A DNA stretch of 64,000 bases, taken from NCBI RefSeq assembly GCF_009914755.1, contig NC_060926.1; one strand, written 5' to 3'. The position numbers were made by a program, and so were the translations under genes. Under the pieces are notes generated by a model that had not been told where the DNA came from, ran no database searches, and worked only from the letters and a program-made list of their open reading frames with translations. The first letter of the stretch is position 1. Each line of letters starts with the position of its first letter. Positions 1 through 64,000 of this stretch are shown here, piece after piece. Source of the stretch: the human T2T-CHM13v2.0 reference genome, Homo sapiens.

Positions 1-1844
1 TTGCCTACTTAAATGCTTTCCTTATTTCAAGACCCTGTTCATTCAGTGGCTTTCCTGAAGTCTCTCTGTCATCCCAAATACACTGCTTGGAGCAACAGAA
101 AAGGTAAAGCTGAGAGAGCCATCAACTATGCCCACAGTAGCCCTCAGACGTGTACAAATACACACAGATACATGTTTAAAGAACAAATTACAAAACTGGT
201 CAATCATTAAACTCAGGGTAACACATTTTCAGCCTGCACAAGATACCTAGATGTTTGGCTCATGCCTTTGCTGTAGATCTGTCCAGCAAGTGGTCTGATT
301 TTTGGATCAGAACATGCAATTTCTGTATAACTGACACACAGATATATATATTGTCTTTCAACTTTTTTTTTTTAACCACATCTTGAACCTTGGAGGAGTT
401 ACAATGGGAAACTTCATTTTCGAAACTCCCACAAGTAAAATAGTGCAAAATTCATATAAAACCAGTTACAACATGTCTCTTTCAGGGTACCTCCCTCCCT
501 CCAATGTAAGCTACAAATCAGCCACATTAACAAAGGTCGGGCTGCATCTTCCAGTTAATTTGAACTCTTTCCCTATTTGCTTCCATCTGTGAGCAAACAA
601 AACATCTCCAGTCCTTAAGGGGCGCCTCCCCAGCATTAGCTGCTACTTTTATGCCATACTGTTGGTATGGTAGCTAGGAAAAAAATGCAGTGCCTGAAAC
701 AGGTATTTGCATTCCTATCTACATCAAAGGGCTGAATTTTTCTTTCATGGGACTTAGTGTTTTCCAGAACACAAAAGATCCATGCTTAGCCACAATATTA
801 CATTTTGCATTTATAAACCACTCTTCCCAGTTTCTCTGAGATCTCCTGCATGTCCAAAGACACTCAAGCACTTCACCAAAGAGATTCTCTGTTCCTGTTA
901 TCAAGTATTTTAATACAAGATAACAATTACAGTTTAGAGAAATGCTAGAAAAATGCACGGAAAGCTCCCAGGTGCCACTTAACTCTCCTTCCTTGCTGCA
1001 TTCCCTCTCCCACCCCATCACTGAAACCTGAGCCAGCCAATTAGATGAACAGCTTGTCACTCCTAGATGCAGTGCAATGTCTGCATCTTACTGCAGCTGT
1101 TAGGACTGACAATTCAATTCCAGTCTGCAATCCTACAACAAAGACTCTCTCGTCTGGTTCCTGGGAGTCAGAGATTCTCCTTGTTCATCTTTGAACCTCA
1201 AAAATATGGATTTATCCTGGAGCACTCAGAAGGCTTAAATCTGTATAAATAGATAGAAACATGGAAATTGTGACCCTAGTTTAGCCACTAGATGACTCAG
1301 CTGGAGTGGACTCTTCGGCTTCCAAGGACAGCTCACATAGCTGCTCTCTCAGAATATACCTTAAATTCCCAATCACAGAGCAGGGTGCCCTAAGAACCAT
1401 TCAATTTCCCTAGGCCTGTGAACAGCAGATTTTTGCCTTGGCAGGTTGGATAATCTACAACACTCTTTCATATGTCTGTCCTGTTATAAAATCAGCTCTA
1501 GTTTGTACTGGGCTCTAGAAAGCATTAGAGCTAAGAACAGGATCCTGAAGCATGTATTTCAGAGATAACTACCCTTTACTAACAACAAATATGTAGCATA
1601 CAGATTCCTCTGAGGTGCAGTAACCACTTTTGTATTTATAGTTATTAAAAGAAGGGAAAACAAGAAATCAAGGGCCACCTCATTTCTCATATAATGTGTT
1701 CTCCTTTGTGCCTGACAGACAGACGAGGACTACATGAAGCATGAATCCTCAGGATACCCAGTCACTAATTTTTTAAAGTGGAATGAGTCCTAAGTGTCAA
1801 GGGGTTTTAAGTAAAGTGAAAATTAAAGCAGTTAAAAGGAAGTT

Positions 1845-2085
1845 ATACTTACCACTTGCTATTTACTGGACCTTGTGGTATGTTTTTTTTCATACATTAT
1901 TTTATTTTACTTCATAAAACCCAATTAATTTTTTCCTCATAAACATTTGGGATAGATATTTTTACTCATATTTTACAGGTAGAGAAAGTTGATATACATT
2001 AATATGGGTGTTAGTATCTGAGAGAGGTTAAACAACTTCCCGAAACTAGTGAGTAGCAGAGCTGAAATTAAAAACCTCAACTACT
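1845..2085 (-). mobile_element. MIR SINE, degenerate
   Basis: Antisense MIR core ATTTTACAGGTAGAGAAAG...GAGAGAGGTTAAACAACTTCCC...GCAGAGCTGAAATT. Confidence 0.7.
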
Positions 2086-2534
2086 ACACACCAGAATTAT
2101 TTAACAGAGTTGAATTGTGATTTTTGCATTTCTCGGGAAATGTCCCTTGGTGAAAACTCTGAGAAGAGAAAAATGTCTGAATTTCTTCTGCAGGAGGTCT
2201 CTAGGCTCCCACTGCTCTTTAAAAATGGTGATCATAATATAAGGGATATACGTCCAATGAATCTAGTATTCCATAGACTCTATCAATCTTTTGCCCAATC
2301 TTTGCTATTCTTCAAAATTTTCTGAAGCTATAATTTGGGCATCTCCCTATCATTTACTGCATTATTTCTAGGCTAGATGTTAGTGGCAAAATAATTAAAA
2401 AATATGGAACCCCAAAATTGAGGGTCTTCACAGCAAAAGGAGGTGATAAACATACAATTCCCCATAATACAATTAATTCTGATATATCAGCACTATGAGC
2501 AGAGTACTAAGAGATCATAAAGGAAGAAGTAATA

Positions 2535-2868
2535 GCAAATTGAAAACAATCTAAATCAGCAATAAAATATTGGTCAGGTTAATTATGATATATCCACACA
2601 ATGGAATACCACATAGCCATTAAAATCATATTGCAGCAGAATATTTAATGATTTGGGGATACGTTTCATATACATTGTTTAGTAGACAAGCAGGCTGTAA
2701 AATAAAAGCAATATAATTTCATTTAAAAATATATTGGAAGAGTGAGAACACTTTAGCAAATGTTAATAATGGTTATATTAATATAAAAAGGTTACCATTA
2801 TTGCTTCTGCTTTTTGCTTTTTTATGTTTTGTATAGTGAATATGCTTTTCTTTTGTAATTAGAAAAAC
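2535..2868 (+). mobile_element. Old L1 (L1ME-type) 3' end
   Basis: TATATCCACACAATGGAATACCACATAGCCATTAAAA motif, followed by an L1ME-like 3' UTR ending TTTTGTAATTAGAAAAA. Confidence 0.75.
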
Positions 2869-4949
2869 ATTCAATACAGTTTAAAACTCAAATCATGTTA
2901 ACAAAGACTTAACAACAACAAAAATCAATTTGAAATTCTTTCGAATTGGGGAAAGTAAAATTCCTAACACACTTAAGATTTATTTCCACAGATGGCCTCA
3001 TGAGCTACAAATACCTCACTCATAAATCGTCTTGCCTTGAATTTCCACTCAGTGTTCTGATATCATGCCAGATGTGGGATCTTGCCTTGGTCCAACTCCT
3101 CCTTTGTAATTTTAAAGGCCTCTCACACTTGGGATGCTGAGCTAGAGTCATTCTCCTGCTTGGTAGCTTTTGAGAGTGAACAGATCACTTCGCTGTGTAT
3201 TGTCATTCAGTTAGTAGATGTTTCTGGCTGCTTCTTCAACCCATACAATATACCTTTCCTACCAAGAAATGTGTGACTTCTATTCTCTCAGCCTTGGTGT
3301 AAATCCCTGAAAGTGTTAAGGAGAAAAAAAGAGCAAGAATCCTCCAAGATCTATAATTGCACAGGCCCCAGGAAAGAAGCATAAAGAAAACAGTAACTAA
3401 AAACAAATGCAGAATAAGACCTGAAATACAATATTTGACCACAGTCTAAAAGTAAAAGCTTAGAAACTGGTCAAGGATGTCATGTGTCTTGTCGGTTTTG
3501 AAGAACTATTATTCAAAGCTTTCCATTTAATTATGGCCAAAATGCCCAGGTCTGTTTTTCTTCAAAATCCAGTGTTCTGATGACTAGCTACATTACCCAT
3601 GCATCTTGAGATATGCTACTGGGAAAAGAGGAAGAACAGTTTAAATTATTGTTATGTGGAAAGTCGGGATTATTAACAACCAACGAATCTAGGAGGAAAG
3701 CCAAAATCTGTGAAGAAGGCTTTCAATGCCTCTGGGCCAGCTCATCTGAATTCAAGAACTGGAGAAAGATTTTCACTTATAAAGTTACCCAGAGGGCCTG
3801 GGGAAGAGGTGAGTGTCTTCCAGCAGCTGAGCATAGATCAGTACCTGAGATCATTTACAACCTGCATGGCTGTGGTCAGACCCTAATGCAGCCTGGGCTG
3901 CAGACACAACGTGGTCAGGGTACCAACAGGAGACTCAGTGAAAAAGGAGACTGTTTCTGGAGAGGCCTCTGAATGATCAGCTGCATACCAACCACTGTGT
4001 TTTCGGGTTTGTTTGTGTGCGTGTGTGTGTTTCCTAGTGTGCACTGAAAAACATCCTAATTTATACATGCTCATATATCACCAGCTTGTTAATTCAACAC
4101 TAAAGCAAAAAGATGACAGGAATACAAGTTCTTGCTTCATTTTTTCTGTTTTCTCTCTAATTTGTTTGGTAGATGAATGGAGCATGCACAACATTTCAGA
4201 TGTTTACTCAAATACAAGATCCATTGTGATGATCTTTATTACTTTTGTAATACTAAAACCCACAGTTGTGCTTAATCATAAGATCCTCTAGGGTGACACT
4301 CTCTAAATTAAACTACCAAGAATTTATATTTTAAGTCAAGCTGTCTCCTGGGTCTTAATAGTATCTGATCCAGAAAAGAAAAAATGAGTGTTAATAGCAG
4401 GGCATACAGTACTATATAAGGTGCTTTAATCATCCTAATGAAGGAAATGAAGATGATGAAATATTCCTGGGAAACTTTTTCATATGCAATGAAGCCTGTG
4501 ATGAGAAGGAACCTTTAGAAATAGTTTTATTATTTGGGTAAATATTTCTAGACTTATATTCCCTTATTGATATACTCAATATCAGAAACTTAGATTTATT
4601 ATTAGAGATTTTTAATCCATGATTCAAAATTGTAATAATTATTTTAGTTGTAGCTCTTTATATAATGAAATTAAACTACCTGATGCATATTAATGAATAA
4701 ATAAATGCACTTAGTCAATCTGACTAGAAAAAGATATTAATCACGTTGTATGGCTTTATATGGTAAAACATTAGCTGGCTAGCTAAATATTACATTTTTA
4801 ACTTGGCTGGGAGATTATATATAATATACAAAAAAGAAACCAAAACTATCTAGACAGCTAAAGAAGCAAACAATACACATGAACACTATTTTAAAATTGA
4901 GGTAATTAAGAAAAAAAGAATACATATGTGTGTGTGTGATGAGGTATTA

Positions 4950-5200
4950 CTCATCCATTCATTCATTTATTAAAAAATATTTATTGGGCAACCTGCTTGG
5001 GTCCCCTTTCATGCCGTGGAAGCTTTCTTCTTTTGCTCTTCACAATAAATCTTGCTGCTGCTCACTAAACAAAAAACAAACAAATAAACAAAAAAACTGT
5101 TGAACACCTGACACAGGGTAGGCACGATTCTAGGTGGTAGGATTAGAATAGTGAGCAAAAAAGTCAAAGTAACTGCCTTTGTGGAGCTTGCTTCCTGATT
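4950..5200 (-). mobile_element. L2 3' end, interrupted by an LTR12-derived insertion
   Basis: CATTCATTCATTTATT..AAATATTTATTG resumes after the insert as AACACCTG...TTCTAGG...ACTGCCTTTGTGGAGCTT. Confidence 0.75.
4987..5096 (+). mobile_element. LTR12 (ERV9) R-region fragment with A-rich tail
   Basis: GGCAACCTGCTTGGGTCCCCTTTCATGCCGTGGAAGCTTT...AATAAATCTTGCTGCTGCTCACT matches the LTR12 R region; A-rich tail at 5067-5096. Confidence 0.85.
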
Positions 5201-5289
5201 ATCAGGTTACGTAATAATTATCCACACTTGGATTTGCACATTCAGATTTAGATTACTGTAAATACAAAGCCACCATGTGTGTGAATTAG

Positions 5290-5440
5290 AGTAATAGAAA
5301 GAAAATCAGAAAATCTGGTTTTCAATATTATCTCGATGTGACCTTGGCCTTGTCATTTAATCTCTGAAAAACCTTTTTTTTTTAACCTATTAAATGTGTT
5401 GGTTGGTATTATCAAAAATAAAGTTCTGTAATTTTGTGTT
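5290..5440 (+). mobile_element. MIR/MIR3 remnant
   Basis: TGTGACCTTGGCCTTGTCATTTAATCTCT core. Confidence 0.5.
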
Positions 5441-6474
5441 TCCTGATAGAAGAAAAATATGTTTGGGCTCATGTTTATAGTGTTTATATGTGGAAAGTTT
5501 TCAACAACTTAAAAAAAAAAACCCACAAAACTCTAATTGCAATCAACAGCAAACTGAGACAGGTATTGCAGTACTTAAGTAAAGTGATGGGTAGCTCTTG
5601 GCAAAGTTCATGAGAAAAATCACCACACTGATTACAGGTATTGTAAAGGGTTGTCAGAAACAGCAAGTAAATTGCAGAGAAAGAGATCCACAAATCCTTT
5701 CCTTAAAATCACTACTATTATCACGGTGTTAACTGGGTAATTTTTCCAGCACAAGGGGCAAATGCATTTTTAAAAAACATAATCAGTTAAATGGTACACA
5801 TAGAAAATGCCCTTCTTACAACAGCCAATCTGAGGTTATTCTATTAAATAAAATAAGCAAAAACACAAAAATAAAAGCCCACATTACATATAACTACAAA
5901 AGTTATCTGTTTAGAAGATAGACTTTATTTTTTCAGCTTTGTAAAACAGACTTAAGAACAGAATACAGAAATCTCAGAAATCAAGTCTCATACAGACCTA
6001 AGCAAACCTCATTAATATTCAAGATAATATTTGTAAAAATAAACTTTGAATTAATCATGTTTGCATTATCTGGTATTTTCATTAAAGAACAAGAGAGCAT
6101 GGAGTTGACTATAAAATGAAATTTGTTTCTAGTTGCTTATGATTTAAACAAACCAGCGTCAGATTAAAGAGCTTTTACTCTCAGTACCATAGAAGCTTTG
6201 TCTTGGGGTGTCCTGGGCACAGTTTATGATCTAGAGTCAGTGTGGATCATATTTCCCATAAATTACAATCCATTTGAGGAAACTGCTTCTTTAACACTGT
6301 GTCACTGCTTGTATACCTAGCGAGGACCTGTTAATGTGATTATTCTTTGTACTCTTTTACTCGATCCCTTAACAACTTTTATTTGTGCTGTGATTCATGT
6401 TTTCAAAGTGCTTTGATTTCCATTACGTGGTTTAATCCTCAAACACTTCCTTGAAGTAGATAAGGCAGCCATCA

Positions 6475-6630
6475 AGTTCTCTGAGCCTCAGTTTCCTTAT
6501 TTATTATATGGAAATAATAGTAATAACCTTAGCTGCGCGTGGTGGCGCCCGCCTGCAATCCCAGCTACTTGGAGGCTGAGGCACACATACCTTATCATAA
6601 GGTTTTTGTGAAGATTAAATGAGATAATAA
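6475..6630 (+). mobile_element. MIR core interrupted by a short Alu fragment
   Basis: CTCTGAGCCTCAGTTTCCTTAT...ATAATAGTA then TGTGAAGATTAAATGAGATAAT. Confidence 0.8.
6529..6583 (+). mobile_element. 55-bp Alu right-arm start (7SL-derived), no tail
   Basis: TTAGCTGCGCGTGGTGGCGCCCGCCTGCAATCCCAGCTACTTGGAGGCTGAGGCA. Confidence 0.85.
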
Positions 6631-6639
6631 TGATAAGGA

Positions 6640-6830
6640 GGATGATAGTTACATTTCTTGGTCATTTGCTATGTGCTAAAAACTATTTTAATTGTGCTAC
6701 ACTGTTAACTTATTTAATTCTTCATTGTGACCCTAAAAAACAGGTGCTATTATTTCCTCATTTTATATTTGAGAAAACTGAGTCACGGAAAGGCAAAACA
6801 ATTTGCCCAACGTTACAAAAAAGTGACCGA
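6640..6830 (-). mobile_element. MIR SINE
   Basis: CTATTATTTCCTCATTTTATATTTGAGAAAACTGAGTCAC...AATTTGCCCAA. Confidence 0.8.
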
Positions 6831-9469
6831 TCTAGTTAAATAATGACAGAAGCCACCTAGAATTATATTAACACTTGAAATAATATTACTTCCCTCCATT
6901 AGTAAACACAATTTCACATCAACTAATGATTTCTACAAGACTCCAATATAGTCATTTTAAATCCCTAATGGAAATAAGGGTAACAAAAATTATTCAGCAT
7001 ACATTCTATCTATTCTAAATAAGTTGCTTTGATCCTGTACTTAAAGAAAAATAAACAAGTAACTGAATCTTAATTCATCAATATCCTATATATAGTCATA
7101 AATATCATTTGTTCAATTTAAAAGAAATTAGAATATGGCCAGAAAGAGTCAGGCAAGAGGACTAAATAAATAAGAAGTATTCTAAGTATTTTAAAATGCC
7201 TTTTGGAGCTCATGGATTTGGAAGGGGTTAGAAAAAGAGAGCTGACATTTGGGAACCTTTATAAAAAAAGGTCTTAAAAAAAAATCTATGAAGCAAGAAT
7301 TATCAAGTATCTTTTAAAAGATATTGTTTGTCAAAAACCCTTATACTTAAGGAGATATAATTCCTTATTGGATTATATTTAATTTTTTTTCCAAAAGCAA
7401 AACTGCTACTTATGAAGTCATCTGTTAAACAATTTATATTTTATTCTAAGCAAAATTCCAATTACAACATACATGCTTTGTGAAGACACAGTCAATGTGT
7501 TAACACTAAAGTATCAATGCCTAGGCTATAATTAGTATTCAATAAATGCTTCAATTATGAAATATGGAAACAAGCTCCTGCTAGTCTATCAACAGTTATA
7601 AAATGCATCATTACACACACACACATACCTACACATCCTTCCGTATGGCTAAAAACAAATTTTAAGTTGTTTTTCTTCTGCCAAAAACTATCAAAAAATA
7701 GATCATGATGATCCCCAAAAGATCAATCACTCTTTATATTTTAAAAATACATCTTAAAAAAACCTAACACCTAGATAGTGATTTTCAAGTACAGGGTACA
7801 CATATTGATTAACATAATGGGAAAATTAAAGCATTTATAAAGTGCTCTAAGGACTAATCTACTAAGAAGATTTATATTTTTAATTAAACATTTTACCATG
7901 GCAATATATAAGAAGAAGATCTTGGCTCCACTGTCAGACTTAATAAAGCTAGCATTGCATGAATCAGAAGAGGAGACAGGGGTTTTGAATAGAGAAAGGT
8001 GGGTAGATGAGGGGAAAGAATATTGAGTTGGGCTGAAATCCTCATCCTGTTAACAAGTCCCTGAATTACTGTCAGCGTTATTGTTAAGCCACAGGGTATC
8101 TCTTTACAAATTAGAGAAAGGTTACACTTTATCAAGACCCATTATTTCTATCTGTGGAAAACTGTCACAACATACTTATTATGGAAACAGAATCTGTATC
8201 ATTATTTAACTCCCTTAAACTTAATAATCAACAGATCAACAATATCCATGATGCAAATAGCATACTGTTAGATGTAGTGACATTGTGCACTGTACAAACA
8301 AGCATGCATGCCTGATTGTCATGTTTGAGACAGAGACTTCTTCATCTTATTATAGACACTTATATGACTCATAATGTCCTTCTGCTACTAAAAAAGAGCC
8401 TGAAAATTTGGCCTACATTGTTTCAGAAAACTGAGTCCCAGTCTTCTCAGCATTTCCACTTATCCTAATAAGTTAACTTATAATAAGGTAATAATTTGCT
8501 TTACCTACTTATAAGATAGTCTACTTCTGAGGATGACAAAATTTAAGGACTGGCTTTCTGAGTTTGAATTGCACACAAAGTATTCAATTGCTTTTCCCTA
8601 CAGATGCAGAAAACCATCAACCATGTCTATGTGTGTGTATGTGTATGTAAATAAATTTATGGCTTGTTTTCCCTTCCATCTTTTCTTGAAATAATGTTTT
8701 GACATTAGTGTACCTTAATACATCAATATGTTTTTGGTTTGATTATGTTTTTCCTGTTACTGAATGTCCTTTTTGGATATATGTTAGTTCTTAGAAAGGC
8801 TGGCTATCACCTAGTGTCTATAACGTTAAGAAAATGCCTGCCTGTTAAATATAGAGACATAAAGCAAAACAACAGCTGAGCACTTGCATCATTGTTCTGG
8901 AGGGCAACACTGATTACCCACTTTAGTTCTGACTCCAATAATACAACTTCTATCTATTAACTAAATAAGCAGTATTTTATTTAAATGAAGACTGGTATGT
9001 TTTAGAAAAGTCATCTCAGGATTATAGAGCTAGTGTATTTACCAAATTATCCTTTTCTCTGACCCAAAGAGTCTTGAGTGCATGGTTTATGACAGTTTGT
9101 TGAACACACTGTGCTGGAAGTAATTATTATCCATTATTTTTAGAAGGGTCTAATATGCTGTGAAACCTTTTTTTCCCCTGCATCAAAAGAATAATATTAT
9201 TTTACTACTAGTCATATATTAAATTTCAAAACTTGATAAAGCATTATGATCCCTCTAAAATATAATGATTTATAACTTGTTTTCCCCTCAATTTTAAGTT
9301 GCATTCTTATATTCTATTTCTTTTAATTTCTAATAATCATATTTTCATTGAAACGATCTTTGTTTTGATTATAAATTCTCTAAGAACTGGATGATCTCTA
9401 TAATTGAATTATTATTTCCGAAATTAGGTTGAATAGCTAGAGTTTATTCTGTGTCCCTCAATAAGGTAT

Positions 9470-9673
9470 ACACTTTACAAAGTTTTTCTCATTTGATCCA
9501 CAGAGCATTTTAGTTTGGGTAAAATAATTATGCTCATTTTGCAGATGCAAAGTTAAAATCTGCATAGTAAGTTGTGCAGTTTCTTAAAAGATGAGGGAAG
9601 TGTCACAATCTGTAGAGCTAGGATGTGAACCCAGGAAGCCTAACTTCAGACCTGGGGTCTTAGCCACAGTGCA
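9470..9673 (-). mobile_element. MIR SINE
   Basis: CATTTTGCAGATG...AGAGCTAGGATGTGAACCCAGG...CTTAGCCAC. Confidence 0.7.
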
Positions 9674-10806
9674 AGACTATGCTAAACGGCTTCAGCAAGG
9701 GAGCTTTTACGCATGGTCTTCTGAGGGTAGTTGATATGGCAATTCCAAATGATATGAAAAATAATGAATCAGTGCTTTCCAGCTGTCCTCAATGATTTGC
9801 TCCACCTGTCTTCAGGCCTTTCTTTTATCCATCAGCACTCTTCACCCTCTCAGCACAAAGAACAGCCTCCCTCGGGGACTGGGTAGAGTTGCTATCTGAC
9901 ACCCAAAATTCACACCTTGCTTCTTTGCATTCTCCCTGACATCTCTATTCATCAGCTCATCTGTCTGCTTCAGAGTCACAATTCTCTTCAGGTTTGGTTT
10001 CGAAAGCGAGGCTCAAAATTTCTGTTGTTCTCTGAGGCTGTGGATCCCTCACACTCACAGGATGCCTCTTTTCGCATGACAGAGATGCCTAAGTTCATTA
10101 TCCACAGGCTGCTTCTGAGTGAGAGAGATTTCATCCTTTCTAAAGACCTTCTTGACTAAAGTAGTTCTCTTTACCTTTGTCATCTTGCAGCCACTCTCTC
10201 GACAGATGAGGCACCCAGCATGTTCTATTTCCATAGCATTTACATATTATTAATAGAAGCAGGCCAGTATCTAAAGGATGACATTGAAGAAGAGTTTTTT
10301 TTCACATTTTACCACAGGGCTCTACAAGAAGATGATCTTGCCAGTGTTCTCTTGAAACAAGTTTCCTTTTTCTCAACTCAGAGAAATGCTTTTTATGTAA
10401 CATTTGTGAAAGATTCTTATGGTCTACTATTTTTTTAAATTTCCTATTGTCGGCCTGACTGGCACTGTGAAATGACATCAATATTGTCAGATTCAACCAA
10501 GAGTCATTATAGCCACAATAAAATACCATGTCTCCAGAAACTATTTATTTAAGTATAAAAAGGAATCAAGCATAACTTTAATGAGATTTCTCAGACTGTG
10601 TGTCTGCCTGAAAGAAATGTGTTCCCTCTGTCCAGTCAATGAGAGGATCAGAGCTCTTTCCAGCTTTCTCTCATTACCTGCTTGTTGACTAGTGCAGCCT
10701 TCAAAAAGATAACCAAAGACTCCCTACATCTCTCAGATGCTATGTAATTTATTGTGATGTAATGTATTGGTCTATAATTATGTCTTCATTTTTTCGTCCA
10801 CTTTGA

Positions 10807-11141
<335 letters not shown>

Positions 11142-11737
11142 TTCCCTTATCTTTCTTACTGTGATTGCATTTACTCTGAGACTTTTAGCTTTATCCTTGA
11201 CTGTAACTCAGGCAAATTACTAATTACAATCTTCTTTAAACTTCTGATATTGATTTCTGGCTTTATTTTTCTAATCCATGCTGTACTCTGATTTAATAGA
11301 AATTTTTAAGAAACACCAATGAAATTAAAGTTTGGCTATTACTTTCACATAATACATATTATTCTTCTTCTATAAAAACAAACATAACAACTCATAAAAA
11401 ATGACAAGAAATGGAAATAAAACATAGGGATCAAACTGGAATGACTTCTAAAAATAGCTAGAGTTACTGATTTACTATAAAAACTAAACAGAAAGTTTGC
11501 AAGTCAAAAATAAGTTTATTCTGATTATTCTTTTGTAAGTTCGCTGTTCGAAATTTTAAATGCACTTATATTCACTACCACATACCAGGAAACATCTTGG
11601 TAAACAGAGATTTTTAAATCAGAGTCAGAAAAAAATGTTATCCGGCAGATACAGAAATAAAGTGAGGGATGGAGAGGTTGAGTTACCTTATTGAGACCTT
11701 GGCAAGACCAAAAGCACCAATGATCTAGAATGGTGGC

Positions 11738-11915
11738 TGGTGGTTCTCAAGGTATAGTTAAGGGATAATGTGCATTAGCATCACCATAAATGTTTATTAA
11801 AACTGCACACCCCAGAACTCATCTCTGATCTATTGTGTCAGACTAAGAGTGAAACCTGGAAACCTGCATTTCAAAGATACTTCCCAGGTGACTGTGCAAC
11901 AAAATTAGAGAATTT
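11738..11915 (+). mobile_element. MER5A hAT DNA transposon
   Basis: TGGTTCTCAA...TAGCATCACC...CCTGCATTTCAAAGATACTTCCCAGGTGA. Confidence 0.7.
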
Positions 11916-14181
11916 TTCATAGCTATCAATTTATAGATAAGCAATACAGAATTAGAAAGTGAAAATAAAGACGCAACCCAGTTTGTACATTTAAAATTCT
12001 TCTCATCCAGTTGCATGATTTGCATTAGGCATGCCTTGTTTTCGTTTGGCTGTTGGGATAACGGGCCCAGTTATCTTATATCTTGTCTATATTCTGTTAC
12101 TGTCAGAGAAAAGGCAAATTTAAGTCTTATTTGAAATGTGTGCCTTCATCTGGGTCATAAAAGTTAGGTGTGACCTTTAAGTACTTCATAGAGTCTTAAA
12201 AATATGTCAGTTTCACATATATATGTACGTGACCAATGAACTTAATATATATCACCTTTCAGGCTGAACATAAAAGCACATGTACTTTCTTAGTGTAAAA
12301 TGAGGTAGAAAGGTAAATATTTTAAAACATAATTTGTTCCCCATATTTTTACATGCATGTGCCTATACATATGAAAAAAATTGTGTGTTTTCTTCCTAGA
12401 ATAAAGAAAAAAACTAAGTAAAAAGGAAAGAAGTCATCAACTGAATGAAGGGAGAGAAAATAAATTCCTGGGAATGTACTGTTCCCAACTCAATGTTCTC
12501 AGCCAACAATTGAGAATCATAATTACTATTAGGATAAAAATACTTCAGGCCAGGCCTGAAGTTAGTGATCAGCTGCTAAGAGGAATAGTAGTTATCAACA
12601 TCATGAGAATAACAGTAGTAACCAAGCAAAGCAATGCGGTCTGTACTTTTCACTGAATGAAACATCAGGTATTTAGATCATGTTTTCTTTCTATAATTTT
12701 GCACTTGTTTTCAGTTACAGATAATTATGTACTTACAATATTGTTTTATATGTTTTATGGAAGGAAAGAACTCCTCCTAGCTTTAAAGTAAAATAGAGCA
12801 AAACTGACTTGACCCCGATTTTCCTTTAAATCCGTATCTCAAAGTATTTTAAATCTGAAGTAAAGACTACTTGTGTCAATGCAACATATATTTTTGTAGA
12901 CCTTTGTTCCTTGTTGTCCACCACTTCTATGTACTATATCCCTCTCACATCTGCTTTTATATCTATAGCATCCGGCTTGCTTAAGATCCATGATATCTCA
13001 AATTAAACTAAGAAATAGAGGCAGTGAAGCTGAATGTACAAAACAGAAAGTTTGATCTTAGTAGACTTTCTTCCAGTACACTGTGTTCTGTTTTGTGATT
13101 CACACCCAATGATTTGTGTATTGTAACAACTAGCTCAGATTCCAATGTGGCCAATACTTTCAAACCAGACACTATTCCTAACCAAAAATATGGCAAGTAT
13201 CCCAAGAACAGAATTATTAATGTAACTGTCTTGTCATTCACTGACTGAAATATCTAATGAGGAAAAGGCTTCTATTAAATATACTATAAATAAGCATTTA
13301 ACATTTGGAGCTTTAAATGACACAACAGGGAAACATTTGTGTAGACTGAAATCTATTTTTATTGTTGATTGAATCAGCAGTTTGTAAGGCTGCCAGGCAA
13401 TGGATCAGTACACTTATAGAAAAATTAAATTTAATTGTATTTATTCACTGATGAATAGAAACCAACCCAAGACAAGTAAAAATTGGGAAATATTTTTTTT
13501 ATTGCTCACATCATAGCCTGAGCCAAAACTGTGTTAAATTATTTAATTTGTGTTTCTCTTATATTATAGCAAATGGGAGAAAACAAAAAACAACCTTCCT
13601 AAGGAGTGCTGCGTTTGGGATGGCAAATAAGCATTAAGTGATTAATGCCCAATAGTGACCAATAAATAATTTAGTTATCTCTGCAGACTTTCTGTTTTCT
13701 TGTAATATTTTGTTTCTTTAGATACATAATACACTTGCCCTTAATAATGAAAAAGTAAATACAACCATAATTTATTATTTTTATTGGGCTACCAGAAGTA
13801 ACTGTTGTATAAGGACACCAATGTGGGTGGATAATTGGCATGATCTTCCAAATTTGCAGATTTTAGAGAAGATTAATATTTGATAATACAGTCTTAATAA
13901 TGGTCGACCATTGAAAATGAGGTTAAAAGCAATCAATTTTCAAAAAGTTTACTCAATGGTTTATAAAGATATTTCTAAGAAATTGAACTTAACTAGCAAA
14001 GATTATAGTTTTAATCTGTACGTAAAATGTATTTTTTAAATCTTCTAACTACCTAAAAACTCTATTTTTTTCACATTCGTATATTAGCATGTATATGTGT
14101 GGGAGGTATAGTTCTGAGATGTTTATGTTTCATAGTTCATTTGCCTTAACTATTAGAAGTTATTCTTAAAGTACTTGAAGC

Positions 14182-14395
14182 CAGAAGGTCTAAACCAGGG
14201 GTGATTTTGCCCCCCAAGGGACATTTGACAACATGTAAAGACAATTTTGGTTGTCACAACTAAGGGAGGGCTATTGGCATCCAGTGAGTAGACGCCAAGG
14301 ATACTACTAACCATCCTATAAGACAAAGGACAGGCCCCTATGTCAAAGAATTCTGAGGCCCCACATGTCTACCATGCCAATCTTCAGAAACCCCG
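14182..14395 (+). mobile_element. MER20 hAT DNA transposon
   Basis: GGGGTGATTTTGCCCCC..GGGACATTTG...TTTTGGTTGTCACAAC...TGGCATCCAGTGAGTAGA...AGAAACCC. Confidence 0.88.
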
Positions 14396-15899
14396 TCCTA
14401 ACCTTTTAAATTTGACCTTATTTTCAAGCAAATTTCTTAGTTCAGAGGAAGCACTCTTTTAAGGTAGCAACAGAATGGTGCATGCTAGTAGTGCCTCTCT
14501 TGCCCAGTGCTGCTGGATTGGTACTGAATTTAAACTAGTTAATGTGAATCCAGGAAAAACAAGGGCAGGTCATCATTTCAAGATAAAATGACTAACATGA
14601 AACTTTAATAGCCCTCAGTGTTGCACCGCTTTCTTTGTCTTTCTATGACAATAAACATCATATTTATGATTACTTTGTTTTTGTTAGGTGTGAAGATAGA
14701 ATTCTAATGAACCATCAAATATCATAAAAAGGCAGTGAGAACAAGCACCTGGCTCAAAGGTCCACTGCCTGCTCATATAAGGTCCTAAATTCACTCTGGT
14801 AGTCTATATAAAACAAATGAGCTGTAGAAAAATGCTTTTTCTGGCAGTGTACCTATGTACCTTAAAACATTTCTCACTAGGAAAAAAAAAAAATAAAGCA
14901 AACATATACACATAACCCCCCCAAAACAACAAAAAAACTCTGTGTTGGCTAAAATGGCAGACACATTTTAAAGTATGCAGAGCATACATTTCAGTACTAA
15001 ATTATTGCAAATAAATAAATCCAGAGAATGTAAAATGAAATATACAGGACTTCAACATATCCAAATGTCAACGAACAACAAGTAGTTGAAAGACCAGCCT
15101 TTTAATATGCACCAAGACCAATTCTTGGGCTACAATATACCTGTTCAAATAAAACAAAATCAACTTAATGTGAAGCATGTGTTGAAGGTACTCTATCCCT
15201 TTAACTATCTCCACTTGGCTGTTAGAGTGAAATGGTGTTAGACTATTCTCATTAACTTTTAAAAGCTTAAAGAAAAGCCAGAATTTTACACTTCTCAGAG
15301 CTAATAGGCCTTTCGTTTATTGCCAATCTTAAGTAAAAATTCACAAGTAGAAAGATGCCAAAACATATTTGTCTCTCTGGATACCTTTATAATTTTTTTT
15401 TAATTTCACCAAATCAATATTTACATATTTTATATTTTAATTTATACTTTTCATATGCTAAAATTATTTTTATAATGCACTTAATGGCTTACAAAGATTA
15501 ACACAAATAGCAAATAAAAAATAAATCTAAAAATGTAATGAAACGTACCAAGAACACAAGAAAAAGAGAAAATAAGAACAATGAGATGGAGACAGAAAGA
15601 GAGGCACACAATTTACAGTCCTAGAGACTCACTTGTAGAAGCCACTGGGAATTTTGAAAATGTCAGATTGTATCTCAATAAATAACTATAAAATATGAGC
15701 TCAGAATATACCATATCCCATATCCTAAGACACTGCAGTCCCTCATTTTGGTAAAACTATTGTTTGTCTTTTCTTTGCCATGTCCTGTCTTTAAAAATAA
15801 ATATCCTATTGTAATTTAATAACTCTCTTTATCTCAGCTATGCTACGTCCCTCAATTAGTCCCATACCCAAATGGCTCACAAACACACAACACTCTTTT

Positions 15900-17378
<1,479 letters not shown>

Positions 17379-17510
17379 ATAAAAGTTAACTATTTGAGAT
17401 GTTGGTGCTAATTTCTGAACCAGTGATATACACTGTGTAGAAAGGCACATAATGGCATAAAAGGTCAGTGTTTGAAAATTATTAAAAGGATAACATAATG
17501 CCCCAAGACC

Positions 17511-17740
17511 AATAATAAATTCTTACATATAGAACTCTTATGGTACTGTTTATACACATTGTTTTATTACTCCAGATACTCTATGGGACAGAGGATATTA
17601 TTCTCCTTTTTATCAAGAGAAAACTGAGCTTAAAAAAGTTAAGTAACTTTCTCAAAGTGTTTTAAAATGTAAATGATAGAGCTGGGATGTGAACCCAGGT
17701 TGTAGTCATTTCAAAGTCCGTGACCTCTATGCTGCATAGC
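17511..17740 (-). mobile_element. MIR SINE
   Basis: GAAAACTGAGCTTAAAAAAGTTAAGTAACTTTCTCAAAG...AGAGCTGGGATGTGAACCCAGG. Confidence 0.8.
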
Positions 17741-20349
17741 ATTAGTAGTGTCTAAATTTAGGTGACTATTTGGGGGAGGAGGTCATGAATTTTTTTTAAT
17801 GTTAATAATCTTCATTCATTTAATAATTTTGGATGATCGCCCTCTATAACAGAGACTTCTACATTTCATGTAAATATACCAGGGTAAAACTTTGCAATTT
17901 TTAAAATCACAGCATTAACTATACAATGGGGTCACTCAATGAAAATCGTTTATGAATATGACCGAAGATTTCATTATAAAAACACCCACCACCAGTAGCC
18001 CAAAAACATTACAACAAGGCTCTTGTGTGGAAAAAAAAGTATTTCTCTTTAAGAAAGACTTTTCTTCTTTTTTTTTAATCACTGGCACAAAAATTTTCTC
18101 AGAAAACACTAAGGAATATCAACCAATCAAAGACACAAAGGTTTATCAAGGAAGGTTTATGGAAAGCAAATGTTCTCCAAATATGCAAATCCAAAAAGGA
18201 AGGACAAGGCTGGGTGAACCCTGTCTGCAGATAGCACAGAGTAACTGAGTAATCACAGAGTAATTGTGACTGTTTCAAGAACTGTGTTTCAGATCATGTT
18301 AACTTGAGGAACAATAAATAAATCTTGCTAATTCAGTGAAACTGCTGGTTTTATGAAGAACCTATTGTGGGCCAATATTTTATAATTCAATATTAGTGAT
18401 ACACTGGGCAAATTTTCTCATTAATGACACTGCATCATCAAACTGCATAAATGCTCCACTGACCCTAACTATTTGCTACTGACCTCCACAGTCTGCTGGA
18501 AGTAGCAGTTGTGTATGTATTCCAAATTTAAAAAGCAAATTTCTATTTCAAAGGACAGATCTGTGACTGCCTTTAAACAATACAGACTCATTTAATATCT
18601 AATTTATTCAGAACTGAAATAATGTCACACAAAAAGCTCTACTTTTCTTTTTCAGTAACAGTATGGAAGCTGTGATTTCTGAGCAATAATAGAAGAATAC
18701 TTCAGCCTCTCAGCCATTACAGTAAGCAGAGAATGCAAGAGAATGCATGAGTTCTTTTGTGGAAATTGGCAGATAATGGCAGCTTTTCTGAAATCTCCCA
18801 CTTTTTTAAATTGGCAATCCGATAAAACCTTTAAATTTGGGGAGTGGGAGGAGGAAATGTTTCAATAACCACATATTAAAAATAACTTGCTAAAGAAAGG
18901 CCTTGAGGCTCTCGGATATACTAAGAACAAACAATCAAATGTATCCTGTACCTGGGAAGACAAAAGCCTCACAATCACGATGTTAAAAGGCAAGAACCTT
19001 GGGCTCCAGAGGTTAAAGGGTAGCATCCTGATGCCATAATTAGGCAACTGGATGCATAGCAAGAAGAGTTCTGGAGGGGCAATTAGAATTGTCACCAGAT
19101 CCATCCTGGATACATCACTAAGTGTCTCTAAGCCTTAGTTTTCTGTCTTTGGAACACTTGGTTTGGCTCAGTGCTCTATTAGGCCTAGCCTAGAATTCAA
19201 GATTCTAAACTCTCAGCAGGAATTTTACCTACAAAGAAATATAAAACTAGACTCCACATTTTTGAGTCCTAATTCAGAGACAATGTTGATAATTTTTATA
19301 TCATTGTATGTCATAAATCTGTAGATGTCAAAAATTCTTACAAATCCTTATGATTATGGATTTTCTGACAGTACAGTAGAAATCGACCAAGGGCACTGGG
19401 TTCATTGAGGATATTTTATTAATGAGACTTACTTTTTGATTAAAAAGTATGTATTAATATTGATTTCAACATACCTCCATTATGCAATGTGACTGAAAAC
19501 AGAAAATACTAGTCACAAAGTGAAATGTAATTCTATTTCTTTTAAATACTTCTGCACCTATCCATTTAAAAATATTTGGATGAACCACAAAAAATGTCTA
19601 TTATGCATCAATTTTTTACCTAAGCAAACCTGCAATTTTATACGTTTTAAACTGAATGAACTTGTTTGTATGTGTGTATAACATGAATTAAAATGCTAGG
19701 TAATTCCAATAATCAACAGGATATCCTGCATTATCAGACCTTACTAAATAAAACAAGCTTTTATCGGCTACTTACTCTATTGCATTGGTCTTAACTCTAT
19801 TCCATAATGGCACAGTTTAAATCAATGTTTTATTTTTATATTATCATTTTCCTAAATGCACATAGCAGGAGGGGAATTTTAACATTGTCTTCATTATTTT
19901 ATAGGAAGTATCACAGATTATGTAAGTATCTTGTCCAATGGGGATAATATGAAGATAGGCTAAAGTCTTTTGGGGCTTAAAAACTTAGTACATCAAAAGG
20001 AAATATGTGGAGTTATTCAGGCATATGTCTTTTATTGTCATTGAAACATAATAGAATTTGGTTACCTTTATGGTTATTCAAATGCTGAAAAAATTATCTG
20101 TGATTTAAAAAAATCAACTGGCAGCATAAGCACTGTCATCAGTTGATGCTGATTTCTCTAAGCTCCTTAGCCTTTATATCACTTCTACTCGTACAAGGGA
20201 TGCTTTGTATATTTCTCAGGCAAGTTTCTCATTTTATTTTGTTTTGTTTTTAAATTCTAAGTAGCTTTAAAAATTGTGCTATTGTTCCATCTATTCTTCT
20301 TTCCAATTTTGTTAGGCATTTAGTGACAGTGGGCTTTGGTGGAAACTTA

Positions 20350-20715
20350 TCCATTGCTCAGACCAGGGACATGAGTCTTGATTAGCCAAGACATTCCTGG
20401 TAGAACCCTTCTAATGCCTGTGACTGGCTCAGAAAAGGGCCAATGACACTGGAGGAAAACTGCTGGGGAACTTATGGGAAAGGTTCTCATTTGAAACATA
20501 CACCCACCCAGCATCCTAGTTTATCTAAGGATGCAGTTATATGAGGATGCAATGAATGAAACTACTGCACCCATTTTGTGATCACAGTGCGACATAACTA
20601 AGGGCAAAAGCCAATATGCTGAAGATGGCAGAGTGAAGATGTCCAGGTTCTAAAGAACCTGGAGTTGTCAAACTACCTGAGCTTTGGATTTTTTGTTGTG
20701 TGACCTAATAAACTG
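20350..20715 (+). mobile_element. Old MaLR LTR (MLT1I/J-like)
   Basis: TGACTGGCTCAG, CTGCACCCATTTTGTGATCAC, AAGCCAATATGCTGAAGATGGCAGAG, TTTGTTGTGTGACCTAATAAA. Confidence 0.65.
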
Positions 20716-22396
20716 GTGTATTTTCTCCTTAAAGAGAAAGATCACATTTCTGTATGTGTGTTTGACTGTGTGAATATGTGTGCCTGTGTACGTATATAAA
20801 ATGGTCAATAAAATGTTAATGCTGATTTTTTAAATGAGTTTTTTTCCAGTATTTCTTTACTGGCAGAATTAAAGTTGGTTATAATCTCCCCCACTTTTTA
20901 TGCATGTTCCTATATTTAGTGTAGGAGAGTTAAAAGGACAAGGAGGAAGGATGAGGCAAAAAGATGGAATAAAATTTTATTTTGGAATCAGAAATTGATT
21001 ACTAAGAACAGTGACTTGAAGCAATTCACTTTTGGAGTATCTGTCATAATCAATAACTACCCACAGCTTGGTTAATGAACGTTATTTTTAGTTGAATTAC
21101 TAACAAAGGAAACAATTAGATATGATCACCAACATTTTCATGCATTAATGCCAGTGCAAATTAACTCCTACCACTAAAATTACTCCTTCTGTCTGTCAAA
21201 ATCTGTGACGGCTATGACTTACTGCACGCAGAGCATAATTGTGTCTCCCTGCCTGCATAAAGCTGACACATAAAATCAATATTAATTAAAAAAAGATCAA
21301 AATTGTCCTCATTATCTTATTTGGCTGTCTCTCCAAAATAGGGTTACCATTTATGACAGAATAAAACAGAGTCTGGACTTAAATGATTCCTCCTGCCAAA
21401 TAATAAATGATCCTTTTATTGGTTGGATCTATTAATAAATATCTATTTCTCTATGGATGAAGTTATGCATAGTGTAACTTTGAAAAAGGACCCAATGTCT
21501 AACTATAAATTCATCTAGACTATCTATGACACTTTGCCATGGATATATTTTTGTTCTACACATCTGTATTCTCTATTCTCTCCTCTGCCCAAATGCTCCT
21601 AATACAAGAAAAGAATAATCATTTATATCAGAAGTTGAGGATCACTGTGCCCTGCAGAATGTATATAATTTATTTGACATTTTATCTTTTCTATTATAAT
21701 GAATACAATTTTAAGTTTTATTATTATTACACATTTATTTTAATGAAAAATTTGTGGGTTCCTAAAATACTGAGAGAAATATGTGAGCTCAGGAGATTTC
21801 TCATGTTCATCAGGAGGTTTTGCAAATTTGTGCCTCAGCTTATGAGGTTTCATGATACTTCTTTTCCTTTCCACTCCATTTTCTTCATGCTGGCTTTCCA
21901 CACAGCACCTTAATGAATAAAATGACAATTCCAGAGAATGTTACCATCACTAGGATGACTTAGTATGGAACCCTAACCCTAATCATCTCAAATCGATTGA
22001 CCCCCAGAAACAAAAATCACAGGGTTAGTTTCTTCTGTTCTTTCCTGCTCCCAGTGATGCCTTACAGACATCTCTGAGAACTGGGAGTCTACATGATGTG
22101 AGATATTTTCTTATTACCATCAAAACTCATTCAAACAATATTCGCTTTAATAAGTTGGTGTTTACTTGCCAACAAATATCAATAACTCACAACCACAAAA
22201 AATAATTAAAAAGGAAAAGAAAATAAAAGAAATATAGGTGGTTTATGAATATTCAATCAATCACTTTAAACCACAGGTAATTTTATCACTTATTTTGTCC
22301 CATTTTAACAATTTATGCTCAAGATATAGTAAAATGAAGTAAAGCTTAAACCTTTGACTAAATGTTTCAAAGAGAAAGAAATTTAACTTTGAGAAT

Positions 22397-22448
22397 TGCA
22401 ATATTTACATATATATAAATGCAATATTTACATATATATATATATATA
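22397..22448. repeat. 23-bp tandem duplication ending in (TA)n
   Basis: TGCAATATTTACATATATATA starts at 22397 and again at 22420. Confidence 0.85.
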
Positions 22449-22547
22449 CTCTTTTTTCTTTTCTGCCCTTAAATTGCCACTTATACATAGAGTACATCAC
22501 TTCTGCTATCCAAATGATTTGGTTTGCTTTACAGAAACCCAAGTTTG

Positions 22548-22946
<399 letters not shown>

Positions 22947-24609
22947 AATAAATAATAACATCGGCAGATTCTAACACTCAGTCATATAGACAATAACTTC
23001 AGGAAATATTCTCCACAACATTACTTACTTCCACATTTTCACATTAAAGGTGAGGAAAATTGATTTCTGAAGTTCAGTAGATAGACCCAAAATCATCCTC
23101 CAATTAGCTGGTGGCATAGACTGAACAAGTGAAGAGACAATGTTCAAGGTCACTAGAACTTGCTGTAGCACATGTGAAAATTGTAGCAGAAATAAAAGTA
23201 TAAGAAAAGACAGTGGTTTCCAAAATAACACTGACATTTTCACTATAGAGAGATGACAACAAAATTAGAACATTTAAATATTTTTAAAGGATTTGTTTTC
23301 TCTTCTATGACAAAAATTTGATTTGACTTTTGCATTAGTGAAGCGATATGCTTTTTGAACTTGAGGTTAGGTGGGTCCCTACCTCGTGTCTTTGTTGCTA
23401 TCAGTTTGTACAACTAAAATCTAAATGCCTCGGTTTCCTTCTAGGAATTATGAGCTATGCACTTAAAATTCACTGAAATTTTAAAGTGGGTATGCTCTAC
23501 TAACAAAATTAATAAGAAGATGTTAATTGAGGGTGGCAAACTAAATACAGGAAACTGCTCAGCATTTTTTTGTCAGAAAATATTTCAAATGAGACAATTT
23601 TGTGCCTCAAGAGTTTATGTTAGCTGGGAAATGGGGAAGGGAAGTTGGGAGAATATCTGAAGAAAGGGAACATTTAATGAACATTAAATAATAAGACTTA
23701 ATGTTAAGCACTTCCCACATCAATTTTGTTTTCCAGAAATCCAATGAGAAAGGTAATTTGCAGATGAAAAGAAAATGGAATGTCAGTTAATTTGACAAAT
23801 GTCAAAGACATGTTTAAAACTTTGAAACTTATCTAACAGATTTAACCATCACGTGATCTTTTAAACCCTCACTACAGTCCCATCTTCTCCTTTTCCTTAC
23901 TTATAAAACAACCCTAGATTTCCTTTTCAGTGTTAAATAGTATTCTACCTTGAAAAGAAGTAAGACATGACTACTTTATACTGAATTTATTCAATAAAGA
24001 AAGAATTTGATCACACATTTCTGAATAATTACTGCTTTGTGACAAAATGAAAATTAATGGAAACAGAAAGTTTCCTCCTTCATAGAATCACCATTTACTC
24101 ACTAGCTTTGAAACTAATTCTAGCCCAAGATTGCCCTCAAACCAGGTCCAAACACAAACTGTAATCCTTATAAACACCATAACTATGCAGGGTGGAATTA
24201 TCACCCACACTGAGCCTTTTCTTTCAAGTGTTATTTCTGATTTCACATGTGTTGAGAACATTTATATACAAGACCTGAGCTACACAATTTTAAATGTTAT
24301 TACTTGTAAAATATAAGCTGTGTCTTTATAGTCACATATCTTTATAATGTTACAAGAAGGAATAATAATATAAACACCATCACAGTTAATTTATAATAAT
24401 TTGGTAAAAACAATAATATTTTAATAATGAAGCTAAGGTAATATTTGTAAGCAAAGGAAATCCCCAATGTGGAACAAAAAAGAATGAACAGCAAAGAGGC
24501 CATCAAGACCTCACAAGTGCTCATCTCCCCAGATATAAGTACTTGGTCAATATATGTAAGAAAATATTTTCTCTCTAATGATAAGAATAAAAACATTAAT
24601 TATAACAAG

Positions 24610-24860
24610 ATATAATTAATAATCAGTTACTACTTATCGAGAATCTATTAAATCTGAATTATTCCATTCATATTTTTAAAGGGCTTGTATATATACATAG
24701 TTTTTCATATGCGGGTATATGGACCCATATACATATAAATGGTCCTTCATTTATTCTATTGACCTTCGGAAACTTGTTTTCCCCATTTTATAGATGATCA
24801 AATTGAGGTCCAGGCTACTTAAGTGACTTCACTGAAGCAAAATCCAAGTAGAGAGATATT
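24610..24860 (-). mobile_element. MIR remnant
   Basis: CCCCATTTTATAGATGATCAAATTGAGGTCCAG...TTAAGTGACTT. Confidence 0.65.
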
Positions 24861-25219
24861 ACCTGTTTAATTAGTTGACATGCACTGAGCTTTAGATTGT
24901 GAATATGTATATTCATAATAATAAGATTATGGTTACATGAAACTGTAAAAAATGCTGTTCTTTTCTAGGGAAATAAACACATGCTTAGCACAGAATGTTA
25001 AAAGTAGCATGGAGTAGTATGAGATAAAATTAAACATTTGCTTTCAAGGTTATGGCAACAAATGACCACAAAGAGAAAAAATGATAACTGAATCATAATT
25101 TTCTGACAATCTCTTGGTGTTTCTGTATTCCTCCTTTGTGCTTCACATGCTGCCCTCTCAGTGAAAAGCAACTATAAGCACATAGTCTCCAACTGAGCAT
25201 GCGGCTGGAAGGCATGCAC

Positions 25220-25458
25220 CATCATGGTTAATTAGGCAGGCTTCAGAATTCAGCAAGTAGGGTGAATCTTAGCTATATCACTTCCTAGCTAGGCAACCTT
25301 GGGCAAGCATTTAATCTCTCCAAATCTCTGTTACTCATCTATACAATAAAGTTGATAATAGTATCTACATGAAATGACTATAGCTAGAATTAAATAAGGC
25401 CAGGGCTATCACAATACTTGGTCCATAGTAAGTGCTCAGTAAATCATGCTTATTTTTA
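25220..25458 (+). mobile_element. Near full-length MIR
   Basis: CACTTCCTAGCTAGGCAACCTTGGGCAAG...CATAGTAAGTGCTCAGTAAAT. Confidence 0.85.
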
Positions 25459-25538
25459 TATTTATATCTGCCCCCCCCCCAGGACTGAAAAAAAACCACT
25501 TTAACTTTTTCCTCTAGAGGTATTACTGCTAATAAGTG

Positions 25539-25607
25539 CCTCCCCTCCCCTCCCTTCCCTTCCTCTCCCTTCCCCTCCCCTCCCCTTCCCTCCCTTTTTC
25601 TCTTTCC
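25539..25607. repeat. (CCCCT/CCCTT)n pure polypyrimidine tract
   Basis: About 69 consecutive pyrimidines. Confidence 0.9.
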
Positions 25608-25719
25608 ATTGAGAAAACCAAATCTAACATGAACATGGCATTTTCCTTTCTGTCTTGGTATAGCCTATCATTTCTGGATTCACCATATGGTTAATAGATG
25701 GTGGTGAGACATAGTGTGG

Positions 25720-26097
25720 TATATTAGTTCATTCCCATGCTGCTGATAAAGACATAAGCAAGACTGGGTAATTTATAAAGGAAAGAGGTTTAATTGATTC
25801 ACAGATCAGCATGCCTGGGGAGGCCTCAGAAAACTTACAATCATGGTCGAAGGGGAAGCAAACATGTCCTTCCTCACATGGCAGCAGGAGACAGAAGAAC
25901 GAGAACCGATTAAAGGGGGAAGCCCCTTGTAAAATCATCAGATCTCATGAGAACTTACTCACCATCATGAGAATAGCATGGGGGAACTACCCCCATGATT
26001 CAATTACATCCCACTGGGTCCCTTTCATCACACGTGGGGATTATGGGAACTACAATTCAAGATGAAATTTGGGTGGGGACATAGCTAAACCATATCA
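25720..26097 (-). mobile_element. THE1 (THE1D-like) solo LTR
   Basis: TATATTAGT...GGGTGGGGACATAGCTAAACCATATCA; TSD TGTGG/GGTGG. Confidence 0.93.
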
Positions 26098-26447
26098 GGT
26101 GGAAATTTTAAAACACTAATCAAGAAGACAGAACCCTTCCTCTCACTGCCAATGGGACAACTAGCCCAGCCTCTTCTGTGTTCAGATCATAGCAGCATCT
26201 AGCAGTGACTTGAAGCTAGGGAAGCTCCATTTCAATTTCTGAGCTAAAACTTTTTCTCCTGGCACCCAAATTTATATTTCTGATTCAGTTTTGCCGTAGA
26301 AAAATTGTTATGCATGGTGGGGAAGTTCTAAAGTTGTTGTACATTATTACCTACCTCAAGAACATTAAGGATTAAGGAGGCTTCCAAGAGCTCACTGGTG
26401 TGAGGGGCTGGTGAGCAAGCGTACTACTGTATCAATGAAAAGATGAG

Positions 26448-26730
26448 GGATGGGCACAGGGGCTCATGCCTGTAATCCTAAAACTTTGGGAGACTCAGGC
26501 AGGAGGACTGCTTGAGGTCAGGAGTTTGAGACCAGCCTGGGCAACATAATGAAACCTCATATCTACAAAAAATTTTAAAAATTGGCCAGGCATAGTGGTG
26601 TCTGCCTGTGGTCCCAGCTACATGGAAGCTGAGGCAGAAGGATGGCTTAAGCCCAGGAGCTTGAGGCTGCAGTGAGCCATGATTATGATACTACACTGCA
26701 GCCTGGGCAACAGAGCAAGACCCTGTCTCA

Positions 26731-26766
<36 letters not shown>

Positions 26767-26769
26767 AAA
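26448..26769 (+). mobile_element. AluJ with (AAC)n tail
   Basis: J-diagnostic GCCTGGGCAACATA, AGCCCAGGAG, GAGGCTGCAGTGAGCCATGAT; (AAC)n tail. Confidence 0.93.
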
Positions 26770-26866
26770 TGTGGTCTGATTTTCAAGTACAATTCACAAA
26801 GGCACATTTGAAACACAATCCACTCAGAGACTGGGGGCTGCTTTTCCCTTTCTTTTCATTGGCCAC

Positions 26867-26893
26867 TGGCCACTAGAGGGCTGCTGTGAGTCA
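26867..26893 (+). promoter_or_regulatory. Candidate CTCF core site with adjacent AP-1 site
   Basis: TGGCCACTAGAGGGC matches the CTCF core CCASYAGRKGGC; TGAGTCA at 26887-26893. Confidence 0.5.
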
Positions 26894-27889
26894 TCCCCCT
26901 TGTCAGAGGCTCTTAAGGCTCATAGTTCTGAAATTAGGATGCATTTCAAGGGCGGGACCAAATTCTCCTCCACTTCTACAGTATCTGCAGAGTGTCTAGA
27001 AATGAGAAGGACCGTTTCAAGAGCTCATAAATATCCTGTTGTGGAAGACAGATGAATGCTCTGGGTTGGAAGCAAATTTTTTTTTAACACATACCTAGGG
27101 AACTTATGAACACTCTAGTTAGCTTCTTCAATGTGTCTGAAGACTGCTCACACTCCTGTTGACAAGTAAAGAGGGTGAACTCTAAGAAGTATATTTAAAT
27201 GCAAAAATGAACCCAGTTCATGTGCTTTTCTTGTACTCTCTGTGTTTTAGGGTAGATTATCATGAGTGGTAAAGAAGATAGAGACCGGCATTAGAGGGTG
27301 GGGCTTAGATACACACTCATATACAACGGGTCATTTAGGTTGCACAAAAATCAGAAAGATGGCCACAGATCAGAAGTGGTTTTCCACTCAAACCACTGAC
27401 CTCTGGGTTGTCTTTCTGAAGAACTTCTTTCCTGTTGGTTAGAGTTTACTTGGTATGTTCTTGACCCGTGAGACAGGAATGAGGAGATCAGACAAATGGG
27501 AGGTCAGAAAGGAGGAAGAGATTATTCCCATGTGGAATGAGGTTTCCTAATTTATAGATTCCTCTGTGGATGTTTGGTGGAAACAAACCTCTCCCCATTT
27601 GCTTAATTTTCTCTTGCTCTTCACACAACACAGTCAACCATATGTTAGACTCTTGAAGGTTCCATCTCTTTCCCTGGTTTTCTTTTAATTCTATTTCCTC
27701 TCACCCCAAGCCAATCCAGAGGGTGGAATTCCAACTTCGATTCAGACATCAAAGCCAGTGTGGCCACACTTGATCTATCTCATCTTCTTTAATAGACTTA
27801 ATTCTTCTCAAGGCAGGTCAAGATTCTATTATCTTTGGTAATTTTATCTAATTCATTAATCAAGAACAGGATTTTCTACATGAGTAATA

Positions 27890-28400
27890 TGAGTAATAAT
27901 AATATCCATCTATGTGCTAATCTTCTAATTATTTTACACATATTACTTCGTTTCTTCTATGAACAGCCTATCAGGAAAATTGCTGGCAACATTTTAGAGA
28001 TGAAGATACTGAAGCACACTGTGGTTGAGCAACTTGCCCAAGGCTCGCAACCAGGAGAAGGTGTATATGGGATGTGATCACCAAAAGTCTGTTTTCCATA
28101 TCATCAACACTGTCCTAGCTGTGGCTAAACACCTCTACCTCTGCTATGACCAGCAGTCTCTATTTTTGAGCTGCACCTAGCATGCACCAGACATGATAAT
28201 GATAATCTCACAAGCGTCACTTCCCTTAGTATTCAAAACAACATCATCAGCTGGGTACTGTCCCCACGTATAGACGAAGAAACAGAGGCTTGGCAGAGTT
28301 TAGTGCGATATCAGAGGTCACACCTCTAGTAATAACCCAACCAAGACTGCTGAATGTTTCTCTGACTGCAAAGGCTGTACTTTTACCCAGCAAATCATGT
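27890..28400 (-). mobile_element. Two tandem MIR remnants
   Basis: ATTTTAGAGATGAAGATACTGAAGCAC..GGTTGAGCAACTTGCCCAAGG and TATAGACGAAGAAACAGAGGCTTGG..GGTCACAC. Confidence 0.7.
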
Positions 28401-28479
28401 TGCTCCTATAGAAAGACTGCACCCAACCGTCCCTGGAAATACCATAGGCCTGTTTTAGCACACTGCGCAGCACTGATAA

Positions 28480-28980
28480 GGTTAAATAGAAACTGTGATT
28501 ATGCATCACTGCATTGCTAATATCTCTATGAATAAAATGTCGATTTGATTTTCATTTAACCTCAAAAGAATCTGATTACCAAATAACCATTGAAGAATTA
28601 TTGGCAATTATGTTCTGTAATTATGGTGCCTGTTAATGTCATTAGCGTACAGCCTTTCATATTTAGTACTATTAATTAATCCCCATAAGCATAGAAATTT
28701 ATAATCAATATAACAAAGGCTCCATGGTAAATTATAAATACTCCCGAAATCCCTCCAACAGTTTACAGGGCTCCGTGGGCTTCCTTGGTTGGGACACATT
28801 TAGTTTGGGGGCTGCAAGAATCTGTGGTAATTGATAGCTTTTCACCCGGAATCGGCTATCTCACTAATGTGCCTAATTAGGCAAATGCTTAAAACTGGAG
28901 TCCCAACTGCCACTGACAACTATAAATTCCTGTAGGGCAATCAAAATAATTAACTGCTTGAGTCAAGAGACCCACAAATC
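28480..28980. promoter_or_regulatory. Putative conserved developmental enhancer
   Basis: Repeat-free; P3 homeodomain site TAATGTCATTA, TAATCC, palindrome TGCCTAATTAGGCA, locally retained CpGs. Function is inferred only. Confidence 0.45.
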
Positions 28981-29889
28981 AGATATACAACTTTTCAATT
29001 CTCTGAGCAATATACTGCTTCAGATAACAACTACTGTCAGTGAGTGTCTGGTTTCGGTTTTGGAGGAGTTGAATACAGTAAGTATGTCTAATGTTAAAAG
29101 TCCAAAAAAGATTCATGATAGCTCTATCTCACAGATATGCAAGATAAACATGCATGCTCACAGTGATGCTAGGAATGGATGCTTTGTAAAGCACTGGTCT
29201 ACGAATATCATGTTTTTCAAAATCTCCCAATCCATCCTCAGATTTTCTTTTACACATTTTCTCAAACTGAAACGTATAAGTCTGTTTTATAGAAAACCTA
29301 TTTTGTTTTTGTAATTTTAAACATCTACATTAATATACATCAGATTTTTTAAATGGTTACATTCACATATTTTATCTGAAACAACTACTGCTATAATTGT
29401 CTAAAGATGCAGCAAGCTGCCTCAGAAGTGGTACATTCTAATAAGATGTGGCATGATAATCTATTCTGCATTGTTCAGAATTGGACTAGGTGGTTTCTGA
29501 GGCCCTGCTCTATGTGAGAATCTAAAAGTCCGTGAATCCCATTCTTTTTTCCCACAGAGAAAAGGGATTAGAACTTGCTCCCTGTTGGCATCCCACGCCC
29601 TTTCCTGATTCCATTCTTGTTCTGGACAATTTCCCAGGAATTAGTGCATAACCCTCTACAGCTGCTGGGCCTCAGAAACAATTTGGGAGGAGAAAATAGA
29701 GGCTCAGAATAAAGAAAATATCTATTAAAGCATTATTGCATCAAATATAATGGAGAACATGTTCATCTTTTAAAAATTCAAAAGGAAGAATATGACACAT
29801 TTAGGAGGCATCCAAAAATCACCTTTTTCAGATAAATAACTGTTAGTGGAGAAATAAAATTAACTTGCAATTTGGAAGAATTAGTAGGC

Positions 29890-30055
29890 AGAATTATAAT
29901 ATTTAAGATCTGAAAATAACCTCAAAGGTCATTTGAATCCAATATTCCATTTTACAAATGAGTAAGGTGAAATTCAGAAAGGGTAAATAACTTATCCAAG
30001 GTCCCAAGTACATTGATGGCTGAAATGGAACTGGAAATGGAGATATCTTAACTAC
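29890..30055 (-). mobile_element. MIR3/MIR
   Basis: GGTCATTTGAATCCAA..CATTTTACAAATGAG...GGGTAAATAACTTATCCAAGGTC. Confidence 0.75.
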
Positions 30056-30649
30056 CCCATCTTCCACCACCCCTAAACTAAATGGTTAATTAAATTTAAA
30101 AGCTTATTACAGGGTATGCTTAAAGGCACAACTTCAGATTCGTGGTTTTAAAATAAAAGATTGTATCCTAACATCGCTGACAACCACAGTTAGCATGGAT
30201 TCTCAGTCTTGTCAAGATGCAGAAGTAAGATATGCATAGACATTGGGATGGGAGATCTTATCAGGTCCTGTAGTTCTATTCTACGAGCTTTCAGTAAGTT
30301 TTATACAAACTAAAACAATAATAATAATAATGGATGATAACGACAGGAGCCTATACTATTTTGAGGCTGAAACAACTACATCTCACATAATTTGTCACAT
30401 AGCATTCAGAGCCCTCATCTGACCTGTAGTCATTTTTTTCATTTCTGTTTTGGTGGCTTCTATAGCTTTTTATTTATTTGTGTTTGTATTTTTTTGAATT
30501 AGTTGTCAGTAGTCAAAAATTAAAAAATGTCACAGAAAACCTGACTACAATTTTCTTACATGTAGCTCACTAGTTGTTAAAAAGCAGAGAAATAAAAAAG
30601 GAAGAGAAGAGAAAAGAAGAGAAGAGGAAAGAAAGAAAACCAAAGAAAG

Positions 30650-30770
30650 AACCTAATGCAAATGATGAGATAATGGATGCAGCAAACCAACATGACACAT
30701 GTATACATATGTAACAAACCTGCATGTTGTGCGCATGTACCCTAGAGCTGAAAGTATAATAATAATAAAA
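30650..30770 (+). mobile_element. Severely 5'-truncated L1PA 3' end
   Basis: ACATATGTAACAAACCTGCATGTTGTGCGCATGTACCCTAGA; 16-bp TSD AAAGAAAACCAAAGAA at 30632-30647 and 30771-30786. Confidence 0.93.
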
Positions 30771-32059
30771 AAAGAAAACCAAAGAATTCCTTCTGTGCTT
30801 GGCTCAGCAGCGTTGGAGTTCCTGACTCCACTTTAATGTTTCCTTAGTCTAGCACCACCACCAAAGTTCTTATACAAATCATTTTAACCACCACCGAAGT
30901 ACTGACACAAGCATTACTAGCCGAAGTGGTTGTAGATTTCCTTGAAATTAAAAATATGTTTCACCTTTGTAGTTTCAATGAGAATAAGAAATGAATGTGC
31001 AGAACGTCATTCTTAATAACTATGCTTATTATAAGAAAACATAAAGAATGCATAATGGAGAATGCATATTTCTTCATGCATGATGGTTATGGGACCAGCC
31101 CTTCTCTGTTTTATTTCCTCTTCCTTAATAGGTAGCTATGCAATAAGAACAAATTTTGAAAAAATAAGACAAAAGAAGATATTCTGATTTAAAAGGAGGT
31201 GGAGGAAGAGGAGGTAGTGTCAGTGGCACAGGTAGTACCTAAAGTCTACCTGAAGATTCTCTCCAGGACATGGGTTACATGCATAAATTGGGCCTCTGAA
31301 AGCCTTAAACTTTATCTAGAGATGGCATATAGGCTTTGGATTTAACACTTTCTGTGCTCTATTTCATCACATTTATAGAACTGTTTTCATAGCTTTGAAT
31401 AAGTATGAGCTTATTACATGAATATTTAGTTTATTACATACTACTATATACAGCTGTGATTGTGAACAGATACACTTCTGCTTTTTGTTGAAGATAGGAC
31501 TGAGTTAGCAATGTCTACTGTATTAAACAGAAAAATAATTCTCTCTGGCCACTTCCATATTCTCCCAGATCAGGACCTATACAAACACTGGGGAAAACAA
31601 ACTTCCAAGTGATGGCAGCACAATCAAGCTGTTTTGTGGAAGGTATAACTGCTTTGCATGGTTATAAGCCTGCCAGAAAACATGCAGGAATTCCCAATTC
31701 CCAGAGCAGAAACATTGCCAGCATGTAACTCTGGATTCCACCCCATATGCCATATTTCCAGCCCATCTTCGGTCAGCACATAGTCTGTGCTCCTGGGGCG
31801 TGCAAGACTGTGAAAAGGCCTGCATAACTAGCTTTCATGATGATTCCTGCATTAAAGAGTAAAAGCATCTCTGTTCAGCTTTCAAACAGCCTACTTACCC
31901 ATGGCCAGGAAGAAGGGGAAATTAATCATTTAATTAAATTAGTCATTTTCCAGACTAAAGATAAACTTGGAATATGACTCACTTAAGCAAAACTTTCCAC
32001 AGGTGTCACTTCTCCAGGAAGATTAAGAGAAGGGCCCAGGTCTCCTATTCCAGAAAACT

Positions 32060-32150
32060 ATTTGAGGGTTGAAACCTCCTCCACTGTGTATCACCTAGCA
32101 CAGTGCCTAGTGAACAGTAAGAATCAGGAAAGAGTTATTGGATTGAGTAG
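32060..32150 (+). mobile_element. L2 3' end remnant
   Basis: CACCTAGCACAGTGCCTAG..CAGTAAGAATCAG. Confidence 0.55.
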
Positions 32151-35100
32151 CTATTGAATTGAAATGGAACCCAGTCTGCCCACTCTAAAACAGTCACTTT
32201 GAACACAGAATGTATTAAGGTGTTATTTCACGTGCAGGCTGTTACAAATGTTGACTCAGGCTCAAACAAACCTTTTAGCATTTTTACTTTTAATCCAATT
32301 GAATGATTTTACAAAATAGGGCAAGGATATAAATTCAAATAAATTAACAGTGGGTAAAAGAGCATCTAGTCCTCAAAAAAAAATTCTTTGGCCTGCCTAT
32401 CATTTATATTTGTACAATTATTCCTCTTCTCTAAGGTTCACAACACTTAGGCTTCTGAAGATGGAAATACACTGCACAGGGTATTAACTTCTGCCAATGG
32501 AAATAAAACTGTAAATGATTTGGTTTTGTGATTATTTAACATATAAACATGTGCTCATTGAGAAAAATGATGTCTGGACAACTGACATTGTATTTCTGCC
32601 AAGTACCAAGCTAATGTTCATAAAATTTTACTGGAGGGAACCCAATGCTAACTATAGGATTTCAAACTGCTGATCTGGAGAGATGAATCGTGAAGCAATC
32701 TACGTTGTATGGCTAATCAGAATTCCCATCCTTACCCATGCTCTGAAAAGAACCTAAAATTTCTATTTGGAGGCAACTTCAGAAAGCTTTCATTAATTTA
32801 AATTTTAAAGCAGATTTCTTCCCATTATGTGTATTCAACTGAAAGCCTATTTAACACAACACCATGATAAAAGTGAAAAAAAAAAAAATGTCAGGTTTTT
32901 CCAAGGCATCCATTTTACTTTATTCCAGAATCCAGAGGCATTGAAAATCCAGGGCTTTCTGCATTTCTTAGGATGTTTTGAAAACTAAAAAGAACTGGTG
33001 ATAATTTGGTGATTTCCCGTTCTCTGCAATTTATTTTAAACATGTGAAATGAATGACTCTATGTTCCTTAAAGCTGCCCCCAAATTAAGCAATGTAATAG
33101 TTGATAATTAGATGCATTTAATTCTAATTTAATAGCCATCTTTATTTGGCATGCTCTTTATATAAATACTACTCAACTGAATCCTATTAACACTTACATG
33201 GTTTATTACATTTCATCTGAGGAAAAATGTACATATTCTAAAAGCTGCATTATTTAATCTTGGTGTTAATTTACTGGTATGCTTAATGAGTTTACAGGTT
33301 TAGTATTATTTAAACTTTGTGAAATATATGTAACTTTTCTTTATTTTACCTTTAATATTTGGAGAAAAAAAGGTTCTATTAGGGTTTTCAATATGGTTAT
33401 AATTGTAGAATGAAAATAAGATAAAATTAAAATTAAAAAGCAGAAGTGGTACAGTTCTCATAATTTTCTACATGCACTGGAGAGGAACAGGTTTTCAGGA
33501 AATCTCAAATGGGAAGTAGATGTGTTGAGCATGTTGAACTAGGAAGGCTCCTAGCAAAAACAAATGAGATGCTGTACTGCCTCTCCATTACGGCCAACAC
33601 AGAAGGAGAAAAGAAAATGGCATCGTCATGGCAGTCTACAAATAACTAATCACTCCCATGCACGGTTGATTTTCAGTATGGAGTCTGGCAGGAAAACCTC
33701 AGGGACTCTGTCACCCACTTGCAGGCCAGCTTCACATGACACAGTATTATTATTAGCAGCAATATTTTGACCATTTCTAGTTATCTTTTCTCTTCTTATC
33801 TCTCCCCTGAAGTTGATACAAGAAAAGATTATCTGAAAATAAAGAAAATAAATACCAGAAAAGGTTTAAGTAGGAAAAACTGCATGTTTTTAGGAAATAT
33901 TCTGAGTGATTAGATAGGGGAATAAAAAGTATGAAACGATTATATCATGTTCTATGTAGCCTGACAAGGTAATCCCTAAGTGAGAGAATTTTTTACTGCT
34001 GCAAATTTGTGTGTGTAAAGTGTGACTGACAAGCCACAAACATAAATTGGTAAAACCAAAAGGAAGTCATTTAGCAGCTCATTATTTTACAATTTTCTAC
34101 ATTTCAATAAATTCATCATGACGATTTTTTTTTTGGGGGGGGGGGGAATTCCCAATGGCATTAATGTACTAGTTTAACAGAACAATAAAATAATATTGCA
34201 GGAAAACATATGGCTCTGCCAAAAATATTAAACTAATATACCATAAAAGGAAAATGAATAGGTGATTCATTCACTATCCATTTACAATTATTTAAATTAT
34301 AAAAATGAAAGCAGCCTCTTCATTTTAAAAGACAAAAGAAAAGTCATTTAGTAGTTTAGTAATCAAACCTATGTGAGAGATCAGTTATCTGGTTAGATAT
34401 TGATCTCACTTATAAATGATTTTATATTACACTATGCTCCTAGTTCATGATACATATACACACATCCTCTTATTATTTATTGAACATAAATTTATATCAA
34501 ACTGGCTTTAAGACTCTTGTAAATTTGTGGGAGCTCCAGTTTTACTAAGGCAAAGTGAGATGCAGAATCAACTCCATTTTTTCCAAACAATTGATTCCTT
34601 ATCTTCTAAAATGCCACAATTTTCATTATGCCATACAAAATATTACGGAATGTAAATTATCAGTAAAATTTCCTTAGTTATCTATTTCACTGTGAAATAT
34701 GAACACAGCCTGTATTAATAACCATGAATTCAAAGAGAAAATGCTTTAAATATATATCAGGCTAGCTTAATCTAAGCATATTGTTTGCTGTGGTTCTTTT
34801 TCAGAACTGAATATCAAGCTACAGTCCACTCTGCCGAAAGCTTCCAGCTTTCCAAAAACTGAAAACCTTCGCCAGTAAATCACAACTGTTTTACCATATG
34901 CCTCTCTGTTCTGCCAAGCATTACCAGCTTGTTCTACTTTTAAGCAAATTTCATTATATTATAGCTCAGAGCAATGCTCATTAAAAAGTATTACTGAAAA
35001 ATGTCAAGTTGTTTTTATATAGAAACTAGAATTTATTTTCTACTGAAAAGTCAGATATTTATTGAACACAAGACATTTTTAAAACATAGCTTTCATTTCA

Positions 35101-35379
35101 CAAGTTGGTTCAACTTAATGATTATCTGAAGTACTTTGGGTCTTGCACCAGTTAATGTTCACTAGTATCTCCCATTGATGTAGATTAACCATTGCCTTTC
35201 TAGAATCAACTTAGACTCAGATTAGTGGAAAATTCTCGGTTTCTTCACCTATATTCATATTCTCATTGATCTGCCTATTCTCCTGGCTCCCCGCCAGAGC
35301 CTTCTTGAGAACTGCTCCACTGGACATACTTTAGGGGACTGTAAACTTCATTATAGCCTATTCATTATAGTATAAATAC

Positions 35380-35555
35380 AGTTCAAAGAACACTAGCTTA
35401 GAAATCTCAACCCCACCGCTTCTAATTGTGTGATTCTCAATTAAGTCAGTAACCTCTCAGAGTCTTCATTTCCTTATTTGTAAAATGGAATGAAAACAGC
35501 CTGCTCTGCTTTTTGAACCTAATTATTGTGAGCAAAAAAGTCAGCAATGCATGTT
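35380..35555 (+). mobile_element. MIR remnant
   Basis: AAGTCAGTAACCTCTCAGAGTCTTCATTTCCTTATTTGTAAAATGG. Confidence 0.7.
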
Positions 35556-36674
35556 CCAACATTATGTATCCCATTTACCATATGCCAAACACAAAACCAG
35601 AAAGCTTCATTTTAAAGCACCAAGCTCCTTCCCAAGGAACAGTTTTTCCTTCTCTTCAGATAGTAAAACTCACTGGCCATAAGAGCCTGTGATCCACAAA
35701 AGACAGGATAGATTTTTATTACCTGCTGTAATTAAGTTTAGCCTTGGATTCCAGGCCCAAAGATTTATAAAATGTTAGGCTTTAAACCACAAAACCAAAA
35801 AATCAAGCCATTCTTGATTCCTCTCAGGAGAAAGAATGTTTTCTAATCCCATGAGGAAATCCCAATCAGACATACTCAAATTGGATCACACTTTACATTT
35901 AAACTAACAATAAGAACAACAATAGAAATAACAATCATCACTAATCCAGATCCAGTTGTTCTTTAATTGTAGGCCAAATCATTCTCTGCAGATCCTGAAG
36001 CTTTTCAAAAATGAAGACCAATCCTGAAGGTGAGCTGAAAAGTGTTGTGAGGGTTCCTTCACTTTAATCTACTGCATTTTTATGCAGTGAAATCGGGATA
36101 ATGTGGAAATCAAGGTCGCTTTTGATGGAAGAGAGGTGACAAAAAGATATCTAGAGGGACAGAAGGAAAGGGAACAGGAGTAGGATGGCCAAGAACAGGC
36201 CTACTTAATTTGACTTGCTAATTTCATAAAGAGACTCTGAGCAGAATTGCAGGTGGATTATCCACATACAATCCTCAGGCCTTTCTCTGCACTTTCCTAT
36301 GCTACATGGTCTTTCCTTCCCACAGGGATCTTTCTCTGGTATTGTCTATCTCCTTAGCAATGAGAGAATGGAGGCTGTTCAAATCACCTGTCATGAGACT
36401 GTCACCCTACTCTCTAGGTATGGCTTCACCTAAAATACAATTATAAACATAGAAACTTCCACCTCACAAGTATAGTGGTGATAGCAAAACTCAGAGCATA
36501 GCAAAGTGCATTCTAGATGCCAACATAGAAATTATGTTCATTCAGTACATTAAACAGCATTTGTTTCCAAAGAACTCAAACAGAATGACAAAGAAACCAC
36601 TAACACTTCACTAGATAAGCAAATATAGCACTTTCAATATTATATTAAGAGATGCTTATCAAGAACTTGCAAAT

Positions 36675-36950
36675 TTCCTTACCCTTTGTTCTAGCAATTT
36701 GCATCAGGGAATCTATTCTGCAAAAAGCAGCGACTGCATTTTTTTGCATAAACGTGTGCATTGCAGAATTATTTAGATGGACAGAGCTTTAGAAACAACC
36801 TAAATATCCAACAATAGTAAAAGAGTAAGTATATTAAGATATTTACATACGGAATAGGTGGTTGATTTACAAAGGGCTAGTGGAATAGAAAAAATTTCTC
36901 ATGTTAAGATCCACATCAAAATTTTTTTTGTTTACAATATGCACATAAAA
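36675..36950 (+). mobile_element. Old L1 (L1ME-type) fragment
   Basis: CTAGCAATT...GGAATCTATTCTG; TAGAAACAACCTAAATATCCAACAATAG. Confidence 0.65.
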
Positions 36951-37601
36951 GATTAAGTTATAAAATCAAGATTTACCAAAGTTGAAAGTATACATTTTTT
37001 CACTCTCTTATAAGAGCATATTTGCATGTTCCTAAAAGAATCAATAAATATACTCTTATAATCCATACATGTTGGGTATTTACGTGTTAAAACTGAAAGT
37101 CTAATCTTGTGCTGTCTTTGAAAAACGGCTGTGTTGCTGTGGCTAAAGAATGCTTTACAGAAAAGAAGCATGGTATACTAATGTGAGAAAACGTGCTTTG
37201 TTTTTAAATGTGATGGTTTTCTTGGTGACATTTTGAAGTCAATCTTTTCTCTCTTGAATGACAGAATTTCTATATTAAGAGAGTATGTGGAGACAAATAG
37301 TGCCTCTCAGTTGCGCAAAGAAGCATATTTAGTATCCAACTACAGAATTCCACGGAAATTATAGAATCTTCAGTCCAGATTTAGGTACCAGAGTTAAGTA
37401 GAAATGGTTATAGAACCAGTCAGTAAGAGTATAGCATATACGCAGACCGCCACACAGAGAGTGAGGCATGTGCAAGAGAAAAAAAGTAAGAGTGTAGGAA
37501 ACAAAGAGTGCAGGAGGAAGAAGAGAGCAAATTGGTAATGATTCTGTAACCAGAGAAGCACTGGCATGAGTGAATAACTCAACTGTAAAGAAGTACAGAA
37601 T

Positions 37602-37720
37602 GGATGATAGATATCCCAATTACCCTGACTTAATAATTACACATTCTAATACTCATATGAAAATATCCCATGGATCCCCAAAATATGTACAACTATGATA
37701 TATGAATACAAATTAAAAGT
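37602..37720 (+). mobile_element. Short L1MA 3' end
   Basis: GATGATAGATATCCCAATTACCCTGACTT...AAATATGTACAACTAT; 11-bp TSD AAGTACAGAAT at 37591-37601 and 37721-37731. Confidence 0.85.
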
Positions 37721-37920
37721 AAGTACAGAATAAGTCATATCTATCATCACACATGCAATATCTCCCTTTTTAAAAAGTTCTCAATAAAATACCTTAATCA
37801 AATGTGGCTCAGTAATAGTAACACTGAATTTAGACAACTTTATCAATTATCTTATCACTAGAATGGTGTACAAGCGTGATAGTCTTTGATTGGGCATGAC
37901 CAGGAAAAAGTTGAGGGTTA

Positions 37921-38071
37921 CAAGACTGGTGACCCTCAAGAGAGGAGGTAACATTTGTCGGCCTTACAATTCTCAATATTGATGCATGCTGTGAAAGTGC
38001 AAGACATAAGTTATTCTCAATATTGTGAGACCATCAAATGTTACCTCCTCTCTTGAGGGCCACCAGTCTTG
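37921..38071. repeat. Inverted repeat with 50-bp arms (45/50 match) and 51-bp spacer
   Basis: 37921-37970 is the reverse complement of 38022-38071; the outer 37 bp match 36/37. Confidence 0.95.
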
Positions 38072-38664
38072 AGGCTCTCTTGAGAACTTCCTTCCAATAT
38101 TAGTCCATAGGACCTCCTGACACATTCACAAGAGAAACAGAGAGCAAGCTGAGTGACATTATTTTTATTCTCTTACTTGAGGGAATATATGTAATTTAGA
38201 ATGGATTAGATAGCTCTCCTGCATTGCTTTATTGAAGATATGTCTGGAGTCTGCAGTCAGAAATTAGTGAAGTCCTTCCTTATCCATCTGAAAATTTCAA
38301 GTTTCTCTAAAATTAAAACAAGAAATAGAAATAGTTTAACCAACGCAGAGACCAGACCCAACACACTAATGCAAATACCCCTTTCCTAGACTCTACTATG
38401 GTCGATTCACTTTTCCTTATGGTTCACTTCATGGCAAAGCTGTAATTATAATGCTTAGAAATGTTGACCTTTACTTAATGACTGACTCTCTCATGACCAA
38501 GATTAATGATTTGAAAGCCCAAATGCAGATGCTAACAAAAGATAAAGGTGTATCTATCACTTAATGCAATGAAATTTTATTCATTAAAGAACAAGAAACA
38601 AAGGCTGATTATATCTTCCTTCTTATAAGCTATTTAAAAACAAACAAACAAACAAACAAACAAA

Positions 38665-38776
38665 ATGATGTTTCGCTGTGTTACGCAGGCTGGACTTAAA
38701 CTCCTGGGCTCAAGCAATCCTTCTGCTTCAGCCTCCCAAGTAGCTGGGACTAAAAGTGCCCACCACCATTCCCAGC
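38665..38776 (-). mobile_element. FLAM Alu monomer, preceded by (AAAC)n at 38636-38665
   Basis: CAGGCTGGACTTAAACTCCTGGGCTCAAGCAATCC...GTAGCTGGGACTA; degenerate TSD TTATAA(G/A)CTA(T/C)TT. Confidence 0.85.
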
Positions 38777-39599
38777 TTATAAACTACTTTTAAATAGCAG
38801 TCATTCTGGCTTGTTTTCTTGCATCCAGAAATGAATTCGACTGGTGGCTCATTGTTTCTTTTTCCAGAGTAACATGGTCTCTTTTCCTTTGGTCCACACA
38901 GATCCTGTGGATCAACTTCATGTCAGAAAGCAAAAAGTAAAAATAACACCTTGGAGAGCTCTCACTCATCTATTCGCACCAACCTAATCACAATGCTACT
39001 GCTTCCAGGATGACCAGGTAATGAGTGTGGTCTATCCAACACGAGGATTCTTTCCAAGGCAATTTGGAGCAAATCAACTAGGCTAATTGGTAATTCAAGT
39101 TTTTATCCCATAAAATGACTGTGGCCCAAGGGAATGTATCAGAAACCTGTGCACAAGAGTTTGTATTAGAGTTGTTTATTAACATGGGGATTATCTTCAA
39201 ACCAATAATAAAAAGCTATAATTGACTCTTTGCAAATGCATAAATATGGGAGCAACAGTGTGCACAGGTTATTACTAAACTGGAAAAGAATTTTAAACAT
39301 TTCTTGTAATAAATAAATCACCTTTAATAGTGACAAATTGTAGATAAATTGCATAATGCCAATGTATATTTCAAGGTAAGAACTAATAATACATCAATTC
39401 TTTTTTGTTCCTTTAAGATTAGAACTCATAAACCCCACAGTGCACTGGGTACAAAATCCCATTGAAAACTCAGAAATGGGACTGATGGGAGAACTGAACT
39501 CAGAGACTTCCACAACTCGGAAATATGTTCTTAAAAAGCCATGTATCTTTTTATCTTGGGCTTCTAGGCAACTAGCACAGGTCAAGATAACTAGCATAA

Positions 39600-39790
39600 A
39601 AGGAATCGGGCACTAATTCTGCTACCATCTTGGTGTACGATCTGACGCAAGTCAATGAATCACTATGCATCTCAACTCTTAGATCTAAAAGACAGAATAA
39701 TCAAGAATTTTATAAGACTCCAATGAGACAATTTATAAGAAAAAGCATTGAAAATAATGCATGCTGTGAGAGCGCAAGACATAAGTTATT
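39600..39790 (+). mobile_element. Very degenerate MIR remnant
   Basis: CTAATTCTGCTACC...GCAAGTCA...AATGAGACAAT...TAAGTTATT. Confidence 0.45.
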
Positions 39791-39995
39791 AAAGGGCTGA
39801 TATGTCAGGAATATCAGTAAGTTTCAGAATAAACTGTTACGGTCTATTCTTGATTTGGTTAAGGACATGAGGGTAAATATGCTTATGCTATTCCATTTTA
39901 TGGATAGCAGTGGTGAGAACCACTGTGGCCAAGAATTTTGTCAATTAATCTGCAAACTTTTCTGACCAATGCTTAGCACTATCAATCTAACTAAG

Positions 39996-39996
<1 letters not shown>

Positions 39997-40036
<40 letters not shown>
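39997..40036. repeat. (TG)20 microsatellite
   Basis: Perfect dinucleotide run. Confidence 0.97.
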
Positions 40037-40037
<1 letters not shown>

Positions 40038-41009
40038 CTTAATCAATACCTAACAAAGATCCCTGGGGTGAAGATCACTCCTATATTATACCTAGTACCA
40101 CCAGTTATTTGGAGGGACAGGTGTTATCCACTGATCAAATCTTAGGAAGCTGCCCCTCGGAGAATTACAGCTCTGGCACAAGCAGATCATAGACTCAGTT
40201 TACACTTCAAGAAACTCTATTTAGTGGTGACTGCACATAGTTCATTTTTTAAAATCTCGCTGCACACAGCCTGATCCTGTACTACTCAAACATGTCAATT
40301 GTTATGATTCATTATTCTTCAAAGGCCTCAAGTTGGTACTCAATATTCCACTGGGAGCTTGGAAAACGGATCTGTCCCTTCACTGAGTTATTAGGCAAGT
40401 TTCAACACATCTTTTCATCAGTATAAGAGTCTACAGAACCTAGCCTCTGTAAATTCAGAGAAGGGGCCTTGTATTTTATGGCACATGGAAAGGCGTTAGT
40501 CACACACAACTTGTTCCCAGTCATAGGCCTCTGTTCAGGCTCCTCTCTTCTCTAGGTTCCCTTAGCCTTACCAGCAAAATCCCTAGACAAATCTTATTTC
40601 TTCTCAGACCCAGACAGAGCCTCAGATCCTGTATGAAGACTCCTGCAATGAGGGGAACCATCTTCTCCACTGGAATTTGTACAGCTGTTGTGAGGCTCCT
40701 CTTCTCTCTCAATATCGCCTTTTCTACTGCCACTCCTTTCTTGTTAAGGTACTAGCCACTCTAACCACACCTTCTCTCATTCCTATAACCAATCATTTTT
40801 AAAAGTCTGGCAGAATCTCTGATCCCAACACCTTCACAGAAAAAAAAAAGTAAAAACAAACAAAGAAACAAACCTGTTATGCATTATAGGAGTGATTTTC
40901 AATTGTGTGTATGTGGGGTGGGTGTGTCTTGATGGGAACATGAAAACTCCGAGGCAGATGTGGTAAGCAGATGGGCGGGGCATGTGTAATGTGATGAGTC
41001 CTTCCAGGG

Positions 41010-41322
41010 TGGCCTTATCTACCTTGCTTATAGCCAGCACCACAATCTATTCACATTGTTTGTGCCTCAGCTCAGGAGCTTCTTATTGCTCACTCAATAC
41101 CTCCCAAATGATTTTCTCACCTACAGTCTTGTTCTCTTTAACCATGACCCAAACCAACCAATTAATTCTCTACCTTGCTTGCTGAATGACCTGTGTAAAT
41201 GCAGGCCTAATTCTGTCAAGCCCTTCTTAAATCCTTCAGTGTCTCTCTATCGCCTTGAAGGCTAAGTCAAACTTCCCAACAAGGTTGAGTAGGCTACCAT
41301 TCCCGTTTGGGCTTTCTAGCCC
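41010..41322 (+). mobile_element. L2 fragment, resuming at about 43021-43240
   Basis: AAATGCAGGCCTAATTCTGTC..CTTAAATCCTTCAGTGTCTCTCTATCGCC..AAGTCAAACTTCCC; right part contains TATCACCTCCTC. Confidence 0.6.
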
Positions 41323-41407
41323 CTTTTTGGGTTTATTTTATTTTTTATATGCATTTTTTTAGAGACTGGGTCTTGCTATATTGTCCAGTGCAGTGGCTAT
41401 TCACAGG

Positions 41408-41768
41408 TGTTATGATTTGGCTGTGTTCCCACCCAAATATCATCTTGAATTATACCTCCCATAATCCTCATGAGTGGTGGGAGGGACCAGGTGGGAGGTA
41501 ATTGAATCATGGGGGCGAGTTTTTCCTGGCCGTTCTCATGATAGGGAATAAGTCTCATGAGATGTGATGGTTTTATAAAGGGCAGTTCCCCTGCACACAC
41601 TCTCTTGCCTGCTGCCATGTAAGATGCGCCTTTGCTCCTCCTTTGTCTTCTGCCATGATTGTGAGGCCTCCCAGCCATGTGGAATTGTGAGTTCATTAAG
41701 CCTCTTTCTCTTTATAAATTACCCAGACTTGGGTATTTCTTCATAGCAGTATGAAAACAGACTAATCA
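41408..41768 (+). mobile_element. THE1 (THE1C-like) LTR
   Basis: TGTTATGATTTGGCTGTGTTCCCACCCAAAT...ATAAATTACCCAG...GACTAATCA. Confidence 0.93.
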
Positions 41769-41774
41769 ATTTTT

Positions 41775-42285
41775 TGTGATGGTTAATATTGAGTGTCAAC
41801 TTGACTGGATTGAAGGATGTAAAGTATTGTTCCTGGGTGTGTCTGTGAGGATGTTGCCAAAAGAGATTAACATTTGAGTCAGTGGACTGGGAAAGGCAGA
41901 CTCACCCTCAATCTGGAAGGGTACCATCCAGCTAATCAGCTGCCAGCACAGCCAGGATAAAAGCAGGAAGAGGAACATGAAAGAATTAGACTGGCTGAGT
42001 CTTCTGGCCTCCATCTTTCTCCCATGCTGGATGCTTCCTGCCCTCAAACATCAAACTCCAAATTCTTCAGCTTTTGGACTCTTGGACCTACATCATTGGT
42101 TTGCCAAGGGCTCTCAGGTCTTCAGCCACAGAATGAACGTTGCACTGTTGGCTTCCCTGCTTTTGAGGTTTTGGGACTCGGACTGGCTTCCTTGCTCCTC
42201 ATCTTGCAGAAGGCCTATTGAGGGAGTTCATCTTGTGATCATGTGAATCAATACTCCTTAATAAACTCATATATATATATATGTG

Positions 42286-42318
<33 letters not shown>

Positions 42319-42358
42319 CTATCCTATTAGTCCTGTCCATTTAGAGAACCCTAATACA
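41775..42358 (+). mobile_element. MLT2A1 (HERVL) LTR with internal (TA)n(CA)n
   Basis: TGTGATGGTTAATATTGAGTGTCAACTTGA...TATCCTATTAG...AGAGAACCCTAATACA. Confidence 0.92.
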
Positions 42359-42486
42359 ACAGGCATGATCATAGCATGCTACACAGCCTTGAACTTCTGG
42401 ACTCAAGTGATCCTCCCATGTCAGTCTCTTGAGTAGCTGAGACTACAGGCTCATGCCACCATGTCCAGCTCTAAGAGGTCATGTAC

Positions 42487-43020
42487 TTTTTTAAATTTTT
42501 TTTTCAACTTTTAATTTTTAATTCAGGGGTCACATGTAAAGGTTTGTTACTTGGGTATACTTTGTGATGCTGAGGTTTAGGGTATGATTGATCCTGTCAC
42601 TCAGGTAGTAAGCATAGTGCCCAGTAGATAATTTTTTCAACTCTTGCCCCATTCCCTCCCTCTCCCTCTAATAGTGCCCTGTGTCTACCGTTGTCATCTT
42701 TATGTCCATAGGTACCCAATGTTTAGCTTCCACTTATGAGTGGGAACATACGGTATTTGGTTCACTGTTGCTGCATTTATTCACTTAGGATAATGGCATC
42801 CAGCTGTATCAATGTTGCTGCAAAAAACATGATTTCATTCATTTTCATGGCTGTGTAGTAATCCATGATATATATGCACCAGATTTTCTTTACCAAAGAT
42901 ACTCTTGATGGGCACCTAGGTTGCTTCCCTGTCTTTGCAATTGTGAATACTGCTGTGATAAACATGCCAGTTCATATGTCTTTTTGGTAGAATAATTTAT
43001 TTTCTTTTGGATATATATCC
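42487..43020 (-). mobile_element. L1PA15/16-like 3' end, 5'-truncated
   Basis: TGTGATGCTGAGGTTTAGGGTATGATTGATCCTGTCAC; TACCCAATGTTTAGCTTCCACTTAT; L1 ORF2 C-terminal remnant MFITAVFTIAKTGKQPRCP. Confidence 0.9.
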
Positions 43021-43424
43021 TTTCCTAGCCCAGTTTTCTAAGTGTCAGCCAGCCCTGCACGATTACTTGAAGTTCTCAAAGTGGTGCAAGCTTCTTGCTT
43101 TAGAGCATCTATACAGTTGTTGCTCCTGGCTGATTCCTGTTGTCCCTTTTATAACTAAATAGGCTACTTACCTTTTGTTCTTTAAGACCCTCTTCACGTA
43201 TCACCTCCTCCTCCAGGGCTCTCTTCATCTCTGAAGGCTTTTTAGGAGCCTCCCTTCATTTTCTTTGAACATTAATGATACCACAGTCCTATCTCAATCT
43301 CTCACACCTGTCTACTCTCCCAAGTTTCTGTAAGAATCGACTAGTTCCTGTAATTGACAGCTATATGGTGTTACTATTAATTAGTCCCATTTGATTATAT
43401 CATTTCCTGACAGTCCCAAACACT

Positions 43425-43650
43425 CTTTGGACTGTGGATTTTCAACATTTGTATCAGACAGCTGGTCAGGTCTACCTGCTATTTTACCATTGCTTGCCTG
43501 TAATTTAATTTATCTTGGCCTCAATTCCTCCATCTGTAAAACAACAATGACTATTCTACTGGTTTATATGGTGACTAAGTAAGATAATGCATATACAAAA
43601 TACAGCTTAATTAATGCCTAATACTAGTAAGAGCTTAATTAATAGTTTCT
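43425..43650 (+). mobile_element. MIR SINE
   Basis: GCCTCAATTCCTCCATCTGTAAAA...GATAATGCATAT...TAGTAAGAGCTTAAT. Confidence 0.7.
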
Positions 43651-44334
43651 CTTCTTCCCCCTCCTTCAAATTATTATTATTATTATTATTATGCTAGGCA
43701 CTTAATAAATACTTGACACATTGAATTAATTAGCTGAGAGCTTTTTATATCTAGGAACCAAATTTCCACTTCTGCTCTCCAGCCAACTTGTGGAAGGTGA
43801 AAGGAAGATGGTCAGCATCAAAAGATTCCTCTTTCTAGCACGTGGCAGAGTATTCCACTTTTGCCTTGTAACTGCCATTGAAGGTGATATTTCACCTGAT
43901 AAAGTCAGTTATGAGATCTCCCATACAGAGTAATGAAAAAGCCTGTAACAGCTAGTGATCTGCCTCCCCTGCTGTTGCCTCCACCGAATAATTTTGCCAT
44001 AAAAAATAAAGGGGACATCTCCTTTTAGTGAATTATGACAAATTTTAACTGACTTATCCCTCTTGGAACTTAGGAGTGTCCTACTTTCTCCTCCAATGAC
44101 ACTCCCACTGAGCTGACATGTGACACATCCTGGGAATGCATTAGAACTAAAGAGAAAGTTAAGACTGTGACACATCCGTTGGCCCTTTTTTTTTTTTTGC
44201 TAAAGGAGGAACATCCCTCCTCCCTTGTCTCCTCAGTCCATAGCTCTCTGTTCTCAGGATCTTTTTAATTCTACTGGCCGGGAAGACATTTATAGGCAAA
44301 AGCCCCTGTAGAGCAACATATCCCCCTCTCTATC

Positions 44335-44450
44335 ATATATACTTCTCAAATACCTACTACATGCCAGACACTGTGGCTCTGGGGACACACTGATCAGCAA
44401 ACAAAGCCCCTGCCCTTATATGATTATAGTGGGGCATGACATAAAGCAAA
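44335..44450 (-). mobile_element. L2 3' fragment
   Basis: TACCTACTACATGCCAGACACTGT..GGGGACAC..CCCTGCCCT. Confidence 0.65.
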
Positions 44451-44629
44451 TGTGTTCCTAAAAAATTCCAAGTTGAACAAATGACATTCATACCATACTT
44501 TGCGTATGGTGCAAACCATATGTACCAATAATACATGACATCTAAGGCTGAATTTTAAAAATAAGTATTCTTGTTAGAGGCCAGTCATCCCTTAGCAACT
44601 GACTATTTCAGCTCTGGCTACAGGGAAGG

Positions 44630-44850
44630 TGATAATGAGTAACACATATTGAATACTTAATATGTACCAGATATTCTGCTATCTTTTTCAGGTATTTTTA
44701 CTTGATTATCACACATCTAAATTCCCCATGTGGTTATATGCTTATCGTTATACCCATTTTGTAGATGAGGAAACAGAGCAGTTAAACAATTTGCTCAGCC
44801 ATATTGTTAGTAAGTGGCCTTGAACCCTGGCAATAGAGCACACGTGCACA
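44630..44850 (-). mobile_element. MIR SINE
   Basis: CCCATTTTGTAGATGAGGAAACAGAG..GTTAAACAATTTGCTCA..TAGTAAGTGG. Confidence 0.8.
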
Positions 44851-47800
44851 GACAGAGAGATTATGACACATTGTCTCCAAAGGTGCTTCAGAAAATCCTA
44901 AGGAGGGAGTGAATGAGTGAGGATCATGAATGTGAAAATCAAATCTACCCACGCAACAAAGGACCACTAAATTGCCAAAATGCTCAAGAGCATGATTTAC
45001 TGTATTCTTCATTTCTGTGTAAATAATGAAAATAAATCTCTCGGCTCCCAAGCGGAGCACATCTGTAATAGTTCCTGCTGAAGATGTTAAAGATGTGTTT
45101 ATGGAATTTGCAGAATCACTTCCTTCAAAGTTCAATGGTCTATAAGTTGCTAGTGTTATTGTTGTTAAAAGAAACTGAACGCTTAGTACTTTCTGCTTCA
45201 ATCTCAGGTTGAGATTTGTAAGGAAAACCAGATATCAGACCAGCTCCTATGGAAACTACTCTGTCCAATCAAAAGATATCCTCTTTCCATGAAACTAACT
45301 TAACTACCTCACAGGATATTCGAAGCACAATACATAATGTGAAGGGGGAAAACCTTACTTTCCTTCTCCTGTTCTAGTACGCTTTACCAGATGCTCCTGT
45401 GGCCAAACCCTAATTGTTCACTTCAAAACAAAAACTACTTAAGCTTCTGGAATGTAACACATCTCTACCAGGTTAACCATTAAGAGACGGAGAGGCAGAG
45501 GCAGAGGGGAAACAGGAGCTCCTCTCAGACATCAGGAAGACAAATGCGAATTGTCCCTACAAAAGAAAAAAGATCACCACCTACGTGTTTCTCTATCTTC
45601 TCTCACTTTTCTCTGTTTCCTTGTCATCCCTCTTTCTGCCCAGGTAAAGTGGTGGTGGAGAAGGAGAGGAATTCCAGCTAAACAGTGCGTTGGTATGAAC
45701 CGTAGGCTAGTGAGCCATGTGCATGCTCCAGGGACAGGGAAACTGAAGAGAGTGCACTATAGGACACCAAATGCAGATATAATCAAGGCTTCTTTCTACA
45801 TGCCGCAACATAGTCAATTTGAAAATAAGCATATCCAGAATGGTAAAGCACTTGCGCAGTAATTCAGCCATGCTCCTTCTAAGTATGAAAATCTGAATAT
45901 CAAAGCACGGTAAGGAGGGAAGCAGGTGAAAAACAATAATAAAAACAGTGAGCCAGCATTTTTTGAAGCTATCAGAAGCTCAACAGAGCTGAATCTATTA
46001 TGGGATAAGAATGGAAAGATACAGGTGGAAGAATTGACATACAGCAGCAATATCTTAAATTAACTCCTTGCTATTGAACACATGAGAAACTATAGTGAAA
46101 AGTCTCAGTGACTGATTGGTTTTTATGCCTAGAAGAGAAAGCAAATTTTGAAAGTCCTGGCCCTTTGCATTTAGGTCCATAATTAGACAATTAGAGCTCA
46201 TGTACTACAACAAAGCTCTCAAACAATCATGAAACACAGCCACACTCATTTTAAAAGAAGATTCTTAAGAGTTAAAGAAGACCTTTTAAAAAATACATTG
46301 CTTTCACATTTCTTCCAAGTAGCATAGAAATCAGGGAGGAAGAGGAAAAGGAGGTTTTCTATCCATCAGAGGAACAGGAATGGATTTTGGCATGCTTGGC
46401 TAAGCATTCTCCCCATGATTTATGGTCTGAGGTGTCACTTACATGGATGGGATGGGGTGGGAGTGGAAAAACTGATAACATGATCTGATAAACACCTGTA
46501 TCAAAAGCACCTGAATTGCTTGCAAAAATGTGTATTTCTCACTGAATTCTGAAATACTGAATCTCAGCAGAAAACTCAAAGAATCTTCTAACAAGCTCCT
46601 CAGTGATTGGCAGGAGCTTTGAGAGAGGCAAGGGCTGAGTAGGTAGGTGGGGAGGTTTGAGGCTGTTGGGCAAAACAGGGTTGCATCCCTTTCCTTAGAC
46701 AACAAACAGGGCTGCAGGATTTAATAAAATTCCACAATACTTCCAGTGTTAACAATGGTGTATGCTGGGATTAATCCCACATGAAATAATCACAAAATGA
46801 TACCAGTTAGTATGATGCACTGCTATCCTACCTCAGCCGTGCAAATTTTAAGGACAGTCTTTTTTGGATAAGCTCCCACCAGTAGATAAACTCCACAAAG
46901 TCTGGCCACCAGGGAGGGTCAGTTACCAGGACTACATTGTTTCTCTAGTTCAGATGTGCAGAATATAAGGGCAGTGTGAAGTTCAGCATTACAAAAACAG
47001 AAAGCAATTTAGTAATTAGTGAAAGTATTACATGGACAAAACAATAGCTGGGAGATTTGTTTAAAGGAATAAACTAATAACTTTGTTCATACCAACCCAT
47101 TTCAAATATGGGAAAATAATTTTTAAACATTTAAATAAAACTAGAATTAACGAAATACCTTGGATACACTGGCTAGACAAAAGATTCCTGGTCCTGACTA
47201 ACTTGAGAATTTCGGCAAATAAGTCAGTTAATTACAAGGAGCCCCGTATGCTGAATGCAGTGGCCCAGGAAATTTGCTTAGGTCTTGCTTAGTCAAATTT
47301 GAGAGACAGCTCAACTACCATACCCATGGGGAAAATTGTGGACATTCTTGGAGTATATGCCTTAAATACCATAGTTGAAAATGCCTTAGGTTGTGCAGTG
47401 GTAGATGTTTTTTAATGTACTAATTTAATTGATTTATACAATAATATATCTTTATTATTGCACTTAGCACCTTATATTGCAATTAATAAGTTGTATATTT
47501 TCTCCCCCTTATTGTCTATAAGGTATAAATTTGACTACAATTGAATTCATTAATTTTAAAATCTAAAAATGCCCAGTATTTTGTGTGATATTATATATAT
47601 CTTTTGTAAATGCTTACCAAATCAATCCGTCCTTCTAGATTTTTATTTGGTGAAAGGAACTTGTATCAGACAGTGAACACTAATGTAGTGAATCCTAGAT
47701 TTCCGACAGTGTGCTAAGGGACTGAGGATGCAAATATGAATAGAAAACAGTTCCTGTCCTTGAGAAGGTCATAGTCAAGTTGACCTGGAAATCTCTGTAA

Positions 47801-48500
47801 GTATTATAATGCAATGGTAAATACATTTGCTAAACAATAGTTCTTTAAAGTACCTAATTTGCTGAATACATTCATATTTCCACATGTTGAGTTTGTTCAA
47901 ATTCACCTAGGCAATTTATGTTACCAATGCATTTTAATCCTGGGTTATATAGCTAATAAAAATAAGGACATTATTAATTATTTTTTAAATTACATTTTAA
48001 TATTTAAGTAATCCTAATTAAGGGCATTAAACATGTAATTAATGTTTGTTTCATTATAAACTTGTCTAAGCATATAGCTGTACGCTAAAAACAAATACAA
48101 ATTCAGATTTACCACTGTGAATGCTAAACTTTATCAAATAGTACAACTCTGGCCGATAATTTATCATATTCTGCATTTGTTGATATAAAGACAAACTGCA
48201 AAAACACTAAGTGTATTTCTAATTATAAATAGGATTTCTACTCAGGCCTAGGGACAGTGAGTTTTTATAAATGTGCAACCAACCCCTTTTCCCATGAGTC
48301 TGACTGCAGTTCTTTCTCCATGGCTGATACCAAGGAAGAAATGTTGAGACTACTCTTTGGGATTCTCTGCAGTGTATTTGCTAACCATGTGGAAGAAGTA
48401 TGTGGGATATTTTAATGAAAAGGGCAGTAAAGTTAGGGATAAAGAGACACACCTTGGTCAAACCAGGTAATAACTAATATGACTTTAGAAAAGAAAGCAA

Positions 48501-48750
48501 CTTGCTCTATTGTGCAGGCTGGAGCGCAGTGGCATGATCACGACTCACTGGAGCCTCCATCACCTGAGCTCTAGCCATCTTTAAACCTCAACCTCCTGAG
48601 TAGCTAGGACTACAGGTGTGCACCCTGATGATTTTTTTTTTTTTAATTTTAGTAGAGATGAGGTCTCACTATGTTGCAGAGGCTGGTCCCGAACTCCTGA
48701 GCTCAAGTGATCTGCCCATGTCGGCCTCCCAAAGCGCTGGGATTATAGGC
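48501..48750 (-). mobile_element. AluJ lacking both ends, inside a MIR3-like remnant
   Basis: CTTGCTCTATTGTGCAGGCTGGAG...CTCCTGAGCTCAAGTGATC...GGATTATAGGC; no poly(T). Confidence 0.88.
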
Positions 48751-49060
48751 TAATTAGGGTTTCTATTTCTTTTCTTACAAAAGGAAAACATTTGACTAGG
48801 AAGTCTCTCAAGTCATTTCTTGCTTTAAGTCTATGATTCAGTGGTCAGCAGTAATCTCAGAGAAGATGCTATGTGGAAGGGATAGCTGGTTGCAGCTGGG
48901 TCACCGAAAATCACCACGAAGTTCATACCCTTAGTAAAATTATTTTACATATTGATAGCTCACAACTCCCTCAACCTCACACTCTACATCCACTCCCCCC
49001 ATCAATTTCCATACATGCTTTTGGGTTATGGAGTATCAGCAGGCAGTGACAACCACCACG

Positions 49061-49113
49061 AACAACAACAACAACAACAACACACACACACACACACACA
49101 TACACACACACAC
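49061..49113. repeat. Compound (AAC)n(CA)n microsatellite
   Basis: Read directly from the sequence. Confidence 0.93.
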
Positions 49114-49778
49114 TCTGAACTTGAAAACGAAAACTTCTTGGGATTTTCAGGGCATGGTCTCAGCTACCCAGCTTCCTGGGAAATAAAGAAAGTAGCAAGT
49201 GTTAACACCTCATTTTTACCTATCAACAGTTACAGAAAAACATGTAAATTGTTCCTTATACATCAATGTATGAGTTTTTGACAATGCTGGGGGATAAAGC
49301 TATTATTTCTGGGTTCTGCTTAAGACACGCTCCTTTGTCCTCCCTACCACTCAGATATCTATAGTTCATACAGTACCAAAAACACCTCTTTCCACCTAGA
49401 GGGCTCTTAAAACCTGCAGTTAAGCAAGAGCAAGCCAAAACAAGTCTATAGCATCACAGATGGGTTATCCAACTCAATCACAGACATTCCCCTAATCTCC
49501 AGCAAAGAAACCTGCTGTCTCTCTAATGCACTAACATCATTTCCCTAGGGCAAGGTCTGATTTCTCTGAGTATATTATTCATAGAAATATTATACATTTT
49601 GATAAATGTAAATAGAGGATAAACTCAGTCAAAAACAATTCACAGGTTAGAGGAGGTTTAAAAGAGATGGGAGCGAGAAATCACTTTTTCCTGTATTTGT
49701 TTTCCCAAGGTTTCTCACCCCTCTGCAGAATGAGATTCTAGGTTTAGAGACATTAGGAAACCAGTAACCACGGGACCC

Positions 49779-49791
49779 GTTGCCTGGAAAC
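49779..49791. promoter_or_regulatory. Candidate RFX X-box
   Basis: GTTGCCTGGAAAC within the near-palindrome CCGTTGCC-T-GGAAACGG. Confidence 0.45.
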
Positions 49792-51094
49792 GGCCTGATT
49801 ACAACGAACTCACTAGGCTACAAGGAAATTCTACCTGATCCTTTAGGACCATTTGCCAAGCCTCATTATGATGATAAAGAAAATTTATACTTTCATAAAG
49901 CCTTCAAAAATTATTGCCATGAGGTTCTGAAAAATCTGAGCATCTGCTTTGGGGAAGAAATGGGAAATTAACATGACCATCTAGTGTCAAAAACTGACAG
50001 CCTAGACAAAATAAAGAAAAATTCGTTCAGCATCAGGCGTAGAATTCAGAAATCAAAAATCCAAATTCAATGCTGAACAAATAATGTTTGGGAATTGTAC
50101 TGTCTGCCATGGGGGTGAGAAGCCAAGGCAGCCGGAAAATCACTAATAAGGGGCATTTGTATTCTGCAGCAGTAGAACTTCACTTGTGCTTCCCTGTACA
50201 TCTAAGAAGAACTTTCAATCCAATGCTGCCATTAACAGCTGCTTTGAAACATACGCCATTTGGTTTTGTTGCCCTTGACAGGTGAACAAGATTTGTCAGG
50301 GAAATAACATTATAATAATATTGCAGAAGTTTAACAAATTCTAAGAATGTCTATAAATGTTTAAGACAATTAGTAATCACTCTGAGAAAACAGAGTCTAT
50401 TTTACACTTTAGTGAAAGAAATTTTTATAGCTAAATGACTGTAGGTATATATATTTGTGTGTATATTTGTACACGTACATAATTTTATATTTTATATATA
50501 TATATATGATAGATGATAGATAGATTTTTTCCCCTTTCAAGAACAACAGGAGTTACCAAATGCATCAGTGAATTCTGGCTCCATTAAAAGTTTTCGTTGT
50601 TGTTGTTAATGATCTACTTACAGTTACATTGGACTAAGGTGCGTCTCACAGGGAGCTCAAATGTGACTTTGGACCCATCTTAATATGGACTTTGCCATTA
50701 ATTAGGTCTATGATTAATTTTTAGATCATTTATCATAATTTGCTGGAGCATAAAATGCAAATTTCAGTGAAATCTAACCATAATTGCTTACAATTAAATT
50801 TTTTATATCTATTGTAGGAAATAAATTCAGCATATTCTTTTAAATTTTTTATTACTATTTTTCAAACACTTTTTTGAGGCATGATTCATGAGTCCATTCT
50901 TCATAGATAAATGCTCAACATTCCAGGGCCACAGGGATTAATAGAGACTGGTAGAGAGAGAGTAAAGTAATTAGCTTAAATTTTGCCATAGATGCTATGG
51001 GAAGCAAGCCATTTTCACTTTAAAGGGACTATTTTTCCATACTTCAGATATTCAATACATATCCACAGTACTCTCAAATATGATTCCAGGGTAA

Positions 51095-51212
51095 AATGTA
51101 AGGCCTCTAAGCCCTAGGTTTCAAGGAATGTATCTTAATTACGTTTGAACCCTCAGTACTTATTTCAGGCCTAGCACACAGTGGATACTCCCAAATCTCT
51201 GCTGAACTGAAC
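51095..51212 (+). mobile_element. L2 3' end
   Basis: TGTATCTTAATTACGTTTG..GCCTAGCACACAGTGGATACTC..TGCTGAACTGAA. Confidence 0.6.
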
Positions 51213-51957
51213 CAGGCCATAGTATCATCAGAGGAAGTGATATTCTACTTTAGAGCTAACTGAGACAGACAGGGAAATAAAAAACGGACTGCAGATTGTA
51301 CTGAAGAGAGTGCCTGGAAGGATGATGGTCATAGATTACATGGAGAAACAACTAATGTCAGAACAAGAAATCTTATGATCATCATTTGACCTCTACCACC
51401 CATTCCCCATGCCAGTCACTCTATATATTACCGTCAGGATTATTCTCCCAAAACGCAAAATCATAACACTATTCAACTGCTTGAGAACTTACAATAAAAA
51501 AAAATAAATTATTCATTGCAATTATCTTTGTCTTCAAGCAACTTAACAATTTGGTTGCCTAGATAGAAATAACACATGATACTTTTTATAAAATAGGAAT
51601 TGAGAGAAAAGTCAGGACAGTGTGAGCTAAACTGTCAGTAGAAGCTGCCTAATGAAGGAGGGACTGGAACCAGGTCTATTTATTTGAAAGAATAAATAGT
51701 AGAGGAGGACCATTCCAGGACAGGTAAGAAACAAGCAAAAACACAGAGGTGAGAATTTGAATAGTACATTAGAATAGATACAAAGATACATTTGGAGATG
51801 GGTTGCGGGTAAGAATACCAGTTTTGGCTGGAATCTTGGAAGTCTGAGGCATTTTCCGTGAAGGAAGTATTTAAAAGGATGCTACGAGTTTCCAGGAATA
51901 TTCATGAAGTGCTACTGGTGAAATAGATAGCATTTGTGATGAACCTAGGGACACACT

Positions 51958-52150
51958 GATTCATTCATTTGGTAAGTGTTTTTGGAACACCTGCTATGTC
52001 CTAACCACTAGAGATAAAGCAGTAGACAGAATTCCTGCCCTAATAAAACTTATCAGGGGTGAGAGTACACAAATGATAACAAAACAGATAAGTTAGTATA
52101 TAATAAAAGGTCAAGTGCCATAGCAGGTAAGGGTCTAAAGAATGGGAGAA
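51958..52150 (-). mobile_element. L2 3' end
   Basis: ATTCATTCATT..GAACACCTGCTATGTCC..TCCTGCCCT. Confidence 0.7.
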
Positions 52151-55100
52151 TGTATTCTAAAATATTAAAACTTTACCGTCTCCCAAAATATCTAGTACAG
52201 ACATGGGCATGCAATAGAAATACCAGGTGACTGGAGTACTGCCTGCTGAATACAAGTCCTGGGGTTATGGGATACAGATTTTCTCCTAATAAAACCTGAA
52301 ACAATCAATCAGAACTCTATGAGGTCTCCGATGTGCTTGCCTAACACATAAAAATGCCTGGGCGCAACCCAACCTCACCTAAAATGGGAGGATATCTGGG
52401 ATAGGCTCCTGCAGCATACAAAGTTGGATATATTGCAGGGTTTTCGAAATTCTTTCCACATTATCTAGGATGAGCTGCTGATAATAAACAAAAAGTTTTC
52501 ATTAAATATTTGTTAGATAATATGCCTATGACTGCTAGGTGCTATAAAGATTAAAATAATAAAAGATGGTCATGGCATTGCCTTTCTTAAAAAAAAATCA
52601 AACATAAAAGTAAACTTAAAAGTCAGGAAAAGATAAGTACAGTAATGACATCAAAATGAGCTTGGTTTTACAAAAAAAAAATTGTACAAAGGAGTTCAGG
52701 AGCTCCTGTGATATATGAAACTTGAAAAAAGGAAGGCCACTTATATAAATGCTTGTGTTTTCTTGAGTCTTTGAGATATTTAAATTCTATGGGAGCAAGC
52801 ATTATGAATGTGATTTTCAAATTACAACACCTAATTTGTTCTGACCCATCCTTGGTCACTGGTTGAATTTTTTATATCTCAAATGCCATCCTCAAATATG
52901 GGCCAATGTCCACACAGAGGTAACTTTCCATGTAAAAAATTGGCAGGAACAAGTGAGAAAGGGAGGTGCTTACACTGCCCTTTCTGTAGGACGTATTTGC
53001 ACTGACTGAGTTAATGTTTATGGGCTGTAGATATTCATTGAGACATAGTATGGGGTGGCTAAACTCAATGCCCTACAAAGAGAAACAAAAGGAGGAGCCT
53101 CGTCCATCATATTGCCAATAAAGAGCAGTAAAATTACTTGACAATATAAAGATAATACTTTGCTTTCCCACTGTGCTTGGTTCTTGCTAAAATGTTATTA
53201 ATGAAAGGAACTATTAGATCCCAGTAACAAGCTGTCATACAACTACTTTACCTACCTAATTTCCTTTCCCACTCACCCATAATATTTCCTGTTTCTATAC
53301 AGCAGTCATTTGGACTCTACAATATTTCAATCTGTCTCATCTCCATTATTGGTAGCACTACTCCCCAATCCACACTCCTGCTCTGTGCAAAACTCCTGTC
53401 TCCTCATTAATTCTATTTATTCAACTCCTTCAACCTTTGTCCAGAGGGTCTCTTTTCAGATCAGACATTCTGTTTTGTTTGTTAATTTATAGCTTTTGAC
53501 ATTTATTATTATCTTCCAATGAGACACAGAAAGAATATAAGAAGTTAAATGTTTTCACAAGCAACCCTAGATTCCTGTGTCCCTTTGCGGGGGAGGAAAA
53601 TAGAAAGAAATAAAAGCTGCCAGATAGAAGGCCTGAAATAAATGACCTGCACCACCCATAGGCAAATTCTACCTCTTTGTAAAGAATGTTTCATAGGAGG
53701 GAATCAATAAGAGCTGAATATGAAACATTGGTGCAGTGCACTAGCTAAGTTCAGTGAACTCCCAAGCTAATCCTGTGTTCTCAGAAGCTATAAGCGCCAA
53801 TCTCTTCACCTTTGCTCAGGGGGATGAGCTCACCACAGAAACTGGCCTGTTTTTTGACCTCAAAATCCAGTTGGGACAGGGTTGGGGGATGGCAGAAGCA
53901 ATGAAAGGGAAGGTTTCCAGGCCATTTGTTCTAAACTGAGGTGTGCTGGCAGAAGCGAAGGACAAGGTTGAGTCTCCATGGCCCTGAGCTGGGTCACACA
54001 GCTGGAATCACACTTTGCTCAACACAAACGTCTTTCACTTTTTCATTCACCCACAAGCAACACAAGGACTGCAACAGAACACTGATGAGAAGAAACAGGC
54101 CCAGCGCCACTGGTCACTGTCAGTATCTAGGCTACCTAGTAAAGCAACCCCCACACGACCCGGATGCTAAATAAACGTTTACATCAGCTCATGTTTCCCT
54201 ATGACTAGCTGATCAGTATATCGAATTGAAATATAATAAACACCAAAAGGAATGCTGGCAGGAGGCTCAGTATTTTCAGTTTTTGTACAGGTTTTTTGAA
54301 AATCACATCACATTTGTTCCCTTTAATGATACTGTTGTCTTACAGAAAAATACTCATTCACGTATTAAAATTTCATCACCATATCTAAAGCGACATTCCT
54401 TTTTAAAACAACAACAACAAAAACTAAACCAAACTTACTAAAAAGCCCCAAATGTCTACACTGAAGCAACTCAAATGAAATGGTCTAATCATAAAATTAA
54501 ACACATTACAGATGAGTTGATTTGAGGGCATTTAGTACATTTGAGTATACTCGATATTTCAGTTTCTTTAACCTACATTCCCTAAAAGTAACACTAAACA
54601 GTGGTTCTGTGTATATGACACAGTAAAAATGCATATATTTATTTCTGAGGCTGTATATTAGCTGATTGTGAATCACCCTTGAAAGTATGTTTTATAAAAT
54701 AATGTTCATGCAAATTCTACTAAATGTATGGTATACTTTATACAAATATTAAATATGAAGGGAACTGGTATATAAATAATCAATTGACTAGACTATGCAT
54801 TTAATATGTATTTCATGACATAATATTAGCTTTTATAGGAATCACTACTTGAAAAAGCAGACCATTAAACTGAATTTGAGTTTCAATGACTCAAGTTCTA
54901 GTTCCTTTTAAATGTGTCTGGACAATCTGGTTGTATCACTTGCTTCTCATCCATAAATTTTTTCTTACCATTTATGAAATGCTTGTTATGATAAAAATTA
55001 TTATACCACATATACATTTCTATTCCCATCCCAATCACCAATCGAATTTCTAAACTATATCCCTATGATCTAAAATAAACCAATTAAACAATAACAAACA

Positions 55101-56798
55101 AAACTTTATGCATCTACTTATTCATACTGATTACATATATTATTTTTCTTGCCTTGTCTTTACCACTAGTATATTAATTCTTAAGCCCAAGAACTTTGCA
55201 TTCCTACTGCTCTACTCCATCCTTTGCTTTAAGCACAAATTAGAAAGAATGTAAACCAACACTATAATTTGTCTCATGATAGCTCCAAGATGGTCTGATT
55301 TACTGTGTGGTAAGAATATCTCCTATCCTGCATTTCAATCTCCATCCAGGCCTTCAAATAATACTGTCTATCAGTTAATATACAGCATTCCCAGTTGAAT
55401 ATGATTCTCTAACAGTAGCAGACAGAATTGTTCTCTCGGTATCCTGTGGGGCCTAAGAGGACAGTCAAAATCTCAGCAACACTGTATTTTCCTTGCTTCT
55501 GTGCCATTCTAACAATTTCTTCCCCTGGGAAAGCCTCATCTTTTCCTTAGATTTGTGTTTCTGGACTCACTGATGAATTTAGATTCTATTCAAATGTGCT
55601 CGCACTGCTATGTTCTATTATGATCTGGAAAGTAACTATTATTGTTAGCAAGCAAATGTTAGAGTTTTTATTCCACTAACACATGCTTTGAGAATCCCTA
55701 AGTTCCTGTTTATGACTTTGCAGATAACAAACAAAACTATAAAGAGTGTAACTACTTATTGGGCCTTTAAAGACACGAGAGATAATTTATTAGAGGACAC
55801 GCTCAGTGTTCTGTCCAGGTGGTTGCTATCAATTACAAACAGAAGTCTTCCCAAATATTCACTTAATGAATAAATTGAAAGGAAGATCAAAATGTTTTTC
55901 ATCCACAGAAAGACCTTTGCCACAGCATTGATATGCTGGTACTTTTGTCTTAACGTTTTGGTCTCTTATAATCTCTTGTTTAAAAGTCAACTTTTTTATG
56001 TAAATGTCTCTCAGTTTATCCAGGGTGATTCTTTTCTGTTGGAATGAGAAGCATTATCTCTAAGCATGCATTTATGTGTTGTTTAATTGGGTGTGGTGTG
56101 GTTGTTGGCTCTGTGATAAGAAAGCGTCACAGTCTCCGACCTCTAGATGCTTAAAATCTAAGATGAAGTAAATATCCCAATATATTACTGTGGACCCAAA
56201 GCATAATGGGCCATTTAAAATCATTCTATGAACAAATCGACTGTCATTTTGACAGTACTGAGAACAACATATATCCCTTCACATTTCAGCTTGTGTTGGA
56301 TCATTAGGCACAAGTTTGAACAATTCCAGGGAAAACTTACAAACACATTTTGAAATAAAATTTGGATGTAAAATATCAAGACTTAACAGAAACATTTTAC
56401 AGAATGATTTACTTCACAAAATTATGTGGTCCGTACTTCTTTCAAATAACATATTTTCTGCTGGATTTAAGTAAGCTTAATTGACATGTTATCATTTATA
56501 TAGAAAATTAACATGTCCCTGATTTGTCAGGTACAACAAGAATGTACAAAGGAAGGGCCACATATACTGCAGGAATTTTAAGCTATTCTCTTATCTTTTA
56601 TTTCAGAGCATTCATAATTTTTAAATGTTGCAATAACCTTTTGAGGCAATACTGGTGACTTCTTCATTTGACTAAAACATCCTTGCATATCAACAATTGA
56701 ACAATTGAAACACTTTAACAAAATCTAATGTGTATATATATAATATTATATGTATTATATATGAAAAGTATGCATGTCATACCATACATATAGTGAGA

Positions 56799-56811
56799 TA
56801 TATATATATAT

Positions 56812-56842
<31 letters not shown>

Positions 56843-56848
56843 TACATA
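56799..56848. repeat. (TA)n(CA)n microsatellite
   Basis: Read directly from the sequence. Confidence 0.9.
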
Positions 56849-57924
56849 CTTATGCCATCAGAGAACATTTCATTTAGATTAGTATGAAAATTCAAAAAGG
56901 AGTTAAGTCTCATTTTTATGGAGCTACACCCACAAATCCCCCAGGCTACACTTAGTTAAAACTCTGAAAGAAATTTTATTCTGAGATTGAGCTCCTGCCA
57001 CATCACACTGTCAATATCCAATATTCTGAAGCTACAAGGGCCAGTGCCCACCGATCCTAGTCCCATTTAAGGAAATGCAATGCAATCTAATGCCAGTTCT
57101 CAAAGCACGTAAGTACATGCTGAAATCAAAGATTTAAGTGACCATTTATTTTGTCTTGTATCTGCCTGAGAAAACCCTTTGCCAGCCAATTTTCTCCTAT
57201 TAGAATTAGCTTTCAAAGTTAGAATGTCATTTGCATGCTTGCAGACAAAGCTAACAATTTCAAATCATGAAAATGTGTATTCTCAGATGGTGAATATTTG
57301 CTTTTTTAAGTACAGAGAGTAGAAACCGAGCTAGTCTTACTAGATTTTATATATTGCTTAAATTAACGGCCAAAAAAAGCCTCCAAGGGGTAAATTGCCT
57401 TTTTGTAATATTACCTTTAATTTCTTTTAGCAAATGGGATATGAGGTTTAAGTGGGTTGAAGAAAATCAAGTAAAATATTTATGGTATACAATTTTCTAT
57501 GGTCATATGCCTAAAAGCAAACATTTTGTGGTTAGTTTACTATGAATGTACCAGGGCTAGCAAGGGAGTCTTTTGCAAGACAGTTGATTTTTAGAAACGC
57601 TTACAGGTTGAAACTACAAGCTCCTAATAACATTTAACAATCAGAATTGCTTTGGAGACCAGCCTATGTTGGCTAACGCTGGCTACTTAGGCTCTGCAAA
57701 GTTTTTGTAACTATTTTGGCAACCAAGTACCATAAAACCAAGCATTCCATTTTACATCCAATGTGTCTGTGCTGGCATTAAGTAATACCAGGAGAGTATT
57801 TTAAAGGTTCAAGGTCAAATACTTGATATTCCATTGAGTAAAATATAAAAGAAAATACTGCACATCATCTAAATATCCTAAAAGGCTAAGTTCTAACCAG
57901 TATAAGTCCACAAGGGACAGAAAA

Positions 57925-58120
57925 GTAGCATGATGAAATAAAAAAGAACACTGGACTGAGAATTAGGCCTTGGGCAAATCAAATCCATTCTGAGTCTAGC
58001 TTCTCCACTTCTTCAAAGAGGGTAATAATACTGGCTTCACTGACCTCTTTGGATAAAAGCCTGCATGTAGAAATGCTTAAAAATGTAGACAATTTAATAC
58101 AAATATTAGATAATACTATC
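57925..58120 (+). mobile_element. MIR (MIRc-like)
   Basis: AAGAACACTGGACT..CCTTGGGCAAATC..GGGTAATAATAC..ATACAAATATTAG. Confidence 0.65.
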
Positions 58121-59181
58121 ATTTCCATTTCTCCTGATAATCATGCAGCAGGTCTCTGAACAAGACCTGTGTACTGTGTTATTCATAACATAACTTGAGA
58201 AGAGGTGGTAGTTTTTACACACCTCCTCCCCCCCTTTTTTCTTTACACTTGATCAGCTTCAGAGATACAGTCAGTTACTAAACTCCTCAGACACTTTTAG
58301 CAGCATCAGAAGCAGCTGCCACTTGCAAACCTGTCAGATTCCACAGGGACTAAGGATGTAAAAACAATGAGTCATTACAGGTGTGTCTGCCTTTTTCATT
58401 AAAAGACAAAATGAAAAGAAGATGAAATTCACCCAACTCAGTGTTTTTAAGGCAGAAAGTAAAGAGATCAACCAGGAAATACTTTATTCCTTTAATTCAT
58501 ATGACAGACATTCAAATATAACATAGTAATTGTTTTTAAATAGACTGTTACTGTGCTGGGTGCTCCCCCAGACTACGAAAAAGAGTGCTATCTAACTTCA
58601 AGGAACACACTGTTCGAGAATAACAATATGGGGCATAATGGTAGCATACAATTAATTCTAATTCCAGGTAGAACCTTGGTGAGACAAGAGGTAGTAAGAA
58701 GGCCACTGGAATGAACAAAAGGAAGGTGGCAGGATCCTTAAAAGGTTTAATGAAAGAGACAGAGATGACATTTGAGATAATTTTGAATGATTCCTGGGAT
58801 CCTGGTAGGAGAAATATCAATGAAGACAGAAACTAGAAAGAGGGATATGTTCAAAATTGAGAAGTCTAAGTTGTTTCAAGAATATCCTGCTACAGTTTCC
58901 CTGTCTACCCAAATGTGCATATGTTTGTGCAAGCTGCTGATGTTCGTTTGTTACAAAGGTGACATGAATAACCTAAATTTATAAAACATCTTTAAAACTG
59001 GCAAATAATACAGAATCTCTATGGATTACAAATAAAACATTTACTATACATGTAATCATGTTTTAGAAATTAAAAATAAATTAAAATATGCAAAACAAAG
59101 ATTACATATAATCCCACCACCCAGGGCTATTTTGATTTATGCCTTGCCAAGACTATGTCTCTGTACCTATATACATCTACA

Positions 59182-60452
<1,271 letters not shown>

Positions 60453-61109
60453 ATACAGATTGCTTTGTAATGTGGTTTTTTCACTTACTAGTATGTTTGA
60501 ATAACTTTTCATGACATTAAATATACAAAATACAACATAAAATTTACAATATAATTTTAATGGTTCCCTGATGTACTATTGTATATGTTGCCCATCAGTT
60601 TATTTTATGAGTCTATATTATTTCTTATCCAGTTTACCTTTATTTTCTTGTATAAACAATAATGGCATGGTCATCCTTTTAAATTAATCATTATTTCAGC
60701 TCTGAATATTTATTTAATTCTAGGATTCCAGTTACTGGGCTCTTCTAAACTGTCTTCCAAAGAGTTATACTGATTTTCATTCTTCACTAATGGGTTAGCC
60801 TTGGTCTACTCATGTTCTTTTTAATGTTGAATATTTAAGTTCTAATTTTTCTTACTACTAATATTTGAAAATATTTTTCTTTGAATATTAATTATGTTGA
60901 ACATTTAAAAATTTGTTTATTAACCACTTTTTTATATGATATGAAATGACTAATCTCCATTAAAATGTTACAAGTCTGTTTTGTGTGTTTTGTTCATCTT
61001 TGCTTTTCCGGTAACCATCCTCTGGGTATCTTTCTCTTAATTAATTGTAACCTCCTATGCATACTACACTAGGACACATTCTTAGGTTTAGGTGTTTATC
61101 CACACTTAG

Positions 61110-61616
61110 TGCCATAGACTATAAAGGGTCTGAGATTTTATACTACTTAAAAGGTAACAAGTTAACCTGCTGCAGTTTTATGAATGCTAGCACAAAATTC
61201 CAGAATCCTAGGCCAGAGATGAAGTTCATTACTTGTAGCAAAAGCAGCAGCCAGAGTATCAGCAATTTTTTGTGCTGGTTCCATAAACCTCATTTTCCTC
61301 AAGGAAATGCAAAGACAGCCATTTGGTAACTGCACTTACACTGGGTTGTGTTATAAGAGAACTCTGAGCTCAGAGAACCCAAATATTTTATAATGGGCAG
61401 TAAATCTGACTGCCCTTTGCTTCAGAGAGAAACATTATATTTATTATACTGAAGAATATATGCATGGAGGGAAACCCTATATCTGTGTTCCAAGGCCATT
61501 CAGGATACAAACATTCCTTGAAATGAAAGTCTGGGGAAAAAAAAAAAAGGACGTCAATGTCTTGCCAGGCAAACATGCAGAAATGCAAATGACACATAGG
61601 AAATTATCTCCAAGCG
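61110..61616 (-). mobile_element. ERVL solo LTR (LTR47-like)
   Basis: AAGGGTCTGAGATTTTA..AACAAGTTA..GCAGCCAGAGTATCAGCA..TATAATGGGCAGTAA..AATTATCTCC; perfect 5-bp TSD CTTAG at 61105-61109 and 61617-61621. Confidence 0.82.
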
Positions 61617-61932
61617 CTTAGCCCTGAACATGTAGAAGAGAATAAAAGATTTTGTGAAGGAAGGAAGGAGAGTGATTCAAAGGCATTCAGCACTCAAACT
61701 TGGTTCCAAACTTAGCCTTACCTGTGAAACCTCACGACAACAGTAACACACCAGCCAAATAAAAACGTAGCTTCTGGTCAAGCTGATTTCTAAAAACCAG
61801 ACTTTCTAAAGAGGTTATATAAATAGTGACTTTTCACTTTATAAAGCAATTCTCTACAGAATCTTTAAATATCAAGTTATTCTGGTATGATTGGAAAGTA
61901 AATTCATCTAAAAATATTTATGCCTTTTTATT

Positions 61933-62150
61933 CAGCATATTAGTTAATAGAGTATGCTCAGGATGAAACTGCCTCAATTCGGATCTGGCTCTGTGTGCTG
62001 GTTGAGTTATTCAGCATGCTTCAGTTCCCTCTGCTGTAAACTGGGGATACTGATGGCTATTAACTCCATCCTCACAGAACTAGTAAAAGGTGCTTTTGTC
62101 ACTGCATGATACATAGGAAACATTCAACAAATGTTAGTTGTTATTAATTG
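61933..62150 (+). mobile_element. MIR SINE
   Basis: GCTTCAGTTCCCT..TGTAAACTGGGGATA...TCAACAAATGTTAGTTGTTATT. Confidence 0.75.
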
Positions 62151-62384
62151 TATTACTATCACCGAAAAATAAGTCATTCAGTTGATATATTTTCTTCTGC
62201 TCTTTTCCTCTATGTTTACAATTAACTACAAAATGTTTTCTTTTCTTGAATGACAGGGTAGATGCTAAACAAAAGATTTACCAAAATCTAACTCTAATAA
62301 TAAATGGGTTAAGGTTTCACTCAAATTATAGGTTATTTCCAAAATTAGGAGAAGGGAAAATATTTTTTTAAAAAAAGGATGATA

Positions 62385-62660
62385 CACTTTGGGAGGCCGA
62401 GGAAGGCGGATCACTTGAGGTCAGGAGTTTGAGACCATCCTGGCCAACCTGGTGAAATCCCATCTCTACTAAAAATACAAAAAATTAGCCAGGTGTGGTG
62501 GCTCATGCTTGTAGTCCCAGCTACTCGGGAGGCTGAGGCAGGAGAATCACTTGAACCTGGGAAAAGGGGTTGCAGTGAGCCGAGATCATGCCACTGCACT
62601 CCAGCCTGGGTGACACAACGAGACTCTGTCTCAAACAAACAAACAAACAAACAGCAAAAG
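62385..62660 (+). mobile_element. 5'-truncated AluS (Sz/Sx-like) with (AAAC)n tail
   Basis: Begins at CACTTTGGG; 11-bp TSD AAAAGGATGAT at 62373-62383 and 62661-62671. Confidence 0.93.
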
Positions 62661-63199
62661 AAAAGGATGATGAATTCCTAAAGCTGGATTGTAGCACCTG
62701 CGATAACTTCTTTATTTCTATACTTTTGTATAGTGTGCTAACAAAGAACCCAAAAATAAGAAAAAAGAAAAAAGTTGTATAACATTTAAAGGTCTGTAAC
62801 ATACTATTCACTTAACACAAACAACCTATGAAGCTCAGGGATAGAGTATTCAAATATTTGTGGGGGGCAGCAGAGGGCTGCATGGCATTCCTCTCCAGAA
62901 TGTAATCATTATTTCTGGGTTATGGCTGGTTCTAAACCTAACAGTAGTGACTCATCCTTTTCCAGAGATTCTGAAGTAGATGGAAAATGCATACTTGAAG
63001 AAAAGGTGGTGAACAAAGAGAGAGAAAGACTAATAAATGGTGGCTCTATTGCAAAGGCAAAGCTGTTGAACAAAGTGGGGGAAATGAGAGAACTCTGTGC
63101 AAACTAACTCATAGCATTTTTTAAAGCTTCATTATGTTTCTGAGACTTGCGCTCTGATAATGTGTAAAGAACCATTTTTTCCCCTTTCACCACCGCCCC

Positions 63200-63360
63200 A
63201 TTCTGTTATCTGTTACGTCTATTTCATATTTGAGACAGATGAATTTTGGAAAAGTTATGTAATTTGGTCAAGATCATGCATGTAGTAAACAATACATTTA
63301 GGATTGAATTCTAGTTTAAAAAATCAGTTTTTGTGTTATTTTCACTGTAGTAATATAGCA
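63200..63360 (-). mobile_element. MIR remnant
   Basis: AAAGTTATGTAATTTGGTCAAGATCATGCATGTAGTAAA..AGGATTGAATTCTAG. Confidence 0.55.
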
Positions 63361-64000
63361 TCAGCTGAACTTGAATTCCAGCCAAGTGCTTGTTCTCCTA
63401 AAGCCTACATCGCAATCTACTGAAATAATTCTTGGCCAACCCAAGCATCAAATAAAGAATAACCTCACCTTCTGGTGCTCAGCCAGCATGGGGATTCTGT
63501 TAAATTGTGGGTGTAGCTGATATTCTTGGTTACCTGGGGATCCTTCTGCTAATTTTGGAACATATTTGGCTTTTCTTAAGCTCTCGGTCTGTGACTTTTT
63601 AAACTATTCAGCTGTATCCTGGCTATGTCCATGTCCTCAGAGAATAAAACAAAATCATAGATCAGGGTATTCTTTTTATTTTGTCCTGGACACTCTCATT
63701 CCCCAGATAAATCACAGGCACAGTCATAAATCTATGGAAAAGAACAGTACAATTTCCACTGGAAAGGCATTCTCTATCTTTTCCACATTGTATCCACTAT
63801 TCACAGTGAATTGCTACTAAGAACATTTTTCTCTCTAGTACTCTAGCTACATAAAACACTTGGTAATATACATACTAGTTTATTGTTCTTCACAGGCAAA
63901 CATAGTGCTACTTTTCCAAGTGTGGGAATAACTCATTCTGAACCACTGGTCCCCCAAAGGCATATCCATATCCCTTACCTTGGCTTTGACAGGAATTATA

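What the first reader, a model, noticed from the sequence alone, without database searches (positions are those of the whole stretch)
37911..38084. Long fold-back whose loop holds a copy of DNA from 1.8 kb away: a multi-step template-switching scar
Seen: the arms 37921-37970 and 38022-38071 are reverse complements (45/50) and resemble no transposon terminus I recognise. In the spacer, a 13-bp direct repeat ATTCTCAATATTG (37969-37981 and 38013-38025) brackets ATGCATGCTGTGAAAGTGCAAGACATAAGTT. With the next ATT, that segment matches 39757-39790 at 32/34. Small local copies also sit at both edges: TTGAGGGTTA (37911-37920) is a 9/10 inverted copy of 37930-37939, and CTCTCTTGAG occurs at both 38048 and 38075. 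Established: fold-back inversions with short templated inserts from nearby DNA are signatures of polymerase-theta end joining or MMBIR/FoSTeS. Inference: one germline repair event built a new hairpin. If transcribed, it would give about 50 bp of dsRNA from either strand (possible ADAR or small-RNA substrate), and it could extrude as a DNA hairpin.
Basis: partly seen in the sequence, partly recalled or inferred. Interest (0 to 1): 0.8.

Follow-up and report, generated by a model that had tools for sequence, protein, structure and literature searches.

The report
Unique intronic hairpin with templated tip insert
A one-of-a-kind 50-base inverted repeat in an NRXN1 intron carries, exactly at its tip, a 31-base copy of DNA from 1.8 kb away, which is best read as an old, neutral scar of DNA-copying errors of a known kind rather than a gene or a transposon.

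Summary
The arms 37921-37970 and 38022-38071 pair at 45/50. It is the only inverted repeat of that quality in the 64-kb window. An exact 13-bp direct repeat brackets a 31-nt segment. With the next ATT, that segment matches 39757-39790 at 32/34.

In the whole T2T genome the 34-mer occurs only at these two places, and the arm sequences occur only here. The terminal 22-mer shows no excess over a reversed control. A neighbouring repeat piece gave 1616 candidates with the same tool. So this is not a detectable dispersed MITE.

Taking out the insert and one repeat copy in silico leaves a hairpin with a 7-nt loop. The duplicated 13 bp is that loop plus 2 and 4 nt, so the insertion hit the tip.

The arms are uneven: the outer 37 bp match 36/37 and the inner 13 bp match 9/13. 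This suggests more than one layer of events.

Best reading: a template-switch inverted duplication, followed by a microhomology (ATT)-guided templated insertion at the tip. Both are known kinds of mutation. Whether it took one event or several, its age and its conservation all need primate orthologues, which these tools lack. Of the two edge copies, only the right one is locally significant. No function is shown. Interest is low to moderate.

The parts
37921..37970 (.). Left arm of the inverted repeat. The outer 37 nt (37921-37957) are near-perfect; the inner 13 nt (37958-37970) are more diverged.
   Evidence: 45/50 overall, with mismatches at arm positions 12, 38, 39, 42 and 45.
38022..38071 (.). 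Right arm of the inverted repeat.
37969..37981 (+). Direct repeat, copy 1 (13 bp). In the in-silico pre-insertion hairpin it is the 7-nt loop plus 2 nt on the 5' side and 4 nt on the 3' side.
   Evidence: 13/13 exact; it lies at positions 65-77 of the 142-nt reconstruction; the loop is 7 nt.
37982..38012 (+). 31-nt templated insert. With the following ATT (to 38015) it is a 34-nt match to the donor.
   Evidence: 32/34. Both differences are transitions, one at a donor CpG.
38013..38025 (+). Direct repeat, copy 2. Its first 3 nt (ATT) are shared with the donor, giving a junction microhomology.
   Evidence: read directly from the sequence.
39757..39790 (+). Donor (template) of the insert, in the same orientation, 1775 bp downstream. 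No direct repeat flanks it.
   Evidence: only two places genome-wide; flanks read.
38048..38084 (+). Right-edge pattern. The 10-mer CTCTCTTGAG occurs at 38048-38057 and 38075-38084. It brackets 17 nt whose first 14 nt form the outermost part of the right arm.
   Evidence: family D9; local p about 0.004-0.008.
37911..37939 (.). Left-edge small 29-nt near-palindrome. It is present but within chance.
   Evidence: I7, 12/14; E 0.18; 144/2000.

Best explanation
This is a locus-specific mutational scar in an NRXN1 intron. It is not transposon-derived and not a gene. It was probably built in at least two steps by DNA-copying errors.

Step 1 (inferred). Replication template switching, meaning fold-back or inter-strand copying, turned unique sequence into an inverted repeat. 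It may have started from a small central quasi-palindrome. The result was about 50-bp arms closing a 7-nt loop.

Step 2 (inferred). Synthesis was disturbed at the tip of that tight hairpin. The growing strand left the template just after the 13-bp tip sequence and copied 31-34 nt from a site 1775 bp downstream in the same orientation. It then returned by pairing its terminal ATT with the ATT at the start of the tip sequence, 13 nt behind where it had left. The tip was therefore copied twice. This is a FoSTeS/MMBIR-type or serial-slippage switch.

What is shown: the anatomy, the uniqueness of both the arms and the donor, and the placement of the insert at the symmetry centre.

What is inferred: the order of events, the pathway and the neutrality.

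Consequence. The spacer grew from 7 to 51 nt, which should make DNA hairpin or cruciform extrusion less likely. The intronic RNA can still form a duplex of about 50 bp on either strand.
For: - Inverted repeat at 45/50, E 1.3e-13, and the only one of that quality in the window.
- Not a dispersed family. A BLAST-type search of the genome with 186 nt and with 901 nt found only the locus itself. The same tool gave 1616 first-look candidates for a repeat piece 300 bp upstream; 39 of the 40 scored hits were non-self, at 79-86% identity.
- The arm 30-mer at up to 3 mismatches occurs only as the two arms. The terminal 22-mer at up to 3 mismatches gave 8 hits, 2 of them the locus itself, against 25 for the reversed control.
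- The insert has a unique template: the 34-mer at up to 3 mismatches occurs at exactly 2 places in 3.1 Gb.
- Direction is donor to hairpin. The 13-bp exact duplication flanks the copy in the hairpin and nothing flanks the donor.
- There is a 3-nt ATT overlap at the right junction (read). The chance of 3 nt or more at either of two junctions is about 0.03.
- The insertion sits at the tip. Removing the insert plus one repeat copy in silico gives a hairpin with a 7-nt loop, and the duplicated 13 bp covers that loop.
- Layering. The outer arms match 36/37 and the inner arms 9/13 (Fisher p 0.013). The inner arms against the pooled other copy pairs (3/84) give p 0.006. The inner 9/13 is still above chance (p about 0.001-0.004).
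- Literature. Template switching makes hairpins in one step and is common: 53,666 putative events in genic regions of the primate lineage, of which 31,007 formed new stems (PMC10710096; abstract, section 9 and passages read). The four-point model is in PMC5453318 (passages). An inverted repeat with no spacer or a 12-bp spacer stalls replication, and one with a 52-bp spacer does not, as cited in PMC3300023 (passages).
Against: - No outgroup sequence could be examined. The ancestral states, the order of events and even which arm is the copy are all unknown.
- The left junction has no microhomology.
- Outer arms (1/37), insert-donor (2/34) and the 13-bp repeat (0/13) have statistically indistinguishable divergence (p 0.60). 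A single complex event is therefore not excluded.
- The clustering of arm mismatches is a post-hoc observation. A scan statistic gives only p 0.028 (562/20000).
- The genome search cannot see very old repeats. The donor region also found only itself, so an ancient, heavily decayed MITE is not excluded by similarity alone.
Confidence: 0.45

Rival explanations
1. This is the first reader's version: one complex event. A single stalled or broken replication intermediate switched templates several times. It went to the donor 1.8 kb ahead, back to the tip, then onto the complementary or nascent strand to make the second arm, and finally back to the original template. Arms, insert and duplications were all created at once.
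For: - The copy pairs have homogeneous, low divergence: outer arms 1/37, insert-donor 2/34, 13-bp repeat 0/13 (Fisher p 0.60).
- A second repeat-flanked patch at the right edge, with the 10-mer repeat locally significant, has the same layout as the centre.
- Multi-template insertions are described for MMBIR (PMC8421209, passages).
Against: - The inner 13 bp of the arms are much more diverged (4/13 against 3/84, p 0.006). One event does not predict this unless synthesis was locally error-prone.
- Fold-back priming across a 51-nt loop from a poorly paired inner stem is mechanistically awkward (inference).
Confidence: 0.25
2. This reading is a break at the tip of an existing palindrome followed by end joining, i.e. 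centre-break revision. The extruded hairpin or cruciform was nicked near its loops, giving a staggered double-strand break with 13-nt overhangs. The ends were filled in and joined by polymerase-theta-type or classical end joining, with a short stretch synthesised on, or captured from, the site 1.8 kb away.
For: - The insertion lies exactly at the symmetry centre, and the duplicated 13 bp equals the loop plus closing bases.
- A duplication flanking an insert is what filled-in staggered ends give (established knowledge).
- There is a 3-nt microhomology at one junction.
- Centre-break revision is cited as a known outcome for palindromes in mammalian cells (PMC3300023 passages). The primary paper, PMC262683, was not held.
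Against: - Symmetric nicks give mutually complementary overhangs that would simply re-anneal (inference).
- By recall, polymerase-theta templates usually lie within tens of bases of the break, not 1.8 kb away.
- One junction has no microhomology.
Confidence: 0.15
3. This reading is a relic of a palindromic non-autonomous DNA transposon (MITE) that later took an insertion in its middle.
For: - The overall shape is long terminal inverted repeats around a short centre.
- TA lies directly left of the left arm.
- TTGAG occurs at both outer edges, 37911-37915 and 38080-38084.
Against: - No other copy was found in the genome.
- The terminal 22-mer shows no excess: 6 non-self hits against 25 control hits.
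- The outer 37 bp of the arms match 36/37. A family that young should have other recognisable copies, unless the arms kept converting each other.
- The right flank lacks TA.
- The edge repeats are within or near chance.
- No Dfam library was available, so known termini were not compared.
Confidence: 0.07
4. This reading is a selected RNA hairpin in the NRXN1 pre-mRNA, such as an unannotated miRNA or endo-siRNA precursor, an ADAR target or a splicing-related structure.
For: - The fold is very stable on both strands (z -12.8 and -11.9).
- On the NRXN1 sense (minus) strand 48 of 50 arm positions pair, because 3 of the 5 mismatches become G-U.
- New miRNAs do arise from template-switch hairpins in introns (PMC10710096).
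Against: - No Rfam family reaches threshold. The best hit is plant MIR5020 at 40.7 bits against a gathering score of 73, on both strands alike, which is a generic long-hairpin hit.
- There is no RefSeq feature here (the hub's table).
- The stem is longer than the roughly 35 bp preferred for pri-miRNA (PMC10710096 text).
- Only 0.9% of suitable template-switch hairpins are annotated miRNAs (57/6,054, PMC10710096 section 9).
- A 3:1 split of wobble pairs between the strands is not significant.
Confidence: 0.05

Closest known systems
Template-switch mutations that create hairpins (Ripley's quasi-palindrome correction; the four-point model of Loytynoja and Goldman; Monttinen et al. 2023)
   Same: A reverse-complement copy of adjacent unique sequence gives a near-perfect stem. 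It is intronic and locus-specific, with no transposon involved.
   Different: The arms (37-50 bp) are longer than the examples seen in the passages read; the paper mentions events of 28 and up to 83 bases. The loop also holds a direct-orientation copy from 1.8 kb away, which the short-range inverted-copy model does not itself produce. The derived state could not be verified against an outgroup.
Microhomology-mediated templated insertions (FoSTeS/MMBIR, serial replication slippage; polymerase-theta end joining)
   Same: A short insert has an identifiable nearby template, a 3-nt microhomology at one junction, and a small duplication at the insertion site.
   Different: The second junction has no microhomology. 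The template distance of 1.8 kb is beyond the 100-bp search range used for MMBIR insertions in PMC8421209 and, by recall, beyond the usual polymerase-theta range. This one is an old fixed germline event, not a somatic or cancer event.
Centre-break palindrome revision and stabilised (asymmetric) palindromes such as PATRR variants
   Same: The change sits at the symmetry centre and lengthens the spacer from 7 to 51 nt. The literature read links such spacing to loss of replication stalling and of cruciform extrusion.
   Different: Described revisions are, by recall, mostly central deletions in much longer or AT-rich palindromes. Here it is a templated insertion with duplication in a palindrome of about 113 bp that is not AT-rich.
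Short inverted repeats ('minus self-chains') near NRXN1 deletion breakpoints (Chen et al. 2013)
   Same: A short inverted repeat inside NRXN1.
   Different: That study was seen only through a review (PMC4330246). Whether this repeat is one of its elements, or lies near a mapped breakpoint, is unknown.

Membership tests
Template-switch-generated inverted repeat | Reverse-complement copy of nearby sequence, longer than chance matches (over about 13 bp) | tested here: met
   45/50 overall and 36/37 in the outer part; E 1.3e-13; the only such repeat in the window.
Template-switch-generated inverted repeat | Derived state: the ancestor or outgroup lacks the repeat, and one switch explains the cluster of changes | not testable with these tools
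   No non-human eukaryotic genome is available. The list of 53,666 events from PMC10710096 is not in the supplements that could be opened.
Template-switch-generated inverted repeat | Not explained by a repeat family | tested here: met
   as the positive control. The limit of sensitivity is roughly 75-80% identity (one search shows that older repeats are not seen).
Microhomology-mediated templated insertion (FoSTeS/MMBIR/TMEJ) | The insert matches a nearby template that is otherwise unique | tested here: met
   32/34; 2 places genome-wide at up to 3 mismatches; the reversed control gave 0.
Microhomology-mediated templated insertion (FoSTeS/MMBIR/TMEJ) | Microhomology at the switch junctions | tested here: inconclusive
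   3 nt (ATT) at the right junction and 0 nt at the left. The chance of 3 nt or more at either junction is about 0.03.
Microhomology-mediated templated insertion (FoSTeS/MMBIR/TMEJ) | An allele or ancestor without the insertion exists | not testable with these tools
   No orthologues or population data are available.
MITE / DNA transposon | Multiple dispersed copies sharing the terminal inverted repeats | tested here: not met
   Only the locus itself was found. The terminal 22-mer gave 6 non-self hits against 25 control hits.
MITE / DNA transposon | Target-site duplication directly flanking the terminal repeats | tested here: inconclusive
   TA is present only on the left. A 5-nt TTGAG lies at offset positions. 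The flank matches are at chance level on the left.
MITE / DNA transposon | Termini matching a known superfamily consensus | not testable with these tools
   No Dfam or Repbase library is available.
miRNA precursor / Rfam RNA family | Match to a curated family at its gathering score | tested here: not met
   The best hit is MIR5020 (a plant family) at 40.7 and 39.8 bits against 73, on both strands.
miRNA precursor / Rfam RNA family | Small-RNA reads or processing evidence | not testable with these tools
   No expression data are available.
Centre-break palindrome revision | The rearrangement lies at the symmetry centre and increases the spacer or the asymmetry | tested here: met
   The in-silico pre-insertion fold has a 7-nt loop that lies within the 13-bp duplicated stretch. 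The spacer is now 51 nt.
Centre-break palindrome revision | A hairpin-nicking double-strand break as the initiating lesion | not testable with these tools
   This needs experiments.

The most novel reading that the evidence does not exclude
The locus is a recurrently template-switching spot where a hairpin has grown and then been disarmed in several steps. A small central quasi-palindrome seeded outward extension of the stem by fold-back copying. Both the base of the stem (the 10-mer repeat bracketing the outermost 14 nt of the right arm) and the tip (the 13-mer repeat bracketing the 31-nt insert) carry the same footprint of 'repeat, templated patch, repeat'. If so, it would be a natural germline record of the birth, growth and stabilisation of a palindrome, located inside the NRXN1 deletion-prone region. 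It might still act there as a replication obstacle or as a dsRNA source.
Probability: 0.2. Interest if true: 0.45.

Novelty: new member of a known kind. Interest (0 to 1): 0.25.

Why it matters
It is a clean, well-delimited example of two known mutational processes acting on one spot: hairpin creation by template switching, and a microhomology-guided templated insertion at the hairpin tip. It lies in a long neuronal gene whose 5' part is reported to suffer deletions associated with short inverted repeats; that report was seen only through a review.

It could serve as a teaching case, or as a test locus for dating such events across primates. It could also be used to ask whether spacer-lengthening insertions stabilise palindromes in the germline.

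By itself it does not change what is known, and no function is indicated.

Tried and rejected
- Chen et al. 2013 (PMC3591860) and Cunningham et al. 2003 (PMC262683) are not held. Both are known here only through citing papers.
- One literature search timed out and one had an invalid term.
- nhmmer searches of the hairpin, the right half and the donor region against the window found only each other and themselves. Everything else had E of 2 or more.
- Rfam gave only sub-threshold generic hairpin hits.
- L1-type target-primed insertion as the source of the 13-bp duplication was rejected on reading the sequence. The insert has no A-tail on either strand, and by recall the target does not look like an L1 endonuclease site.
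- Gene conversion between two old interspersed-repeat copies was rejected. The match has sharp borders at 34 nt, the 34-mer is unique to the two sites, and conversion does not explain the 13-bp duplication.
- By recall, the surroundings of the donor look like an old SINE of the MIR type. This could not be tested: no repeat library is available, and the genome search found only the locus itself. It is left as an untested lead.
- Outward extension of the arms beyond 50 bp does not hold. Only 6 of the next 30 positions are complementary. The extra pairs in the RNA fold rest on G-U wobble.
- The supplements of PMC10710096 that could be listed are small, and one is too large to read. Whether this locus is in that paper's event list is therefore unknown.

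Full report
**What is there**

- The arms 37921-37970 and 38022-38071 are 45/50 complementary, with 51 nt between them.
- The 13-mer ATTCTCAATATTG is exact at 37969-37981 and 38013-38025.
- It brackets a 31-nt segment. With the next ATT, that segment matches 39757-39790 at 32/34.

Against the whole window, blastn gives E 1.3e-13 for the arms and 1.5e-9 for the 34-mer. A census for ungapped 50-nt arms with at least 45 matches and a spacer up to 200 found exactly one case in the 64 kb, this one.

As single strands the 186 nt fold far better than shuffles.
- RNA: -94.8 kcal/mol on the plus strand (z -12.8) and -92.8 on the minus strand, which is the NRXN1 sense strand (z -11.9).
- DNA: -51.1 and -53.0 kcal/mol.

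**The small edge copies are uneven in weight**

The right-flank 10-mer CTCTCTTGAG (38075-38084, also at 38048-38057) is locally unusual. Only 7 of 2000 shuffled flanks and 15 of 2000 random 30-mers of the window matched the structure as well.

The left-flank copy is within chance (144/2000 and 195/2000; E 0.18).

The inverted repeat does not extend outward. Only 6 of the next 30 positions are complementary.

**Is it a repeat family?**

The window's own genome (T2T human, 3.1 Gb) could be searched.
- The 34-mer at up to 3 mismatches occurs at 2 places, the loop and the donor. The reversed control gave 0.
- The arm 30-mer at up to 3 mismatches occurs only as the two arms.
- A BLAST-type search with the 186-nt structure, and another with 37750-38650, returned only the locus and its own reverse-complement match. 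The first look found 1 candidate each time.
- As a positive control, the same tool with 37300-38650 found 1616 first-look candidates. It scored 40 of them. The 39 non-self hits all lay on query 302-438 (window about 37601-37738) at 79-86% identity.
- The terminal 22-mer at up to 3 mismatches gave 8 hits, 2 of them the locus itself, against 25 for the reversed control.

So no dispersed family shares these arms at moderate divergence.

There is a limit. The search cannot see very old repeats, because the donor region also found only itself. An ancient, decayed MITE is therefore excluded only indirectly, by the high similarity of the two arms to each other.

**Where the insert sits**

Taking out the 31-nt insert and one copy of the 13-mer, in silico and by coordinates, leaves a 142-nt stretch. 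It folds as one hairpin with a 7-nt loop. The 13-mer occupies positions 65-77, which is the loop plus 2 nt on its 5' side and 4 nt on its 3' side. The insertion and duplication therefore hit the exact tip of the palindrome and lengthened the spacer from 7 to 51 nt.

The donor has no flanking duplication, so the direction of copying is donor to hairpin.

At the right junction the donor and the second 13-mer share ATT. At the left junction nothing is shared. Three or more shared bases at either of two junctions has a chance of about 0.03.

**Divergence**

The arms differ at arm positions 12, 38, 39, 42 and 45: four transitions and one transversion. The insert differs from the donor by two transitions, one at a donor CpG.

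| Copy pair | Differences | Divergence | 95% interval |
|---|---|---|---|
| Arms, whole | 5/50 | 10% | 3.3-21.8% |
| Insert vs donor | 2/34 | 5.9% | 0.7-19.7% |

These two are not distinguishable (Fisher p 0.70).

The arms are heterogeneous, however. The outer 37 bp match 36/37 and the inner 13 bp match 9/13.
- Fisher p is 0.013. A scan statistic gives 562/20000.
- The inner part is also more diverged than all other copy pairs pooled (4/13 against 3/84, p 0.006).
- It is still more alike than chance (p about 0.001-0.004).

This suggests one of three things: an older central quasi-palindrome that was later extended outward, or later re-homogenisation of the outer part, or error-prone synthesis next to the tip event.

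The pooled 3.6% (0.7-10.1%) for the young pairs would, by recalled primate neutral divergences, place the copying tens of millions of years ago rather than recently. This is an inference with wide error.

**Mechanism**

The best-supported account has two parts.

First, replication template switching (fold-back or inter-strand copying) produced the inverted repeat from unique sequence. This is a known and frequent process. PMC10710096 reports 53,666 putative events in genic regions along the primate lineage. Of these, 31,007 made new RNA stems and 6,054 were of miRNA size, of which 57 are annotated miRNAs (abstract, section 9, passages). The four-point model is in PMC5453318.

Second, at the tight tip the nascent strand switched to a site 1775 bp downstream and copied 31-34 nt. 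It returned by ATT microhomology 13 nt behind its point of departure, which duplicated the tip. This is the FoSTeS/MMBIR or serial-slippage pattern.

A break at the hairpin tip repaired by end joining with a templated filler (centre-break revision) gives the same product. It cannot be separated from the replicative route by sequence.

It does not predict the diverged inner arms.

Literature read in passages links spacer length to behaviour. [quoted passage not shown] The insertion therefore probably stabilised the locus (inference).

**Function**

Nothing indicates a gene.
- Rfam gives only sub-threshold, strand-symmetric hits to a plant miRNA hairpin family (40.7 and 39.8 bits against a gathering score of 73).
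- RefSeq lists no feature here (the hub's table).
- On the NRXN1 sense strand 48 of 50 arm positions can pair, three as G-U. On the other strand 46 of 50 can pair.

A duplex of about 50 bp in the intronic RNA is therefore plausible. Editing or small-RNA production is untested.

**Context**

The locus lies in an NRXN1 intron, about 274 kb from the gene's upstream end by the hub's coordinates. A review reports that Chen et al. 2013 found inverted short self-chains over-represented near NRXN1 deletion breakpoints (PMC4330246, passages). The primary paper was not available, so any link to this repeat is open.

A catalogue of unspaced human palindromes counts 783 that are 100-200 bp long (PMC7680136, passages). 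The pre-insertion form would have been uncommon but not exceptional.

**Verdict**

The interpretation as a template-switch or repair scar is supported in kind, but not in its 'single event' and polymerase-theta specifics. It is a new instance of known mutational mechanisms and of modest interest. The decisive test is a primate and mammalian alignment of the locus, which could not be run here.

Noticed in passing
window 37591-37748: A piece of a dispersed repeat about 119 bp long (about 37602-37720) gave 1616 first-look candidates genome-wide; the scored copies are 79-86% identical. By recall it looks like the 3' end of an L1. It is flanked by an exact 11-bp direct repeat, AAGTACAGAAT, at 37591-37601 and 37721-37731, which is probably its target-site duplication. 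In addition, 12 nt at its 5' edge (37603-37614) are a perfect inverted copy of 37737-37748, just beyond the downstream repeat. That pairing is unexplained.
   Followed up: partly
window 38638-38776: There are sub-threshold Rfam hits on the minus strand to metazoan SRP RNA (34.6 bits) and to mir-1268 (47.4 bits). This suggests an Alu-type fragment. It lies next to an (AAAC)6.8 microsatellite at 38638-38664.
   Followed up: no
window 39997-40036: A perfect (TG)20 microsatellite lies about 200 bp downstream of the donor segment.
   Followed up: no
window 37795-37824 and 43368-43397: A 30-nt inverted match (26/30, E 9e-4 within the window) of unknown meaning.
   Followed up: no
window 39640-39840: By recall only, the sequence around the donor resembles an old SINE of the MIR type. 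No repeat library was available to test this, and the genome search found only the locus itself.
   Followed up: partly

What the first reader, a model, noticed from the sequence alone, without database searches (positions are those of the whole stretch)
41403..42363. THE1 LTR fused to an MLT2A1 LTR with one shared target-site duplication
Seen: a FAM is split at ACAGG, which is duplicated at 41403-41407 and 42359-42363. Between the copies lie a complete THE1 LTR (41408-41768, ending CTAATCA rather than CTAATACA), a 6-bp filler ATTTTT, and a complete same-strand MLT2A1 LTR (41775-42358). Neither LTR has its own TSD, and no primer-binding site or polypurine tract is visible at the junction. Established: THE1 MaLRs lack pol and are thought to borrow ERVL machinery; MLT2A1 is a HERVL LTR; both make 5-bp TSDs and end in GACTAATACA. 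Inference: one integration event inserted an end-joined or recombinant THE1+HERVL cDNA, and each part later collapsed to a solo LTR. That would be direct fossil evidence of a parasite and its helper retroelement moving together. Alternative: sequential insertion followed by a small deletion through the shared terminal homology.
Basis: partly seen in the sequence, partly recalled or inferred. Interest (0 to 1): 0.75.

Follow-up and report, generated by a model that had tools for sequence, protein, structure and literature searches.

The report
Two unlike LTRs sharing one duplication
In an intron of NRXN1, a THE1 LTR and a HERVL-type (MLT2A) LTR lie head to tail inside an old Alu-like monomer and share one 5-base target-site duplication; this may record the parasite and its helper inserting in one step, but this genome alone cannot prove it.

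Summary
The anatomy is real. An antisense FAM-type monomer is split at ACAGG, which lies on both sides (41403-41407, 42359-42363). Between the copies are a complete THE1-type LTR, six bases (ATTTTT) and a complete same-strand MLT2A-type LTR. Two intact FAM relatives carry ACAGG once at this point, so the duplication is true. Neither LTR has flanking repeats of its own.

I dissected nine other places in the genome where one ERVL or MaLR LTR abuts, or sits in the edge of, another. In seven the younger element keeps its own 5-base duplication; two are unresolved. The window's pair has no inner copy.

The six junction bases do not match the THE1 LTR-to-primer-site spacer (GTAAAT) or the end of the HERVL interior. 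It also argues against simple joining of untrimmed cDNA ends.

One integrase event carrying a composite DNA is my best reading (about 0.5). A two-step history with a damaged inner junction remains possible (about 0.3). No sister copy or donor was found. Primate orthologues, which would decide, could not be reached. "Direct fossil evidence" overstates the case. Interest is moderate.

The parts
41347..41407 (-). Left piece of the split FAM-type Alu monomer. On the + strand it starts with the T-run (its A-tail) and ends ...GCAGTGGCTATTCACAGG.
   Evidence: Continuity with intact relatives L101 and L115.
41403..41407 (.). Left copy of the 5-bp target-site duplication, ACAGG.
41408..41768 (+). Complete THE1-type (MaLR) LTR, TGTTATG...GACTAATCA. 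One A is missing from the usual ...CTAATACA end.
   Evidence: Full-length alignment to other THE1 LTRs. The best relatives are 93% identical over the last 127 nt.
41769..41774 (.). Junction filler ATTTTT. It holds no PBS, no PPT and no copy of ACAGG.
   Evidence: Compared with the THE1 spacer GTAAAT, the HERVL spacer GATTT and the ends of HERVL-int.
41775..42358 (+). Complete MLT2A-type (HERVL) LTR, TGTGATGG...GAGAACCCTAATACA.
   Evidence: L097 aligns over 1-584. Relatives flank a pol/dUTPase interior.
42270..42317 (.). (TA)n(CA)n microsatellite grown inside the MLT2A LTR.
   Evidence: (AC)14.5 at 42289-42317.
42359..42363 (.). Right copy of the 5-bp target-site duplication, ACAGG.
42359..42470 (-). 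Right piece of the split FAM-type monomer, ACAGGCATGATCATAGC...CCATGTCCAGC.

Best explanation
One ERVL-type integrase event put a composite DNA into the ACAGG pentamer of a FAM monomer. The left end of that DNA was the start of a THE1 LTR and the right end was the end of an MLT2A (HERVL) LTR. The event made the single 5-bp duplication.

The outer anatomy is shown. How the composite arose is inferred. Three routes are open:
(a) One end of a THE1 cDNA and one end of a HERVL cDNA were captured by one integration complex, the two free inner ends were joined by cellular end-joining with trimming and filler, and each element later collapsed to a solo LTR.
(b) A pre-formed THE1-HERVL tandem at a donor site, of the kind seen at chr5:88.07 Mb, was copied as a unit. 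Minus-strand synthesis primed at the HERVL PBS and plus-strand synthesis primed at the THE1 PPT would give LTR-spacer-LTR with correct ends. The five T would then be the donor's pentamer.
(c) A chimeric provirus formed by intermolecular plus-strand transfer and later lost its interior.

I rank them (a) about equal to (b), and both above (c).
For: - True single outer duplication; both LTRs complete and on the same strand.
- Neither LTR has its own duplication: flanks match 1/5 and 0/5.
- By contrast, 7 of 9 other dissected abutting or edge-nested pairs keep an inner duplication of at least 3/5; 2 of 9 are unresolved.
- The junction holds no copy of ACAGG, which is the mark of a double insertion (passages of PMC5932611).
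- The junction bases match neither the start of THE1-int nor the end of HERVL-int, so a nested insertion plus deletion is disfavoured.
- The two families share LTR ends: TGT.ATG at the start, and the shared end CTAATACA in this pair (GACTAATACA in THE1 and in the pol-bearing HERVL copies sampled). They also share a TGGTACC-type PBS and a 5-bp duplication, so one integrase could use one end of each (PMC2836564 passages).
- They were active at the same time. At chr5:88.07 Mb a HERVL sits inside a THE1, and the LTR pairs are 82.3% and 82.9% identical.
- The ACAGG site fits the W-N9-W target rule reported for both families: T at -3 and T at +3.
Against: - No second locus with a shared duplication was found.
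- No sister copy or donor of the junction exists in this genome. Only L002 spans the junction among the 40 hits scored out of 2029 candidates. The 30-nt junction with up to 3 mismatches finds only itself.
- Simple joining of untrimmed ends predicts the THE1 spacer GTAAAT at the junction, which is absent. No LTR-GTAAAT-LTR junction appeared among the 16 matches.
- New ERVL/MaLR insertions do land right at the edge of older LTRs, so a second hit at the same spot is not far-fetched.
- Joint integration of two different cDNAs in vivo is, as far as I recall, undocumented in mammals; my literature searches turned up none.
Confidence: 0.5

Rival explanations
1. Two separate integrations. The second element landed on the pentamer next to the edge of the first LTR, a favoured spot. 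Faulty gap repair or one-ended integration then replaced the inner ACAGG copy with ATTTTT and removed one A from the THE1 end.
For: - Edge insertions recur. HERVL sits in the last 9 nt of a THE1 LTR.
- MLT2-type LTRs lie 3 nt after a MaLR LTR end, in L013 and L015.
- THE1/MST LTRs lie 3 or 5 nt after an LTR end, in L117, L118, L119, L122 and L123.
- Junction damage is seen elsewhere: the MLT2A in L013 lacks its last 5 nt.
- The filler is close to pentamer length.
- PMC2836564 (passages) reports over-representation of young MaLRs inside older MaLRs.
Against: - The inner copy would have to change at 4 of 5 bases and gain a base, while both outer copies stayed 5/5.
- In 7 of 9 comparators the inner duplication is still readable.
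- No trace of ACAGG is left at the junction.
Confidence: 0.3
2. A full-length THE1 (or HERVL) inserted with the ACAGG duplication. The other element nested just inside it, beside an LTR. A deletion through the shared terminal homology (CTAATACA at the 3' ends, TGT.ATG at the 5' ends) then removed the interior and the far LTR, so the younger element's own duplication was lost.
For: - The last 8 nt (CTAATACA) are shared by the two LTRs of this pair; GACTAATACA (10 nt) is shared by THE1 and the pol-bearing HERVL copies sampled.
- The chr5:88.07 Mb pair carries two adjacent near-identical 9-mers, CCTAACACA and ACTAACACA, at its right junction. If they collapsed, the locus would mimic a shared duplication.
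- L123 shows a MaLR nested in the PBS region just after an ERVL 5' LTR.
Against: - The junction should then read as the start of THE1-int. That is GTAAAT in 26 of 30 copies exactly, within one change in all 30, and in 2 of 2 close relatives.
- Or it should read as the end of HERVL-int..GGACT or ..AGATT.
- ATTTTT matches GTAAAT at 2 of 6 positions.
- The THE1 LTR end is essentially complete, so an insertion inside its last bases, as at chr5, does not fit the left junction.
Confidence: 0.1
3. Another route. For example, retroelement cDNA was captured at a double-strand break beside an existing LTR. Or a HERVL-type circle-junction-like product was involved: the filler matches the HERVL spacer-plus-one, GATTTT, at 4 of 6 positions in register.
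For: - The filler resembles GATTTT (26 of 30 HERVL 5' LTR boundaries) more than GTAAAT.
- Filler DNA is typical of end-joining (recalled).
Against: - A break exactly at an LTR boundary is a coincidence.
- The left LTR is THE1, not MLT2A.
- A 4/6 match in a T-run is weak.
- Break capture does not predict a 5-bp duplication.
Confidence: 0.1

Closest known systems
Nested or edge insertion of one LTR element into another (TE nesting hot spots, Levy et al. 2010, PMC2836564). Example here: HERVL inside the last 9 nt of a THE1 3' LTR at G000:C5:88.07 Mb.
   Same: The same two families, in the same head-to-tail order and on the same strand, with the junction at the LTR ends.
   Different: At chr5 each element keeps its own duplication: HERVL TCTAA/ACTAA, THE1 TCCAG/GCCAG. 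In the window there is one outer duplication and no inner one.
Tandem TE dimers made by double insertion at one target site (McGurk and Barbash 2018, PMC5932611; passages read).
   Same: Two elements lie head to tail at one site.
   Different: That model predicts a copy of the target site inside the junction. The window's junction is ATTTTT, not ACAGG.
Tandem LTR-retrotransposon arrays flanked by one duplication in plants (Morales-Diaz et al. 2025, PMC11899658; abstract, Background and Discussion read).
   Same: A multi-LTR structure bounded by a single duplication. The abstract favours a single insertion; the Discussion leaves illegitimate recombination open.
   Different: Those arrays are one family, and neighbouring units share an internal LTR. 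Here the two LTRs belong to different families, a parasite and its helper, and have a short filler and no interior.
Retroviral 2-LTR circle junction (recalled textbook knowledge).
   Same: The U5 end of one LTR lies next to the U3 start of another, a few bases apart.
   Different: The spacer expected from THE1 (GTAAAT) is absent, the two LTRs are unlike, and the structure is integrated through its outer ends.
Recombinant ERVs from co-packaged RNAs, for example the ERV1/ERV3 recombinants HERV18, HERVL32 and HERVL66 (Kojima 2018, PMC5753468; passages).
   Same: Two retroelement lineages are joined in one insert.
   Different: Those recombinants are mosaic in the interior and have matching LTRs. 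Here two whole, unlike LTRs remain and no interior.

Membership tests
THE1 (MaLR) LTR | About 360-bp LTR with TG...CA ends, homologous to the LTRs that flank a short pol-less interior with a TGGTACC-type PBS. | tested here: met
   The window LTR aligns over 1-350/359 at 83-85% to both LTRs of a chr5 element whose interior is 1.58 kb. The boundary ...CTAATACA|GTAAAT|TGGTACC is seen in 30 of 30 relatives. The family name itself is recalled; no repeat library was available.
MLT2A / HERVL LTR | An LTR TGTGATGG...CTAATACA that flanks an ERV-L interior with pol and a dUTPase. | tested here: met
   The window LTR matches both LTRs of a 6.5-kb chr5 element. Its interior gives Pfam RNase H, integrase core (28 bits, under the 32.6 cut-off) and dUTPase (47 bits). 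A1 versus A2 was not testable.
FAM (fossil Alu monomer) | An Alu-like monomer with the extra stretch ..TATTCACAGG.. that FLAM/FRAM-like copies lack, and with an A-tail. | tested here: met
   L101 and L115 share the stretch and 14 of 16 relatives lack it. A T-run lies at 41353-41360 on the + strand. The name is recalled.
Integrase-made ERVL/MaLR insertion | A 5-bp target-site duplication directly outside TG...CA ends, with W at -3 and +3 of the duplication. | tested here: met
   ACAGG lies on both sides and occurs once in intact FAM copies. The context is TTC|ACAGG|CAT. The rule comes from PMC2836564. It is met only by the pair as a whole, not by either LTR alone.
Double insertion at one target site | A copy of the target site inside the junction. 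| tested here: not met
   The junction is ATTTTT, which matches ACAGG at 1 of 5 positions.
Nested insertion | The inner element has its own flanking duplication, and the host element resumes after it. | tested here: not met
   MLT2A flanks are TTTTT and ACAGG (0/5). THE1 flanks are ACAGG and ATTTT (1/5).
End-joined untrimmed cDNA ends (circle-junction type) | The U5-to-PBS spacer of the left element is retained between the LTRs. | tested here: not met
   The THE1 spacer is GTAAAT. The junction matches it at 2 of 6 positions.
Co-integration of helper and parasite | Both LTRs appear together in phylogeny, with no lineage carrying only one. | not testable with these tools
   No primate genomes are held. 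The genome search states that G000 has no relatives here.

The most novel reading that the evidence does not exclude
A non-autonomous MaLR (THE1) and its presumed helper (HERVL) entered the germline genome in a single integrase event. One intasome may have used one end of each cDNA, or an existing THE1-HERVL tandem may have been retrotransposed as a unit. Either way the event left a heterotypic LTR pair with one duplication. That would be a physical record that the two shared a particle or an integration complex.
Probability: 0.45. Interest if true: 0.65.

Novelty: new variant of a known kind. Interest (0 to 1): 0.4.

Why it matters
That MaLRs borrow ERV-L proteins is inferred from shared LTR ends, PBS and target-site rules; it has not been observed directly. 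A pair that provably arrived in one event would show that the two cDNAs met in one integration complex. It would also give a search image (unlike LTRs, one duplication, no inner copy) for counting such events across mammals.

If the history instead had two steps, the locus still illustrates a point that the comparators make. New ERVL/MaLR copies tend to land within a few bases of older LTR ends, and this can mimic composite elements.

The locus lies deep in an NRXN1 intron with no annotated function, so nothing suggests an effect on the host.

Tried and rejected
- Sister or donor copies. The 101-nt junction query gave 40 scored hits out of 2029 candidates; only L002 spans the junction, and it is a different, nested structure. 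The 30-nt junction with up to 3 mismatches finds only itself.
- Filler as the THE1 spacer. Rejected.
- Filler as the end of HERVL-int. Rejected, but on only two boundaries.
- Filler as the HERVL spacer. A 4/6 match, judged too weak.
- Exact-pattern scans for more MaLR-to-MLT2 junctions.
  - 4 hits, 2 relevant.
  - 12 hits against 3 in the control. Only the window and L013 are relevant. Four were dissected; L097 and L099 are plain insertions with their own duplication, L098 and L100 are not relevant junctions. Six were not examined.
  - L013 only.
  - These scans need intact motifs and miss most old copies, so the counts are lower bounds.
- My rough chance estimate for such abutments is about 1-3 genome-wide. 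It rests on recalled copy numbers and is inference only, so I claim no enrichment.
- L118 and L122 as further shared-duplication cases. Neither could be settled. The MLT1-type LTR start in L118 is uncertain and its flanks do not match. The THE1 5' flank for L122 was not where I expected it.
- Dating the two window LTRs against their families was not attempted beyond pairwise identities. These were 70-86% for THE1 against other THE1/MST LTRs and 77-84% for MLT2A over its 5' part or full length. A consensus was not to be built.
- The search of earlier findings was not open.
- Literature searches for heterotypic LTR pairs with one duplication found nothing direct. Subscription journals are not covered.

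Full report
**What is there**

One search shows, on the + strand, the 3' part of an antisense Alu-like monomer ending ...GCAGTGGCTATTCACAGG (to 41407). Next comes an LTR, TGTTATGATTTGG...GAAAACAGACTAATCA (41408-41768), then ATTTTT (41769-41774). A second LTR follows, TGTGATGGTTAAT...GAGAACCCTAATACA (41775-42358). The monomer then resumes with ACAGGCATGATCATAGC... (from 42359).

The first LTR aligns over its whole length with THE1-type LTRs. It matches both LTRs of a chr5 element at 83-85% and aligns over positions 1-359 to L118 and L117. The second LTR aligns over positions 1-584 with a solo copy, L097, that has the same GAGAACCCTAATACA end. So its 3' end is intact, and the missing GACT relative to other HERVL LTRs is a subfamily trait, not damage. 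A (TA)n(CA)n run has grown inside it.

The family names are recalled, because no repeat library was available. The kinship is tested, though. LTRs of the second type flank a 5.6-kb interior with RNase H, integrase-core and dUTPase matches. LTRs of the first type flank a 1.58-kb interior that has no room for pol.

**Is the duplication real?**

I searched the genome with the right piece of the monomer. From 16 of the 39 non-self hits I fetched the stretch across the insertion point. Two of the 16 (L101, L115) carry the FAM-specific stretch, and both read ...TTCACAGG|CATGATCATAGCA with one ACAGG. The other 14 are monomers without that stretch. Removing the insert and one ACAGG therefore restores an uninterrupted FAM, so ACAGG is a true 5-bp target-site duplication.

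The site context, TTC|ACAGG|CAT, has T at -3 and T at +3. This fits the W-N9-W rule that Levy et al. report for both MaLR and MLT2 insertions (PMC2836564, passages).

Neither LTR alone has a duplication. The THE1 flanks are ACAGG and ATTTT (1/5). The MLT2A flanks are TTTTT and ACAGG (0/5).

**Comparators in the same genome**

*The chr5 locus.* The junction query found one other junction-spanning locus, at chr5:88.07 Mb (40 hits scored of 2029 candidates). It is a full-length THE1 followed directly by a full-length HERVL. HERVL sits in the last 9 nt of the THE1 3' LTR with its own duplication (TCTAA on the left, ACTAA on the right). The tail of the THE1 LTR (CACA) and the THE1 duplication (TCCAG/GCCAG) follow the HERVL 3' LTR. 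The two LTR pairs are 82.9% (THE1) and 82.3% (HERVL) identical, so the families were active together.

*MaLR end followed by an MLT2 start.* Exact-pattern scans found two more such junctions. In both, the MLT2 LTR has its own duplication, which straddles the last CA of the older LTR:
- L013: CAGCC on both sides.
- L015: CAAGA on both sides.

Two further scans added nothing relevant.

*LTR end followed by a THE1 start.* This scan gave 16 hits against a control of 0. I dissected the seven that end in CTAATACA:
- L117: own duplication CAGAT.
- L119: GGCCT/GGCCC.
- L120: CATGC, but the upstream sequence is not an LTR.
- L121: a THE1 nested at nt 4-8 of an MST-like LTR, with inner duplication TATGG and outer CTGGG.
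- L123: an MST nested in the PBS region after an MLT2-type 5' LTR, TTTGG/CCTGG.
- L118: unresolved.
- L122: unresolved.

In all, 7 of 9 abutting or edge-nested pairs keep an inner duplication and 2 are unresolved. The window's pair is the only one with a clean outer duplication and no inner one.

**What the six junction bases say**

- THE1 elements read ...CTAATACA|GTAAAT|TGGTACC... at the 5' LTR boundary. This holds exactly in 26 of 30 copies, the query copy included, and within one substitution in all 30. It also holds in both of the two full-length elements among the 20 closest relatives of the window's LTR.
- HERVL reads ...CTAATACA|GATTT|TGGTACCAGGAGTGG (26 of 30 exact for GATTTT).
- HERVL interiors end ...GGGGTGGACT or ...GGGGCAGATT before the 3' LTR (only two boundaries seen).
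- ATTTTT matches GTAAAT at 2 of 6 positions and carries no G-run.

It should have left the start of THE1-int or the end of HERVL-int at the junction, and it did not.

A double insertion at the same pentamer should have left ACAGG (the rule stated in PMC5932611), and it did not.

Plain ligation of untrimmed cDNA ends should have left GTAAAT, and it did not. If two cDNAs were joined, the ends were trimmed and filled. The junction can also be read as GACTAATCAA plus TTTTT, a spacer of pentamer length. That would suit a tandem formed at a TTTTT site elsewhere and then copied as a unit.

**Weighing the models**

The outer anatomy is what an integrase event gives when the left substrate end is a THE1 U3 start and the right one is an MLT2A U5 end. 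The two families share those ends. Every two-step model needs a precise coincidence at an LTR boundary and also an unexplained rewriting of the inner junction. Against that, edge insertions are clearly favoured in these families, and joint integration has no documented precedent that I could find (subscription journals are not covered).

My estimates are:
- One composite event: 0.5.
- Sequential insertion with a damaged inner junction: 0.3.
- Nested insertion plus deletion through homology: 0.1.
- Other routes: 0.1.

No sister copy or donor exists in this genome. Primate orthologues would decide the matter but are not held here.

**Verdict**

This is a new variant of known LTR tandem and nesting structures. 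It is of moderate interest as a single locus, and of more interest if a genome-wide scan finds a class of such pairs.

Noticed in passing
L011+L012 = G000:C5:88070132-88078988 (minus strand): A full-length THE1 with a full-length HERVL nested in the last 9 nt of its 3' LTR. Both LTR pairs are about 82-83% identical, so the two insertions were close in time. At the right junction the HERVL LTR end and the resumed THE1 LTR tail form two adjacent near-identical 9-mers (CCTAACACA, ACTAACACA). If they collapsed, the locus would mimic a shared duplication.
   Followed up: yes
L013, L015, L117, L118, L119, L122, L123: After a true older LTR end (...CTAATACA), the younger ERVL/MaLR LTR starts 3 nt later (L013, L015, L117, L118) or 5 nt later (L119, L122, L123). 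The unverified hits with CTAAT[T/C/G]CA have spacers spread over 2-10 nt. This suggests a preferred integration register at LTR edges. The numbers are small, and ascertainment was by exact pattern.
   Followed up: partly
L121 = G000:C8:54736403-54737292: A THE1 LTR nested at nt 4-8 of an MST-like LTR (inner duplication TATGG, outer CTGGG). At first sight it looks like a head-to-tail LTR tandem.
   Followed up: yes
L098 = G000:C14:76885810-76887110: The AT-rich microsatellite zone near the 3' end of an MLT2A LTR has grown into more than 500 nt of TATATATTCC-like tandem repeats. The end of the array was not reached.
   Followed up: no
window 41563-41572 and 41775-41784: The 10-mer TGTGATGGTT occurs inside the THE1 LTR and again as the first 10 nt of the MLT2A LTR (D17). 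It is probably family-level similarity or chance.
   Followed up: no
window 42487-42523: A T-rich low-complexity stretch lies just after the FAM right piece. Beyond it the sequence was not identified.
   Followed up: no
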